A stretch of DNA of 64,000 nucleotides from Eledone cirrhosa (lineage: Eukaryota). A model generated the notes under the pieces. It ran no database searches. It worked only from the letters and a program-made list of their open reading frames with translations, and was not told where the DNA came from. The position numbers were made by a program, and so were the translations under genes. Where the stretch lies: positions 147,188,001 through 147,252,000 of the forward strand of contig OZ024743.1 of assembly GCA_964016885.1 (NCBI GenBank). The letters run 5' to 3'. Within the stretch, counting starts at the first letter, position 1. The number at the start of each line of letters is the position of its first letter. This document shows, piece after piece, positions 1 through 64,000 of this stretch.

Positions 1-1344
1 AAATAGCCAGATAGCTGAACGAAGGATTAAGTCTGCCATGCAAATATGGAAAATCTAAAGGTGTATACTATAGAGGAAATTTAGCCGGGCATTTGACCGG
101 ATTCAATAAACATTAAAATGTAATTAGAAAAATGCATTGAAACAAATCTAAGAGTTATAATTTTTCAAAATAAAAATGTCGTCGTCTAGACACAGAAATA
201 AGATTAGAAGATGGTAACATATAAATTCATAGGGCAGATGAAACAGATAGATTACAACATATGACAGAGTGAAAATACCCCCAGAGTAGTGTTCTGTACG
301 CTACATATGGTGAAATCTCACATATATAATATAGAGAGCTGAAAGATTGCAAGATAATCGATGCAATTTATAGAAAAAGCTGCCACTAGTAATATTTAAT
401 ATCTAAAACTAAAAATCAATAGAGACAACAGCAATAAAATTAATCGAGTAGAGAATGGTTTTTAAAGCCAAATGTTGAAAGAAACGGACTTAGAAGTCCT
501 GAATATAAGTAACTGAAAGAGAACATTTTAAAACAATATCATATGAGTATCAAAACTACGAATCCCAAAGATAATATTAATAATTATTTCTCGTGGGAGA
601 ATGTCATTTCAGATTTACGGGAGAAAGGAAATGGAAAATTCTAGTATCCGTTGAATTATCTTCATTGGTAAAACACAGAATAAATGAATTAGAGAATATC
701 TAGTTTATAATTGAAACCAGATTCAATTAACCTCGGATTTATTACAACAATCACAATTTTATGACAGAAAGGATTTTTATTTTTAGTGGCATGGATGCCA
801 ATCTTTGGATAATTTTTAGTCAAATTACTGACATTTCATAATAAACCAACAAATGAAGCTTTTAAAATAGTCTCCAACCAGCTAGAAATAGTAGCCAAAT
901 TTCCCATAAACGCTACTCTCATCTTTAGAAATAGGCCTGTCACTCAGAGCTGATTAGGAGGCAAACCGTTTGACACATAATCACGACTCCACGATAAAAT
1001 TACACTTTATGAAGTTGCTTGACCTGCTAGTAGTAAAGTAATCTTCCTCAAATTACACCTTACTCTGTTAAAAAAGGTATATTGGATAGTGTAAACCTAA
1101 AATACATCATGTGTTAAATAAGGTGATCTGGTCAGGTTCGCAACATCAATGATCATTGGACCCCAGAACCTGATTAAACAATTACAACAAAATCAACAGT
1201 AGCAACTACAGTAACTAGTATGTAATTTATTAATACAGCTTCACCAGAAATTGAATACTACTTTCTTGGTTTTCCTTTTAACTCGATGATATATATGTGT
1301 GTGTGTATATATATATATATATGTATGTGTGTATATATATATAT

Positions 1345-1532
1345 AATTGTTTCTACTTTAGGCACAAGGCCAGCAATTACCCAGTTCATTACTGGTACTT
1401 TATTTTATCGACCCCGTAAGGATGAAAGGCAAAGTTAACCTCGGCGGGATTTGAACTCAGATCGTAAAGGGATGTAACTATGCTGGAAAGTATGGCGTCC
1501 GAACCTCTACCGATACTGCCAATCCACCGCCC
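1345..1532 (-). mobile_element. tRNA-derived SINE copy
   Basis: Reverse complement of 2725-2912. Confidence 0.85.
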
Positions 1533-1979
1533 TTATATATAATATAATGAGGCAAAATATATATATAATAGTGATTTTCAAGTGTCAACAGTGTGCGCGA
1601 TATTAGCTGAATCTTGTTTAAGTGGTTCTCTTCAATTTAATTCTCTTTAATTGTTATGGGATAACTGTAATTTGACGAGTAAATTATAATAATGCATTTC
1701 TGATCAAAACGTATATTACAACATTATATATATATAATTTAATATTGCTCATAGTAGCTAGCCGTCCACAGAATATTGTTTTTATTGTTTAACACCTTAC
1801 CGTAATAGTTCACTTTAATATGACGTTTACTCGTCAATAATCAGAATATAACTATTATTTCTTAATCTCGTAATTTACTGTAGATAATTTAAATACTCTT
1901 TTGACAAGATGGGAAATAAGTTAAATATTGTGTCAATTCATTATCCATGCACCATACGGAAGTTGAGATCTCCGTATTA

Positions 1980-2170
1980 CAGACATGTCAACTTCTAAAA
2001 ACTCAAACGAGGAGTACCACGAAAAAAATGTCCCAAAACGGGGAGAAATAAGGCAAAATGGGGAGATTTTACATAATGAAAACTATATCCATTTTCACAA
2101 GAGAATGCATCTCTCACCCCCCACCCCCCAAGTGGGTGGGAGATCTCCACGGAGAGAGTTGACAGGTCTG
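1980..2170. mobile_element. MITE with 14-bp TIRs
   Basis: CAGACATGTCAACT ... AGTTGACAGGTCTG (13/14); second degenerate copy at 2400-2632 with a 56-bp internal duplication; no clear TSD. Confidence 0.65.
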
Positions 2171-2724
2171 GCACTATATTTGTTTATTGCCCGCTTGCTA
2201 AGATTCCAAATAAGTGTTTTAAATATTTGATATGATTAAAATATAGATGGGATGATGTGCATTTCAGAAGGTAGTTAGAATGCGTTACTGTTGCTGCATG
2301 TGATAAGATAAATAAAAGGTGTGGTAGGGATTTAATTAATAAAATCGGTGTCTGTTCAATATAGAAAATTAAGAAGTCATTAACATGGGTTTAATATATC
2401 GGACTTTCCAGCCTCTAAAAAAAAACCATAATGTCCCCAAACGGGGAGAAATGAGGCAAAATAGTGAGATTTTACATAATGAAAGCTATACCCCAAACGG
2501 GGAGAAATGAGGCAAAATAGTGAGATTTTACATAATGAAAGCTATACCCATTTTCACAAGAGAAGACATCTCTCACCCACCCCAAAGTGGGTTGGAGATC
2601 TCCCCGCCGGACGCGGAGAGTTTACAAGTCTGATGTTTTAAGAGCTACCAAAGGATTTCTTTACATGGAATTTTAGTAGATATTATATGGGGAAAATTTT
2701 ATGTTTAGTTTTTAGTATTATGAT

Positions 2725-2912
2725 GGGGCGGTGAATTGGCAGTATCGGTAGAGGGTTGGACGCCATGCTTTCTAGCATAGTTACGTCCCTTTACAGTCTG
2801 AGTTCAAATCCCGCCGAGGTTAACTTTGCCTTTCATCCTTACGGGGTCGATAAAATAAAGTACCAGTAATGTACTGAGTAATTGCTGGCCTTGTGCCTAA
2901 AGTAGAAACAAG
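2725..2912 (+). mobile_element. tRNA-derived SINE (Meta/MESC-like central domain)
   Basis: A box TGGCAGTATCGG, B box GAGTTCAAATCC, core GCCTTTCATCCTTACGGGGTCGATAAAATAAAGTACCAG; more than 10 copies in the window. Confidence 0.85.
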
Positions 2913-3186
2913 TATTATGATGGAAAGTTTATCCAAGGAGGTATAAACACAGTGTGGACATTACAAGGGAATCAAATAATAATTTCTGATTTTTATTTTT
3001 TTTAGCCACGTTTTCTCTGCGTTAAACAGAAGAGCAACTTATACATCGATACAACGTGTACACGCGTATAGACGATATATAGAGAGTAGTACTCGATGTA
3101 TGATTAGGTTTAGGGTTGGTATATTAGTAAAATCCCAAAACAAAGAACACTTTGTTGGGATTTTAAAATTACTTACTCCCTCCCTC

Positions 3187-3225
<39 letters not shown>

Positions 3226-3708
3226 TTTCTTCACAAACTACAGAGTCAGATAAATAAAGGTGAACAAAAAAAAACAAAAAAAACAAGATGTGTGTATTTG
3301 TGTGTGCGTGCGCGCGCGCGTGTGTGTGTGTGTGCGCGCGCGTACATATCAGGTTATTCCTGAGTGCGCGTCGTAACCTGCTTTGTGTGAAAGGGGAATT
3401 TTGGATGTGAAACGAAACAGAGTCAGTCAAAAGATAGATGAATTCAGAATTCTTTAGTCTGGTGCTCAAGCACGCATCTAGCCTACTATTTTGGGTTGTA
3501 CTCGAACACGCGATGAAGGTAAATAACCTAGAAAAAGCCTGACTTTTGTTGTTAAGTTTCTGGCAAACATTTTCACCAATCGTCTGCTATCCTCATTTCT
3601 AAAATGTGTGGCTGGTTCTACACAAGCCTATCATCATTGAAAATAACCCATCAGGAGTATAGTCTAACAGATATAATACCAGCCCTGCAATTCCATTGTT
3701 ATTTACTA

Positions 3709-4406
3709 TGGCAGTATCGGTAGAGGGTCGGACGCCATGCTTTCCAGCATAGTTACGTCCCTTTACGATCTGAGTTCAAATCCCGCCGAGGTTGACTTTG
3801 CCTTTCATCCTTACGGGGTCGATAAAATAAAGTACCAGTAATGCACTGGGTAATTGCTGGCCTTCTGCCTAAAGTAGAAACAGTTATTTACTATTTCACC
3901 AAAAGCAAACATGTCAACTGTCAAGAAAGTTAAAGCAACAGGTACAAGTAAAGAAAACTACAGGTAGTCACTAACTAGAGCTCTATGCAATAGCGCCCGT
4001 CAAATCTAGGACATTTGTGCTCTTCATGTCCTCCAGTCGTGACAAAGCAGATCTATTTTGATACAGCACTATGTTTCCTATACTAGTAAGTACTGAAACC
4101 AGTAAAATAATATATATATATCTTGACTGCCTCAAACAATTCGATTGATGTCTACTATACTGCGGCTACAACTTAGATTTATACTTATTATTAGCTTTGC
4201 CTTTCATCTTTACTGGGTCGATACAATAAAGCACCAGTAATGCACTGGGGTCTACTCAATCGATTTTCTTTTCTCCCCAAATTACTGACATTGTGTCTAT
4301 AGTAGAAATCATTATTGTAATATATATAGTCAGAGTCGATAAAATAAAGTACCAGTAATACACTGGGTCATTGCTGGCCTTGTGCCTAACGTAGAAACAA
4401 TTATTG

Positions 4407-4476
<70 letters not shown>

Positions 4477-4862
4477 TATATTATATTTTGAGAATAAACT
4501 CTCAGTCGTTTACAATAATTAAGCTCCAAGAAAAGGGGCTTTTCCGAGCAGTTAAATACATTAAAATATATGATAATGTATATATATATATATATATGCA
4601 TTTCTACTATTTATATATAATTGTACTATATATATGTGTATATATATAGTGGAAATGCACTTGTATTATATGTAGAGTGGATTGGCAGTATCGGTAGAGG
4701 GTCGGACGCTATGCTTTGACGTATAGAGTTACGGCCCTTGCCATTCTGAGTTCAAATCCCGCCGAGGTTAACTTTGCCTTTCATCCTTACGTGGTCGATA
4801 AAATAAAGTACCAGTAATGCTTTGGGTAATTTCTGGCCTTGTGCCAAAAGTAGAAACAATTA
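3709..4862 (+). mobile_element. Cluster of SINE copies (3709-3886, partial 4193-4405, 4677-4862)
   Basis: Match to 2725-2912. Confidence 0.8.
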
Positions 4863-5256
4863 TATGTAGACTCAATAATTATATGAATTTACATGAATGT
4901 GTGCTGTGTTGACATGAGCGTGTGCTAGGTCGTGTTTGTATGCTCGGGTCTAACAGTTTATAATTACTGTTTACTATTTATTAGTTATGTTGAACATTTA
5001 CTTATAATTCTTCACTAGTCTTTAATTTTTATCAATTCCCATACGGTTATCTATGTTTTAATTATTGTCTGAGCAATTCAATATTTGAATATCGACATTT
5101 ATAAGCCGTTTCTTCATTTATCGATAAATATGTTCGTGTGTGTGTAGGGGTGGTGGTGGTGCGCGTGCGTCTACGTGTGTGTGCGTGAGTGCGTGCGTAC
5201 GTGCGTGTACGTGTGTGTGTGTGTGTGCGTACGTGCGTGTACGTGTGTGTGTGTGT

Positions 5257-5296
<40 letters not shown>

Positions 5297-6345
5297 TTTT
5301 TTGCAGAATATAACTCTGATAGATTGTGTTTAAAATATAGGCCAATCTATTTTAAGTTCAAATTTTCTGACAATATGCGTACTAACATGGATAGCTTTTT
5401 ATATGCCGATTGTATTCAACTGATTTGTTTCGGAATTCGAACAGGCTGATTGTAAAGGATCGACGTACCGTTAACCTGTAAACACACCCCAAATGGCTAT
5501 GATGCAGTTATAAGCTCCCAGACAGCTATCATAAACATCTAGATATTGTTGGATCTCGTCATTTTTCACTAGATATTTTTCTTTAAAATTATCAGTTATT
5601 TTCTTTGCGCACTTCATACAAATGTCATTAACTATAAATTTAGACTTTTGTTCATACATTCTTTTAATTTTTATTAATTCATATTTTACATCTGCCAGTC
5701 GTGATACCACTTCCAAACCGGCTGCGCATGTGAATCCTGTTCATGAAAATAATGAACAGAAGAGGTGACAGTACACACCCATGGTGGAGTCCGACTACCA
5801 AATTGAATGGTTTCGTCTTAGCACCAGTAATCCGAACATAAATACTCGAGCATTCGATTTGCAGACGAATTGGTGGCAGTTATGCCTCGAACAGGCACAT
5901 CTATTCTGCTGTCTATAAATATCCTGCATTCAAATTATTAAATGAAATTTAAATAGTTTCTGCATTATCTATCGTATAACGCTTTCCATGTTTCATGAAT
6001 AAATAAATAAATATATATATAATTGTCTGTTTGTCTTACAAGATTAGACTTTTCCCGATGATTTCATACGAAAGTAAGTTCTAGTCCTGTAGAAGTCATT
6101 TCTATATAAAATAAAGATGGCTATACCCTATTAACGTATTGAGTACCCCCTCGTTCCTGGTTTCACCTCCCGATACCCATCGAGAATCCACCCCTAATTA
6201 TATATATGTAAGTACACGTCATCACCTCCTCACACACATGTATGTAGTATGTATGTATGTATGTATGTATGTATGTATGTATGTATGTATGTATGTATGT
6301 ATGTATGTATGTATGTATGTATGTATGCATGTATGTATATGTTAT

Positions 6346-6947
6346 GTCAGGTCACCAGTTGGTGCTACTGGTAACATGTATCCCAGTACAACCTGTCTCA
6401 TGGTCGGGTCGTTGGCGACTAAACTGGCAACCCCACCAAGGTTTCTTGGTGAGGAGGGTGACTTTGGACATGCTGCAGGACTAAAAACAAAACCTGTCAA
6501 AGGGCAAAGGAGCTCTTAAGAGTCAATGGCCATCCAAAATCACAGGGAGAGATGACCCTTAGCCTTTGTCAAGGCAGAATTCTAGGAGAAGGAAAACTCT
6601 GATATAACACCTGCAACCCTGATGGTATCCAATGATGTTGGCTTGTTCTTCTTTTTGGTAAATATCATCTTGGTTAAGAAAGTGGGACTGGCTTTGTGCA
6701 GTGCCTTTGCTCACTATAAAAGCTTCACGGCACAGGCATTGCTTTATATCTGGAGATCTCTCTGCACTTGTCGTCACATGGTACCATGGGCCCAGCACTA
6801 TGTGTCAATAATTGTCACAGGTGTAGTGTTTGTACCAGAGTTTTCGCTGGCTGGACTAAAAAGTCACACTCGTTCAGCGCATCGGTAGGGGTTCTCCTAC
6901 ATGGATATAAAGTAGTGGCCGTACTCGAAAACGTGTTGGCTGCCACC
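6346..6947 (+). mobile_element. RTE-derived non-autonomous element (about 600 bp) with (TATG)n tail
   Basis: Near-identical to 11567-12172; 3' part encodes a C2H2 remnant CSVCTRVF..LAGLKSHTRSAH typical of RTE C-termini; 3' hairpin GGCCGTACTCGAAAACG.GTTGGC.GCC. Confidence 0.8.
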
Positions 6948-7267
6948 ATGTATGTATGTATGTATGTATGTATGTATGTATGTATGTATGTATGTATGTA
7001 TGTATGTATGTATGTATGTATGTATGCATGCATGTTTGTTCGTATGTATGTATTTGTGTTGGTATGTATGTATACATGTATGTATGTATGTATGCCAATG
7101 AATGTTTTGGTTGCCAACGCTTGCGAGACATTTTAGATCACTGCCTGGGCTAAAAGACCACATTCGATCACAGCTCCGTTAATTTTTAATATATATGGGA
7201 TTTCTTTTCGTGCAATGGCTGTACTCAATAACGAGTGGGCAGCCATCATGTATACATTTATGTATGT

Positions 7268-9340
7268 GAGGCCTTGGCAGAAAGTCGAGATGTTAAATCA
7301 GTATATCTTGAACTGCGCAAAGTATATTGCCCACGCACTGCAGTCTGCTCCGGTGCGGTCAAATAATGGAAACGAAGTGGTGCGTTGACTTGATGATATC
7401 AAGGAAAGATGGCACAATCAACTTAATGACCTCCTAATTAACGGGATTGATACAATGGTGCAGGTTCCCGTCATTAACAAGTTTGATTATTATCATAGCA
7501 TATACTGCCATGTGTGGTTACAGGCTGCAATCCCTCAAGAGTGTAAGGATGCCATTTTCGTTTCCCTCTTCAACAAGGAACACAGAAATGTTTGTGTCAA
7601 TCACTGTGGGATCTCTTTGTCAAGAATTTCTTAATCGTATGCAGATGTACCTTCCACCTAACCTTCTGCCAGAATCTGAGTGTGTCTTCCGTCCATATGA
7701 AGGCACTGCAGATATGTTCTTCACTGCGCAACAGATGCAGAGGTGTAAAGAGAAAAGAGCTTGATCAGTCCAATTGCTGTAATGATCTCAGCAAAGCCTT
7801 TGACATAGTCAATAGATAAGACCTTTGGAGTATACTCGTGAAACTGGGTTGCCCTGAAAAGTTTACGGGACGTATACTTTCGGTACATGATGACAGGAGA
7901 GCGTGAGATTTCTTCAATGGTGAGCTCCTAAAACCTTTCTCAGTTGAGACAAGTGTGAAGAAGTGTGATCAGCTCGCTCCGACTGTTTTTGTCATCTTCT
8001 CTGCAGCTGTTTTGTTAAAAGCAATCATCGATGTTGGCATATATGTATATATACATTGTCGAACAAAAGGAAGGCTCTTTATAATCTGACGACTCCTTGC
8101 TGTATCAAAAACATATATTGATACAGGATTTTCTTTATAGAGACCACTGCGATTTGTTTGCCACGTGGAAGAAGACCTTCAACTTCTAATGGATTGATGC
8201 AAGACAGTGTGTGCTGAGGTTGGGCTGACAATCAGTCTGCAATAAACAGTGGTAATGTACCCGCATGCACACAGGAAGCCTTATATTCAAAGTTGTCAAC
8301 GTGGGTATTACATTCCTCAGAAGGAGCACTATTGATGATGAAGAAAGCTACCGGCTGTCTAAAACTTCCGATGGATGTAGTAAGCTGGAGACGTGCCTGT
8401 CGTCACATTCAAATGTCAGTGTGTGCACGAAAGTGTATAAATTATGCGTCCTTACAGCCTTACTGTAGAGATTCGAGACATGGAAAACATGCTGCGGGCA
8501 TATCTTGCGCCGCGAATGTTTCCACCAACAATGCTTGCGCTCCATCCTTAAGTTCTCGTGGTAGTGTTATACATCAGACACTGATGTGCTACAGCAGGCC
8601 TGTCTGCCAAGCATCGAGACCATGATCATGAACCCGTGTCTCTGTTGGTGAGGAAACATGGTACCCTCATAGCACAGCAGAATCCTTAAACAAGTATTGT
8701 ATGGAGAACTGTTACAAGGCAAACGCCTGCAGTGCAAGCTACACAAGTGCTTTAATGACTGTCTGAAAATACTATGAAGAAGATCAACATCCAAACCGAA
8801 ACACGGGAAAATTTAGCAACAGACAGAGCCCAGTGGTAAAATCTGATTTCTACCGATATTAAGGTATTTGAACTACAGCAGAGAGCATATGCTGAAGTGA
8901 AGCAAGCAGCAAAATATATGGGGGTTGTTAGTCCACCTCCAAAATGGCATTGGAAACAGACTCCTACATGTGAGGGGTGATGGCGGGTATCTATGTCAAA
9001 GGATGGACTACTAAGTCTTAGCAGACGTCATACACATGGAAATAACACCTTTGAGTACCACATACAGCTTGAATTTTCATGTGGCATCTGAAACAAAGTG
9101 CGCCATTCTGCAGATCGGCTAACACAACACCTCAAAGCATGCCACGCCAATCAAACTTAAGCAGGCGGGAAACTTACCTGCCGGGTGGTATGACATTTAA
9201 GTCACTTTCTTGTTTGATGAGCCACCGAAGGCGACACCAACGACAACACTGTCAATAACATGTTTTTGAGAACGTCTGTTTTCTAATTTATATTCTGTTC
9301 TAAGAAAAGGCCATACTCGGACACGAGCTGGCTTCAACTA
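7268..9340 (+). pseudogene. Decayed RTE (BovB-like) LINE reverse transcriptase
   Basis: Frame-shifted motifs DIKERW, LLPESECVFRPYEGTADMFFTAQQMQ, DLSKAFDIVNR, LGCPEKF, VYKLCVLTALL, FHQQCLRSIL, ILKQVLYGEL, LATDRAQW; 3' end GGCCATACTCGGACACGAGCTGGC then TATG. Confidence 0.85.
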
Positions 9341-9365
9341 TGTATGTACCTATATATGTATGTAT

Positions 9366-10148
9366 GTCAGGTCACTCTCGCGTGCTACTGGTAACATGTA
9401 ACCCAGTACAACCTGTCTCATAGTCAGGTTGTCGGTGACTAAACCGGTAACCCCACCAAGCTTGCTGGAGAGGAGGGTGATATATGGAGACCTTCCGAGA
9501 GGAAATACAAGGCCCATCAAAGGGCGGCGGAACTCAGCAGAGTCAACGACCATCCAAGTAGTACTTTCTTTTTGTTTTCACCTGGGAGTGAAAGGCCCCC
9601 AGTTGTTGTCACAACAACTTTCTAGGAAAGGGTGACAAAAATCCCTGCGGCTTCGGAAGCATCCGATAATGTTGATCAGTTCTCCTTTTCGGGTAGTGTT
9701 TTCGATACTCAGAGAGTGGGATTGGTCGAGGGTAAGGCCTTTCCCCACTTAAAAAAACCTTCAAAGCACAGACATTGCTTGTTCAGAATGTCACAGGTTT
9801 GTGTTGCTGGCCGTAGCCTAAAAGTGCACCAAACTCTATAATCTGACAAACGATTGCAATACTCTTAGCAGAATTTGCAGACATCATGTATGTATGTATG
9901 TATGTATGTATGTATGTATGTATGTATGTATGTATGTATGTATATCTGGAGATCTCTCTGCACTTGTCGTCACATGGTACCATGGGCCCAGCACTATGTG
10001 TCAGTAATTGTCACAAGTGTAGTGTTTGTACCAGAGTTTTCAAGTCGCTGGCTGGACTAAAAAGTCACACTCGTTCAGCGCATCGGTAGGGGTTCTCCTA
10101 CATGGATATAAAGTAGTGGCCGTACTCGAAAACGAGTTGGCAGCCACC
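9366..10148 (+). mobile_element. Related RTE-derived element (9366-9885) plus 3' fragment (9941-10148)
   Basis: Shared head GTCAGGTCAC...GTGCTACTGGTAACATGTA; (TATG)n tails; another head at 12494-12625. Confidence 0.7.
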
Positions 10149-11110
10149 ATATGTATGTATGTATATATATGTATGTATGTATGTATATATGTGTGTATCT
10201 ATGTGTATGTATGTATGTATATGTATGTATGTATGTATATGTATGTATGTATGTATGTGTATGTATGTATGTATATGTATGTATGTATGTATATGTATGT
10301 ATGTATGTATATATATGTATGTATGTATATATATGTATGTATGTGTATATATATGTATGTATGTGTATATATATGTATGTATGTATATATATGTATGTAT
10401 GTGTATATATATGTATGTATGTATGTGTGTGTATATGTATGTATGTATATGTATGTATGTATGTATGTGTATGTATATGTATGTATGTATGTATATGTAT
10501 GTATATGTATGTGTGTGTATATGTATGTATATGTGTATATATGTATGTATATATGTATGTATGTATATGTATATGTGTATGTATATGTGTATGTATGTAT
10601 ATGTATATATGTATGTATATGTATGTGTATGTATGTATATGTATGTATGTATATGTATATGTGTATGTGTATGTATGTATATGTATATGTGTATGTGTAT
10701 GTATGTATATGTGTATATGTATGTGTATGTATGTATATGTATGTATGTATGTATGTATATATGTGTATGTATGTGTATGTATGTATGTGTATGTGTATGT
10801 ATATGTATATGTATGTATATGTATATGTATGTATATGTATATGTATGTATATATGTGTGTATGTATGTATGTATGTATGTATATGTATGTATGTATATGT
10901 GTATATGTATGTATGTATATGTATGTATATGTATATATGTATGTATGTATGTATGTGTATGTATGTATGTGTGTATGTATGTATATGTGTATGTATGTAT
11001 GTATATGTATGTATGTATGTATATATATATGTATGTATGTATATGTATGTGTGTGTGCATGTGTGTATATATATTTGTATATATACATGTATGTATATAT
11101 ACATGTATAT
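10149..11110. repeat. Degenerate (TATG/TATATG)n microsatellite
   Basis: Direct inspection; source of spurious 300-aa ORFs. Confidence 0.95.
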
Positions 11111-11111
11111 A

Positions 11112-12172
11112 CCGGGAGAGATGACCCCTTAGCCTTTGTCAAGGCAGAATTCTAGGAGAAGGAAAACTCTGATATAACACCTGCAACCCTGATGGTATCC
11201 AATGATGTTGACCTGTTCTTCTTTTTGGTAAATATCATCTTGGTTAAGAGAGTGGGACTGGCTTTGTGCAGTGCCTTTGCTCACTATAAAAGCTTCACAG
11301 CACAGGCATTGCTTTATATCTGGAGATCTCTCTGCACTTGTCATCACATGGTACCATGGGCCCTGCACTATGTGTCAATAATGGTCACAAGTGTAGTCTT
11401 TGTACCAGAGTTTTCAAGTCGCTGGCTGGACTAAAGTCACATTCGTTCAGCGCATCGGTAGGGGTTCTCCTACATGGATATAAAGTAGTGGCCGTACTCG
11501 AAAACGAGTTGGCAGCCACCATGTATGTATGTATGTATGTATGTATGTATGTATGTATGTATGTATGTCAGGTCACCAGCTGGTGCTACTGGTAACATGT
11601 ATCCTAGTACAACCTGTTTCATGGTAGGGTAGTTGGCGACTAAACTTGCAACCCCACCAAGGTTTCTTGGTGAGGAGGGTGACTTTGGACATCCTGTAGG
11701 ATTAAAAACAAAACCTGTCAAACGGCAAAGGATCTCTTAAGAGTCAATGGCCATCCAAAATCACCGGGAGAGATGACCCCTTAGCCTTTGTCAAGGCAGA
11801 ATTCCAGGAGAAAGAAAACTCTGATATAACACCTGCAACCCTGATGGTATCCAATGATGTTGACCTGTTCTTCTTTTTGGTAAATATCATCTTGGTTAAG
11901 AGAGTGGGACTGGCTTTGTGCAGTGCCTTTGCTCACTATAAAAGCTTCACGGCACAGGCATTGCTTTATATCTGGAGATCTCCCTTCACTTGTCGTCACA
12001 TGGTACCATGGGCCCAGCACTATGTGACAATAATTGTCACAGGTGTAGTGTTTGTACCAGAGCTTTCAAGTCGCTGGCTGGACTAAAAAGTCACACTCGT
12101 AGGGGTTCGGTAGGGGTTCTCCTACATGGATATAAAGTAGTGGCCGTACTCGAAAACGAGTTGACAGCCACC
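11112..12172 (+). mobile_element. Two head-to-tail copies (5'-truncated 11112-11520; full 11567-12172) of the RTE-derived element
   Basis: Direct match to 6346-6947; separated by (TATG)n. Confidence 0.85.
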
Positions 12173-12257
12173 ATGTATGTATGTGTGTATGTATGTAGGC
12201 ATGTATATATGTACGCATGTATGTTCTTCTGGTTTTATAATTTAATACATTTTACCA

Positions 12258-12292
<35 letters not shown>

Positions 12293-13550
12293 TTCTAACA
12301 TAGACACACGACTCATTGGAATTTAGACAACATTAACTAGGGTGTTCAGGTATGAATGTTATTGTATGTGTGGTTGTGGATGTTTTGAGTTATATGGGTG
12401 CATATGCAAATGCTTTGTATCTGTACATGTGTACATGCAGTTATTAGATACAGAACTTTGGTAATGTATGTTTGTATGTATGTATGTATCTATGTCAGGT
12501 CGCTCTTCAGTACTACAGGTAAGCCAGCCCAACCTGTGTGTTGTCGAGTCATCAGCGCCTTGCCGGATTAAAAGCAAAATCTGTAAAAGGGCGGAGGAAC
12601 TCAAGAGAGTCAACGGCCATCTAATAACATGACAAGCCTAAGTAAAATGACCAGTAATCACGAAAACCGAAGGTTTCCTTTCAGAATTTCCCTCTCTTGG
12701 AAGAATGCCCTAAGAACAGCTCCGGGCCTTTACTTCTAGTGAACTTACCTCGTACCCTGACAACAACCAGGGGTATTTCAGAGTTCCCGCACCCCAATAG
12801 ATGGTTATAATTATGACTAAGTTGTCCTAACACAGGGTACATCAGTACAGGTGACTGAGGATTTGTGACTGCTTCCGCCTTTATTTCTCGCTTCGATGAA
12901 ACTGCGAAGGTGGTGCTATTTTATTGGCGCAAATTCGTGCGAAACTACATGATCTGCAGCAATAGGCTCAATGTCTACAATGTGCCAAGAATTTAGTGTC
13001 CGAGCCTGCATTGACTGGAGATTTAGAGAATGGCACCCGTGAGGAAGGATATTGCTACGGCAGTGACATTGATCACGCCTATTATAAATAAGTATAAATA
13101 CACCAACGTGAAGAAGAGAATCTGCCTGTCTGAGAGCGTTGGTAGTAGATTTAACGAAGTACAAGGAAACCATGCACAAAAAAAAAAATGATCAAAATAT
13201 TGTTTAAAAAAATGCTTTTTTTAACACAGGAATAAATGAAGCACTGTTCTATACATACACACACACACTCACATAAAAACACACACACATATGTGTTTTT
13301 GTATAGATATATAAATATATATGTCTTTTCAGACATAGCTTTAGGCCCTTTTGCATTGGGTAGCGCAATGGGCGACAAACCATTTCAAAAATACACAATA
13401 CAGAACTACTTTATTGCATCCGCTCCTAGTAACACAGACGGCTTTCAGAATGTCTTAAAATATGTGCCAACAGGTGATTTTGGTTTGCCCCTTCTTCGAT
13501 TGCATCCTAGAGGAATCAAAGTCACAGACGTCGTCGATCACTGGTGATCA

Positions 13551-13583
<33 letters not shown>

Positions 13584-13613
13584 CCACATACATCCACACA
13601 CACACACACACAT

Positions 13614-13656
<43 letters not shown>

Positions 13657-13690
13657 TATATAAATATATATATATATATATACGTATGCT

Positions 13691-13761
<71 letters not shown>

Positions 13762-13974
13762 GTGCGTGTGTGTGTAAGTGTGTATATATGTATTGATGCA
13801 CGTGCGTGCCTGTATGCAAAACTGTGATGTACAGACACTACGTCTGCAGCTCAATAGCAGCATTTATTCTGGAAAGATTAAACAAATATTAATTATATTA
13901 TTTCTGCTGAACTTCTCTGTAAATTGTCAACCACTTTTGAAACATGTCTTGCATAATTATCTATATGCACTAAT

Positions 13975-14087
<113 letters not shown>

Positions 14088-14689
14088 ACACACATCACAC
14101 AAGCGAGCGAACTCACTATATATATATATATATATATACACAGACACACACACATATATATATACATATATATGTAAAAGTATATATACATATATACATA
14201 TGTATATATACTTACATACATATATACATTCATTTATATATGTATCTATATTATGCACATCCGCACATACACATAAACACACACACACACACACACGCAC
14301 ACGCGCACACGCACACACACACATATATATATATATAGACATATGCATATATATCATTACCCAAAATAAAGTTGTTAGATGCATGTCAAGTTTTACCCTC
14401 TTTCACCAATTATACCTAAATATTTATACAGAATTATATATATATTTTCTAAATATGTTCAAAGTTTAATTCTATATGTGCTCGTGTGTGTATATGTAGC
14501 AGTTTGTGAATTAATATGTTATAACATGTACGTATGTTTATATTCATTGATAGACAAACCACTATATAGACAGACAGACAGACAGACAGACAGACGGCAG
14601 ACAGACATACGACAGACAGAGAGCAGACAAACGGACAAACAGGCACACATAGACACATACATTCACACACATTCATATATATATATGTG

Positions 14690-15274
14690 TTTTGTATGCA
14701 TGTATGCATATATGTATGTATGTATGCATGTATATTTGTATGCATGTATGCATGTATGCATGTATGTATTCATGTATGTATGTATGTATGTATGTATGTA
14801 TGTATGTATGTATGTATGCATGTATGTATGCATGTATGCATTCATGTATGTATGTATGTATGTATTCATGTATGTGTGTATGTATGCATGTATGTATGTA
14901 TGTATGTATGCATGTATGCATGTATGTATTCATGTATGTATGTATGTATGTATGTATGTATGTATGTATGTATGTATGTATGTATGTATGCATGTATGTA
15001 TGCATGTATGCATTCATGTATGTATGTATGTATGTATTCATGTATGTGTGTATGCATGCATGTATGTATGTATGTATGCATGTATGCATGTATGTATTCA
15101 TGTATGTATGTATGTATGTATGTATGTATGTATGTATGTATGTATGTATGTGTGCATGTATGTATGTATTCATGTATGTATGTATGTAGGTATGTATGCA
15201 TGTATGTATGTAGGTAGGTATGCATGTATGTATGTATGTATGTATGCATGTATGCATGAATGTATGCATGTATG

Positions 15275-15308
<34 letters not shown>

Positions 15309-16350
15309 TTCATGTATGTATGTATGTATGTGTACATGTATGCATGTATGCATGTATGTATGTATGTATGTATGTATGTATGTATGTATGTATGTATGTA
15401 TGTATTCATGTATGTATGTATTCATGTATGTATGTATGTAGGTATGTATGCATGTATGTATGTATGTATGTATGTATGTATGTATGTATGTATGTATGTA
15501 TGTATGTATGCATGTATTATTCATGTATGTATGTATGTATGTATGTATGTATGTATGTATGTATGTATGTATGTATGTATGTATTCATGTATGTATGTAT
15601 TCATGTATGTATGTATGTAGGTATGTATGCATGTATGTATGTTATGTATGTATGTATGTATGTATGTATGTATGTATGTATGTATGTATGTATGTATTCA
15701 TGTATGTATGTATGTATGTAGGTATGTATGTATTCATGTATGTATGTATGTATGTATGTATGTGTACATGTATGCATGTATGCATGTATGTATGTATGTA
15801 TGCATGTATGTATGTATGTATGTATTCATGTATGTATGTATTCATGTATGTATGTATGTAGGTATGTATGCATGTATGTATGTATGTGTGTATGTATGTA
15901 TGTATGTATGTATGTATGTATGTATGTATGTATGTATGTATGTATGTATGTATGTATGTATGTATGTATTCATGTATGTGTTCATGTATGTATGTATGTA
16001 TGTATGTATGTATGTATGTATGTATGTATGTATGTATGTATGTATGTATTCATGTATGTATGTATTCATGTATGTATGTATGTAGGTATGTATGCATGTA
16101 TGTATGTATGTATGTATGTATGTATGTATGTATGTATGTATGTATGTATTATTCATGTATGTATGTATGTATGTATGTATGTATGTATGTATGTATGTAT
16201 GTATGTATGTATGTAGTCATGTATGTATGTATTCATGTATGTATGTATGTAGGTATGTATGCATGTATGTATGTATGTATGTATGTATGTATTCATGTAT
16301 GTATGTATGTATGTAGGTATGTATGCATGTATGTATGCATGTATGTATGA
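14690..16350. repeat. Compound (TATG)n microsatellite, about 1.65 kb
   Basis: TATG units with recurring CATG, TTCATG and TAGG variants. Confidence 0.95.
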
Positions 16351-16672
16351 TGTATGTATACTGTGTAGTTGTATGCATGTATCTTCTGTGTTCTTTATTT
16401 TTATCTTATTTTTGCCAGTATTTGCCTGTAAGTGTGTTTACTTGTAGTGAAAAAGTAATGTCTGGCGCATTTCATATGCATACTGGCATACGAAATTATA
16501 AAGACTTGTATAAACACACTTACTCCTAAAGATGCATTATATATACATACATACTCACAAACGCTTATAATATTTATGTACATCAATACATGTTTACGTA
16601 TATATAAATACGCGCGCACACACACACACGCACAAACAAACATATATATATATTTAAACATATTTATCTCTT

Positions 16673-16728
<56 letters not shown>

Positions 16729-17404
16729 CATACAAACATATATACTCGCCCATACTTACACACACATACATGCAAACACACACACATGCACACACACACA
16801 TATGTGTGTGTGTGTGAGCGGAACCACATTATAAACACATTAGAAAATGCAATCATACACATATACTGTGTAGTTGTATATGTATCTCAGTATCAAATCT
16901 ACACATTCGTTTAATACACCATTTCCAGCAAGTATGTGCCTGTGTGTGTATGTGTGCTTGTATATTTGTGCGTATTTCGGATGGTCTGTTTAAGTAAGCC
17001 ATCTTCATAAATATACTTTTATGAACGTTCTAACATCAATATATATATATTACTAGACCTTGCTTTGTTAATTTCACACATACACAACGTAAGAGAAATA
17101 GTATAACAGTATATCATTCTGCTCCAATCTAGCTTGCTGTCTCTTATATATATAATCAGAACTCATCGACATATCTGGCATCAGACCAAATCGTTTCACC
17201 ATTAATAGTAGTAGACTATCATATTTATTGAACATCTTCCGAGAGGTTGGCTTGTATATAAGTTTGCCAACTTAGAAGCCATTAGTGGCTTAGCGAAAGT
17301 ATTGCTTTTACTGTCTACTTCAGGCACGTGTGCGTATATATATATATATATATATACGCTCACATGCACACACACATGCACACACACATGCACACACACA
17401 CACG

Positions 17405-17442
<38 letters not shown>

Positions 17443-17584
17443 CATACTTTACACTTAAACTATACTAAACACATCGCTCAAAAGACAATTAGCCAGTTAA
17501 ATAATATTACAATGTCGGTTTCTGTGCGTGAAATAAGTTATGATAAAAACTAAAAAAATGAACATTAAAAATCAAATAAAACAA

Positions 17585-18135
17585 ATTACCTAACAGCGGG
17601 ATAGACCTCCAAGTGCTACTGGTGGAGAAACCACACAAAAATCACGGTCACTCCAATCGCTAGGGCAAGTGCCCTTTCCATGATGTCTTTCTACAATCTA
17701 CAGGCGCATAGTTAGAGCAGGTCCATTTACTCGAGCTATGCTCACCACTCTCACACAACTTTCAACACAATGGATGGATGACAGTATTTACCTCTCCACA
17801 CCTAGACTTCCATCTTCAAGTGAAAGATTTGCCGAAGAGGAAAGTACTTCTGTTCATCCATTTCAGGTGTTCAGAATAAACCGACAACTCAGCATTACTC
17901 GGACACTAGAAAAGACCATGCAGGACGGTTATGTCGCTCCGCAAGTTTCTAGACAAGACCGGCTGACAGCACTTATATGCCTGTAGAGTTTATCTCGAAC
18001 ATCAATGTTCACTGGTAGCATTGCCAGGCCAGAGATTTCTGGAAATTACCCATGGACCCCGGACCATAGGTCTTCCGAAAATGAGTGGCTAATTGATTTT
18101 TATCAACAACCAGAGCCTCCCCAAGAACACCGTAA
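17585..18135 (-). pseudogene. Old 3' fragment of the same L1/Tx1 family
   Basis: LGEALVVDKNQLATHFRKTYGPGSMGNFQKSLAWQCY matches ORF 46409-47086; shared AGGGCAAGTGCCCT. Confidence 0.75.
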
Positions 18136-18859
18136 CGTTTACCCGCAAATAACCCTATCGAGAACACCAAGATGAAGTTTTGACCTCTCGTACTGCCCGA
18201 CTGCCACAATGGCTGGGAGCTCTTGAAGACAGCATTTCTTGTCGTCCACGCAGCAGGGGAATTCTCCACAGTCGTTGTGAAAACTTTATCTTTGTTAGCA
18301 GTTTATAGAACCCCATGAAATAGAAAATGTCTTTTGGAATTGGAATTATTTTGAACCGTTTTGATTATTCTGATATTGTAACGTTCTTATAAATAGTGAT
18401 GGGGCAGTCATAGGAAGAATATTTTTGAAATACATATTGTTTGTCACAAATTGCTCAGGACTTCTACCTTAAGAATTCTTAATATATTATTTTATCGCTA
18501 TGTTAAGAACTGAACGTATTCCAGAAAGAGTTACATATACTTGTTTACAAGAAAAATGCTAGTTCACTTCTGTTCGGTTTTTCATTATGATTAAATTATA
18601 AAATTTATTGAAACCGTGAGCGAAATCGAAGATATAAATGGTATTTGTATAATTATTTTGCTGTGGTACGACTACTTTGGTAAACCTTAACAAAACCTTA
18701 CAGCTTGTTTACATCCAACTTTTCCGATCAAATAATAGTGCATAAAGCTGAACTTGGACCCATAATCTCAGTGTAGGATGTACAAAATGAGTTCTAAAAA
18801 ATATATCAGTAAGATACATAAAGTAAAATTTGTCTTACGCCATTTAAGGCTCATTAGGG

Positions 18860-19073
18860 TGGTGCTTATCCCGAATTCATAGCGTTACTGGGAGTACAAG
18901 ACATCGCAGTGTTAAACCCCCAGCTATTGTTGGTACTCATTGTCACCTGAGGATACTGGAGAACGTGAAATGAAGTGCTTTGCTCAAGAACAACACGCAA
19001 CCCAGCCCAGAAACCAAACCCATGATATTATGATCGTAAGCCCAATACTCTTACCACTCGGCCACGCGCCTCC
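18860..19073 (-). mobile_element. Second tRNA-derived SINE family
   Basis: Minus strand GGAGGCGCGTGGCCGAGTGGTAAGAG (A box)...TGTTCTTGAGCAAAGCACTT; related fragment at 41590-41665. Confidence 0.7.
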
Positions 19074-19473
19074 ATGGTAAAATACACGCGACTATAAGTA
19101 TACATATCTTGTGTTTATAATTGATTATGTCTTCAATTTCATTCCATAGTTACTAACTTTACATACTATACATAATAGACATGTATATAATATATATAGA
19201 TGTATGTATATACAAATGAATGTATGTATATACAAATGTATATTCGTGTATGTGTGTGGTCTGTGTCGAATTTTACGTTAGCTTCTCTGTGTGTTTAAGA
19301 TTAAATCTGGTAACCTAGTGATTCGACAAAAAATATCGATAAAATAAGTACCAGACAAAGTATTGTGGTAGATATGATCGACTAATTGCTGTACGTGTCC
19401 CTGTACAGCCGTAGCTCACGGGCAGGAACGAGTAAAAGAGTAATATATACTGCATATTTATGTACACACACAC

Positions 19474-19608
<135 letters not shown>

Positions 19609-19815
19609 AAATGGAAAACGAAGAATCAGTGATGCATCGGAACTCAATTTATTATGTATTACAATTTTATCATACTCTGCTCCGTAGGAGCATAGAGTGC
19701 TCAACCGGCATACCGCCTATGGACGCATCCTAGCAACCATACGACATATATATATATATAGTATTAATATATAAGGGAACAAAGAATCAGTGTTGCATCA
19801 TATACATATTTAATT

Positions 19816-19889
19816 ACATATTACATATGTTTCACTGCCGATCAGCTCGAGGAACGATCTATTAATGATCGGAAGCTCCTCAGATATGT
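19816..19889 (-). ncRNA. Type I hammerhead (family D)
   Basis: ACAUAU-CUGAGGA-GCU.CCGAUCA...UGAUCGG.AGU-GAAA-CAUAUG-UA-AUAUGU; 6-bp stem I, palindromic stem III. Confidence 0.85.
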
Positions 19890-20933
19890 TTTAATATGTA
19901 GGCGTGCGTCATGTGTTCGTATATATATGTGCGTAAGAATGTGTCTATGTATTCATATAAAATTCGTACAACCACGATGAAAATTCTCAGTTTCATTTGC
20001 GGTTATTTCTATTAATACTATTATGCATTTAGTAGTTTTCCCTTATGTCTGAACATAGTCACAAACACAAAGTAGTATATGTATCTACACACACACACAG
20101 AGACACACACACACACACATACACATTAATATATATAAATAGATAGATAGATACACACAGACAACTGTATATAGGGATAGAAATTTGACTTCAATTGTTT
20201 AAAAACCTCGTTTCCTATATCCTTTTTTTTTTTTTTTTATCTATTTATCTATTTATTTCTTTATATATATATATATATATTTTTTTTAAAATATTAAATT
20301 TGAAGTTAAAATAAATGAAGTGTATTTTTTTTATAAATAAAAGTTGGCGTGAAATAATATTGAATAAAAAAAAATATATATTTCAAAATTGAAATTTGTG
20401 ACTTGAACTCAAACGAAACCTGAAGAACAACAACAAAATAACAAGAAAGACAAAAAAAAAACAAAAAAAAAAAAACATTGAAATATGTAATTGAATCAAT
20501 GAAAAAAAAAATTTATGTTTCTCTTGAACTTTGATTTCAGTTTACATATTCATTTTAACGCCACCCCAGCAGCCTGACTCCTCTTCCTTATCCTCCCTGG
20601 CTTTAGTTTATTAAAATATCCGGAGTTTATCCAATTGAAAATTTAAAATGGAAAAAACAAACGACTATATTAAATCACAATTCCAATTTACATATTTATG
20701 TGTATGTATGGGCCTTCATGTTAGTGTGCATGTTTATGTTTAGATTGTGTGTATGTTAGTGTGTGTGTATCGGGTGTGTGTTGTGTGTGTGTGTGACTGT
20801 ATTTTGTGTGTGCATGTGAGAATCTTTATCTGTTTGCATATATTTTGGCGTATATATACATGTGTTATTTATTAGCATTTGTCCGTATGTTACTGCGTGT
20901 GTCCGAGCGGGGTTATGAATGTGAGTATATGTT

Positions 20934-20987
<54 letters not shown>

Positions 20988-20989
20988 CA

Positions 20990-21047
<58 letters not shown>

Positions 21048-21135
21048 TGCACATACGCAAACACACACACACATGTGCATACATAAGCACACACGCAAAC
21101 ACACATACAGTTGCGCATACACAAGCACACACACG

Positions 21136-21232
<97 letters not shown>

Positions 21233-21450
21233 GTTTCATTCGTAAGAAATTATCAGGAATATATATATATTTAAATATTAATTAAAGGTTAATTAGTCTC
21301 TAATACTTAAACATCTCACTGAGTGGATAAAATATATAGATAAGATATCACTCCGAGAAGCAATATTACATATTAAATTTAAGCGAGAAAAACCCTATTT
21401 ATGGGAGCATAAGCCAGTGGGAAAATAAATATTTTAGTATTTTATATATA

Positions 21451-21801
21451 CAGTTTCCCCTGGTATTCGCGGTGATTAGGTACCTAGATCACCAGCAAAG
21501 AGCGAAAAACCGTGAATATCGGACGTGGTCTACAAAAATGCCTATAAACGTTAACATTTTTTATTTTAAAAAAGAGGGAGCGTCTTATGTGAAGGAGCGT
21601 CCAATAGACCGACACATACTGCATATTGTTATTAATAATTTAGCGTTAAAAACCTATATATTGCCACGAAAAAAGTTATAAAAAATCGCGGATGATATTT
21701 AGCATTCCGCGAATATGCCGTGGTTTCCACGGGCAATTATTAGTTAGGTTCTAAGGAAAATTCCGCGAATAACCGCGACCGCGAAGGCCGGGAGTACACT
21801 C
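21451..21801. mobile_element. Tc1/mariner Tigger-like MITE, degenerate
   Basis: TA-CAGTTTCCCCTGGTATTCGCGG start; CCGCGAATA repeats; CCGCGAAGGCCGGGAGTACACT end. Confidence 0.55.
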
Positions 21802-22224
21802 GATATATATACATTTCTGATGATTTCTTACGAATGAAACAGTTCTAGATCTGCTATGCCTTTGCTTAGGGATCTAATCGGCTAGTGGTGGCCAGGACAG
21901 TAGTAAAAGTGTCTATAGATTTGAATAGAAAATAAACCATTGCTAAAGACATTCTTCTCACTTGTAACGATAAATATTGACATGACCATTCCGATATGGG
22001 CAAATGCGGGAACCGTTACACTATTACTCAACCTGCTAAAATTTGCTGGCTATTATCCTACACAACATACTCTAGTATCTTTATAAATGGCAGGTAAACA
22101 TTAGATGCTGTTATATAAACCACTAAACTGATAAGATGGTCAGTACAGGCATACCTTTGACTATAGTTCTTTTCTATGAGGGTTGCCGTTGAGGTAAACA
22201 ACAAAACTATACGCTGATACCTTT

Positions 22225-22700
22225 TAATGACCAACTGACTTGCCCACTGATTTGCTTCACGATTCTACACTGATATTTTCACTAATGACCACACTCATCA
22301 GTACCCACGTAAGCACAGTCATGATCCTACTTGTGATCGTACTCATGACCGCATATACAACGAAATTCATGAAAACACTCAGTCACACAAATAAACATAC
22401 ATGGAAAACACACCATATTCACACGCTTAACCACACTTATAACTACACAGATGAATAGATTATTCATTACATACACCATTAGACTCATAACCAAACATAT
22501 GACCATATACATACCCACTTTTTGGGGTACACTTATAACCATACATATGGCTACAGTCATGGACACACTCATGACTACTCACGACTAAGTGTTTAATCAA
22601 ACCCATAACTACACTTATGACTAAATAAGGACTAACACTCATGACCACACTGATAATTTCACTTCTCACTACACACATCTCATCACTAAACGCATAGCTA
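22225..22700. repeat. Degenerate minisatellite, about 12-bp unit (ACTCATGACCAC-like)
   Basis: Recurring ACTCATGACC, ACTTATAACC and ACTAATGACC units. Confidence 0.55.
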
Positions 22701-23343
22701 CATTTGTAATCACACCCAATTCTTAAACTTCACATTACATATGTATTATGTTACCATATTTAGTAGAACAAAGTGCTCAGAGCAAGCAATTTCAATTGCT
22801 TATAAATCTCTGATCAAGCCTGCTTATATTAACCATAACGAGGTAAGAAACTAAGTTCAGGTTGAAAAATTCGTCGTCGGCTCTTCCTCGTTTCCGAATA
22901 TATTTTTTCTTCTTTTCAATCATCACATCTATGACAGGACTTCTGGTGGTTGATAAGGCCGACTTTTGCAAAAAAAAAAAAAAAAATTGTCCACACAGGT
23001 CGAGCTGCTTCTCGGTGCGGTGGAGGTCTTGGCTGGAGTTGGTGAAACACATGTCAACGCTATTGTTGATATTCCTAATCAGCCTCACTACTTACATCTC
23101 TCTCTCTTTCTCTGTATATATATATATATAAACATCACGTGAATGGAAGCTTTCTTCTCTTTCGCCCACTTATTCTTGAGAGGATCATGAGGGCAGAGTC
23201 CTCAAACACCCCTTTCACGTTCTTACGAATGAAACGGTTCTAATTCGTAGAAGCCATTTATATATTAAATATTGATGTTTTTACTCTAATAATGTATTGA
23301 GTACCTTTTTGACTGATTAACCCCGAGTTAACTCGAGATCTAA

Positions 23344-23399
<56 letters not shown>

Positions 23400-23990
23400 T
23401 TCTCTTTTTGTCTCCTTAAATTCTGAGGGTGTCGTAGGGGCGCCATATTGACATACGACATTTCTAGGGTATTTTAAACCTGGAGGAGCCTTTCTATATC
23501 TCCAAGTCTGAATACATCAGATTTCCTCCAGAGAAGAATAGAGCGAGTGAGAAAATAGAAGTGAGAAAGAGATATAGAGGAAAAAAATCGATCTGAGTGT
23601 ATGACTGGTACTTTTTTTATCGCCGTTCGAATGGGTGAAATGCGAAGTTAACCTCGGCAGGATTTGAATTCAGAGAGCCGAATCTTATACCGCAAAGCAT
23701 CTTATCCGACCTTCTAACGACTCTGGCAATTCGACGCCTATATATAGTTTAATTCAAATTTTATACACTTACAACGGTTTTTTCGTAACTTGTCCTTGGC
23801 ATCCGATGAAAGGCCATTTTTGAAACGGCTCCTCCATAATACAGTAGTGGCTACAACTGGACACCGAAATCTAAGTTCACGCATACATGTTAAGTGTGAA
23901 ATATTAAATATTCTAGATAAGCTCTCTTGCAATAGAATGATCATTGTTTTCCTTCACCTTTTATCTACGGATATCCTGCTCTCACACACA

Positions 23991-24028
<38 letters not shown>

Positions 24029-25919
24029 CACACACATACACATATGTATATATATATATATGTGACGTCATACAAAATTCTATGTTACTTGTAGGTTAAT
24101 TTTTTATAAATTAATGTTTTTTTCTCTCGTCTCTAACTCCACTGGACAGCATTTGACTTATGCCAGACGCTATGATCCTGGGTGGACCAGCAGTACCGAT
24201 GGTAGGAGTCCAAACTGCCACAGTCCATCCCAACGGCTGATGAGCCTGGAGTTCTGTGGCCTTCGGTTGTATTATTATTTGGTAAAATAATTTTTGAAGG
24301 TTTCCCCTTAAAAATTGTTTTTCATTTTGTTTTGTTTCCGTTCGTTATCTTGCCCCCCCCCCCTTGTTAGTTTTCTTAAATATATATATATATATATATC
24401 AAAAGTATGTCCATAGAATCATTTGATAAAATATATACACCATTTCCTCTCCCAATTAGCATAATTAACCACATATATATATATATTTATCATCCTGTAG
24501 GACTCGCCAAACGAGATATGTGTCGCCGAGGAGATCAAATAAAGCTTGTCCATTATATTCAACATTTGGGTTTAGCCACAAAAGTTTCCTTCGACTGGCT
24601 GATTTTATAGAACTTATTGCCTTTGGTTGTCGTTTTCCTGTATTTTAAACACCTATGGAGAGAGCTTTTTCTTATTATTTTCAAGGTTCACACTTCATAT
24701 TAATCGAATCATACTACATTATATATGTGAGACCATACCTGATCTGATTTTAGTAAACAAAGCGCCCCTCTGAGTTATTTTTCCTCAGCTCTATTTTTGA
24801 AGTTAGGAAGGAGTCTCATCTTCCTCTTCTTCATAATTTCTCCCTGCCTGTCGAATATATCCCCTACAATATTATTATTTATGAGACATCGAACGCTGGT
24901 AGTGATATTTTCAGTCGCTTAATAACAAAGCATTCCCTCGAATCAACTTTTCTTACACTCTTTCACCAACAGTAAAATCAATGCAACCTGTATACTCAGC
25001 GACGTTATCATCACCACTAGTATATCTATTAGCATTAAAATCATCATCACCACCACCACTTCCGTCCATCATTGCTATCATCACAACTGCTATCAACAAT
25101 ACAGCCACTGCAGGAGCGAAAGTGTGACCACCCGACTCGCAAATCACCACTAATTTTCTCAATATCCATCACACACCACAAGTAATCACATGGTTACATC
25201 ACATTCCTTCACTCATCAATCTATCCCTCTGCTACTTACACCCGACCCTCGCTAAACTATACCCAATCTACAAGCTATACTTCATCCCAACTAGCCTTTA
25301 CCTATCATATCTAATACTCACAAAAACACACACACACATTAACCGCCGCTACAGGAACACACGTACGTACGTAAACTAACAGAACAGCTAACCAACTGTC
25401 TCCCCCACTATCCACCATTACCACCATAACAATTACCACATTGACCACAAGCCTCACCCATCGCCACCGCAGTCGACATTACTACTTTATAACACTACAT
25501 ACAACATTAAGTAATCAATCAATGAACATATATGTATGTAGTCAGCCGTTAATATATTAAATATATGTATGTTCTGGTTATATTATCGTATACATTTTCA
25601 CATTTAGAGAGAGAGTCGGTTTCTAACGTAGACACAAAACATTTTCATTGGAATTAAGACAACATCAACTAGGTAAATATGTATGTCTGTATATCTATGT
25701 GTGTGCGTGTGTGTATGTATATAAGTAAGTATGTATGTATGTATGTATGTATGTATGTATGTATATATGTATGTATGCAAGTATGTATATAGGTATTCAT
25801 GCATGTATGCATGAATAAATGCGTATATATGCATACATGCGTATATATGCATATATGCGTACACACATATATATATATATATATGTATGGATGGATGCTC
25901 ACCTATCTCTCTCTCTCTC

Positions 25920-25995
<76 letters not shown>

Positions 25996-26115
25996 TATGT
26001 ATGTATGTTTGTATTATGTACGTAGCTATGCATACATGTATGCATGAATGCACAGACATACATATATATACGCACATATGTATGTATGGATGGATGGATG
26101 GATGCGCACCTATGT

Positions 26116-26175
<60 letters not shown>

Positions 26176-26273
26176 ATGTGTATGTATGTAGATATGTGTG
26201 TGTGTATGTATGTAGGTAGGTATGCATATATGTATGTATGGATGTATGCACACCTATGTACACACACACACAT

Positions 26274-26307
<34 letters not shown>

Positions 26308-26354
26308 TGGTATATCTATATATCTATATCTATATGTACCGAGTCTTGTAGCTT

Positions 26355-27072
26355 GGTAGTAGTAGCAGTGTTAGTAGCAGTAGTGTTAGTAGTAATAGTA
26401 GTAGTATTAGTATTAGTAGTATTAGTAGTAGTAGTAGTAGTAGTAGTAATAGTAGTAGTAGTAGTGGTAGTAGTAGTATTAGTATTAGTAATGGTAGTTG
26501 TAGTGGTAGTAGTAGTAGTAGTAGTAGTGGTAGTGGTAGTAGTAGCAGTAGCAGTTACATCTACTATAACGCTCCTCCTACGCTTCTGCTGTTTTTTTTT
26601 TATAACGTTGTCTCCTCCTTCATCCCAATCTTATACTCCTCCCTTCATATTTACCTTACTATGTTTTAGCTGCATTTTCCTCTCCCCACTTCCCTTCGCG
26701 TCCTTCTCTTTTACCTTCTTTAATCTTTCTCTCTCTCTATCTACCTATCTGTCGAACGTCTCCCCTCCTTTCTTTGTATTTATCTATGTATCCATCTCTT
26801 TGGCATCCACCTTTGTTGTTCTCTTTTCACTGTAGGTATCTGGTTAGTTCTCTAATTTAGCACATCTTCCCCCACCCCGCATACTTATTTTAGTCACATT
26901 CCTCTACCCTCGCCCCCTTCACATTCTACCTTATCCCCCCCCCCCTCCTCTTCCTCCTCCTCCTCCTCCTCCTCCTCCTCCTCCTCCTCCTCCTCTGTTC
27001 CCTTCTGCATTCTTCTTTATGCATCTTTCCGCGTCTTTAGATATATTAATCGTTGCTGCTGCTGCAGCTACA

Positions 27073-27124
<52 letters not shown>

Positions 27125-27125
27125 G

Positions 27126-27187
<62 letters not shown>

Positions 27188-27188
27188 G
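26355..27188. repeat. (GTA)n and (CTA)n tracts flanking a pyrimidine-rich segment
   Basis: 26355-26553 (GTA)n; 26950-26995 (CCT)n; 27066-27188 (CTA)n. Confidence 0.9.
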
Positions 27189-27360
27189 TTAGGTTCTTTA
27201 CCTTTTCCTTTTCTCCACTCATAATCGCTTCACTCACCCGATTCCGTTCTATCTTGTAGTTATTATTACTACCACCTCTTTCTCATACTACTACTAGTAC
27301 AAGTACTACTGCATATTCATTTTGTTATATTTTCCGCCCATTCATAGTCTCTCCCCCCTC

Positions 27361-27419
<59 letters not shown>

Positions 27420-27595
27420 ATATATATATATATATATAATATACCTGTCTATATATACCTGTCTCTATACAAACAACTCACTCTACCTCCGCCTTTTTTT
27501 TCACTTTCACTTCAGTAACCAACTCCTCCTTCAATTCATCTCGTCTCATTTCTCTTATTCTCTCTCTCTCTCTCTCAATCCCCCCTCACTCTCTC

Positions 27596-27657
<62 letters not shown>

Positions 27658-27826
27658 AGACTAACTAAACTAACTCCTCCTCCATCACGTTTTCCCTCTC
27701 TTTCCATCAACTAACTGACTCAATCCTGTCTTGTGTTTATCTTTCTTTCTATATATCTATTCATTTCTCCCTGTGAATTGAAACTCCACCTCTTTCTGCC
27801 TATATATATATATATATATATATATT

Positions 27827-27880
<54 letters not shown>

Positions 27881-28489
27881 ATATATTATATATATATATA
27901 TATTATATATATATATATATTATATATATATTATATATATATATTATATATATATATTATATATATTTATATATTATATATATATTATATATATATTATA
28001 TATATATTATATATATATATTATATATATATATTATATATAGCCGTCTCTCCATGAACTAACAAATTCTTTCTACTCCACACATTCACACACATTCTCTC
28101 CTTCACACACTCTCACTCCTCTCTATCTATCTAACTCCCCCATTGTATCTATCTATCTCTCTTCTAATTCCTCATCTAATTTCTCCATCATCCTTCTTAC
28201 ATTTTTATTCTGAATATAAAAGTTTTCGGGGTTTTAGCGACTAGCTACAACCCCCCCCCCCCCCCAACCCCCCACACTCTTTTACCATCAACCACTTTCA
28301 CTATCGTCGCAACCACTGCCAAATACCAGCACCCCCACCACTTCTACCACTAGGACCATTACTACCATTAGTGATCATCATCATCATCATCAACACCATC
28401 ATCATCATCATCAACACCATCATCATTACCAACATCTTCATCATCAATAACACCACTACCAATTATACAACTACTATCACCACCATCAA

Positions 28490-28680
28490 ATGAGTGAGTC
28501 TCTACATGGTTAGTTGTTCCACTAGAAATAGCAACCAAATTCCCCTCATATACACCTCACCGTTGTTAGCACAATCCTGGACACCTCACACCCAGGAAAA
28601 TGGGCGAACGGTTTAAGTTGAAATGATTTTGATCACAGATCTGTTATTTGATCAGGGCTGACCTGAAGCTAAACAACAAA
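28490..28680 (+). repeat. Old dispersed repeat with (AAC)-like tail
   Basis: CTAGAAATAGCAACCAAAT...GATCAGGGCTGACCTGAAGCTAAACAAC; similar pieces near 870-1190, 21990-22205, 36580-36750 (minus), 40020-40110 and 40870-41020. Confidence 0.5.
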
Positions 28681-29183
28681 AATTATACCGCACACACATA
28701 AACAAATCGCCAGTCCTAGATGCAGCAACAACACCAATATCACCACAACATTTTTTTTCTTAATATAAGAAAAAAGTGTCCGCTCTAATTAGTGAAGTGT
28801 AAATCCCGAAACGTCAGATTTTCCAATTTTACCAACAAAGAAATTTATTCAAGAAATTAGAAATATAAAGTAGAAATATTTCGCTCCACCTTGCCCACAA
28901 GCATTTAAATACTAAAAAGAAAAGAAAAAGAAACAAAGAGAACAAAACGAACATGAATATTGTATTCATAACTTCTACAAGAATTAGAATGAAAGTCTGC
29001 GTGATTAAGAGTTGAATTTGTGTGATGTTTAAATTATGTCTTCACCAACGACATCATAAACAATGTTGTCGTGAACAACGCTAGGAAAAGTATTGAGAAC
29101 AATAGAATTAATAAATATTATCCTTTCTGCGAAAGAATGTATGTATATATCTATGTATATACAAAAACGTTACACAAACCGGA

Positions 29184-29218
<35 letters not shown>

Positions 29219-29222
29219 TTAT

Positions 29223-29336
<114 letters not shown>

Positions 29337-29408
29337 ATTTATATATATATTTATATATATATATATATATTTGTATATATGTATATATATATATATACTC
29401 ATACATAC

Positions 29409-29446
<38 letters not shown>

Positions 29447-29685
29447 TTGTGTGTGTGTCTATATACATACACATTCGAATATATAAACCCATGTCATTAA
29501 CACGCAAACATACACTGGTACATACATTTCTTTGTATATATGATCCGAAGCGACTCGATCCCAAATCACTTTCGCTTACCAGTTTAGGTGGAACTTGCTA
29601 GATCGGACCAAGGAAACAATGTTTCCATTAGTATTTTCAATTCTAAAAACTATCAACCGGTCACAACTGCTGGCAGAAATGAATG

Positions 29686-29746
<61 letters not shown>

Positions 29747-29749
<3 letters not shown>

Positions 29750-29975
29750 CACCGTATTTTTGACTAAAGGAATTTTAGCCTGATAATGGAGTTTAGAACC
29801 CTCAGATAAATGGAAAAAGATGAGTATTGACGTACATGTACGTCAATACTCATCTTTTTCCATTTATCTGAGGGTTCAAAACTCCATTATCAGGCTAAAA
29901 TTCCTTTACTCAAAAATACGGTGAAAGCTATTCTATTTTCTAATTTCAAACCTGCTCACTGTTTCAAAACATACT

Positions 29976-29979
<4 letters not shown>
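29747..29979. repeat. 180-bp spacerless palindrome (29747-29926) plus unique tail, between (TA)n tracts
   Basis: Centre GACGTACA|TGTACGTC at 29836/29837; 90-bp arms with a few mismatches. Confidence 0.9.
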
Positions 29980-30029
<50 letters not shown>

Positions 30030-30090
30030 TATTTATATATATATTATATACATATTATATATATATATACATATATATATAAATATATAC

Positions 30091-30121
<31 letters not shown>

Positions 30122-30135
30122 CATATATATCTATT

Positions 30136-30223
<88 letters not shown>

Positions 30224-30659
30224 AATATATATATACGAAGGCATGCATACATATTTATTTATTTGTTTCATATAGAAATAACTTCTACAAGACTAGGACT
30301 GTTTCAGTCAATTGAAATCATTTCAAAAGAATGAAACAGTTCTACTCATATGGAAGAAATGTGTACGGCCATCACGACACAACGTAACCAAGGAACCGAC
30401 ACAGGATTGTTAAATAAAATCCCTTGGTGCCTTTCACATCGGCCATTGCCGGTGCTCTATTCAAGCTGAAGATCTTTGGGGCTGACGTTTCACAATCAAC
30501 AGTGTGTTCTCCTCCTTCGAAAACAAACGCAGGATCACCCTCGACAAAATGCGCAGGAAGAAGAACCGCAAAACCACGTCATCAAACCGAGATATGTAAA
30601 AATCCCAACCACGGCATCAAGCGGTTTCGGGTTGTGTGCTCAGCAAGCCTTATTATATA

Positions 30660-30699
<40 letters not shown>

Positions 30700-30706
<7 letters not shown>

Positions 30707-30892
30707 AAGCTCTACAGGACTAGAACTGTTTCATTCGTGAGAAATCATCAGGAAGCTGACCTGATGATTTCTCACGAATGAAACAGTTCTACTCCTGTAG
30801 AGGCTTTTCTATATTAAACATTTATACTCTGTACTGTATTGAGTACCTTACTTAGTGGGGTTACCCCCACACCATTGAACCCGGAATAACTT
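30700..30892. mobile_element. Fold-back pseudo-LTR insertion with back-to-back family A hammerheads (30708-30757 minus, 30760-30805 plus)
   Basis: CUGAUGA-UUUCUCACGAAU-GAAA-CAG-8nt-CUG-UA on both strands; consensus stem I GCUUC/GAAGC; flanked by (TA)n. Confidence 0.8.
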
Positions 30893-31107
30893 ATATATAT
30901 ATATATATGTTGCATATTTCCGTGGAAAAAGTAAAGGAAAGAAGAGTGCTCTGTATATAGTACAGATCTATTTAATTATAATATATATGTATATATATAT
31001 ATATATTTTGTCTTTATTTGTTAATTTTTCATTCGCACCGTTTCCTTTCGCTATATGTCTCTCCACCACTCCCCTACACACCTTTTGAACTCTGTTCCCA
31101 CACACTT

Positions 31108-31232
31108 CTCACCCGAAGAAGGGCTTATGCCCGAAACGTCGTCCCCCACCTACCCCCCACTCTCCTGAGCGTGAATTTAATAAACATTTATTGTACTGCC
31201 TCTCTGTTCTGTCCCTGTTCAATTTTTCATTA
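31108..31232 (+). mobile_element. PLE pseudo-LTR relic with hammerhead-like motif
   Basis: CCGAAGA-A-GGGC-UUAU-GCCC-GAAA-CGUCG-UC (core U4 changed to C, no clear stem I), then AATAAA and (TA)n. Confidence 0.55.
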
Positions 31233-31268
31233 TATATATATATATATATATATATATAGGAAGGTATA

Positions 31269-31309
31269 CGGTGCTGACGATAGCTAATAAGCTTGAAACT
31301 AGTACATAG
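31269..31309 (+). ncRNA. Family C hammerhead with degraded stem I
   Basis: CUGACGA-UAGCUAAUAAGCUU-GAAA-CUAG-UA intact; flanks CGGUG/CAUAG pair poorly. The element extends about 31258-31515. Confidence 0.7.
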
Positions 31310-31795
31310 TTCCTTTGTCAGTGTTGAACAAAAGGGCAACGATGGTTGCTAAACACTGTACAGCTTAATTCGGGATATTTGTTTACAAATAAACCGAGCA
31401 TTATAATAAAAGTTCCGTAAATCCATACGTACATATATATATGTGTGCATGTATGTCTATATATATACATACTACTGTACGTCTGTATACATATATGTAT
31501 GTACGTATACATACTTATATATATATATATATACAATATATTAACAAATGGAAACTATATTTATAAAACCATATTTATTTCATTATACATATTTCAAGGA
31601 CACCAAAGCAAATTATGGTGCGCTTTCATCAGATAAAATATATTATAGATCAGTTTTATAAACATACCCTTAATGACATACCCTTAAAAGAATGCGACCA
31701 TGTCTGTTTTACTCCAAACATTATTGTTGAATGCTTTATATCAGTTATAAAATTATTTGCTTGTTGTATCCCAACAAATTAAATATAACTTCTAC

Positions 31796-31876
<81 letters not shown>

Positions 31877-31878
<2 letters not shown>

Positions 31879-32409
31879 CAAGGTTTAGCAAATAAGAAAA
31901 AGTTTCAAAATAAATTTCAAAAAATTCACTGTACTCACTATGGTTACCTTTACCGAATCGGTTTCTAGTCTCAAAAATAAATGGACAGTCCTTGCGGCCT
32001 TCCATTGAAAAGATAAACTCTCGTCAGAAGGTTCTTTTCACACGGGGAATATAAAATTCCCGAGTTCAAATTACGAACTGGCGCTATTCAAAATTGTTCC
32101 CGAGATGAGAATGAATGATGTGGAAGCAATTCTGTCCAGTGCCGTGTGTAAAGATAGAAGGGAGGTCAGTCTACTACCACTATAAATAGCAGCAGTCAAA
32201 ACGCCCAAATTTTATCTCGACCAAGAGGAGAGAATAATAATAAAGTATATATCCCTACACGCAAAAAGCGTCCAGGACCACATGTATTGTCCAACCATAT
32301 GCCAATGTGGTTCAATGGCAGGTTAATAAATTAACGAGCCAGAACATATATAATCAAGGTTTAGCAAATAAGAAAAAGTTTCAAAATAAATTTCAAAAAA
32401 TTCATTGTA
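31877..32409 (-). mobile_element. Non-autonomous HHR element, 476-bp unit with 57-bp terminal direct repeat
   Basis: ATCAAGGTTTAGCAAATAAG...TGTA at 31877-31933 and 32353-32409; family B HHR inside; ends in (TA)n. Confidence 0.8.
31946..32032 (-). ncRNA. Type I hammerhead, family B, diverged copy
   Basis: ACCUU-CUGACGA-GAGUUU...GAGACUA-GAAA-CCGAUUCGG-UA-AAGGU; compensatory stem I change relative to the 49967 copy. Confidence 0.85.
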
Positions 32410-33010
32410 AATATGGTGAGCTGACTCATTAGACTATGCCCATGCTGGATCACAGCCTCTATTAATTAGATAATGGTACCAACGACAATAATTCTTTTTT
32501 TTTTTTTGTGAAATCTCGTGATTATTTAATCGATTTCACTGAATAGCTAAGTTAGATAACGTATGCATGTATATAAATGTATACAAATATATCTGGTCAT
32601 TTGGTTCCTCCAGCTACACGGCAACGAGTGACTTTCAAGACCAGCAGTACCAAGGGGTCGAAACTGCCCGAGTCCACCACAACGGCTGATGACCATGGAA
32701 TTTCGTCTTCGTCTGAATATTTATTTAAAAAAAAAAAATTATTTTGCGGTTTTCCCTTAAAAAATTGTTTTTCGTTTTGTTTTGTTTCCGTAAGTTTTCT
32801 TGTCCTCTGTGTGAGTGTGTGTGTGTGTGTATGTGTGTGTGTGTGTGTGGATCCTGAGTTCATTCAGGGTAACCACAGTAAGTAAGGTACATAGCAGAAT
32901 ATAAACTTTCATGATTTCCTTCGAATGAAACAGTGCAAGTCATGTATAAGCCATTTCTATATTAAACGTATATATTTATACACACACACGTACACGCACG
33001 TACGCACACA

Positions 33011-33043
<33 letters not shown>

Positions 33044-33189
33044 GTACACACACACATACACACACACACACACACACGTACACGCACGTACGCACACACA
33101 CACGTACACGCACCTACGCACACACACACGCACACACACGTAGACGCACGTACACACACACACATACACACACAAACACACACACACAA

Positions 33190-33229
<40 letters not shown>

Positions 33230-33231
33230 CA

Positions 33232-33410
33232 ATATAGAAAAGGCTTCTACAGGACTAGAACTGTTTCATTCGAAAGAAATCATCGAATGAAACAGTTCTA
33301 GTCTTGTAGAAGCCTTTTTCTATATAAAATTTTGTATATATTCTACTTAAGTATGGGGTACTTCACTTACTGTGGTTACCCCCAATTGAACCCGGGACTT
33401 GCACACACAT
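33232..33410. mobile_element. Fold-back insertion of family A hammerhead pseudo-LTR
   Basis: Inverted arms 33232-33325 containing CGAATGAAACAGTTCTAGTC; tail similar to 30813-30892. Other family A relics near 6047-6200, 21231-21259, 21811-21855, 23219-23345, 30272-30350, 32906-32962. Confidence 0.75.
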
Positions 33411-33499
33411 AAACATGCAAGCATAAACACGTAAACATAAATATATATATATATATGTGTGTGTGTGTGTCAGTGTCTGTGTATTTATGGGCGTGTGTG

Positions 33500-33560
<61 letters not shown>

Positions 33561-33565
<5 letters not shown>

Positions 33566-33753
33566 AACAAGTAAGACCCCGACGGCTGAGCTCAAGCCGT
33601 CTCGACGGCTAATTCAGTCCAGAATTAGCCGTCGATATGGCTTGAGCTCAGCCGTCGGGGTCTTACTTGTTCCTATTACCCACTCTACTACCCTAAGTAT
33701 TGAGTACTTTGGTGCGTTATGGTCCACCTGGTTCCTTACCACATTTCCTTCGT
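33561..33753. repeat. Fold-back (33561-33676) plus tail, between (TA)n tracts
   Basis: ATAGGAACAAGTAAGACCCCGACGGCTGAGC...GCTCAGCCGTCGGGGTCTTACTTGTTCCTAT. Confidence 0.88.
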
Positions 33754-33838
33754 TATATATATATCACAAATTTACAAATTATTCTCTGTGATTGTTTCAT
33801 ATGTTTATTTTATATATATATATGTGTCAATCTATTTC

Positions 33839-33900
<62 letters not shown>

Positions 33901-33908
<8 letters not shown>

Positions 33909-34124
33909 TAAAATAACAGATTAAAGTTTAAGCAAAGAATCGCTGCTTTCACCCTTAACGGGATCTTCTGATCAGAAGATCCCGTTAAGGGTGAAAGCAG
34001 CGATTCTTTGCTTAAACTTTAATCTGTTATTTTAATAAATATTTGCTCTACGGTTCTTATATATTTGATATATATTTTCCTTATCGAGCCCTCTTTGGAT
34101 TTTAGTCTTCAATTTTATTATTAT

Positions 34125-34130
<6 letters not shown>
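33901..34130 (+). repeat. 142-bp palindrome (33901-34042) plus tail; same family as 35587-35817
   Basis: Centre TTCTGA|TCAGAA at 33971/33972; 71-bp arms. Confidence 0.9.
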
Positions 34131-34197
<67 letters not shown>

Positions 34198-34459
34198 TAT
34201 ATTTTTTCAATTTCTTACCATCTTGAAATGAAAAACCTGCAGTAACGAGATTTTTTCCTTCTGTTATTTTTATTCATTTGAAAATAAATTTCGTAAAATA
34301 TACTGAAATAACAATAACGTCAGTTACAAAATTTCTTATTTTCATACGCTGCCACGCAGACACCACACACACACACGCGGACATGTTCGTGCACTGACAC
34401 ACACACACACACACGCATACACACACACACATATACACACACGTGTGTATGTGGGTATT

Positions 34460-34521
<62 letters not shown>

Positions 34522-34691
34522 ACATATACATACATTACATATGTACATATATATATATGCATGCACTACGGCCTAAGGCATGGTTCTATGAGATTAGGGA
34601 GTATGTTTAGTACTGGTATGTTTTTCTACTATAAATAAATACTTTCCTAGTGGAATTTGGTAGACATAATCTACAGAATCCCATCGTACAC

Positions 34692-34745
<54 letters not shown>

Positions 34746-34764
34746 GAGTATATATATATATACA

Positions 34765-34866
<102 letters not shown>

Positions 34867-34898
34867 ATATACACATATATATATACATATATATATAC

Positions 34899-34967
<69 letters not shown>

Positions 34968-35423
34968 CACATATATATATATATATGCATATATATATAC
35001 ATATACTCACATACACATATATATATATATATATATAATATATCGAAAATTGCTGATCGCAGCTCCAACTTCGATTTTACTGACTATTATTATTAACTTT
35101 GCCTTTCATCCTTACGGGGTCGATAAAATAAAGTACCAGTAATACACTGGGATAATTGGTGGCCTTATGCCAAAAGTAGAAACAATTATTATTATTATTA
35201 TCATACATATATATATATGAGTGTGTGTGTGTGTGTGTGTGTGTTTTTATGGTTGTGTTTATCTCCTGCAACTTAGCGTTTCAGCAAAAAAGGTGTGGCA
35301 AAAATAAGTACCACACTTGAAAAATATACTTGATCGACTTAATCAAGGCAATACCGCATCGTGGTCACAGTTTGAATAAAACACTAACATATATATTCAT
35401 ATTATACATACATTCACACACTC

Positions 35424-35494
<71 letters not shown>

Positions 35495-35544
35495 ATGTTA
35501 TGGAATACTGTTAGCTTCTGGCTTCAACAATTTCTATACTTTTC

Positions 35545-35586
<42 letters not shown>

Positions 35587-35590
<4 letters not shown>

Positions 35591-35817
35591 ATAATAATAA
35601 ATTTGAAGACTAAAATCCAAAGAGGGCTCGATAAGGATAAATATATATCAAATATATAAGAACCGTAGAGAAAATATTTATTAAAATAACAGATTAAAGT
35701 TTAAGCAAAGAATCGCTGCTTTCACCCTTAACGGGATCTTCTGAAACAGTTTCAGAAGATCCCGTTAAGGGTGAAAGCAGTGATTCTTTGCTTAAACTTT
35801 AATCTGTTATTTTAATA
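35587..35817 (-). repeat. Fold-back element (arms 35679-35817), inverted copy of 33901-34130
   Basis: Centre CTGAAAC-A-GTTTCAG at 35748; tail is the reverse complement of 34043-34130. Confidence 0.9.
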
Positions 35818-35887
35818 TATATATATATATATATATAAGTATGTATACTAAGAGTGAGAAATGAAATTTCGTTTCATTTTTTCCGTT

Positions 35888-35919
<32 letters not shown>

Positions 35920-36025
35920 TATTTATATAAATGTGAATATTTATATATATATATATATACATTATCTATACTCAGGCATATATGCCTGTATGATGAGACG
36001 ACAGAGATTGAGAGAGAGAATGTGC

Positions 36026-36089
<64 letters not shown>

Positions 36090-38776
36090 GCGTGTGTGTG
36101 TGTGTGAGTGTGAATATGTTTGTATTTATATTTTCAAACAAAAAAAAAAACGCATACAATTATTACATGAGCAATAATGAAAAAATGATTTTTATAAAAG
36201 TGGTTGACAGAAATTCTTTCATTTCTTTAGTACTTTCTATGATTACACTTTCACTATAGTAGAATATAATACCTTGAAAATAAGGGCCGATTACATTGAC
36301 CGAAACATTTTTTTGTTTACTGCAACTTCATTTCATCGACCTCAGAACGATGAAAGGGTATGTTATGTGTATGTTGACTCTGATATCCACACGCTAATGT
36401 TGATAATATTAATATCTATAGTTTTCAGAGTTATTATTTTAGTATAATTGAAAAAAAAAAAAAAATAATAATAATAATGCATGCTTATTTTCCTTTATTA
36501 GTTTTGTAAGGATGGATTGGCAGAATCGGTAGTGCAACATGCTAGATAACTTGTAGTATTAAGTTTCGTCGAAAAAAGCTATGATCAAACGCATTCCAGC
36601 GATCATCACACTGTCTATTTAAATATAGTGTTATTTAGGACTAATTTATAAAGTTGTTCCTTTCTATTTGTAATGCTGTAGGTTGTCATATAGGGATATT
36701 GGGTTGCTATTTATAGCATAGTTCGAATAACCACATATAATACCCACCGTTCGCTAGTTAACAGGTAAGTTTACGAGCTGAAACGTCTATAAGGATGATT
36801 GGTGGAAGCAGCAGAGCAAAGTCACGTAGTCAACAGTAGCTTCATTATTCACATAATTAATCTCTGGGGAGGAAACAACACTAATCTGGATAGTCTGAGA
36901 TCTTCAGAAGTCTAAAGATTATTAGTTCTGGCATGTGTTAGAAGAGGTGGGGGTTGTAATTAATTTTGATTTTTTTTCTGTTAATTATGGAATAACTAAT
37001 GTTTGCCATGTTTTGGAGTGTTGAACAAGGTTTATTTTGTTTTGTTTTTGTAGATGTTTCCATGTTACACAACTCCTTAGACCTCATTAAAGAATGTGTT
37101 AGAGGTCGTCACTAACATAAAGACTAATTGACAGCTGTTAATACTAGTAGCAGATTATGGTGTTGTTAGACGAATGGATATTTTTGTAGGTGTGATTGTA
37201 CTTGAAAAAGATGGGTAAGAAATCACTGGTCTAAAATTGTAAGAATATTCCAAGAGAATGTGAAATGACAGCACGTTCAGAAATAGTTGTTTCGTCACAG
37301 GTTAGCTCTGATCGAGTAGACAACATCAAAAGCATTCTAGTCACCACCACATTGACTTTTCAACTGACATAGCGATACATGTATCGTATACAATGTATCC
37401 TTTCCTTTTTTTAAGATGGAAAGTTTTTTTTTTTTAATTGCTCATAGCAGTAGTAACATCATAATGCAGTAGTTAATATACAAATATTCACCAATGGGTT
37501 GACCAGTGTGCAATATGTATGTTTTAAGTGAAACATGTGTATGGTCTGACTTTGAGTTACGTTGAAACCATTTCATTTTTTGTTTTTAATTATCTTTAAA
37601 AAAAACTATCGAATTCACATGTGTAAATCTATGATTATGTAGCTTTATAAAAACAATATATGCTTATCTTAGTTTTACTTTCTTACACTCATGTATGGAA
37701 ATGCTATTTGTAATATTTGTGCATTTTTGTAATGTCTTAATGTAAATGTTATGTGATTATAGTTTTGCAGACATGGCCAAATAATTGCCGAGTTCGCTCC
37801 ACCATCTTGAAGTTCTTAAACCGAATTGATACTCTCTTTAGAGTGTCGGATTAATTATTTTGTGGTAATTTTACGCTTTTCTACGCTCTGATTTCAAATC
37901 CCACCGAGATCAACTTTATCTATAGTCTATCCGCGGCCGATTAATAAAGTACGTATTCAGAGCGATGATTCAAAGGAATTGCTAGGGTGTCCGACATGAT
38001 ACCTTTATTGGCCTTTTCTGTTAGGAGTTCACATGTGAAATCACTGGTGCCAATCTATGTGGGCTATTCTCTTACATGGCAGCTATAGTGTATAGAGGGG
38101 AAAATTGCATGCATGAGTGGCTACTTATTTTCCTTGCCCGTGTATGGAGATTTGAGAGGAACTCTGTAGGTGTAAATTTACGATATCATGAGTCCCTAGG
38201 TTTTACTTAATAGCTCAACATTAACACTTACTCTTGATATAACAAGACATTTTGAAATATATTTCGTAGTAGAATCCTCGGTTGTATATTTGATCAACAT
38301 ACTGAATCTGCAGTGTTTCTTTACTTGGAGATAGTGCAGTTCAGTTACTCATGATGATCACATCTGTTGGTATAAACCGATCTTGCTACTTCCCAATTAA
38401 AGCAACATTGGAATTTCAACATGATCATTCGATTTGCATGGGATAACAGCGAAATCTCTCTTATATGACAAACTACTGTGGCATAAAAAAAAAACACATT
38501 TGACGATATAGTTTTAGAGGTACAATGTCTGAAAACATGGGCTGGTAACAACTGGAATGCTTTTGATGTCTCCTCCACCAGAAACGGTCTCATTTGAGGC
38601 TAAACAAGATCAATCACTCACCTCACACCTTGTATCTGTACAACAATAACCAAAATGGCGAAGTGTGGCGAGCGATGTCCCTGTTTCACTGATAATTATC
38701 ATTTACTTTTATTATCCAACATTTTAGTTAATATTCAGCATTAGAACACCTCATTATTAGTATGGCCGTATTAGTA

Positions 38777-39193
38777 TGGCCGTATCGGTAGAGCGTCAGA
38801 CACCATGCTTTGAAGCATAGCGTTATGGCCCTTTACGTTCTGAGTTCAAATTCCGCCGAAGTTAACTTTGCCTTTTATTCTTACGGGGTCAATAAAATAA
38901 AGTACCAGTAATGCACTGGGATAATTGCTGGCCTTGTGTCAATAGTATAAACAATTATTAGTAATATTACCGATTATCAACATTTATTATTTTTTATATC
39001 AAAGGGCGGTGGTTTGGCAGTATCGGTAGAGGGTTGGACGCCATGCTTTCCAGCATAGTTACGTCCCTTTACGATCTGAGTTCAAATCCCGCCGAGGTTG
39101 ACTTTGCCTTTCATCCTTACGGGGTCGATAAAATAAAAGTACCAGTAATGCACTGGGTTATTGCTGGCCTTGTGCCTAAAGTAGAAACAATTA
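38777..39193 (+). mobile_element. Two tandem SINE copies
   Basis: 38777-38960 and 39004-39193 match 2725-2912. Confidence 0.85.
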
Positions 39194-39616
39194 TTTTTTA
39201 TATCATTATTATTACTAAAACCTACACTTATCTCTATGTATATTTTATATTTGCTTTTTTCTCATATTTATATTTCTTCAATATTGTCTGAATTTAAGTC
39301 TAGAAATTTAAAATATACTAATTTGTAAAGCGTACTTGTGTAAGTTATTATATATCTATCTAGTGATTCCGTTACCAAAATTTCAGCAATTGCATTAAAC
39401 TCTATGCTGCGCTAAGGAGGTCAAAAGACGACCATGTAGAAGCTCTTTAATGGGATCATTTTGGATATAGTCGTATACCATAGTGAGTTGGGACTATTAA
39501 CGTCTCTATCAAAAGACTTATTCTTGAACTTAAAGTAACTGCTACCCGCATTCTCTTAAAAAAGTCCATCTGCACACACACATACACACACGCGCACACA
39601 CGCACGCGCACACACG

Positions 39617-39678
<62 letters not shown>

Positions 39679-40616
39679 TACAAACACACATACACACTCA
39701 TATTTACTTCCACTCAGTACATTATCGCTCAAGCTGCTTGATAAATCAGTCAAATCTTTCTTCAATAACTCCTCTTCGCCATCATTAGTATTTCTCAACG
39801 TTGAAAATTTGATTCCATTAAAGTTATCTACGAGTTTTAAGAAGTATAAATTTATTTTTGCCTAAAGACAAATTTTCAACACACATGAGACATTGAGAAT
39901 TAGAGCGCACGATTCATCTTTTCCGCCCTGCTCCCTTCTGGCGACATCTCTTTGTGTCACGTCACTATAGTAAAAAATTACACACTTGAGATTGTGGTCC
40001 TAGTGATTTTGCACGGTGTGAAATATGAGATGGTCATGGCTAGAATGCCTGTGATCACGTGTCTACTTGATCAGGGATGATCATAGACTACACAACAAAC
40101 AACAATAACAACACCTGACACATTCAACCAATTTAAATCCGTTTTCCACTACGTGTACTGCTATCAAGTACGGCCAAACCTGACCTTGTTCTAATTATAG
40201 ATCTTAACCACTATTTTTCCGTGCTGAATTCTTCTCACCAAACTATTGCACTCTTCTTGAGTTATGGGCAGGAGAAAATGCGATAGCGTATTTCACCCCC
40301 ACGAAGAACAATCTCTCAGAGCCTCATTTTAACTAATAGCCTATTTTGTTTCACTTCTTCCACCTCCAAAATAAAAGCCGTAATCGACCAACTCTTCTAA
40401 CACTTCGAGTACATACATTGTAATGGCTTTCGTAGAAATAGATCTTCTTGGGCCCTACTTTTTAACTTAATGTTTTATTGCTCATAGTTAATCCCCGACT
40501 CCTGGAAGTTGCATCTGACTAATAACACTTTTGAACACTTTCTAAGATAAGATCATCATAGCAACATTTGTTGCCTTAAGGCTCTAATAGTAACATTTAT
40601 TTTATAAGCGCTCGTA

Positions 40617-40794
40617 ATAATGTTTCTACTTTTGGCACAAGGCCAGCAATTATTCCAGTGCATTACTGGTACTTTATTTTATCGACCCCGAAATGATGTA
40701 AGGCAAAGTTAACCTTGACAGGAATTGAACTCAGACTGTAAAGGGCTGTAACTGTATGCTGCTAAGCATGGCGTCCGACCTTCTACCGATACTG
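40617..40794 (-). mobile_element. SINE copy
   Basis: Reverse-complement match; other partial copies at 23604-23737, 35093-35186 and 54147-54202. Confidence 0.8.
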
Positions 40795-41475
40795 TGCTTT
40801 AGTATATATAAACACAAGGCAGTGACCGGCTAGCCATAAACACTTGTACATAATTTTTCTAATGTTAACCCAATCTCCCTCAAAGCACACCTTGTTGGTT
40901 TACCAAAGGACATTATATGATATACCGTTGAGTACATAATTCATGAACTTAAGTTGGGATAATCGCTTATGGTTTTGATCATAGGTCTGCTCGACCAGGC
41001 TCAGCAACAACCACCAACAGCGACGAAAACAAATTTTCACCTCCTCATTTTTAATGAGTAGTTCTCCAGAAACCCGCACTAGAAGGATATATTTCTAATT
41101 CTTCTAATCCTTTCTAAAACAATTTTTGGATTCCTGTTAAACTTTCCAGAAATTCAAATCTCTGAAAATCACTATCTATTGATGATTTCTTCTACACGCG
41201 TTTATTTTCACAAGATCAAAGCTAAAACATAAACTATATCGACTTATTTGTCTATAAGGACCTACAAAGGTCTAGATCTTCCATTGAATATAATAATCAT
41301 TCATGATTTCAGCAAAATACGAAAATCCTTAATGGCGGTTTTGCAATAAACCGAATTGATTCTAATACAAGACGGATACATTACTTTGCCGACTATGGAA
41401 ATATCTGAACTATTATAAAGATGTGTACCTAATGTGTGCGTGTAAGTATATACATATACTTACACGCACAAATAT

Positions 41476-41577
<102 letters not shown>

Positions 41578-42439
41578 ATATATATGACAGTGCATTGTGT
41601 CCTTGAGCTTGACACTTTATTTCATATTGCCCTAGTCCACTAAGCTGTCAAAAATGAGATGTGCCTGTAATTCAAAGAGACAACTTTGTGATACAGTGTT
41701 TACGTGGTATTTCGCTATGGAATACTCATCCACTTGAACAGTAAGTATATGAGTAGGCCTATACCAGGTTCGAAATAGCAACCTGTCGTCGGAATTGACG
41801 GTGTTACAGCAATAGGCATGTATATGTGTATGTTATGTACGCACGTGTTTATGTGTTGTGTATGTATGAGTGTGTGTGTGTGTTTGTGTATTACTATACA
41901 CACACACATATGAATACATACAGATTTATATGAACCTAACACAGAACGAGCAACCGAAATCAGATTTCAATAGACCTAAGCGACCTTCTGTCGTCGAGCG
42001 CATGTTTAAAGTAAGGGGAGGTTATACGAGCCGAATATCATTTTAAGGTGTGACACACTGTTTCATAAGTCGGCCAAGTATTTAATTACAGTATAGTATA
42101 AAATGCTGCCTTATTCATCCCCCACTTCATAAACATACAGACACATGTAGATATATATATACATATATATGAATATACACACGTGCGCGCGCGCACACAC
42201 ACACACATATATATATCCACACAAACGCACACACACACACACATATATATATATCCACACAAACACAAACACACACACACATATATATATATCCACACAA
42301 ACACAAACACACACACACACACACATATATATAAATATATAACTATATAAATATATATATATATAGTTAAAGATCCATGTATTTTTGCGCATATGTACAT
42401 GAATTTGAATACATATGTATATGTACACACACTCACACA

Positions 42440-42552
<113 letters not shown>

Positions 42553-42815
42553 GATAGAGAGATAGAGTGTGTGTGTGTGTATCTGATGTACGTCCGTGTG
42601 TGAATATGTGTAATAACAAAACATATTAAGTAGGATACTCACACGGGGAATAGATTTTTTTTCTTTCAAATTTGTTTGTTAATGCATGTCTACGTTAAAT
42701 GCATGACTGGAAAGTCCATTAACCAATATCGCGTCGAGATATTTTTTATCCTACACATACATAAATATCTCCCTGTGCGTACACACACCCATACATATAC
42801 ACACAAATACGCACA

Positions 42816-42896
<81 letters not shown>

Positions 42897-43305
42897 CCTC
42901 TCTCACTCACACATTCAATCTATCTCAAACACTCACACACATATACAGATACACACATGCAGCAAGCGGCGTGCATACACAAACATGTTAATTTATTCAT
43001 AGGAAAAAAAAAAAAAGCATCAGTACAAAAACCTGAAAACCACTAGAAACTTTGGCTAGTATAAAACAGCGGTCTTTCATTTAGTAGCTCCATGAAGAGT
43101 ACTTGTATTTGACTAACAAGTATACCATATGACCACCCCGATAAACAACAGCGTCTTTGCAGACATTGAAAATCATTGTCTGTATTCAAGTAGAGAAATG
43201 GCACCTTACCAGAATAAATTGCACGGACGGAGGGAAGATTAATATATTTTAGTCTGGCATGAAGCATAACATCATATAGACATACAGATGTATATACATA
43301 TATAC

Positions 43306-43398
<93 letters not shown>

Positions 43399-43401
<3 letters not shown>

Positions 43402-44385
43402 GTGGTTACACAACAGTTAGTTCACCATACCGAGAACAATTGTTTCACCTTAGCGGATCCTCAGCTCGGAATGGGCATGGTTATAGGAACAGGAAGGACA
43501 ACCGTACGAACGCGCATGCGCAGAAACCCGGTCACTTCTCACAGGCAATACTAGAATGCGTGCGAGAGGTGTAAGGGAGATAACAGCAAAAGTCCGAAAA
43601 GTATTTAGTTGAAAAATAAAATTACAAAGAATCAGTCAGGAGCCTTGTTGTTATGCAATAGGTGTTTGGCGACGTGTGGACAACGTGTGAAAAATTCAAT
43701 CCTCGTGTTTAGGCAATCACTATTGCGTAATCTCTTTAGAATAGTTATACGTTCGTCAATACATAAGCCACACGTCGGATTTCCCCTTGCGTATGGCTTG
43801 GACTTAGTAATGGCTTTCCATTGAATGGAGTAGTCTATACTTAAGTCCTTGAGGGACCATACGTGGCTCGCGAGTTTCGTGGATGAACGTCTGTCCGGGT
43901 ATCTGAAGGTAGACTGGTGGTTCAGGAAACGTTCCTTAAATCGGCCCACATAGGATTTGACCTCCTGTGGTTCGTTTGGTCGGTTGGAAGTGACTACAGC
44001 TTCGTAAATTACAGCTGGTATGTTGCATTGCTTTTGAAGGGGGCAAGCTTCAGGCTTACGGCAAGAGCACCCTGGTGGGGTGTTGCTCCTAGGGCTGCTG
44101 GTGATGTGGGCCTTCATGTTCTTAGCGTAGGAGTATCCTAGTTTGACTTTGTGTCGGTTAAAGATGGAGCGGTATTTATGACCTATGGGAAAGTGTCTAC
44201 CTAAGAGGGCTAGAAATGTTGTTCCTACATTGGTTTTAACGTTGAGTGAGAAGGGAGGAGAGAACCATATAGTTTATCTATTGTTGCACTTACTTTTCCT
44301 AATGGTGTTGTTGCTAGTGGGAGAGTAAGTGATAGGTTGTGAGAAGCAGCTGTTAGCCAACGCCGTGTTATAGTAGGGTGCTGCT
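43399..44385 (-). mobile_element. 5'-truncated Naiad-type PLE (end of thumb, GIY-YIG, 3' pseudo-LTR)
   Basis: ORF 43632-44117: CSCRKPEACPL, VIYEA...SYVG, RFKERFLNH, CGLC...RCPH. Upstream AAPYYNTALANS...IWFSPPFSLNVKTNVG aligns to the 814-aa protein. Contains a stop and a small deletion; ends in (TA)n. Confidence 0.9.
43425..43474 (-). ncRNA. Minimal type I hammerhead in the 3' pseudo-LTR of the Naiad fragment
   Basis: CCAUUCCGAG-CUGAGGA-UCCGCUAAGGU-GAAA-CAAUUG-UU-CUCGGUAUGG; stem I CCGAG/CUCGG extended by CCAU/AUGG; palindromic stem III. Confidence 0.85.
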
Positions 44386-44623
44386 AAACACTGTACGGCT
44401 TAATTCGGGATGTTTGTTTACAAACACACCGAGCATTATAATAAATGTTCGGTAAATCCATACGTACATATATATATATATGTGTGCATGTATGTATATA
44501 TATACACACTACTGTACGTCTGTATACGTATGTATGTACTTTTATTTAAGTAAAAGCCGTACTAAGTGTGAGAAATTTCATTTCATTTCATTTTTTTCCG
44601 TTTATATATATATATATATATAT

Positions 44624-44666
<43 letters not shown>

Positions 44667-44686
44667 TGTGTGTGTGTGTGTGCGTT

Positions 44687-44732
<46 letters not shown>

Positions 44733-45737
44733 TGTGTGTATGTGTGCGTGTGTGCGTATACATGTAAATATATACACATATTTGTGTATAAAATCGTACA
44801 TCAGACACACACACACACACACAAACAAACACACGCTCAGACACATTTTCTTTCGATCTTCTGGACATTCCGCCAGCAACTTGAACCAACTCAAAATCTG
44901 TCTCCACCATAAATCAAAACAGTCAAGGATAAGCCGTGAATAGCTATCTATTTTTCTTGAACGAATTTCCTACGCGCTTGGATTAAAATCATCACGCCTC
45001 TTCCCCTAAATGACCTACCATCCACATGCATGCATGTACAACTTTCGCAGAACCTATCACTACGATTAAACCAATAACAAAAGTGACTAACATTATAATA
45101 AAGCATCCATTTATGATTTCAAATAACGACTTTGTCTAGAAATGACACAGGAGTATTCATGAAAGAAATACATGACAGTATTTTACACATTGTTGGTGTA
45201 TCTTTAAGGACTATTCATGTGAGATCCATTTTCTAATCTTTATAAATTTACGAAGCCTTTTTAGTTCACATAGAACTGATGCAAGTTCTTTAACACTGAA
45301 TAAACAGCATAAATGCTCTCGGTGGATGTTGTTGTCATACGTGCGTTGTCTTTTTAAGGCACTTACAAAACATAACATATACAATGATACATTGTGCTCC
45401 TTAATAGGACCAAACATGGGATCAAATTCAGAGCCTTTTCTTAACTAAAGTTCTTATAATTTAAAAGGAGAGGAGTTTATAGTGTGGCATGACTACCCAT
45501 CAGATGAAAATAGAACTTGTTCAAAATTTTCGGTTCGTAAAAATCGGATACAGCTTCCGTTCCAATCTTTATATATATATATCAACAGTCGATCGACTTT
45601 CCTCAAATCGGATAGTGGAAACAATGTTTCCATTGGTATTTCCAATTGCTACAAATCCAGGTACAAAGAGCAACCTAAGATAAACTGTCTAGCCCAAGGA
45701 CATAACGCATCACTGAATATATATATCTATATATCAA

Positions 45738-45801
<64 letters not shown>

Positions 45802-46044
45802 CCCCTCTCTCTCTCTCCCTCTCTCTCTCTCTCCCTCTCTCTCTCTATCTCTTTCTCTCTCTCTGTATATATATATATATATATATATATAAATGAAAGG
45901 TAGAGTTAATAACTCATACTGAAACCCTGCAATTAACAAGCTCAAAGTATAAATACTGAGCATTATAATAATAATAATAATTATAATAGTAATAATTGCT
46001 GGCTTTGTGCCTAAAGTAGAAACAATAATAATAATAATAATGCT

Positions 46045-48076
46045 TTCTTTATTAACCACACGGGTTTACACAAAGTAGACATTAAGGACAGTACAGGACA
46101 ATATAGGACGGTACAAAAGGGCATTTCTGCGTGTAAAAAAAACAAAAAACAGAGGATGTAATAACAGAACACTGAAAAAATTCCCCAATAGGGGGGAAAC
46201 TTCCGAGGGACATTCGTGGAGAAAGCCCATTAAAAGCCACAGTGACCCTGACCAACAGGGCAAGTGCCCTCTCCCAGTTTTCCACCTTTAATTTACAGAC
46301 ACATACTCAGAGTAGGCCCATTCACTCGGGCCATTCTTGCCTCTCTCACCCATCTTTCAACAAAATGCTGGGAAGAGAGCTCTTCCATCTCTACCTTGAT
46401 TTTCCTTTTCAAATGAAATTTGAAAAAGTTATCAGGGCATCACCGAAGAGGTAAGTGCTCGTCTTCAGCCCTTTCAAACGTATCCACCATACTATCTCTT
46501 TCGCCATGGCCACCAGACAAATAAAAACTGCCTGCCCTTCCCGGCTAAAGGAGGAGGGCGGGGCAATCATCACGATGGACTCAGCTGATAGCTGGATCCG
46601 TCCTACACGCGACAGCAGGTGTTCGACATACACCCACAAGTCAGCAATGTTCGGACACTGGACGAGTGCGTGCCGGACGGTTTCGTCGCAATGCGCGCAT
46701 CTCGGACATGCCCGGCTGACGGCACCTCCATGCCTGTAGAATTTATCCCGAACTGGCAAAGCTCCTCGGTAGCACTGCCAGGCCAGGGATTTCTGGAAGT
46801 TGTCCATAGGCCCCGGCCTGAAAGTTCTTCCGAAGAGATTGGCTAGTTGATTTTCGTCGACGCCTAGAGTTTCCCCCAGTACGTCGACGCTCTTCCCCTC
46901 CACTAATCCTCTATAGAACGCCAAGGCGGAGTTTCCACCGACCACATTGCCCGATTGGTCGAGGGCTGTGAGCGCCTGAAGACATTCCAGTCTCCAAGCG
47001 CTCCCTCTTGGTCTTCGCTTGACCCAGTCTGCAGCTCCGCCAAGGAGACGAGCTGGGGAAAGATGTGTGTAGCAAACGGCGACCACACCTGAGCGCGTGT
47101 CTGCGCATCATCAGCCACGGCATGCCCAGCCCTCCAAGTAGCGAGTGTTGACAGCAGATGGACAGCCTGACCATCGGAGCGCATCCCTTCCATCGAAAGA
47201 GCAAACGCTCCAGCGCAGTCAGGCGGGGCTTAGGACAAGGTACGACGGTCAGGCGGTAGTAGATGACGGACGCGATGTACGCGTTAGTCACCTCCGCTTG
47301 ACCTTTCAGGGATAGCTTCCTCTCCGCCCATTTCTGGGTGAGAGAAGCCACCCTGCTCTTCACCTCGTCCCAGTTTTAGTCCGTCTAGAGGTCCGGACCG
47401 AACCAGACCCCGAGCAATTTAACCGGTCCGTCCGTCCAGCGCCTGACGATGCTATTGGACGGCATGGACCTGCCTCTCTAGGTGCCGAGCTACAGGCCCA
47501 CTGACTTTTCCTGGTTGATCATTGCTCCTGTCACCGCTTCGTATTCTCTTAGTGTAGTGCCGATCGCCTCGATGTGTTTGGCGTTCGACAACTACGGTGA
47601 TATCGTCCGCATATGCTAACACGGATCTTCCGCATCCTAGTTCGCGCGATACCCCCCTAACGTCTCCAGTTTGTGCAGTAATGGCTCGAGAGTCAATACG
47701 TACAAGAGGGACGAGAGGGGACATCCTTGGCGGACCGAGCGCATGATGTTGAACGGTTCCGAAAGGTGACCGTTCACTCTCACCACAGAGCAGATGTCTC
47801 TGTGCATGGCAGCGATCCAGCCTCTGAAAACGGGCCCAAAGCCAACCGCCCTCAGGACTGCCGCTAGGTAACGATGGTCGACCCTATCGAAAGCTTTCGA
47901 CTGATCTAAATTGATCAAGGACCCACTCGTGCCAGTTTCCCTAGCTACCTTCTCTACGATGTATCGCATGAGGTGGAGGTTGTCGTGGATGGATCTGTCG
48001 GGAATGGCGCATGACTGTGCCTCTCCCACCAGACCACCAACGACAAGCGCCAACATATTTGCTAGCACCTTGGCCA
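46045..48076 (-). pseudogene. 5'-truncated L1/Tx1-clade LINE ORF2 (RT + CCHC)
   Basis: LINLDQSKAFDRVDHRYL, SVRQGCPLSSLLYVL, AYADDIT, RKLSLKG, GGLGMP, CPRCAHCDETVRHALVQC; frameshifts; AATAAA and (ATT)n at the 3' end. Confidence 0.9.
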
Positions 48077-48350
48077 AAAAAGTGAATACTTCACCTCGTC
48101 CGCCGTAAGTCAAAAGTGGTGTGAGTGGACTGGTCTGAAATAACAGCCCAATACACACAACTTATAAGCTCACCTAGGAAGGGACCCGAAATATAAATGC
48201 AAGGTAGAGTTAATAACTCATACTGAAACCCTAACTCTACCTTTCATTTATATTTCGGCTCCCTTCCTAGGGACTTACGGCCGACGAGGTGAAGTATTCA
48301 CTTTTTTGTTGTGACCGTTACCATCAGGTGTTTGTGGCATTTAATCAGAT

Positions 48351-48432
48351 TCTCTCGCTGATGATGCCCGTAGATTATCTGTTACAAACACACTCAGGGC
48401 GAAACAGATTAACCCATAATCTGTCCGGGAGA
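48351..48432 (+). ncRNA. Type I hammerhead with full stem III (GUC)
   Basis: UCUCUCG-CUGAUGA-U-GCCC...GGGC-GAAA-CAGAUUA-ACCCA-UAAUCUG-UC-CGGGAGA. Confidence 0.9.
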
Positions 48433-48603
48433 TTAATCGTTATTGAGGTGGTCTATATAAATATTGTTATCATTCTGTTTGTTTCATGGTTAAATATCTC
48501 AACAAATGTGGTTCTTCAACCCTCGTAATATTAGACACACGATTTACTGTGTTTATTACTGCATATATTATATATATATTATATATATGCAGTTTATTAC
48601 TGC

Positions 48604-48643
<40 letters not shown>

Positions 48644-48648
<5 letters not shown>

Positions 48649-48938
48649 CAACTAGAAATTGATTAACATATAAGTAAACATGAATAATCACAGGAGATAA
48701 TTTTTACAAGTGTGTAAGCACACACAGCTAGGTAGGTGCTTCCACACTTGTAAAAATTATCTCCTGTGATTATTCATGTTTATTTATATGTTAATCAATT
48801 TCTAGTTGTTATAAAATGCTCGGACCTATTTATTAGAATCTTAGAGCTTATTTTGCGAGTGATATGGCGCATGCCTTTCGGGCATGACACCCACAATTTT
48901 GATTTAGATTAAATTCATTTTGATTTATCTTAATTTTG
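48644..48938. repeat. Fold-back (arms about 79 bp, 48644-48813) plus tail, between (TA)n tracts
   Basis: TATAACAACTAGAAATTG...CAATTTCTAGTTGTTATA with a spacer of about 13 nt. Confidence 0.88.
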
Positions 48939-48982
48939 TATATATATATATATATGAATTTTATATTCTCTGAGTGAGAAGA

Positions 48983-49066
48983 ACCCTCTGACGAGAGTCT
49001 CCTTCTCAATGGTGGTCCGCATGGATTATCCATTTATTTTGAGACTTGAAACCGCGCGGTAAAGGT
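48983..49066 (+). ncRNA. Type I hammerhead with extended stem II (family B)
   Basis: ACCCU-CUGACGA-GAGUCUC...GAGACUU-GAAA-CCGCGCGG-UA-AAGGU; one stem I mismatch. Confidence 0.8.
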
Positions 49067-49134
49067 AAATATAGTAAGTACAGTAAACTTTTTAAAATTC
49101 ATTTTAAAACTTTTTCTCTATTTGCTAAACCTTG

Positions 49135-49175
<41 letters not shown>

Positions 49176-49798
49176 TAAATTTCTTTAAGTCGTTTGGAAG
49201 CCTCGACAATGCAGATGGGTAAATCTCCGGGTAACAAGATCCGGTGGTCGAGAGAGAGATGTAAGTGGGTGTACGTTGAGATGCGTGGGTGTATAAGACT
49301 GTAGCGTGTAGAGGAATGAAGGAAAGAGCGTAAAGGATAAAAATAAAAATAAAAATACGAGATAGAGTTACCTTGGGAGAGATTTGATTGTCCCTATATA
49401 TTTCGGATTCAAATCCATCAACTGGGGTTTTTTCCGGGGGGGGGGGAGGTTGTCTGTCGGAAAGGTGCGAAACGTGTCTTCCGGTGTTCATTGTTTTGAA
49501 TATTTGAGGTATTCAGCAGAGCGCGCGTGCGCGTGAAATGGGGTCGATCAGGCAGAGGTCAGCGGCCTAAGTAGTTCTTTCAATTTTGGGAGTGGGGTGG
49601 CGCTAGCTGTCAGTCCATAGTATTCTCTGCCTGTTTGGTGAATGTTACTGTGTGTGTGTATGTGAGTGTGTTGTTGTCTCGCTTGAGTATGTGTGTGTGT
49701 TCGTGTGTTGTTGCCTTGTTCCTCTGTATTGGCAGTGTAGTATGTTCGTATGGTGGAATGCTACTGTGTGTGTGTGTGTGCGTGTGTTGCTGTCTCGC

Positions 49799-49834
<36 letters not shown>

Positions 49835-49966
49835 GTTGCTGCATCGTTTGTTAAATTAAACCAACTACCTCATTTCGCTTCTCTCGGATCGGTTGTTTAA
49901 TGTCAATGTCCTGCCACTCGAAATAGCAGCAGAACTCGGAAATTTTATATTCTCCGAGTGAGAAGA

Positions 49967-50050
49967 ACCCTCTGACGAGAGTCTCCTTCTCAATGGTGGT
50001 CCGCATGGATTATCCATTTATTTTGAGACTTGAAACCGCGCGGTAAGGGT
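49967..50050 (+). ncRNA. Type I hammerhead, family B, second tandem copy
   Basis: As 48983-49066 but with perfect stem I ACCCU/AGGGU; offset 984. Confidence 0.88.
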
Positions 50051-50371
50051 AAATATAGTAAGTACAGTAAACTTTTATATCTCTCTCTATATATATATAC
50101 AAGTTAATATAAATTAATATACGGTAAACACATAAGTGTTTGTATTGCAAAAGACGAAGTTAGCTAGAAAGAAATAAACTAATTAAAATGAATATAGTTT
50201 GCCTGTCTCGATTTAAAATAATAAATCAATAAAAAAAAACCCATATTGGCAAAAGCCGTGATTCCTGGACAAATTTAAATTATATTAACTTGTATTTCAC
50301 GGCTCAGAAATGCTTCTTTCTTTGAGCTAATTAATTGTAAAGGACTGTTTGAGTTTAAAGCTCTAAATATA

Positions 50372-50432
<61 letters not shown>

Positions 50433-50584
50433 AAATGGCGTGCTGCGTGGTTGCAAATAATATGAATAAAAATAGTCCTTCATCAGTGATCTTCCAGCCT
50501 TCATTGGTATTTCATCGCTTCGTGGCTTGGTGGTTTGATAATTGCAATCATAGGTTGTGAGTTCGATTCCCGAAGCGGGCGATG

Positions 50585-50639
<55 letters not shown>

Positions 50640-50870
50640 TTCGAATAGATAGTGAGAAAATTCTTATAGCAAGATGCAGCGACCTCACCTTGAACTATGA
50701 ACATTATGCTCTTTCTAATGAAGTGCGATTGAGACCAATACTCTGCAGTTAGCGCCGTAGACTGATATTGTATAGAAACATATGTTAAGGAGCCAACTCT
50801 AAATACATTTTTTCTTCTAACATGTACTTCTTGCCTAGTCATTTATTCTTCCTGGTACATTTATTCTTCC

Positions 50871-50933
<63 letters not shown>

Positions 50934-50934
50934 G

Positions 50935-53285
50935 AGTCTAAACGGACGTCTTTTTGCTCGCTCTCGTAAGTTTATTTATTTGCCTGTCAAAACTTATTTA
51001 TTGAATTCTTTGTTGTTGTGTAAGGCATACAAGCCCTTGGACTTTGCCCTGTGAAGGGAAAGAATAATATTTGGGCCTTTTGGCCCAAATATTTGAACTC
51101 TTTTACATTTTTAAAAATTATCGAAAAAAACAAAACAAAAAAAACATCGCTGAGCCACGCCCCACAGCGATATGTCTGCTGTCGTGCGACAACGGCGTAA
51201 AAGTTGAGAGGAAGGCTACGGCGAAAATAACAGAAATTGATACAACAAACGCCACCACAAACACCGGGAACAAAGACAGCAATGATAACAACCCTGAGAA
51301 CTCTAATTTTGAAAAAAATGACAGTATCAGCAACAATGAAAATACAGATAACAGAAAAAATCACAAATGCAACAACAATATTAACACCACTAACATGAAA
51401 ACATTCGCTAGGGTCGACCATCGGTACCTGGAGGCTGTCCTCAAGGCGGCTGGCTTCGGCCTCGTCTTCAGAAGCTGGATCGCTGCAATGCACAGCGGCA
51501 CCTGCTCGGTAGTCAAAATTAATCGCCACCTCTCGGAACCGTTACAAGTCTCCCGATCGGTCCGTCAAGGGTGCTCTCTCTCCTCCCTTTTGTACGTATT
51601 GACTCTCAAGCCTTTACTGCGGAAGCTGGAGCTGTTGTAGGGCATCCCGCTCGAACCGGGACGCGGAAAGGGTGTGTCGGCTTATGCGGACGACATCACC
51701 GTGATGGTGTCGGACACCTCAAAAATCGAGGTGGTCGGCAACTTATTGGAGGAATATGAAAGGTTGACGGGAGCAAAACTTAACCCGGAAAAGTCGGTGG
51801 TCTTGCAACGCGACACCCGGAGAGGCAGGTCCATACCATCCAACAGCGTCTTTAGGCGCTGGACGAACGGAGCGGTAAAGTTGATCGGGGTTTGGTTTGG
51901 GCCAGACCTCCAGGTGGATAAGAATTGGGACGAGCTGACGGGCAGTGTAGTCAGTCTCACCCTTAAATGGGCTAGGAGAAAGCTATCACTGAAAGGTCGG
52001 GCGGAGGTGGCGAACGCGTACATCGCGTCCGTCAGCTACTACCGTCTGACCGTCGTCTCTTTCCCTCGTTCGCGCCTCGCCATCTTGGAGCGGCTCCTCT
52101 TCAAATTCTTGTGGAGAGGTCAGGTTCCGCTGGCGAGGCGGTCCATCTGCTTCCAGCACCCTCCACGTGGAGGGATGGGCGTGCCATGGCTACTAAGCGC
52201 AGACACGTGCTGAGGCTGCGGCATCTCCAGATATTCTGCCTAAACGGTGAACAGGTGTGGACGCCGTTTGTCAGACGGACCTTTCCGCAGCTTGTTTCTT
52301 GACTGAGTTGCAGTCCTGGGTCAAGAAGAGACCGAGACTGGGTGAGTGGTATCTGGAATGTTGCCAGGCACTCACTGCCCTCTACCAAGCGGGCAATGCG
52401 GTCAATGGAACCTCCACTCTCGAGTTCTATAGAGGATTAAGGTGGGCAAATGCGACGACGCACTCGGAGAGGCTCTGGGAGTCGACGAAGTCGAACTAAC
52501 CAGTCTGTTCCAGAATGCTTTCGAGCCAGGGACGATGGATCATTTACAAAAATCCCTTGCTTGGCAGTGCTACCGGGGGGCACTGCCGGTTCGAGATAAA
52601 CTCTACAGGCACGGAAGTGCTGTCAGAGGGACCTGCCCAAGATGCGCGCAGAGCGACGAACCGTTCTGCACGTACTCGTCGAGTGTCCGTGCATTACTGA
52701 CTTGTGGAGTTATGTCGAACAACTATTGTCGTGTGTAGAACGGATACGGCTATCGGCTGAGTCCATAGTGAAGATCGACCAGCCGCCTTCTTTTGGCCAG
52801 GAAGGGCAGAACATTTTCCTTTGTCTGGTGGCAGTAGCGAAAGAGGTTGTATGGTGGACCAGGTTGAAAGTACTGAAGACAGAGACTTTTCTCTTCGGCC
52901 AATCCCTCATCAACTTTTTCAAGTTTCACTTGGAAAGGAAGGTGAGGGTGGAAAGAGAAGTGCTTCCCCCCAGTACATTTGCTGAAAGGTGGGTGAATGT
53001 GGCGAGAATAGCTCGTGTGAGTGGGCCTACTCTGTGTAAATTTGAAGAGGAGAGGGGTGCCCTTCCAGGGTGCTCTCAAAGCGTCGGGTCGTTCAGGATT
53101 GGTGGTGTACCTGAGCGAACCCTGGGTGATCATTCCTCCTATTGGGGAATTTTTCTCGTATTTTTATTGTTAATTTGTTATTGTTATTCATATTGTTACT
53201 CGATTTTTCTGCAAAACCCCACTGTCCCAGTCTTTTGTATTGTCCCCTATATGTCGGCCCTTGTGGCCAATAAATGAAATCAATA
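50935..53285 (+). pseudogene. L1/Tx1-clade LINE, probably internally deleted (RT homology from about 51397)
   Basis: FARVDHRYL, SVRQGCSLSSLLY, SAYADDITV, RKLSLKGRAEV, CPRC..TVLHVLVEC; homologous to 46045-48076; stops and frameshifts. The 5' boundary is inferred. Confidence 0.88.
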
Positions 53286-53289
53286 TTAT

Positions 53290-53477
53290 CGGTGAATTGG
53301 CAGTATCGGTAGAGGGTCGGACACCATGCTTTGACGCATAGAGTTACGGCCCTTGCCATTTTGAGTTCAAATCACGCCGAGGTTAAATTTGCTTTCATCC
53401 GTACTGGGTCGATAAAATAAAGTACCAGTAATGTACTGGATGTTTTGCTGGCCTTGTGGCAATAATAGAAACAATTA
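53290..53477 (+). mobile_element. SINE copy directly after the Tx1 3' end
   Basis: Match to 2725-2912. Confidence 0.85.
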
Positions 53478-53501
53478 TTATTGTTATTATTATATATACA
53501 T

Positions 53502-53617
<116 letters not shown>

Positions 53618-53973
53618 TATATATATATCATATATATATATATGTATATATATATATATGGCTTCCTTGTTCAATCATCTTACCAGAAGCCTGACATTAT
53701 TTATGTAAGCGGACTGTACTTGATTTAGAAGCCGCAGAAACCTATATACTGGATTTTACCAACCTTCCAAGGGTCCGGGTAAATTTTCAATACCCAAATT
53801 ACTTGATCGTATTTTTGGCTATGCGAATGATTGTTTAACCATCGTCTCAGTGTGTTTGGCCTTTAACGTTTATTATAGCTCTGGTTCATCTGAACCTTTG
53901 AGCACTTGCCGCACATCTCGGATGTTGTTTTTCGTTATTTCATGGGGCGAAATGCGAATCTCGATAAATTATG

Positions 53974-54124
<151 letters not shown>

Positions 54125-54260
54125 TATGTATGTATATATAATAATAATTGCTTCTACTTTCTGCACAAGGCCAGCATTTGCCAGTGCATTACTGGTACTT
54201 TATATATAATAATAATATATATATATATCATATATATATGTCTATATATCATATATATAT

Positions 54261-54382
<122 letters not shown>

Positions 54383-54647
54383 ATATATAAATATATCATA
54401 TATATATATATGATATATATATACATATATATATATATAAGTATGTATACGTACATAGATATATGTATACAGACGTACAGTAGTATGTATATATATATAC
54501 ATGCATGCACACATATATATATATGTACGTATGGATTCACAGAACATTTATTATAATGTTCGGTGTGTTTGTAAACAAACATCCCGAATTAAGCCGTACA
54601 GTGTCTAGCACCCATCGTTGATCATTTGTTCAACACTGACAAAGGAA

Positions 54648-54688
54648 CGCTGTACTAGTTTCAAGCTTATTAGCTATCGTCAGCAACG
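54648..54688 (-). ncRNA. Minimal type I hammerhead, family C
   Basis: CGUUG-CUGACGA-UAGCUAAUAAGCUU-GAAA-CUAG-UA-CAGCG. Confidence 0.85.
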
Positions 54689-55094
54689 TATACCTTCCTG
54701 CCAGATGATTGAAGATCTGAAAGTATATACTTTCCTTATGCATATTAACGGCTGAGCAGCCTAATTTGCATATCGAATGAGTTAATCGGCCGGGCGCACC
54801 GAAAATGATAAACGGAAAAATGAAACGAAATTTCATTTCTCACTCTTAGTACGGCTGTTACTTAAATATAAGTATGTATACGTACATACATATATGTATA
54901 CAGACGTACAGTAGTATGTATATATATATATATACATACATGCACATATATATATATATATATATATATATGTACGTATGGATTCACTGAACATTTATTA
55001 TAATGCTCGGTGCGTTTGTAAACAAACATCCCGAATTAAGCCGTACAGTGTCTAGCAACCATCGTTGCTCATTTGTTCAACACTGACAAAGGAA

Positions 55095-55135
55095 CGCTGT
55101 ACTAGTTTCAAGCTTATTAGCTATCGTCAGCAACG
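55095..55135 (-). ncRNA. Minimal type I hammerhead, family C, tandem copy
   Basis: Identical motif 447 bp from the 54648 copy. Confidence 0.85.
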
Positions 55136-55161
55136 TATACCATCCTGCCGTTTATATATAT

Positions 55162-55308
<147 letters not shown>

Positions 55309-55322
55309 GATATATATATATG

Positions 55323-55354
<32 letters not shown>

Positions 55355-55393
55355 GATATATATATATATATAATATATATATATATGATATAT

Positions 55394-55487
<94 letters not shown>

Positions 55488-55685
55488 GATAAATCTACCA
55501 AGAGTTTACGGTAGTGTCCAATCCGTATGAAGAACTCAATGTATTCCGGATATCATGGAAAGAAGAGATGTAATGAAAAATCACTTTCGGTGAAAGATAA
55601 ACGGTATACAGAGTCAAGATAAAATATTAAACAAATAATGAATAAAACAATGAAACAGTTCCTTATATTAAACAAAAAAAAAGTT

Positions 55686-55835
55686 CATTATTTAACGATC
55701 GTTTCTAGGATATATATGTGTTAGAATTGGTATGCATATTCAACAGATCTATGTACAAAATTATACAGAATTATACAAACTATCAAGATTAAATATACAT
55801 ACCAACACATATATACGCCGTCTTCAGAAATAATG
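55686..55835 (-). ncRNA. Type I hammerhead ribozyme with 115-nt stem II
   Basis: Minus strand: CAUUAUUU-CUGAAGA-[115-nt hairpin]-GAAA-CGAUCG-UU-AAAUAAUG; 8-bp stem I, palindromic stem III ACGAUCGU, GUU triplet. Confidence 0.85.
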
Positions 55836-56447
55836 AAATATATTTATTGATAATAACAACAATTCAAAATTTCAGGTCCGTTTGGGAACAAAATTGACCA
55901 ATGAAAATACAAAAGGTTTTATGCCGTTCGGTGTGTGTATATACATGTAACTACCCTTACACATATTTTACAAAAATGTATGCTCAACATGTATACGCAT
56001 ACCAAAAGGATGGATGCAAATACAAAATTTCAAGGTTAATGTCTCTGTAAGTTTATAATGCACAGATAAGATGCGTATAGACACATAAATATGAAATAAG
56101 TGTATACACATATTCTCATACTCACACATATCCGTACAATCACACACACGCGCGCGTATATGCATAAACATACACATAATTACGAACATACAAACACACA
56201 CACACCCCCACTCACATATATATATATGTGGATATCATAAGCACATGGATATTAATTCACTCACATAAACACTGCCACACACATTTAGATCAAGATACAG
56301 AAATTAGGTGGGAGGGGGGGAGAGGTCAGTATTCAACGGTTTGAGCAGACTGCTTATTATAGATGTATCTATAAACTAAGAAAATAAAAAATAAAAATTA
56401 AAAGGAAAGAAAAGAAAAAGAAAAGAAAAAAGAAATATATCAAGAAA

Positions 56448-56478
<31 letters not shown>

Positions 56479-56479
56479 C

Positions 56480-56512
<33 letters not shown>

Positions 56513-56614
56513 AAAACACACACATACATATACACACATCCACACTTAGAACATACATACACACACATATATAAACATATACATATACACACATACACAC
56601 ATATACACACATAC

Positions 56615-56687
<73 letters not shown>

Positions 56688-57231
56688 TACACACATAATC
56701 ACACATACTATATAGACACACATATATATACACACATACACGCACATATACATACACATACATACTTATATACATACAGATATACACATACATACCTATA
56801 TATACACACAAATACATACAGACATACATACATACATACACACAAATACTTACGCATCCATATATCGGTATATACATACAAACACCACTACACTCTCACA
56901 CAACTCAGACATACAAAGAAAAAGGTATATACCTATACACATATACATATACAAATAGAGATACATATACATATATATATATACATATATATACACATAC
57001 ATATATACATATACATATATATATATATATATACATACACATATACACACACATACATACATACACATACATACATGTACACACACATACATATACATAC
57101 ATACACACATACACACATACATATATAGTCATACACACACATACACCTACACGAACATACACATACACATATATAAAGATATATATACACACACACACAT
57201 ACACACACACAAATATATATAAAAAATAAAG

Positions 57232-57262
<31 letters not shown>

Positions 57263-57605
57263 TATATACATACATATACATACACACATACATAAACATA
57301 TATGTACATACATAGACATACATACATACATATACACATATATATACATATATATATACACACATAGACACATACATACATACATACACAACATACATAC
57401 ACACACATATATACTCATACATAGAATTAGATATATATTCATACATACATACGCACTTACATATACTCATATATACAAATACATACGCATCCATATATGC
57501 GTATATACATACAAACACCACTACACCCCCACACAACTCAGACATACAAAGAAAAAGGCATATACATATACATATATACACACATTAATAGAGATATATA
57601 TACAC

Positions 57606-57636
<31 letters not shown>

Positions 57637-57845
57637 CATTTATATATATACACCCACACACACATACAACCATAAACACACATACAAATACACACATACA
57701 CATATATATACACATACATATATATACACACACACAAAAAACAGACATACACATATATATTTTTTTACACACATATATACACATATATATACATATACAC
57801 ACCCTCACATATACACACATACACATAAGTTATATTATAATAATA

Positions 57846-57892
<47 letters not shown>

Positions 57893-58131
57893 CGAATATA
57901 GACATATATACACACATAGATATACATATATATATACATATACACACACACACACACACACTCACATATATATGTGCGCATACGTACATATATACACATA
58001 CACACATATACTCGTAAACACATACATGTGCATACATGCACATACACACATATACCCACATAGATACGAAGATAGACATATAAATAGAGAGACATACATA
58101 TATATACACACACATATATACATACATACAT

Positions 58132-58172
<41 letters not shown>

Positions 58173-59003
58173 CACACATACACGCCCACGCGCATATACA
58201 CATATACACATATATATACATACACACATACACATACACATATATATACATATGCATATATACACATATATATATACATACACACATATATATACACACA
58301 ATCTTACATTCTTATTTGCATGCGCATATATGTATTTTTATATTCAGATATAAATACCCAAACATATATACACCTACCTACATATATATTCTTTCATACA
58401 TACACGCTTACAAACACAGATGATAATAGTATAGGGGAAAGGGGGGGGGGTGGAGAAGGGGATTATAGTAAATATATGTTTCAAGAAACATAGAATATTA
58501 TCTGTATCTGGATCCAATGTATGTTTTTACATAGTTTCAGTGTTAGGAAATACAAGAAATAAGGCAAAATTTATGCATTTCAAAATAAATAAGTATACCA
58601 TTAATTATATGTTAACTAAACTAAAGATAGTTAACATATTGATTTCTAAGGTGTAAATTAGTTAGGTTTATAATATTTGAAGCAGAATTTTGAAGTTAAA
58701 TAGTAGTAGAGTATTAATTATAGTATAACTAAATTAAAGTTAATAACGTTATGGTATCAATATTAGGAAATGAATTTAGTAATAGGGAAAAAAACAAATA
58801 AAGTATTACATCGGTAGTAGAATATAAATTATAGGTTAACTAAATTAAAAATTATATATTAATTTCTATAGTATATGTTAATTAGGTATATAATAAATAA
58901 AACAGATATTGTATTTTATCAATAGCAGAATATAATTATATGCAAATAGAAATCAAAATTAATACATATACATATACATATACATACACATACATATATA
59001 TAC

Positions 59004-59058
<55 letters not shown>

Positions 59059-59564
59059 TACACATACATATACATACATACATATACATATTTTTTCAAA
59101 AATTGCAAAGAATATATTAACTAGGTATACATCCAAAACACATCCCATTCTATGATTACATGACATTCTGCAATCCGTCTGTATAAGGATACTAATTTTA
59201 AGCCAATTAAATTAAATTTTAGGTTGACTAAATTTAAAACCAAATTATAAATATATTTCTAAAATGTATATTAATTAGGTCTATAATACTAAAAATTATT
59301 TCTCTGTCATTGGATACACGATATTTTGTTATATTTTATCTGTAAAGGAATTTTAATAAAAGGTTTAAATAAATTAAAATTAATCTATAAATTAAATTAC
59401 TAAGTATATATTAGTAATATTTAAAGGTTTTTCACAATTTATGATTACACAATATTTTATATTCTCATCTGTAATAGAATTTTAATTAAATTAAATTTAT
59501 AGGTTAACTAACATTTAAATTAAATTAATTTCTAAAATAATGTTATTAATTAGGTTTATAATAT

Positions 59565-62009
59565 TTAAATGTTTTTTTTTAGTTTATGATTACACGATAT
59601 AATTAATTCCTGTCGTTTATTTAATAGGATATCCTTAGATTTCATTATTTCAAATAGTTCTTGGGAACATAATCTACATTCATTTCTATTATTTTGATAA
59701 GGGGTGGCTCTTTTGAGCACACTCCAGGTCAAATCATATTCTATATTCTTATTTTTATAACTATTGATTTTTTCTGCTAGAGATGTTGTATTAGCCAGTG
59801 CGGCATTTTTAAAACTATGCTTGTGGGTATTAAACCTTGTCTTAAAATTGTTAGAGGTAGCTCCTATATATGAGCAAATAGAATCTTTAGTTTTAACATT
59901 ACATTTATAGACTATGTTGTTAACAAGACAATTCCCTTTTAATGGGCAGTTTGCTTTGTTTCTACAGTTACAACCTTTCGTTAATTCTGTATTTGAGGAG
60001 ATATTATGGTTAATTTGATGTACTGGTGGTATACTTATGGTTTTCTTACATTTATATGCATTATAGGCACTTATATTTTGTTTTATGTTATTTGTTGTAG
60101 AGTATGAGAATTTAACTGTAGACCTATTTAAGATTTGATGGTATTTGTGGTTTGGCGGGAAGTTTTTCTCTAGGATATAAAAAAATTTTTTAGCAATATT
60201 ATCCTTAATTTGTAAATTAAATGGAGCATTATACCAGGTAACCCGTCTATTACGGTTTCTATGTTGTTTATTATTTTTATTATTTTTATAGGTTGTATCG
60301 TGATGTTTACTAGGAGGATTAATGTTAATGATCTCACCACAACTATTTTTAGTTATATTTGTAGATTTAGGTGTTTTATCCTTTTTATTAGGAGTTTTAT
60401 TATTAATATTTATTAGAGTTGTATGATGAGTAGTTTTTTGAGAGTTACTATATTTTATATTAGAAGATTTGGTATTTTGGGGTATAGTGTGGGTGGCATT
60501 TAGGTGTGTACTTTTCATTTGGTGTTTGTTGGTAATATTAGGTTGTATGCTTTTAGTATTTTTAGTAGAAGGTATATATTCTAATCTATTTTTGTGGCCA
60601 CTTCTATCTAGAGCTTCGTTATAGAAGGTCGCATTTTTATCAAATACATCTTGGTTAGAAGAAAGGTTAGAAATTCTAAGTGATATATTATATGCAAGGT
60701 TTTTAAGGATAGATTTAGGGTGATTAGATTGTGAGTGTATGTAATGTAAGTTTTGGTTTGGTTTATGGTAAGGTTGGTAGATACCCGTAGCTAAATCTAA
60801 AGTTATATCTAGGAAATTTACTACTTTACTTGTTTTTTCAAAAGTAATATGAAGATTATAATAGTCTTTAAGGAAAGTTCTAATATGTTTTTTGTTTTTT
60901 TCAATTTCTGAAAGGCTAAGGTTGTTAGAAAGAAGAAGACAGTCATCACGATATAAACCACCTTTGAGGTGGGGAAAGGAGGCATTTATGTTGAAAAGGA
61001 GAAAGAGGCCCACAAGATCAGTAATTTGGGCGGAATCGCTTGAACCCATAGTAATATCAAATAGATTACTATATGTGTTTCTGGTCCAGTATTCATTCTG
61101 AAATTCAATAAGTGTTAGTCTAGCATGTGTAATAATATTAATGTCATCCAAAGTTAAGTTAGATCTATTTTTAGCAAATATCAATGCTTTGTTCAGGAGT
61201 ATAGGTGATATAGAAGAGTAGTAATTATCTATATCAAATTGTAGAAATGAAGCAGAAGATTTACATCTAATATTTTTAAACCAGTTAATTACCTGGGAGG
61301 TGTTTTCCCAGAGTGGTAAAATAACGTGTTTTCTTATTTGTGGGATGACTCTATCCAAAATTTTTTTGCTAATTATTCCAATATCTGATTTGGAGGGACA
61401 TATAAGTCTAATAGAAGGATTTGAGTTAAAGTTTGATTTATGATCCTTCAGGTTGAAGTGTGGTCTTTTCAATGCCAAAGGTTCAGTTCTATCTTCAATG
61501 TTTAGTTTTTTTACTATGTTGTGTGTTTTGTTGTTGATGTTGGTGAGTGACGCATTATTAGATTTTTTATAATTTTTTCTGAGTTCTTTATATATGAACT
61601 CATTATAATGTTCAATATCCATATGATACAAGTTACCAGTTTTGTCCGAGTGGACATGGATTTTTTTAGACTTTTTTAGGTCCAATAGGGTAGAATCAAG
61701 GTCCTTTTGAAAGACGGATTTATACTTTTTAAATTTGAGGTGTTTAATTAAATTAAAAAGGTCTTTCTCGAAGTCTTCAAGTAAAAAGTTGTGTGGTGGA
61801 TTCTTGTAAGTATTGAAATCATACATATATTTCCGATCTGCTTGTTTAGATTTTTTATCGAAGTGGTAGGCTCTCCATCTAACCCTTCTGATAAAATTAT
61901 TAGTTTTTTGAATCATAAGGAGTAAGAAGTCATCCTTAGAAGGTATTGGTATGTTTTTTAAAGAGGTTCCCAAATATTGTTTTTCCATTGTGATATGGAT
62001 GATGGACAA
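59565..62009 (-). CDS. Penelope-like retroelement polyprotein (RT + GIY-YIG endonuclease), Naiad-type, 814 aa
   Basis: Uninterrupted ORF with PLE RT motifs HSDKTGN, LKDHK, IRLICP, FLQFDIDNYYSSI, ITMGSSDS, LYRDD, VNFLDITL, YHKP, SNHP; linker CNCRNKANC (CxCx5C); GIY-YIG-like NIVYKC...SYIGAT...FKTRFNTH; C-terminal CRLC...SCNH. Start codon uncertain (ATG of MEKQY near 61988 is an alternative). Confidence 0.95.
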   Translation of the reverse strand: MSIIHITMEKQYLGTSLKNIPIPSKDDFLLLMIQKTNNFIRRVRWRAYHFDKKSKQADRKYMYDFNTYKNPPHNFLLEDFEKDLFNLIKHLKFKKYKSVFQKDLDSTLLDLKKSKKIHVHSDKTGNLYHMDIEHYNEFIYKELRKNYKKSNNASLTNINNKTHNIVKKLNIEDRTEPLALKRPHFNLKDHKSNFNSNPSIRLICPSKSDIGIISKKILDRVIPQIRKHVILPLWENTSQVINWFKNIRCKSSASFLQFDIDNYYSSISPILLNKALIFAKNRSNLTLDDINIITHARLTLIEFQNEYWTRNTYSNLFDITMGSSDSAQITDLVGLFLLFNINASFPHLKGGLYRDDCLLLSNNLSLSEIEKNKKHIRTFLKDYYNLHITFEKTSKVVNFLDITLDLATGIYQPYHKPNQNLHYIHSQSNHPKSILKNLAYNISLRISNLSSNQDVFDKNATFYNEALDRSGHKNRLEYIPSTKNTKSIQPNITNKHQMKSTHLNATHTIPQNTKSSNIKYSNSQKTTHHTTLININNKTPNKKDKTPKSTNITKNSCGEIININPPSKHHDTTYKNNKNNKQHRNRNRRVTWYNAPFNLQIKDNIAKKFFYILEKNFPPNHKYHQILNRSTVKFSYSTTNNIKQNISAYNAYKCKKTISIPPVHQINHNISSNTELTKGCNCRNKANCPLKGNCLVNNIVYKCNVKTKDSICSYIGATSNNFKTRFNTHKHSFKNAALANTTSLAEKINSYKNKNIEYDLTWSVLKRATPYQNNRNECRLCSQELFEIMKSKDILLNKRQELIISCNHKLKKNI

Positions 62010-62138
62010 TTGAAAGAGCTCAACTAAATGTATATGGGTTTATAAAATCATACATATATATGTATATACACAAATATAAAATTAATACACACATACAGTA
62101 CAAAAATACGAATATTTCCGTGAAAATAGGAGCAAAAT

Positions 62139-62713
62139 TATGTAGATAAATCTACCAAGAGTTTACGGTAGTGTCCAATCCGTATGAAGAACTCAATGTA
62201 TTCCGGATATCATGGAAAGAAGAGATGTAATGAAAAATCACTTTCGGTGAAAGATAAACGGTATACAGAGTCAAGATAAAATATTAAACAAATAATGAAT
62301 AAAACAATGAAACAGTTCCTTATATTAAACAAAAAAAAAGTTCATTATTTAACGATCGTTTCTAGGATATATATGTGTTAGAATTGGTATGCATATTCAA
62401 CAGATCTATGTACAAAATTATACAGAATTATACAAACTATCAAGATTAAATATACATACCAACACATATATACGCCGTCTTCAGAAATAATGAAATATAT
62501 TTATTGATAATAACAACAATTCAAAATTTCAGGTCCGTTTGGGAACAAAATTGACCAATGAAAATACAAAAGGTTTTATGCCGTTCGGTGTGTGTATATA
62601 CATGTAACTACCCTTACACATATTTTACAAAAATGTATGCTCAACATGTATACGCATACCAAAAGGATGGATGCAAATACAAAATTTCAAGGTTAATGTC
62701 TCTGTAAGTTTAT
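62139..62713 (-). repeat. Direct pseudo-LTR copy (575 bp) of 55482-56056
   Basis: Matches by eye from TATGTAGATAAATCTACC to TCTGTAAGTTTAT at a constant offset of 6657. Confidence 0.95.
62343..62492 (-). ncRNA. Second copy of the long-stem-II hammerhead, in the 5' pseudo-LTR
   Basis: Same sequence as 55686-55835. Confidence 0.85.
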
Positions 62714-63247
62714 TATATATATGTGTGTGTGTGTATGTGTGTGTGTGTATATATATCTTTATATATGTGTATGTGTATGTTCGTGTAGGTGTATGTGTGT
62801 GTATGACTATATATGTATGTGTGTATGTGTGTATGTATGTATATGTATGTGTGTGTACATGTATGTATGTGTATGTATGTATGTGTGTGTATATGTGTAT
62901 GTATATATATATATATATATGTATATGTATATATGTATGTGTATATATATGTATATATATATATGTATATGTATCTCTATTTGTATATGTATATGTGTAT
63001 AGGTATATACCTTTTTCTTTGTATGTCTGAGTTGTGTGAGAGTGTAGTGGTGTTTGTATGTATATACCGATATATGGATGCGTAAGTATTTGTGTGTATG
63101 TATGTATGTATGTCTGCATGTATTTGTGTGTATATATAGGTATGTATGTGTATATCTGTATGTATATAAGTATGTATGTGTATGTATATGTGCGTGTATG
63201 TGTGTATATATATGTGTGTCTATATAGTATGTGTGATTATGTGTGTA

Positions 63248-63316
<69 letters not shown>

Positions 63317-63418
63317 GTATGTGTGTATATGTGTGTATGTGTGTATATGTATATGTTTATATATGTGTGTGTATGTATGTTCTAAGTGTGGATGTGTGTA
63401 TATGTATGTGTGTGTTTT

Positions 63419-63453
<35 letters not shown>

Positions 63454-63458
63454 GTATG

Positions 63459-63489
<31 letters not shown>

Positions 63490-64000
63490 TTTCTTGATAT
63501 ATTTCTTTTTTCTTTTCTTTTTCTTTTCTTTCCTTTTAATTTTTATTTTTTATTTTCTTAGTTTATAGATACATCTATAATAAGCAGTCTGCCCAAACCG
63601 TTGAATACTGACCTCTCCCCCCCTCCCACCTAATTTCTGTATCTTGATCTAAATGTGTGTGGCAGTGTTTATGTGAGTGAATTAATATCCATGTGCTTAT
63701 GATATCCATATATATATATATGTGAGTGGGGGTGTGTGTGTGTTTGTATGTTCGTAATTATGTGTATGTTTATGCATATACGCGCGCGTGTGTGTGATTG
63801 TACGGATATGTGTGAGTATGAGAATATGTGTATACACTTATTTCATATTTATGTGTCTATACGCATCTTATCTGTGCATTATAAACTTACAGAGACATTA
63901 ACCTTGAAATTTTGTATTTGCATCCATCCTTTTGGTATGCGTATACATGTTGAGCATACATTTTTGTAAAATATGTGTAAGGGTAGTTACATGTATATAC
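62714..64000 (+). repeat. Inverted pseudo-LTR/3' UTR copy, truncated by the window edge
   Basis: Reverse complement of 55937-57220; the ORF track gives mirror peptides (55968-56201 minus equals 63736-63969 plus). Confidence 0.93.

Follow-up and report, generated by a model that had tools for sequence, protein, structure and literature searches.

The window analysed here is a 64,000-nt stretch of the Eledone cirrhosa assembly (contig OZ024743.1), and the coordinates below refer to it. A (TA)n tract is followed by a minus-strand Penelope-like element (PLE), named family N here (43399 to about 44384), a plus-strand piece of a second repeat, family C, which ends at 44604, then (TA)11 and (GT)n. 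The features are:

43291–43398, no strand: left target microsatellite, (TA)n-rich, adjoining the short 3′ end of family N
43399–44384, minus strand: family N, a 5′-truncated PLE assigned to the Hydra clade, positions 1563–2580 of the 2580-bp reference copy, with the end of the RT thumb, the linker, the C-terminal GIY-YIG endonuclease and the 3′ UTR
43442–43464, minus strand: predicted hammerhead core in the N 3′ UTR (CUGAGGA, stem II, GAAAC), without an Rfam match
43632–44273, minus strand: residual open frame of N, comprising the linker with CxCX5C and the endonuclease with CxxC and CxH
44380–44384, no strand: head-to-head junction, 0–5 nt common to both families, depending on the parental alleles
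44380–44604, plus strand: 5′-truncated piece of family C, positions 95–336 of the unit counted from the hammerhead start
44603–44682, no strand: right target, (TA)11 and then a (GT)n run

The PLE coding sequence AAPYYNTALANS (minus strand) stops at 44381–44384, and plus-strand C follows without an intervening (TA)n. The outer ends of both halves adjoin (TA)n. The join is thus 5′ to 5′, with the true 3′ ends facing outward. The N copy is decayed: a stop interrupts it near 44274, and a gap of 12 bp lies near 43943; the C piece starts about 40 nt past its predicted cleavage site and ends at the long 3′ end of its family. The first-pass annotation of this DNA had described a truncated PLE joined in inverted orientation to C, with no (TA)n between the halves and (TA)n at both outer ends, and this geometry is confirmed in the assembly. 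The TGCT overlap that it gave finds no support; the overlap, of 0 to 5 nt according to the parental alleles, is at most GCTGC (44380–44384). Among the 63 listed continuations of N copies, the longer junction allele is carried by five and TGCTGCT by none; GCTGC is present in 5–6 of the 18 closest other C copies.

A genome search with 44300–44460 gave 1321 candidates, and among the 40 scored the window alone covers both sides, 28 matching the left side only and 11 the right side only. In the assembly the left flank occurs once, and the flanks match public contigs without differences. No listed public contig or read, those of one RAD run included, bridges the junction, which therefore rests on the assembly; the runs searched are fragmentary. 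The search of the assembly, the public contigs and the RAD run found no empty allele or paralogue of the site. Private changes amount to about 2% in both halves (21/981 in N and 3/139 in C). Both values equal the family medians, so that the match in age is uninformative and without power.

Identity of the two halves

The left element had been labelled Naiad. On its motifs and on the alignment with its homologues, it is assigned to the Hydra clade. Longer N copies encode an RT followed by an endonuclease, with the motifs RWR and DKT (DKT in the L047 and L033 copies), the linker carries CSCRKPEAC (CxCX5C), and the endonuclease has CGLC (CxxC) and CPH (CxH) around the conserved E and N residues. 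The homologues carry RWK or RWR together with DKT, and the host of one named homologue is among those given for the Hydra clade. The N unit is 2580 bp, thus under 3 kb, with a single ORF, a tandem pLTR and a 64-bp tail. Its 3′ end and tail were established from tandem copies, and 25 + 67 segments terminate at the short 3′ end at (TA)n. N is a young family: identities of 99–100% were found for the 40 best matches to its 3′ end.

The features listed for the Hydra clade are a length below 3 kb, a C-terminal GIY-YIG, RW[KR], DKT, CxCX5C, CxxC with CxH, a hammerhead and a (TA)n target (Craig et al. 2021, PMC8557442). N agrees with that description in its short length, single ORF, C-terminal GIY-YIG, predicted hammerhead and (TA)n insertion, and also in its pLTR tandems, optional tail and inverted 5′-truncated copy. 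The inverted copy described there is of the same element, whereas here it derives from the RNA of another family. The Naiad label is contradicted by three properties: the endonuclease follows the RT thumb instead of being N-terminal, the motif is DKT and not DKA, and a hammerhead core is predicted by motif at 43464–43442 where a canonical hammerhead should be absent. A Neptune label was discarded in favour of Hydra on the clade definitions. Stem I and the palindromic stem III of the N hammerhead were identified by eye. Pfam gave no match on four Hydra proteins, those of N included, and the domain assignments therefore rest on motifs and on the alignment with homologues. Rfam matches to the window numbered 320, and the 150 of them that were listed include no hammerhead; searches of the two short stretches gave none either. 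The monomer folds were not better than shuffles (z −0.4, 0.0 and −1.5).

Two observations on related elements may be added. A second Hydra-type family is represented in the window by an 824-aa ORF (59565–62039, minus strand) with a low-complexity insert of about 100 residues between thumb and linker, and beside it lie near-identical (99%) duplications at 55482–57226 and 62139–64000, one direct and one inverted. At L041 and L176, about 0.8 Mb apart on C1, the same rearranged N structure suggests an inverted segmental duplication.

Family C is, as judged from sequence, an unrelated non-coding hammerhead repeat of retrozyme-like type, for which self-cleavage is predicted. Its unit is 434 bp (period 432–436 over six spacings), its GC content is 35.5%, its longest stop-free frame is 70 aa, and its arrays reach at least seven units. 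In these respects it agrees with the non-LTR retrozymes, whose tandem non-coding units measure 150–450 bp with GC under 45%. Each unit holds a type I hammerhead, in which the CUGA and GAAA core is invariant and 95.9% of cells are paired across 29 copies; in the same alignment one stem I pair covaries, shuffles gave 0/500 and slid controls 28–43%. Rfam did not match the C hammerhead, and the minimum free energy fold of the monomer differs from the ribozyme fold. At (TA)n, C ends at either of two fixed positions separated by 55 nt, and these 3′ ends together with the hammerhead set the sense of C at the junction as plus. It also forms inverted pairs with itself (50 segments).

C is not significantly similar to N; their best alignment covers 18 nt (E 0.08). 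This, with the N 3′ end and tail known from tandem copies, bears out the first-pass view that C is not N's own pLTR, and the view that the layout imitates the usual inverted pLTR with a foreign RNA holds. Nor do the 29 Hydra ORF ends examined outside N lead into C, although for four of them the reach did not extend to a (TA)n end, and C may still have a rare coding parent. By comparison, D, F, H1 and H6 each form the 3′ terminus of some other Hydra family.

C resembles the animal non-LTR retrozymes (Cervera and de la Pena 2020, PMC7229834; Li, Clavereau and Pollet 2026, 10.64898/2026.07.22.740005) in its 434-bp unit, 35% GC, non-coding tandem arrangement and type I hammerhead. PLEs have been proposed as the mobilising partner of such retrozymes. 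In these two studies, as far as the sections at hand describe it, the link between retrozymes and PLEs consists of co-occurrence and pLTR phylogeny; C, in contrast, shows the ends of a PLE (two 3′ ends and inverted pairs) and is physically joined to members of two Hydra families.

The window holds further copies of these repeats. A 50-bp 3′ stub of C (35846–35895) directly follows a D pair, another C copy (31258–31520) bears the hammerhead, and a tandem C copy (54432–55180) has a very short inverted 3′ end. D, the 3′ end of another Hydra family, has CAGAAGA in place of the CUGANGA core, and its inverted pairs at 33867–34170 and 35545–35847 are 94.7% alike and mutually inverted. About 140 hammerhead-like motifs occur in 800 kb (L251–L330), several of them Hydra family tails, and clusters of two or more such motifs number 31 across all loci examined.

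The 5′ junctions of family N

The survey covered 185 merged regions and 25 later loci, most of them picked because they matched N or C best. An even sample of 800 kb was taken as evenly spaced 10-kb stretches. Automated junction calling over all families was noisy from low-complexity matches, and N and C junctions were therefore curated by hand, at loci picked by best N match; about 40 further N places lie outside the count, and the counts are open to change. The outermost 5′ junctions of N number about 175. N/N inverted pairs account for about 79 of these (70, two of them redundant, plus nine from the later loci), while about 50 lie at a microsatellite and about 20 at unique or other DNA.

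In the N/N pairs the two arms share 1–5 nt at 42 of 70 junctions. The median divergence between arms is 3.8%, against 5.7% for random copies, with 15/40 in the lowest decile and 2/40 above the median. The arms are closer than random copies; therefore in most N/N pairs both arms derive from a single source or a single active subfamily, and mixed pairs are exceptional. In the even sample, the small hammerhead families formed 55 head-to-head joins within a family and two between families, both doubtful.

Mixed pairs recur nevertheless. The survey gave ten head-to-head joins of N with another hammerhead family besides that of the window. These eleven of about 175 junctions face outward and involve six partner families. 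Eight are direct joins: the window (C), L029, L037, L098, L137 (F), L163, L186 (D) and L404 (F). Three run through a 30–36-nt fold-back of N (L219 with D, L244 and L377 with F) and are also counted among the N/N pairs. The partner was traced to its family 3′ end at (TA)n in 10/11, the partner at L219 continuing past the 3′ end; L037 and L163 are the weaker calls.

Same-direction joins, in which a PLE or hammerhead family faces inward, number six (L044, L047, L177, L180, L226 and L402, the last with C). Non-PLE retroposons are outward partners at two loci, an RTE LINE at L043 and a second retroposon at L124. C itself meets a near full-length element of a different Hydra family, one that has D as its 3′ end, head-to-head at L291 in the even sample, and F-like pieces at L006 and L071.

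Several candidates were removed from the mixed head-to-head count. A microsatellite lies between the halves at L221, L120 and L184, and about four TA units remain at L130. The pieces at L206, L174 and L171 are too short or ambiguous in orientation, and L310 is ambiguous. The partner faces inward at L226, is non-PLE at L043 and L124, and is the element's own 3′ end at L267 and L308. Separately, N joins other Hydra families in the same direction at L044, L047 and L150 and opposed at L021.

Origin of the mixed pairs

We consider it likely that N and C were written in one event, in which each strand of a single (TA)n cut primed the copying of a different RNA and the two cDNAs were joined end to end. 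In such an event the PLE endonuclease would nick both strands of the (TA)n target, whose sequence is the same on either strand. One RT, or one subunit of a dimer, would prime on the Hydra RNA from one nick, and another RT on the C RNA from the opposite nick. Both cDNAs would stop early, and a few bases in common would serve to join their ends. The frequent N/N and C/C inverted pairs would arise in this way when both templates are of one kind. Support comes from the geometry, the fixed 3′ ends, an overlap like that of the N/N pairs and the recurrence of such joins. The fusion of C to a second Hydra family with a different 3′ end of its own (L291) adds to it. A shared PLE reaction is not the sole route, because an RTE LINE with its own enzyme lies head-to-head with N at L043, as does the retroposon at L124, and the geometry can thus arise without it.

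Similar chemistry is known elsewhere. The purified PLE protein Poseidon PAc nicks and extends both strands, uses two internal start sites, which give the tail, and is a predicted dimer (Frangieh et al. 2024, PMC11167929), like the reaction proposed here for Hydra; it belongs to a different clade, and the reactions described had one RNA species each. Head-to-head PLE repeats and the microhomology at their 5′ junctions are also the subject of the self-priming model of Arkhipova et al. (2013, PMC3846280), but one antisense template cannot yield two unrelated arms as in N/C. Between the PLE types studied in that work no cross-mobilisation was described. In L1 twin priming and synchronous insertions, two primed DNA ends are used and the cDNAs are joined by microcomplementarity, and two concurrent L1 RNAs can be joined in one bridge (10.1101/2024.08.27.596794). 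In twin priming as presented there a single RNA is copied with the help of an internal primer, and the two-RNA cases link two loci, whereas here each arm begins at a true 3′ initiation site and both apparently lie at a single target. By analogy, the two-RNA bridges of L1 are the nearest parallel to the N/C join.

The main competitor, which we regard as unlikely though not far-fetched, is two separate insertions: with one element already beside (TA)n, the other would have entered that run, and the intervening sequence would have been lost when the 5′ end of the newcomer annealed into its neighbour, or by later deletion. Stacked insertions do accumulate in (TA)n runs, about 50 N copies have the 5′ end directly at a microsatellite, and the N/RTE join at L043 and the RTE inside an F pair at L285 show that the route exists. 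In the even sample, hammerhead-family ends adjoining (TA)n were 174 3′ ends and 27 5′ ends (264 segments); with this excess, sequential insertion should favour same-direction over head-to-head joins (27:174), and the reverse was seen, 11 head-to-head against six. Later hammerhead elements rarely cut N 3′ ends (1 to 3 of 73). We built a null from the availability of 3′ and 5′ ends for a later N and from the cut N 3′ ends for a later partner. It expects 2.1 cases against ten observed without the window (p 0.002). The null is not rejected under more cautious counting: with the fold-back cases assigned to it, 3.6 are expected against seven observed (p 0.12), and with the five firmest direct cases only, 3.6 against five (p 0.31). 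The fold-backs resemble patches formed where an N cDNA end was free, such as the one at L402, a locus in which N must be the active end. On this reading the counting that gives p 0.002 is to be preferred. Under sequential insertion, moreover, the three fold-backs need deletions of 380–600 bp, each ending 30–36 bp short of the junction.

The other explanations fare worse. The first-pass annotation had considered template switching by the RT. From a plain switch one would expect a chimera whose halves run in the same direction and which has a single primed 3′ end, not two outward 3′ ends; a switch to the sense RNA gives the opposite orientation. A single priming would have to pass from the N RNA onto an antisense or double-stranded C transcript, which is very improbable. 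Antisense templates have been proposed for PLEs (PMC3846280), and switching seems to occur, as in some same-direction joins that lie in or at the partner's hammerhead; but the partner here ends exactly at the sense 3′ initiation site at (TA)n, which is unexpected from an antisense template. An artificial fusion of two repeats in the assembly has an even slighter chance. It draws on the lack of a bridging contig or read among those listed, a gap that proves nothing in fragmentary read runs. Against it stand the flanks, single-copy and identical to public contigs, the resemblance of the junction to other N junctions and the ten similar cases on other contigs.

The N/C join is a real case of a recurring mixed-arm variant of the known inverted structure of PLEs, and a handle on the mechanism, short of proof. 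That joint writing from two RNAs extends to PLE integration as a whole we put forward more tentatively. Integration may be a two-template reaction in which a Hydra RT-endonuclease dimer primes separate RNAs at the opposed nicks of a single (TA)n site, and about one in eight two-armed N insertions would then carry a foreign second arm from a retrozyme or another Hydra transcript. The mobilisation of C by PLEs in trans, suggested by the first-pass annotation, is supported in general; the attribution to family N specifically is not, as C has a fusion with another Hydra family as well (L291).

The origin of the head-to-head inverted ends of PLEs was named as an open question (PMC8557442, section 15). 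Mixed-family inverted pairs of PLEs were not described in the literature searched, mostly titles and the beginnings of abstracts of papers open without subscription. Mixed pairs can separate one template from two, which same-family pairs cannot. Mobilisation of retrozymes by PLEs has so far been proposed, and fusions of the N/C type bear on it. If the two-template reading is true, mixed pairs are direct footprints of retrozyme hitch-hiking, self-priming is ruled out as the sole source of PLE inverted repeats, and the joint insertion of two RNAs would help explain how PLEs insert. The thousands of young copies in this genome offer a countable test, and the RNAs are named for a two-RNA assay in vitro.

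Two minor observations concern the other joins. The same-direction junctions of N at L180 (3495–3600), L226 and L402 lie in or at the hammerhead of the partner, and at L180 the partner ends 1–2 nt past the predicted cleavage site, as if the RT had jumped onto a ribozyme-cut RNA end. The young RTE-type LINE (L285, L281 and L043) ends at TA and lies in or beside hammerhead elements.

Follow-up and report, generated by a model that had tools for sequence, protein, structure and literature searches.

What copied the non-coding tandem repeat that stands beside a coding Penelope-type element (PLE) in the genome of Eledone cirrhosa, and from what form of RNA was it copied? The repeat lies in the 64,000-nucleotide stretch of contig OZ024743.1 analysed here (hereafter the window) and carries two hammerhead (HHR) motifs. 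We number its unit from u1, the first base 3' of the predicted cut, which is position 55099. The parts of the locus and the dispersed copies in the window are as follows.

55094..55136, minus strand: upstream type I HHR, predicted cut between 55100 and 55099 (descriptor scan)
54647..54689, minus strand: downstream type I HHR, predicted cut between 54653 and 54652 (descriptor scan)
54432..55149, minus strand: the insertion's main arm, with about 1.6 units in tandem, from u398 through one full unit to u237
54653..55099, minus strand: predicted unit-length RNA of 447 nt, if both HHRs cut
54808..54862, minus strand: 55-nt 'tail' (u238-292) between the two fixed 3' ends of the family, inferred RT start sites
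55148..55154, plus strand: inverted arm of 7 nt that reaches the second 3' end (u292), head-to-head with the main arm
55153..55484, no strand: (TA)n tract between the repeat and the neighbouring PLE
31258..31523, plus strand: dispersed copy, u401 to u237, with one HHR (stem I G-U variant, one extra mismatch)
35820..35890, plus strand: short dispersed copy with its 3' end at u292, without HHR
44382..44605, plus strand: dispersed copy, u43 to u292, without HHR

The initial annotation had proposed identical HHRs 447 nt apart, and alignment confirms two direct copies (91% over 287 columns). The HHR cores lie on the minus strand, with starts at 55130 and 54683; the identity between them extends beyond 70 nt, and the tandem copies of the repeat differ by 9 substitutions in 255 aligned nt. 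The 447-nt spacing holds at this locus, where a longer internal (TA)n adds length; in the family, HHRs in tandem lie a median of 430 nt apart (range 396-503, n=38). The main arm starts at 55149, and its far end merges with (TA)n at about 54432-54439. With a GC content of 35%, no LTR and a longest ATG ORF of 68 codons, the unit is non-coding. The three dispersed copies are real and all lie on the plus strand. The sequence CCGTTTATATA occurs three times in the window, always on the plus strand. Its sites at 35883 and 44598 are 3' ends of the family; the one at 55148 has the opposite orientation to the main arm. The CCGTTTA at 55148-55154 is thus an inverted family 3' end, as annotated, but the family has two such ends and not one.

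Both window motifs have the same architecture, with stem I formed by ACGUUG/CAGCGU and followed by CUGACGA and U, a helix II of 4 bp with loop AAUA followed by U and GAAA, and a helix III of 2 bp with a palindromic loop. Helix I has 6 bp, and an extra 5-bp helix could close it beyond a UAU/U internal loop. The annotated helix III palindrome ACUAGU and a predicted cut 3' of GUA are present in both. The label 'minimal HHR' does not fit: the helix sizes are closer to those of canonical metazoan type I motifs than to the min-HHR of metazoan PLEs, which is described in PMC4209133 as having no helix III, a long helix II and a G10.1-C11.1 pair. The unit, in contrast, has a 2-bp helix III, a 4-bp helix II and U-U at the helix II base in place of that usual pair. 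In this it recalls the axolotl HHR_Amex2, whose helix II base is also U-U and which was 22% cleaved in 1 h as a monomer and cleaved better as a dimer (PMC7229834). The predicted HHR of the unit is likely to be slow as a monomer.

By descriptor, the unit carries the type I HHR that marks metazoan non-LTR retrozymes, although the Rfam models miss it: they gave no hammerhead match in the unit at E<=10, and for the whole window microsatellite noise alone stands among the 150 of 320 matches listed. Nor does the isolated 56-nt HHR fold better than its shuffles (z -0.44, -0.15). Variation in stem I nevertheless keeps pairing. Across 207 copies, the pair u414:u3 is U-G in 133, G-U in 37 and A-U in 19, a covariation that amounts to roughly two events among source variants and not to 56. 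The HHR fold has likely been under selection in the source copies.

The repeat is one of a very large family. In the 3.0 Gb of genome searched, the exact 31-nt HHR core has 10,046 matches and its reversed control has 0, so the window motif is not a chance occurrence; two other unit patterns have 3,923 and 4,023 exact matches. Of 20 stretches of 10 kb taken arbitrarily, 4 contain a copy of the unit, a rate that suggests insertions in the tens of thousands. Tandem arrays were looked for elsewhere in the genome and found: 12 of the 133 arms surveyed below hold at least two HHRs, and the largest arrays hold 6. Copies at different loci are about 6.3% divergent, and neighbouring units within tandems are still 4.3% apart. 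One array of five HHRs (L113:2836-4772) has an ABAB pattern, its alternate units identical and its adjacent units about 4% apart, and likely stems either from a dimer that was duplicated recently or from the assembly. A candidate coding element between HHRs 4.6 kb apart (C1:22.595 Mb) was rejected as two separate insertions. Parts of the unit also occur, at a low share, in contig runs of three other organisms. The earlier proposal of a non-coding HHR tandem family is therefore supported; at the level of sequence, the family is not a chance motif and has the characters of a metazoan non-LTR retrozyme. A search of mainly open-access literature returned no description of this family or of a retrozyme tail anatomy, and Repbase may catalogue the family; within reach of that search the family is new, and its kind is already known.

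The coding neighbour is a PLE with these parts.

59565..62039, minus strand: intact ORF of 824 codons with RT and, at the C-terminal end, a GIY-YIG-like region
55482..56059, minus strand: 3' pseudo-LTR, with a direct copy at 62139-62716
62709 to 317 nt beyond the window: inverted 5' arm

Its unit measures 6657 nt and includes a 4-kb microsatellite-rich 3' region. Motifs read by eye against Craig et al. (DKT, a CxCx5C linker, a C-terminal GIY-YIG without CCHH and a TERT-like RT) and its TA target make the neighbour a Hydra-clade-like PLE. YRDD is invariant across 100 homologues, the ORF has a named Argonauta homologue, and the predicted protein model (pLDDT 86) has telomerase RTs as its top fold matches; Pfam gave no significant match for the ORF, and a PDB sequence search likewise did not recognise it. 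All 55 scored copies of this family are 99-100% identical, and its two exact ends have 4,115 and 1,942 genomic matches. HHRs are called universal in Hydra PLEs (Craig et al. 2021, 10.1101/2021.04.23.441226), whereas the neighbour has no type I or III descriptor match on either strand, even with one core mismatch, and its 3' end has no Rfam hammerhead match; a decayed core may lie at 55827 (minus strand). Its 6657 nt likewise departs from the size of less than 3 kb usual for that clade.

Several other elements crowd the same stretch. The 3' part of a second Hydra-like family, at 43400-44270 (minus strand), has its own HHR at 43464, again with U-U at the helix II base, and this family has two TA-adjoining 3' ends, one kind of which has 1,669 exact matches. 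A further HHR family with a long helix II is seen at 49972 (plus), 48988 (plus) and 32027 (minus), including two direct copies 984 nt apart. At 30700-30830, a head-to-head palindrome of a short element lies between TA tracts, with a CTGATGA...GAAAC core that gave no HHR match by descriptor. A head-to-head short element at 35589-35815 is nested with the 35820 copy, and its ends recur beside other unit copies. Broken LINE-type RT fragments (RVT_1, zf-RVT) occupy 46409-48161 and 51068-52213.

The ends of the insertions carry the main evidence on how the unit moves. We surveyed the first 100 matches of a pattern downstream of the cut, which gave 82 loci. Of these, 8 were overlapping views of another locus, 3 were duplicates made after insertion and one pair was duplicated; without them, 71 loci with 133 arms were kept, all within the first 77 Mb of one contig and chosen through an exact match of 27 nt, a choice biased towards young copies. 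The 5' ends are scattered, and the 3' ends are fixed at u237 and u292, where they run into (TA)n. By count, u231-242 and u277-298 each receive 57 arm ends, and 19 arms end outside both, so that 114 of the 133 stop at either of two sites 55 nt apart, with TA directly after 101 of these 114. The insertion ends lie in (TA)n, and no target-site duplication of more than 4 bp could be read from such flanks.

Arms meet head-to-head at 47 of the 71 loci. Of the 49 pairs, 12 include an unclassified end; among the 37 classifiable ones, 35 combine the two kinds of end (binomial p 1e-8) and 2 use a single kind twice. The window locus shares this geometry. Its 7-nt inverted arm is the extreme case of a short u292 arm; in 8 of the 35 mixed-end pairs the u292 arm measures at most 71 nt and breaks off close to the other start site, which is what two primers on one RNA would be expected to give. 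Short u237 arms lie in a microsatellite and are possibly under-detected.

A stretch between two internal RT start sites is what defines the PLE tail in vitro, and such a tail is called unique to PLEs (PMC11167929). The coding neighbour family, as a positive control, behaves in the same way: it has two 3' ends 137 nt apart, and the inverted partner, where visible, uses the other end in 23 of 24 cases (three insertions were seen from both sides), with no partner end within 1.5 kb at 36 of 60 sampled ends. Both marks of PLE mobilisation are found in the unit family, namely the two-end tail and partial tandems with an inverted 5'-truncated arm. The annotated mobilisation by a PLE RT is accordingly backed by insertion anatomy. 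On these grounds, we think it probable that the locus is an insertion of a high-copy non-coding HHR repeat, copied in trans by a TA-targeting PLE RT-endonuclease, likely from an uncut RNA template; the enzyme was probably of the Hydra clade. In this process, a PLE protein would nick both strands of a (TA)n tract, reverse transcription would start at two internal sites 55 nt apart, one for each DNA end, and the two cDNAs would be joined at their 5' ends. At the window locus, such joining would give the 718-nt arm and the 7-nt inverted arm. Twin priming, as a term and as a geometry, comes from LINE-1 work.

Which RNA was copied is a narrower question. The 104 arms at risk made 119 passages across the predicted cut; 4 stops lay no more than 5 nt from it, against 4.2 expected. 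Because 5' ends ignore the predicted cut, the usual copied template is not a cut linear monomer; the unit RNA would likely not yet have been cut to monomers when copied. There is, on the other hand, a cluster of 5' ends at u342-357, in a predicted hairpin (17 of 104), where the RT may have paused, ends may have been joined or an RNA may start. We give an uncut multimer about an even chance of being the template, and hold it slightly likelier than a ligated circle.

A circle is a serious competitor, though one that falls somewhat short of an even chance: the same PLE machinery would copy a unit-length molecule, ligated after double HHR cleavage, and an RT running round it would generate long arms. 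The absence of a stop at the cut fits a circle equally well, and the arms with at least two HHRs and the covarying stem I also speak for it. Tandem units of one arm agree at variant sites at 0.87 (41 loci) compared with 0.68 across loci (the two arms of one locus agree at 0.80), and share rare bases in 6.0% of cases versus 0.6% for units of different loci. The predicted circular fold is 68% paired (z -7.2, partly from AT palindromes), with stem I pair probabilities of 0.45-0.94, and coral, mussel and axolotl retrozymes make circles (PMC7229834). Variant sharing and a stable circular fold, however, would also fit a homogeneous multimer. Against the circle, the neighbour PLE family builds arrays of four full units without a detectable HHR, so tandems need no circle, and the five-HHR ABAB array is best read as local DNA duplication. 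In vitro, HHR cleavage is dispensable for PLE insertion and uncut RNA is the dominant substrate (PMC11167929), and cleavage failed in 8 of 9 Xenopus dimers (Li et al. 2026, 10.64898/2026.07.22.740005). The 4.3% difference that remains between adjacent units also speaks against it. Variants specific to unit order, which would favour a linear master, were sought and none was clearly recurrent. A bolder version, in which a Hydra-clade PLE enzyme acts as a dimer and copies an abundant 430-nt circle from double HHR cleavage, starting at two fixed sites of that circle, one for each target strand, seems to us rather doubtful.

The unit might instead be only the pseudo-LTR of a coding PLE, with its copies the 5'-truncated 3' ends of that element, which we regard as improbable. 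The unit does have all the traits of a pseudo-LTR (HHR, tail, TA target, inversions), and Xenopus retrozymes are homologous to pseudo-LTRs (Li et al. 2026). At the locus L019, an arm directly joins a Hydra-like 3' UTR; other copies of that family cease matching before the junction and bear their own, different HHR, and the join was rejected as a link to a partner because it is private to that locus. More generally, arms pass a full unit into another unit and never into common ORF sequence, and of 13 matches in a search for degenerate look-alike HHRs, 11 read as mutated unit-family copies. We compared 74 unpaired 5' flanks, taken from unit copies after removal of 27 duplicate loci. No pair of them has common sequence that reaches both junctions in register, except for local duplicates and one nested TA-tract element, and no upstream ORF is shared among them, which argues that the unit is not simply a pseudo-LTR. 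Several copies in which the unit follows an RT-EN ORF in register were likewise not found, and the flank and L019 checks showed no sign of the pseudo-LTR reading. Among the 10,000 copies there could still be a rare coding partner that bears this HHR, and the unit likely came originally from a pseudo-LTR that is now extinct.

For the unit as a trans-copied repeat, a partner was also sought by similarity. Across 43 sampled TA-end clusters and the neighbour (a sample of about 1 Mb), no autonomous element resembled the unit, the top matches being unit copies, and 27 UTRs showed no similarity to it apart from two chimeric or nested cases; it is therefore the insertion anatomy that points to a PLE partner. 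A third Hydra-like family has its 3' end at 31530-31660 (minus strand) with an HHR at 31632, and faces the 31258 copy tail-to-tail, with one TA tract between them. Copies of this family are about 4.5% apart, an age similar to that of the unit, which makes it a candidate partner. The motif CCRTTTAT lies close to the ends of two Hydra-like families as well as of the unit; its offsets differ and it was picked after the fact, so we treat it as a lead.

The initial annotation took the adjoining coding PLE as the autonomous partner, and this part is not supported. That the adjacent 6.66-kb Hydra-like element mobilised this very copy, the two forming one unit, is quite unlikely. It lies on the same strand 330 bp away and shares the TA target and two-end anatomy, and older relatives occur in run X1 (contigs at 90-95% and below 90%). 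However, it has no similarity to the unit (z 0.4) and no detectable HHR, and it is much younger: its pseudo-LTRs differ by 1 substitution in 578 compared with 9 in 255 in the unit tandem, which would make it about 20-fold younger than the window repeat, and the best 10 copies compared are 0.7% apart, against about 6.3% between unit copies. The unit lies within 600 nt of 0 of 60 of its ends, compared with 8 of 352 background TA sides; an apparent preference for the unit at first was gone in these 60 position-ordered ends. For another Hydra-like family, the unit lies within 600 nt of 3 of 30 ends (2 distinct). At L123 and L125, an old unit-subfamily copy (about 80% identical, HHR core retained) has a multi-unit copy of the neighbour within its internal (TA)n, so there too the neighbour arrived later. 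Because no sampled end adjoins the unit and the TA tracts of the genome are an end site for dozens of families, the adjacency is likely a chance later nesting in a TA tract. The mobilising partner could possibly be an older member of the neighbour's lineage. We also speculate that the neighbour, co-oriented and upstream, might drive read-through over both HHRs. Barely credible, finally, is a satellite or minisatellite spread at the DNA level with an HHR-like motif without role, a reading that the AT-rich palindromes within the unit, the local duplications and the missing Rfam match would suit. Against it stand marks of retrotransposition, namely 3' ends at fixed sites, 5' ends that scatter and inverted arms that come in pairs, together with the pairing kept despite stem I variation.

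The mobiliser of animal retrozymes has so far been argued from co-occurrence and homology, and according to a 2020 review, retrozyme repeats show no motif that points to a partner (PMC7761336). The two-start-site tail in the ends of the unit, together with a coding PLE control from the same genome, provides independent genomic support for mobilisation by PLEs, and excluding cut monomers narrows the choice of template to an uncut multimer or a circle. If the circle and dimeric-PLE reading were true, this genome would record tens of thousands of rolling-circle, twin-primed insertions, and the unit would be the first retrozyme in which the insertions themselves reveal the class of the mobiliser and the sites of priming. 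It would also be a ready substrate with which the full retrozyme cycle could be reconstituted using intact PLE ORFs from the same genome.

Set against known systems, as far as the accessible parts of the cited sources describe them, the unit resembles metazoan non-LTR retrozymes (PMC7229834; PMC7761336) in being non-coding, with GC below 50% and one type I HHR per unit, within their 150-450 bp range, in thousands of copies and with a strongly self-paired predicted circle. It differs in occurring mostly as dispersed, shortened, often inverted insertions in (TA)n and not in arrays, in its two fixed 3' ends, of which those parts describe none, and in being known from genome sequence alone, its cleavage and circles being predicted. 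With Hydra-clade PLEs (10.1101/2021.04.23.441226), it has in common (TA)n targeting, the HHR, partial tandems, an inverted 5' arm and a tail on one end, whereas it lacks an ORF and matches no sampled Hydra family in sequence. Poseidon PAc of Anolis (Frangieh et al. 2024, PMC11167929) likewise has two adjacent internal starts that define a tail, and an AT-rich target, and its insertion is independent of HHR cleavage; PAc, however, is autonomous and was tested in vitro, whereas the evidence for the unit is genomic, and the tail of the unit has 55 nt compared with the usual 30-40 bp. Xenopus retrozymes (10.64898/2026.07.22.740005) and non-autonomous Chlamys elements such as MRC1 are, like the unit, head-to-tail and tied to PLEs, in their case by sequence homology and in that of the unit by insertion anatomy. 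Judged by that anatomy, the unit behaves as a non-autonomous PLE.
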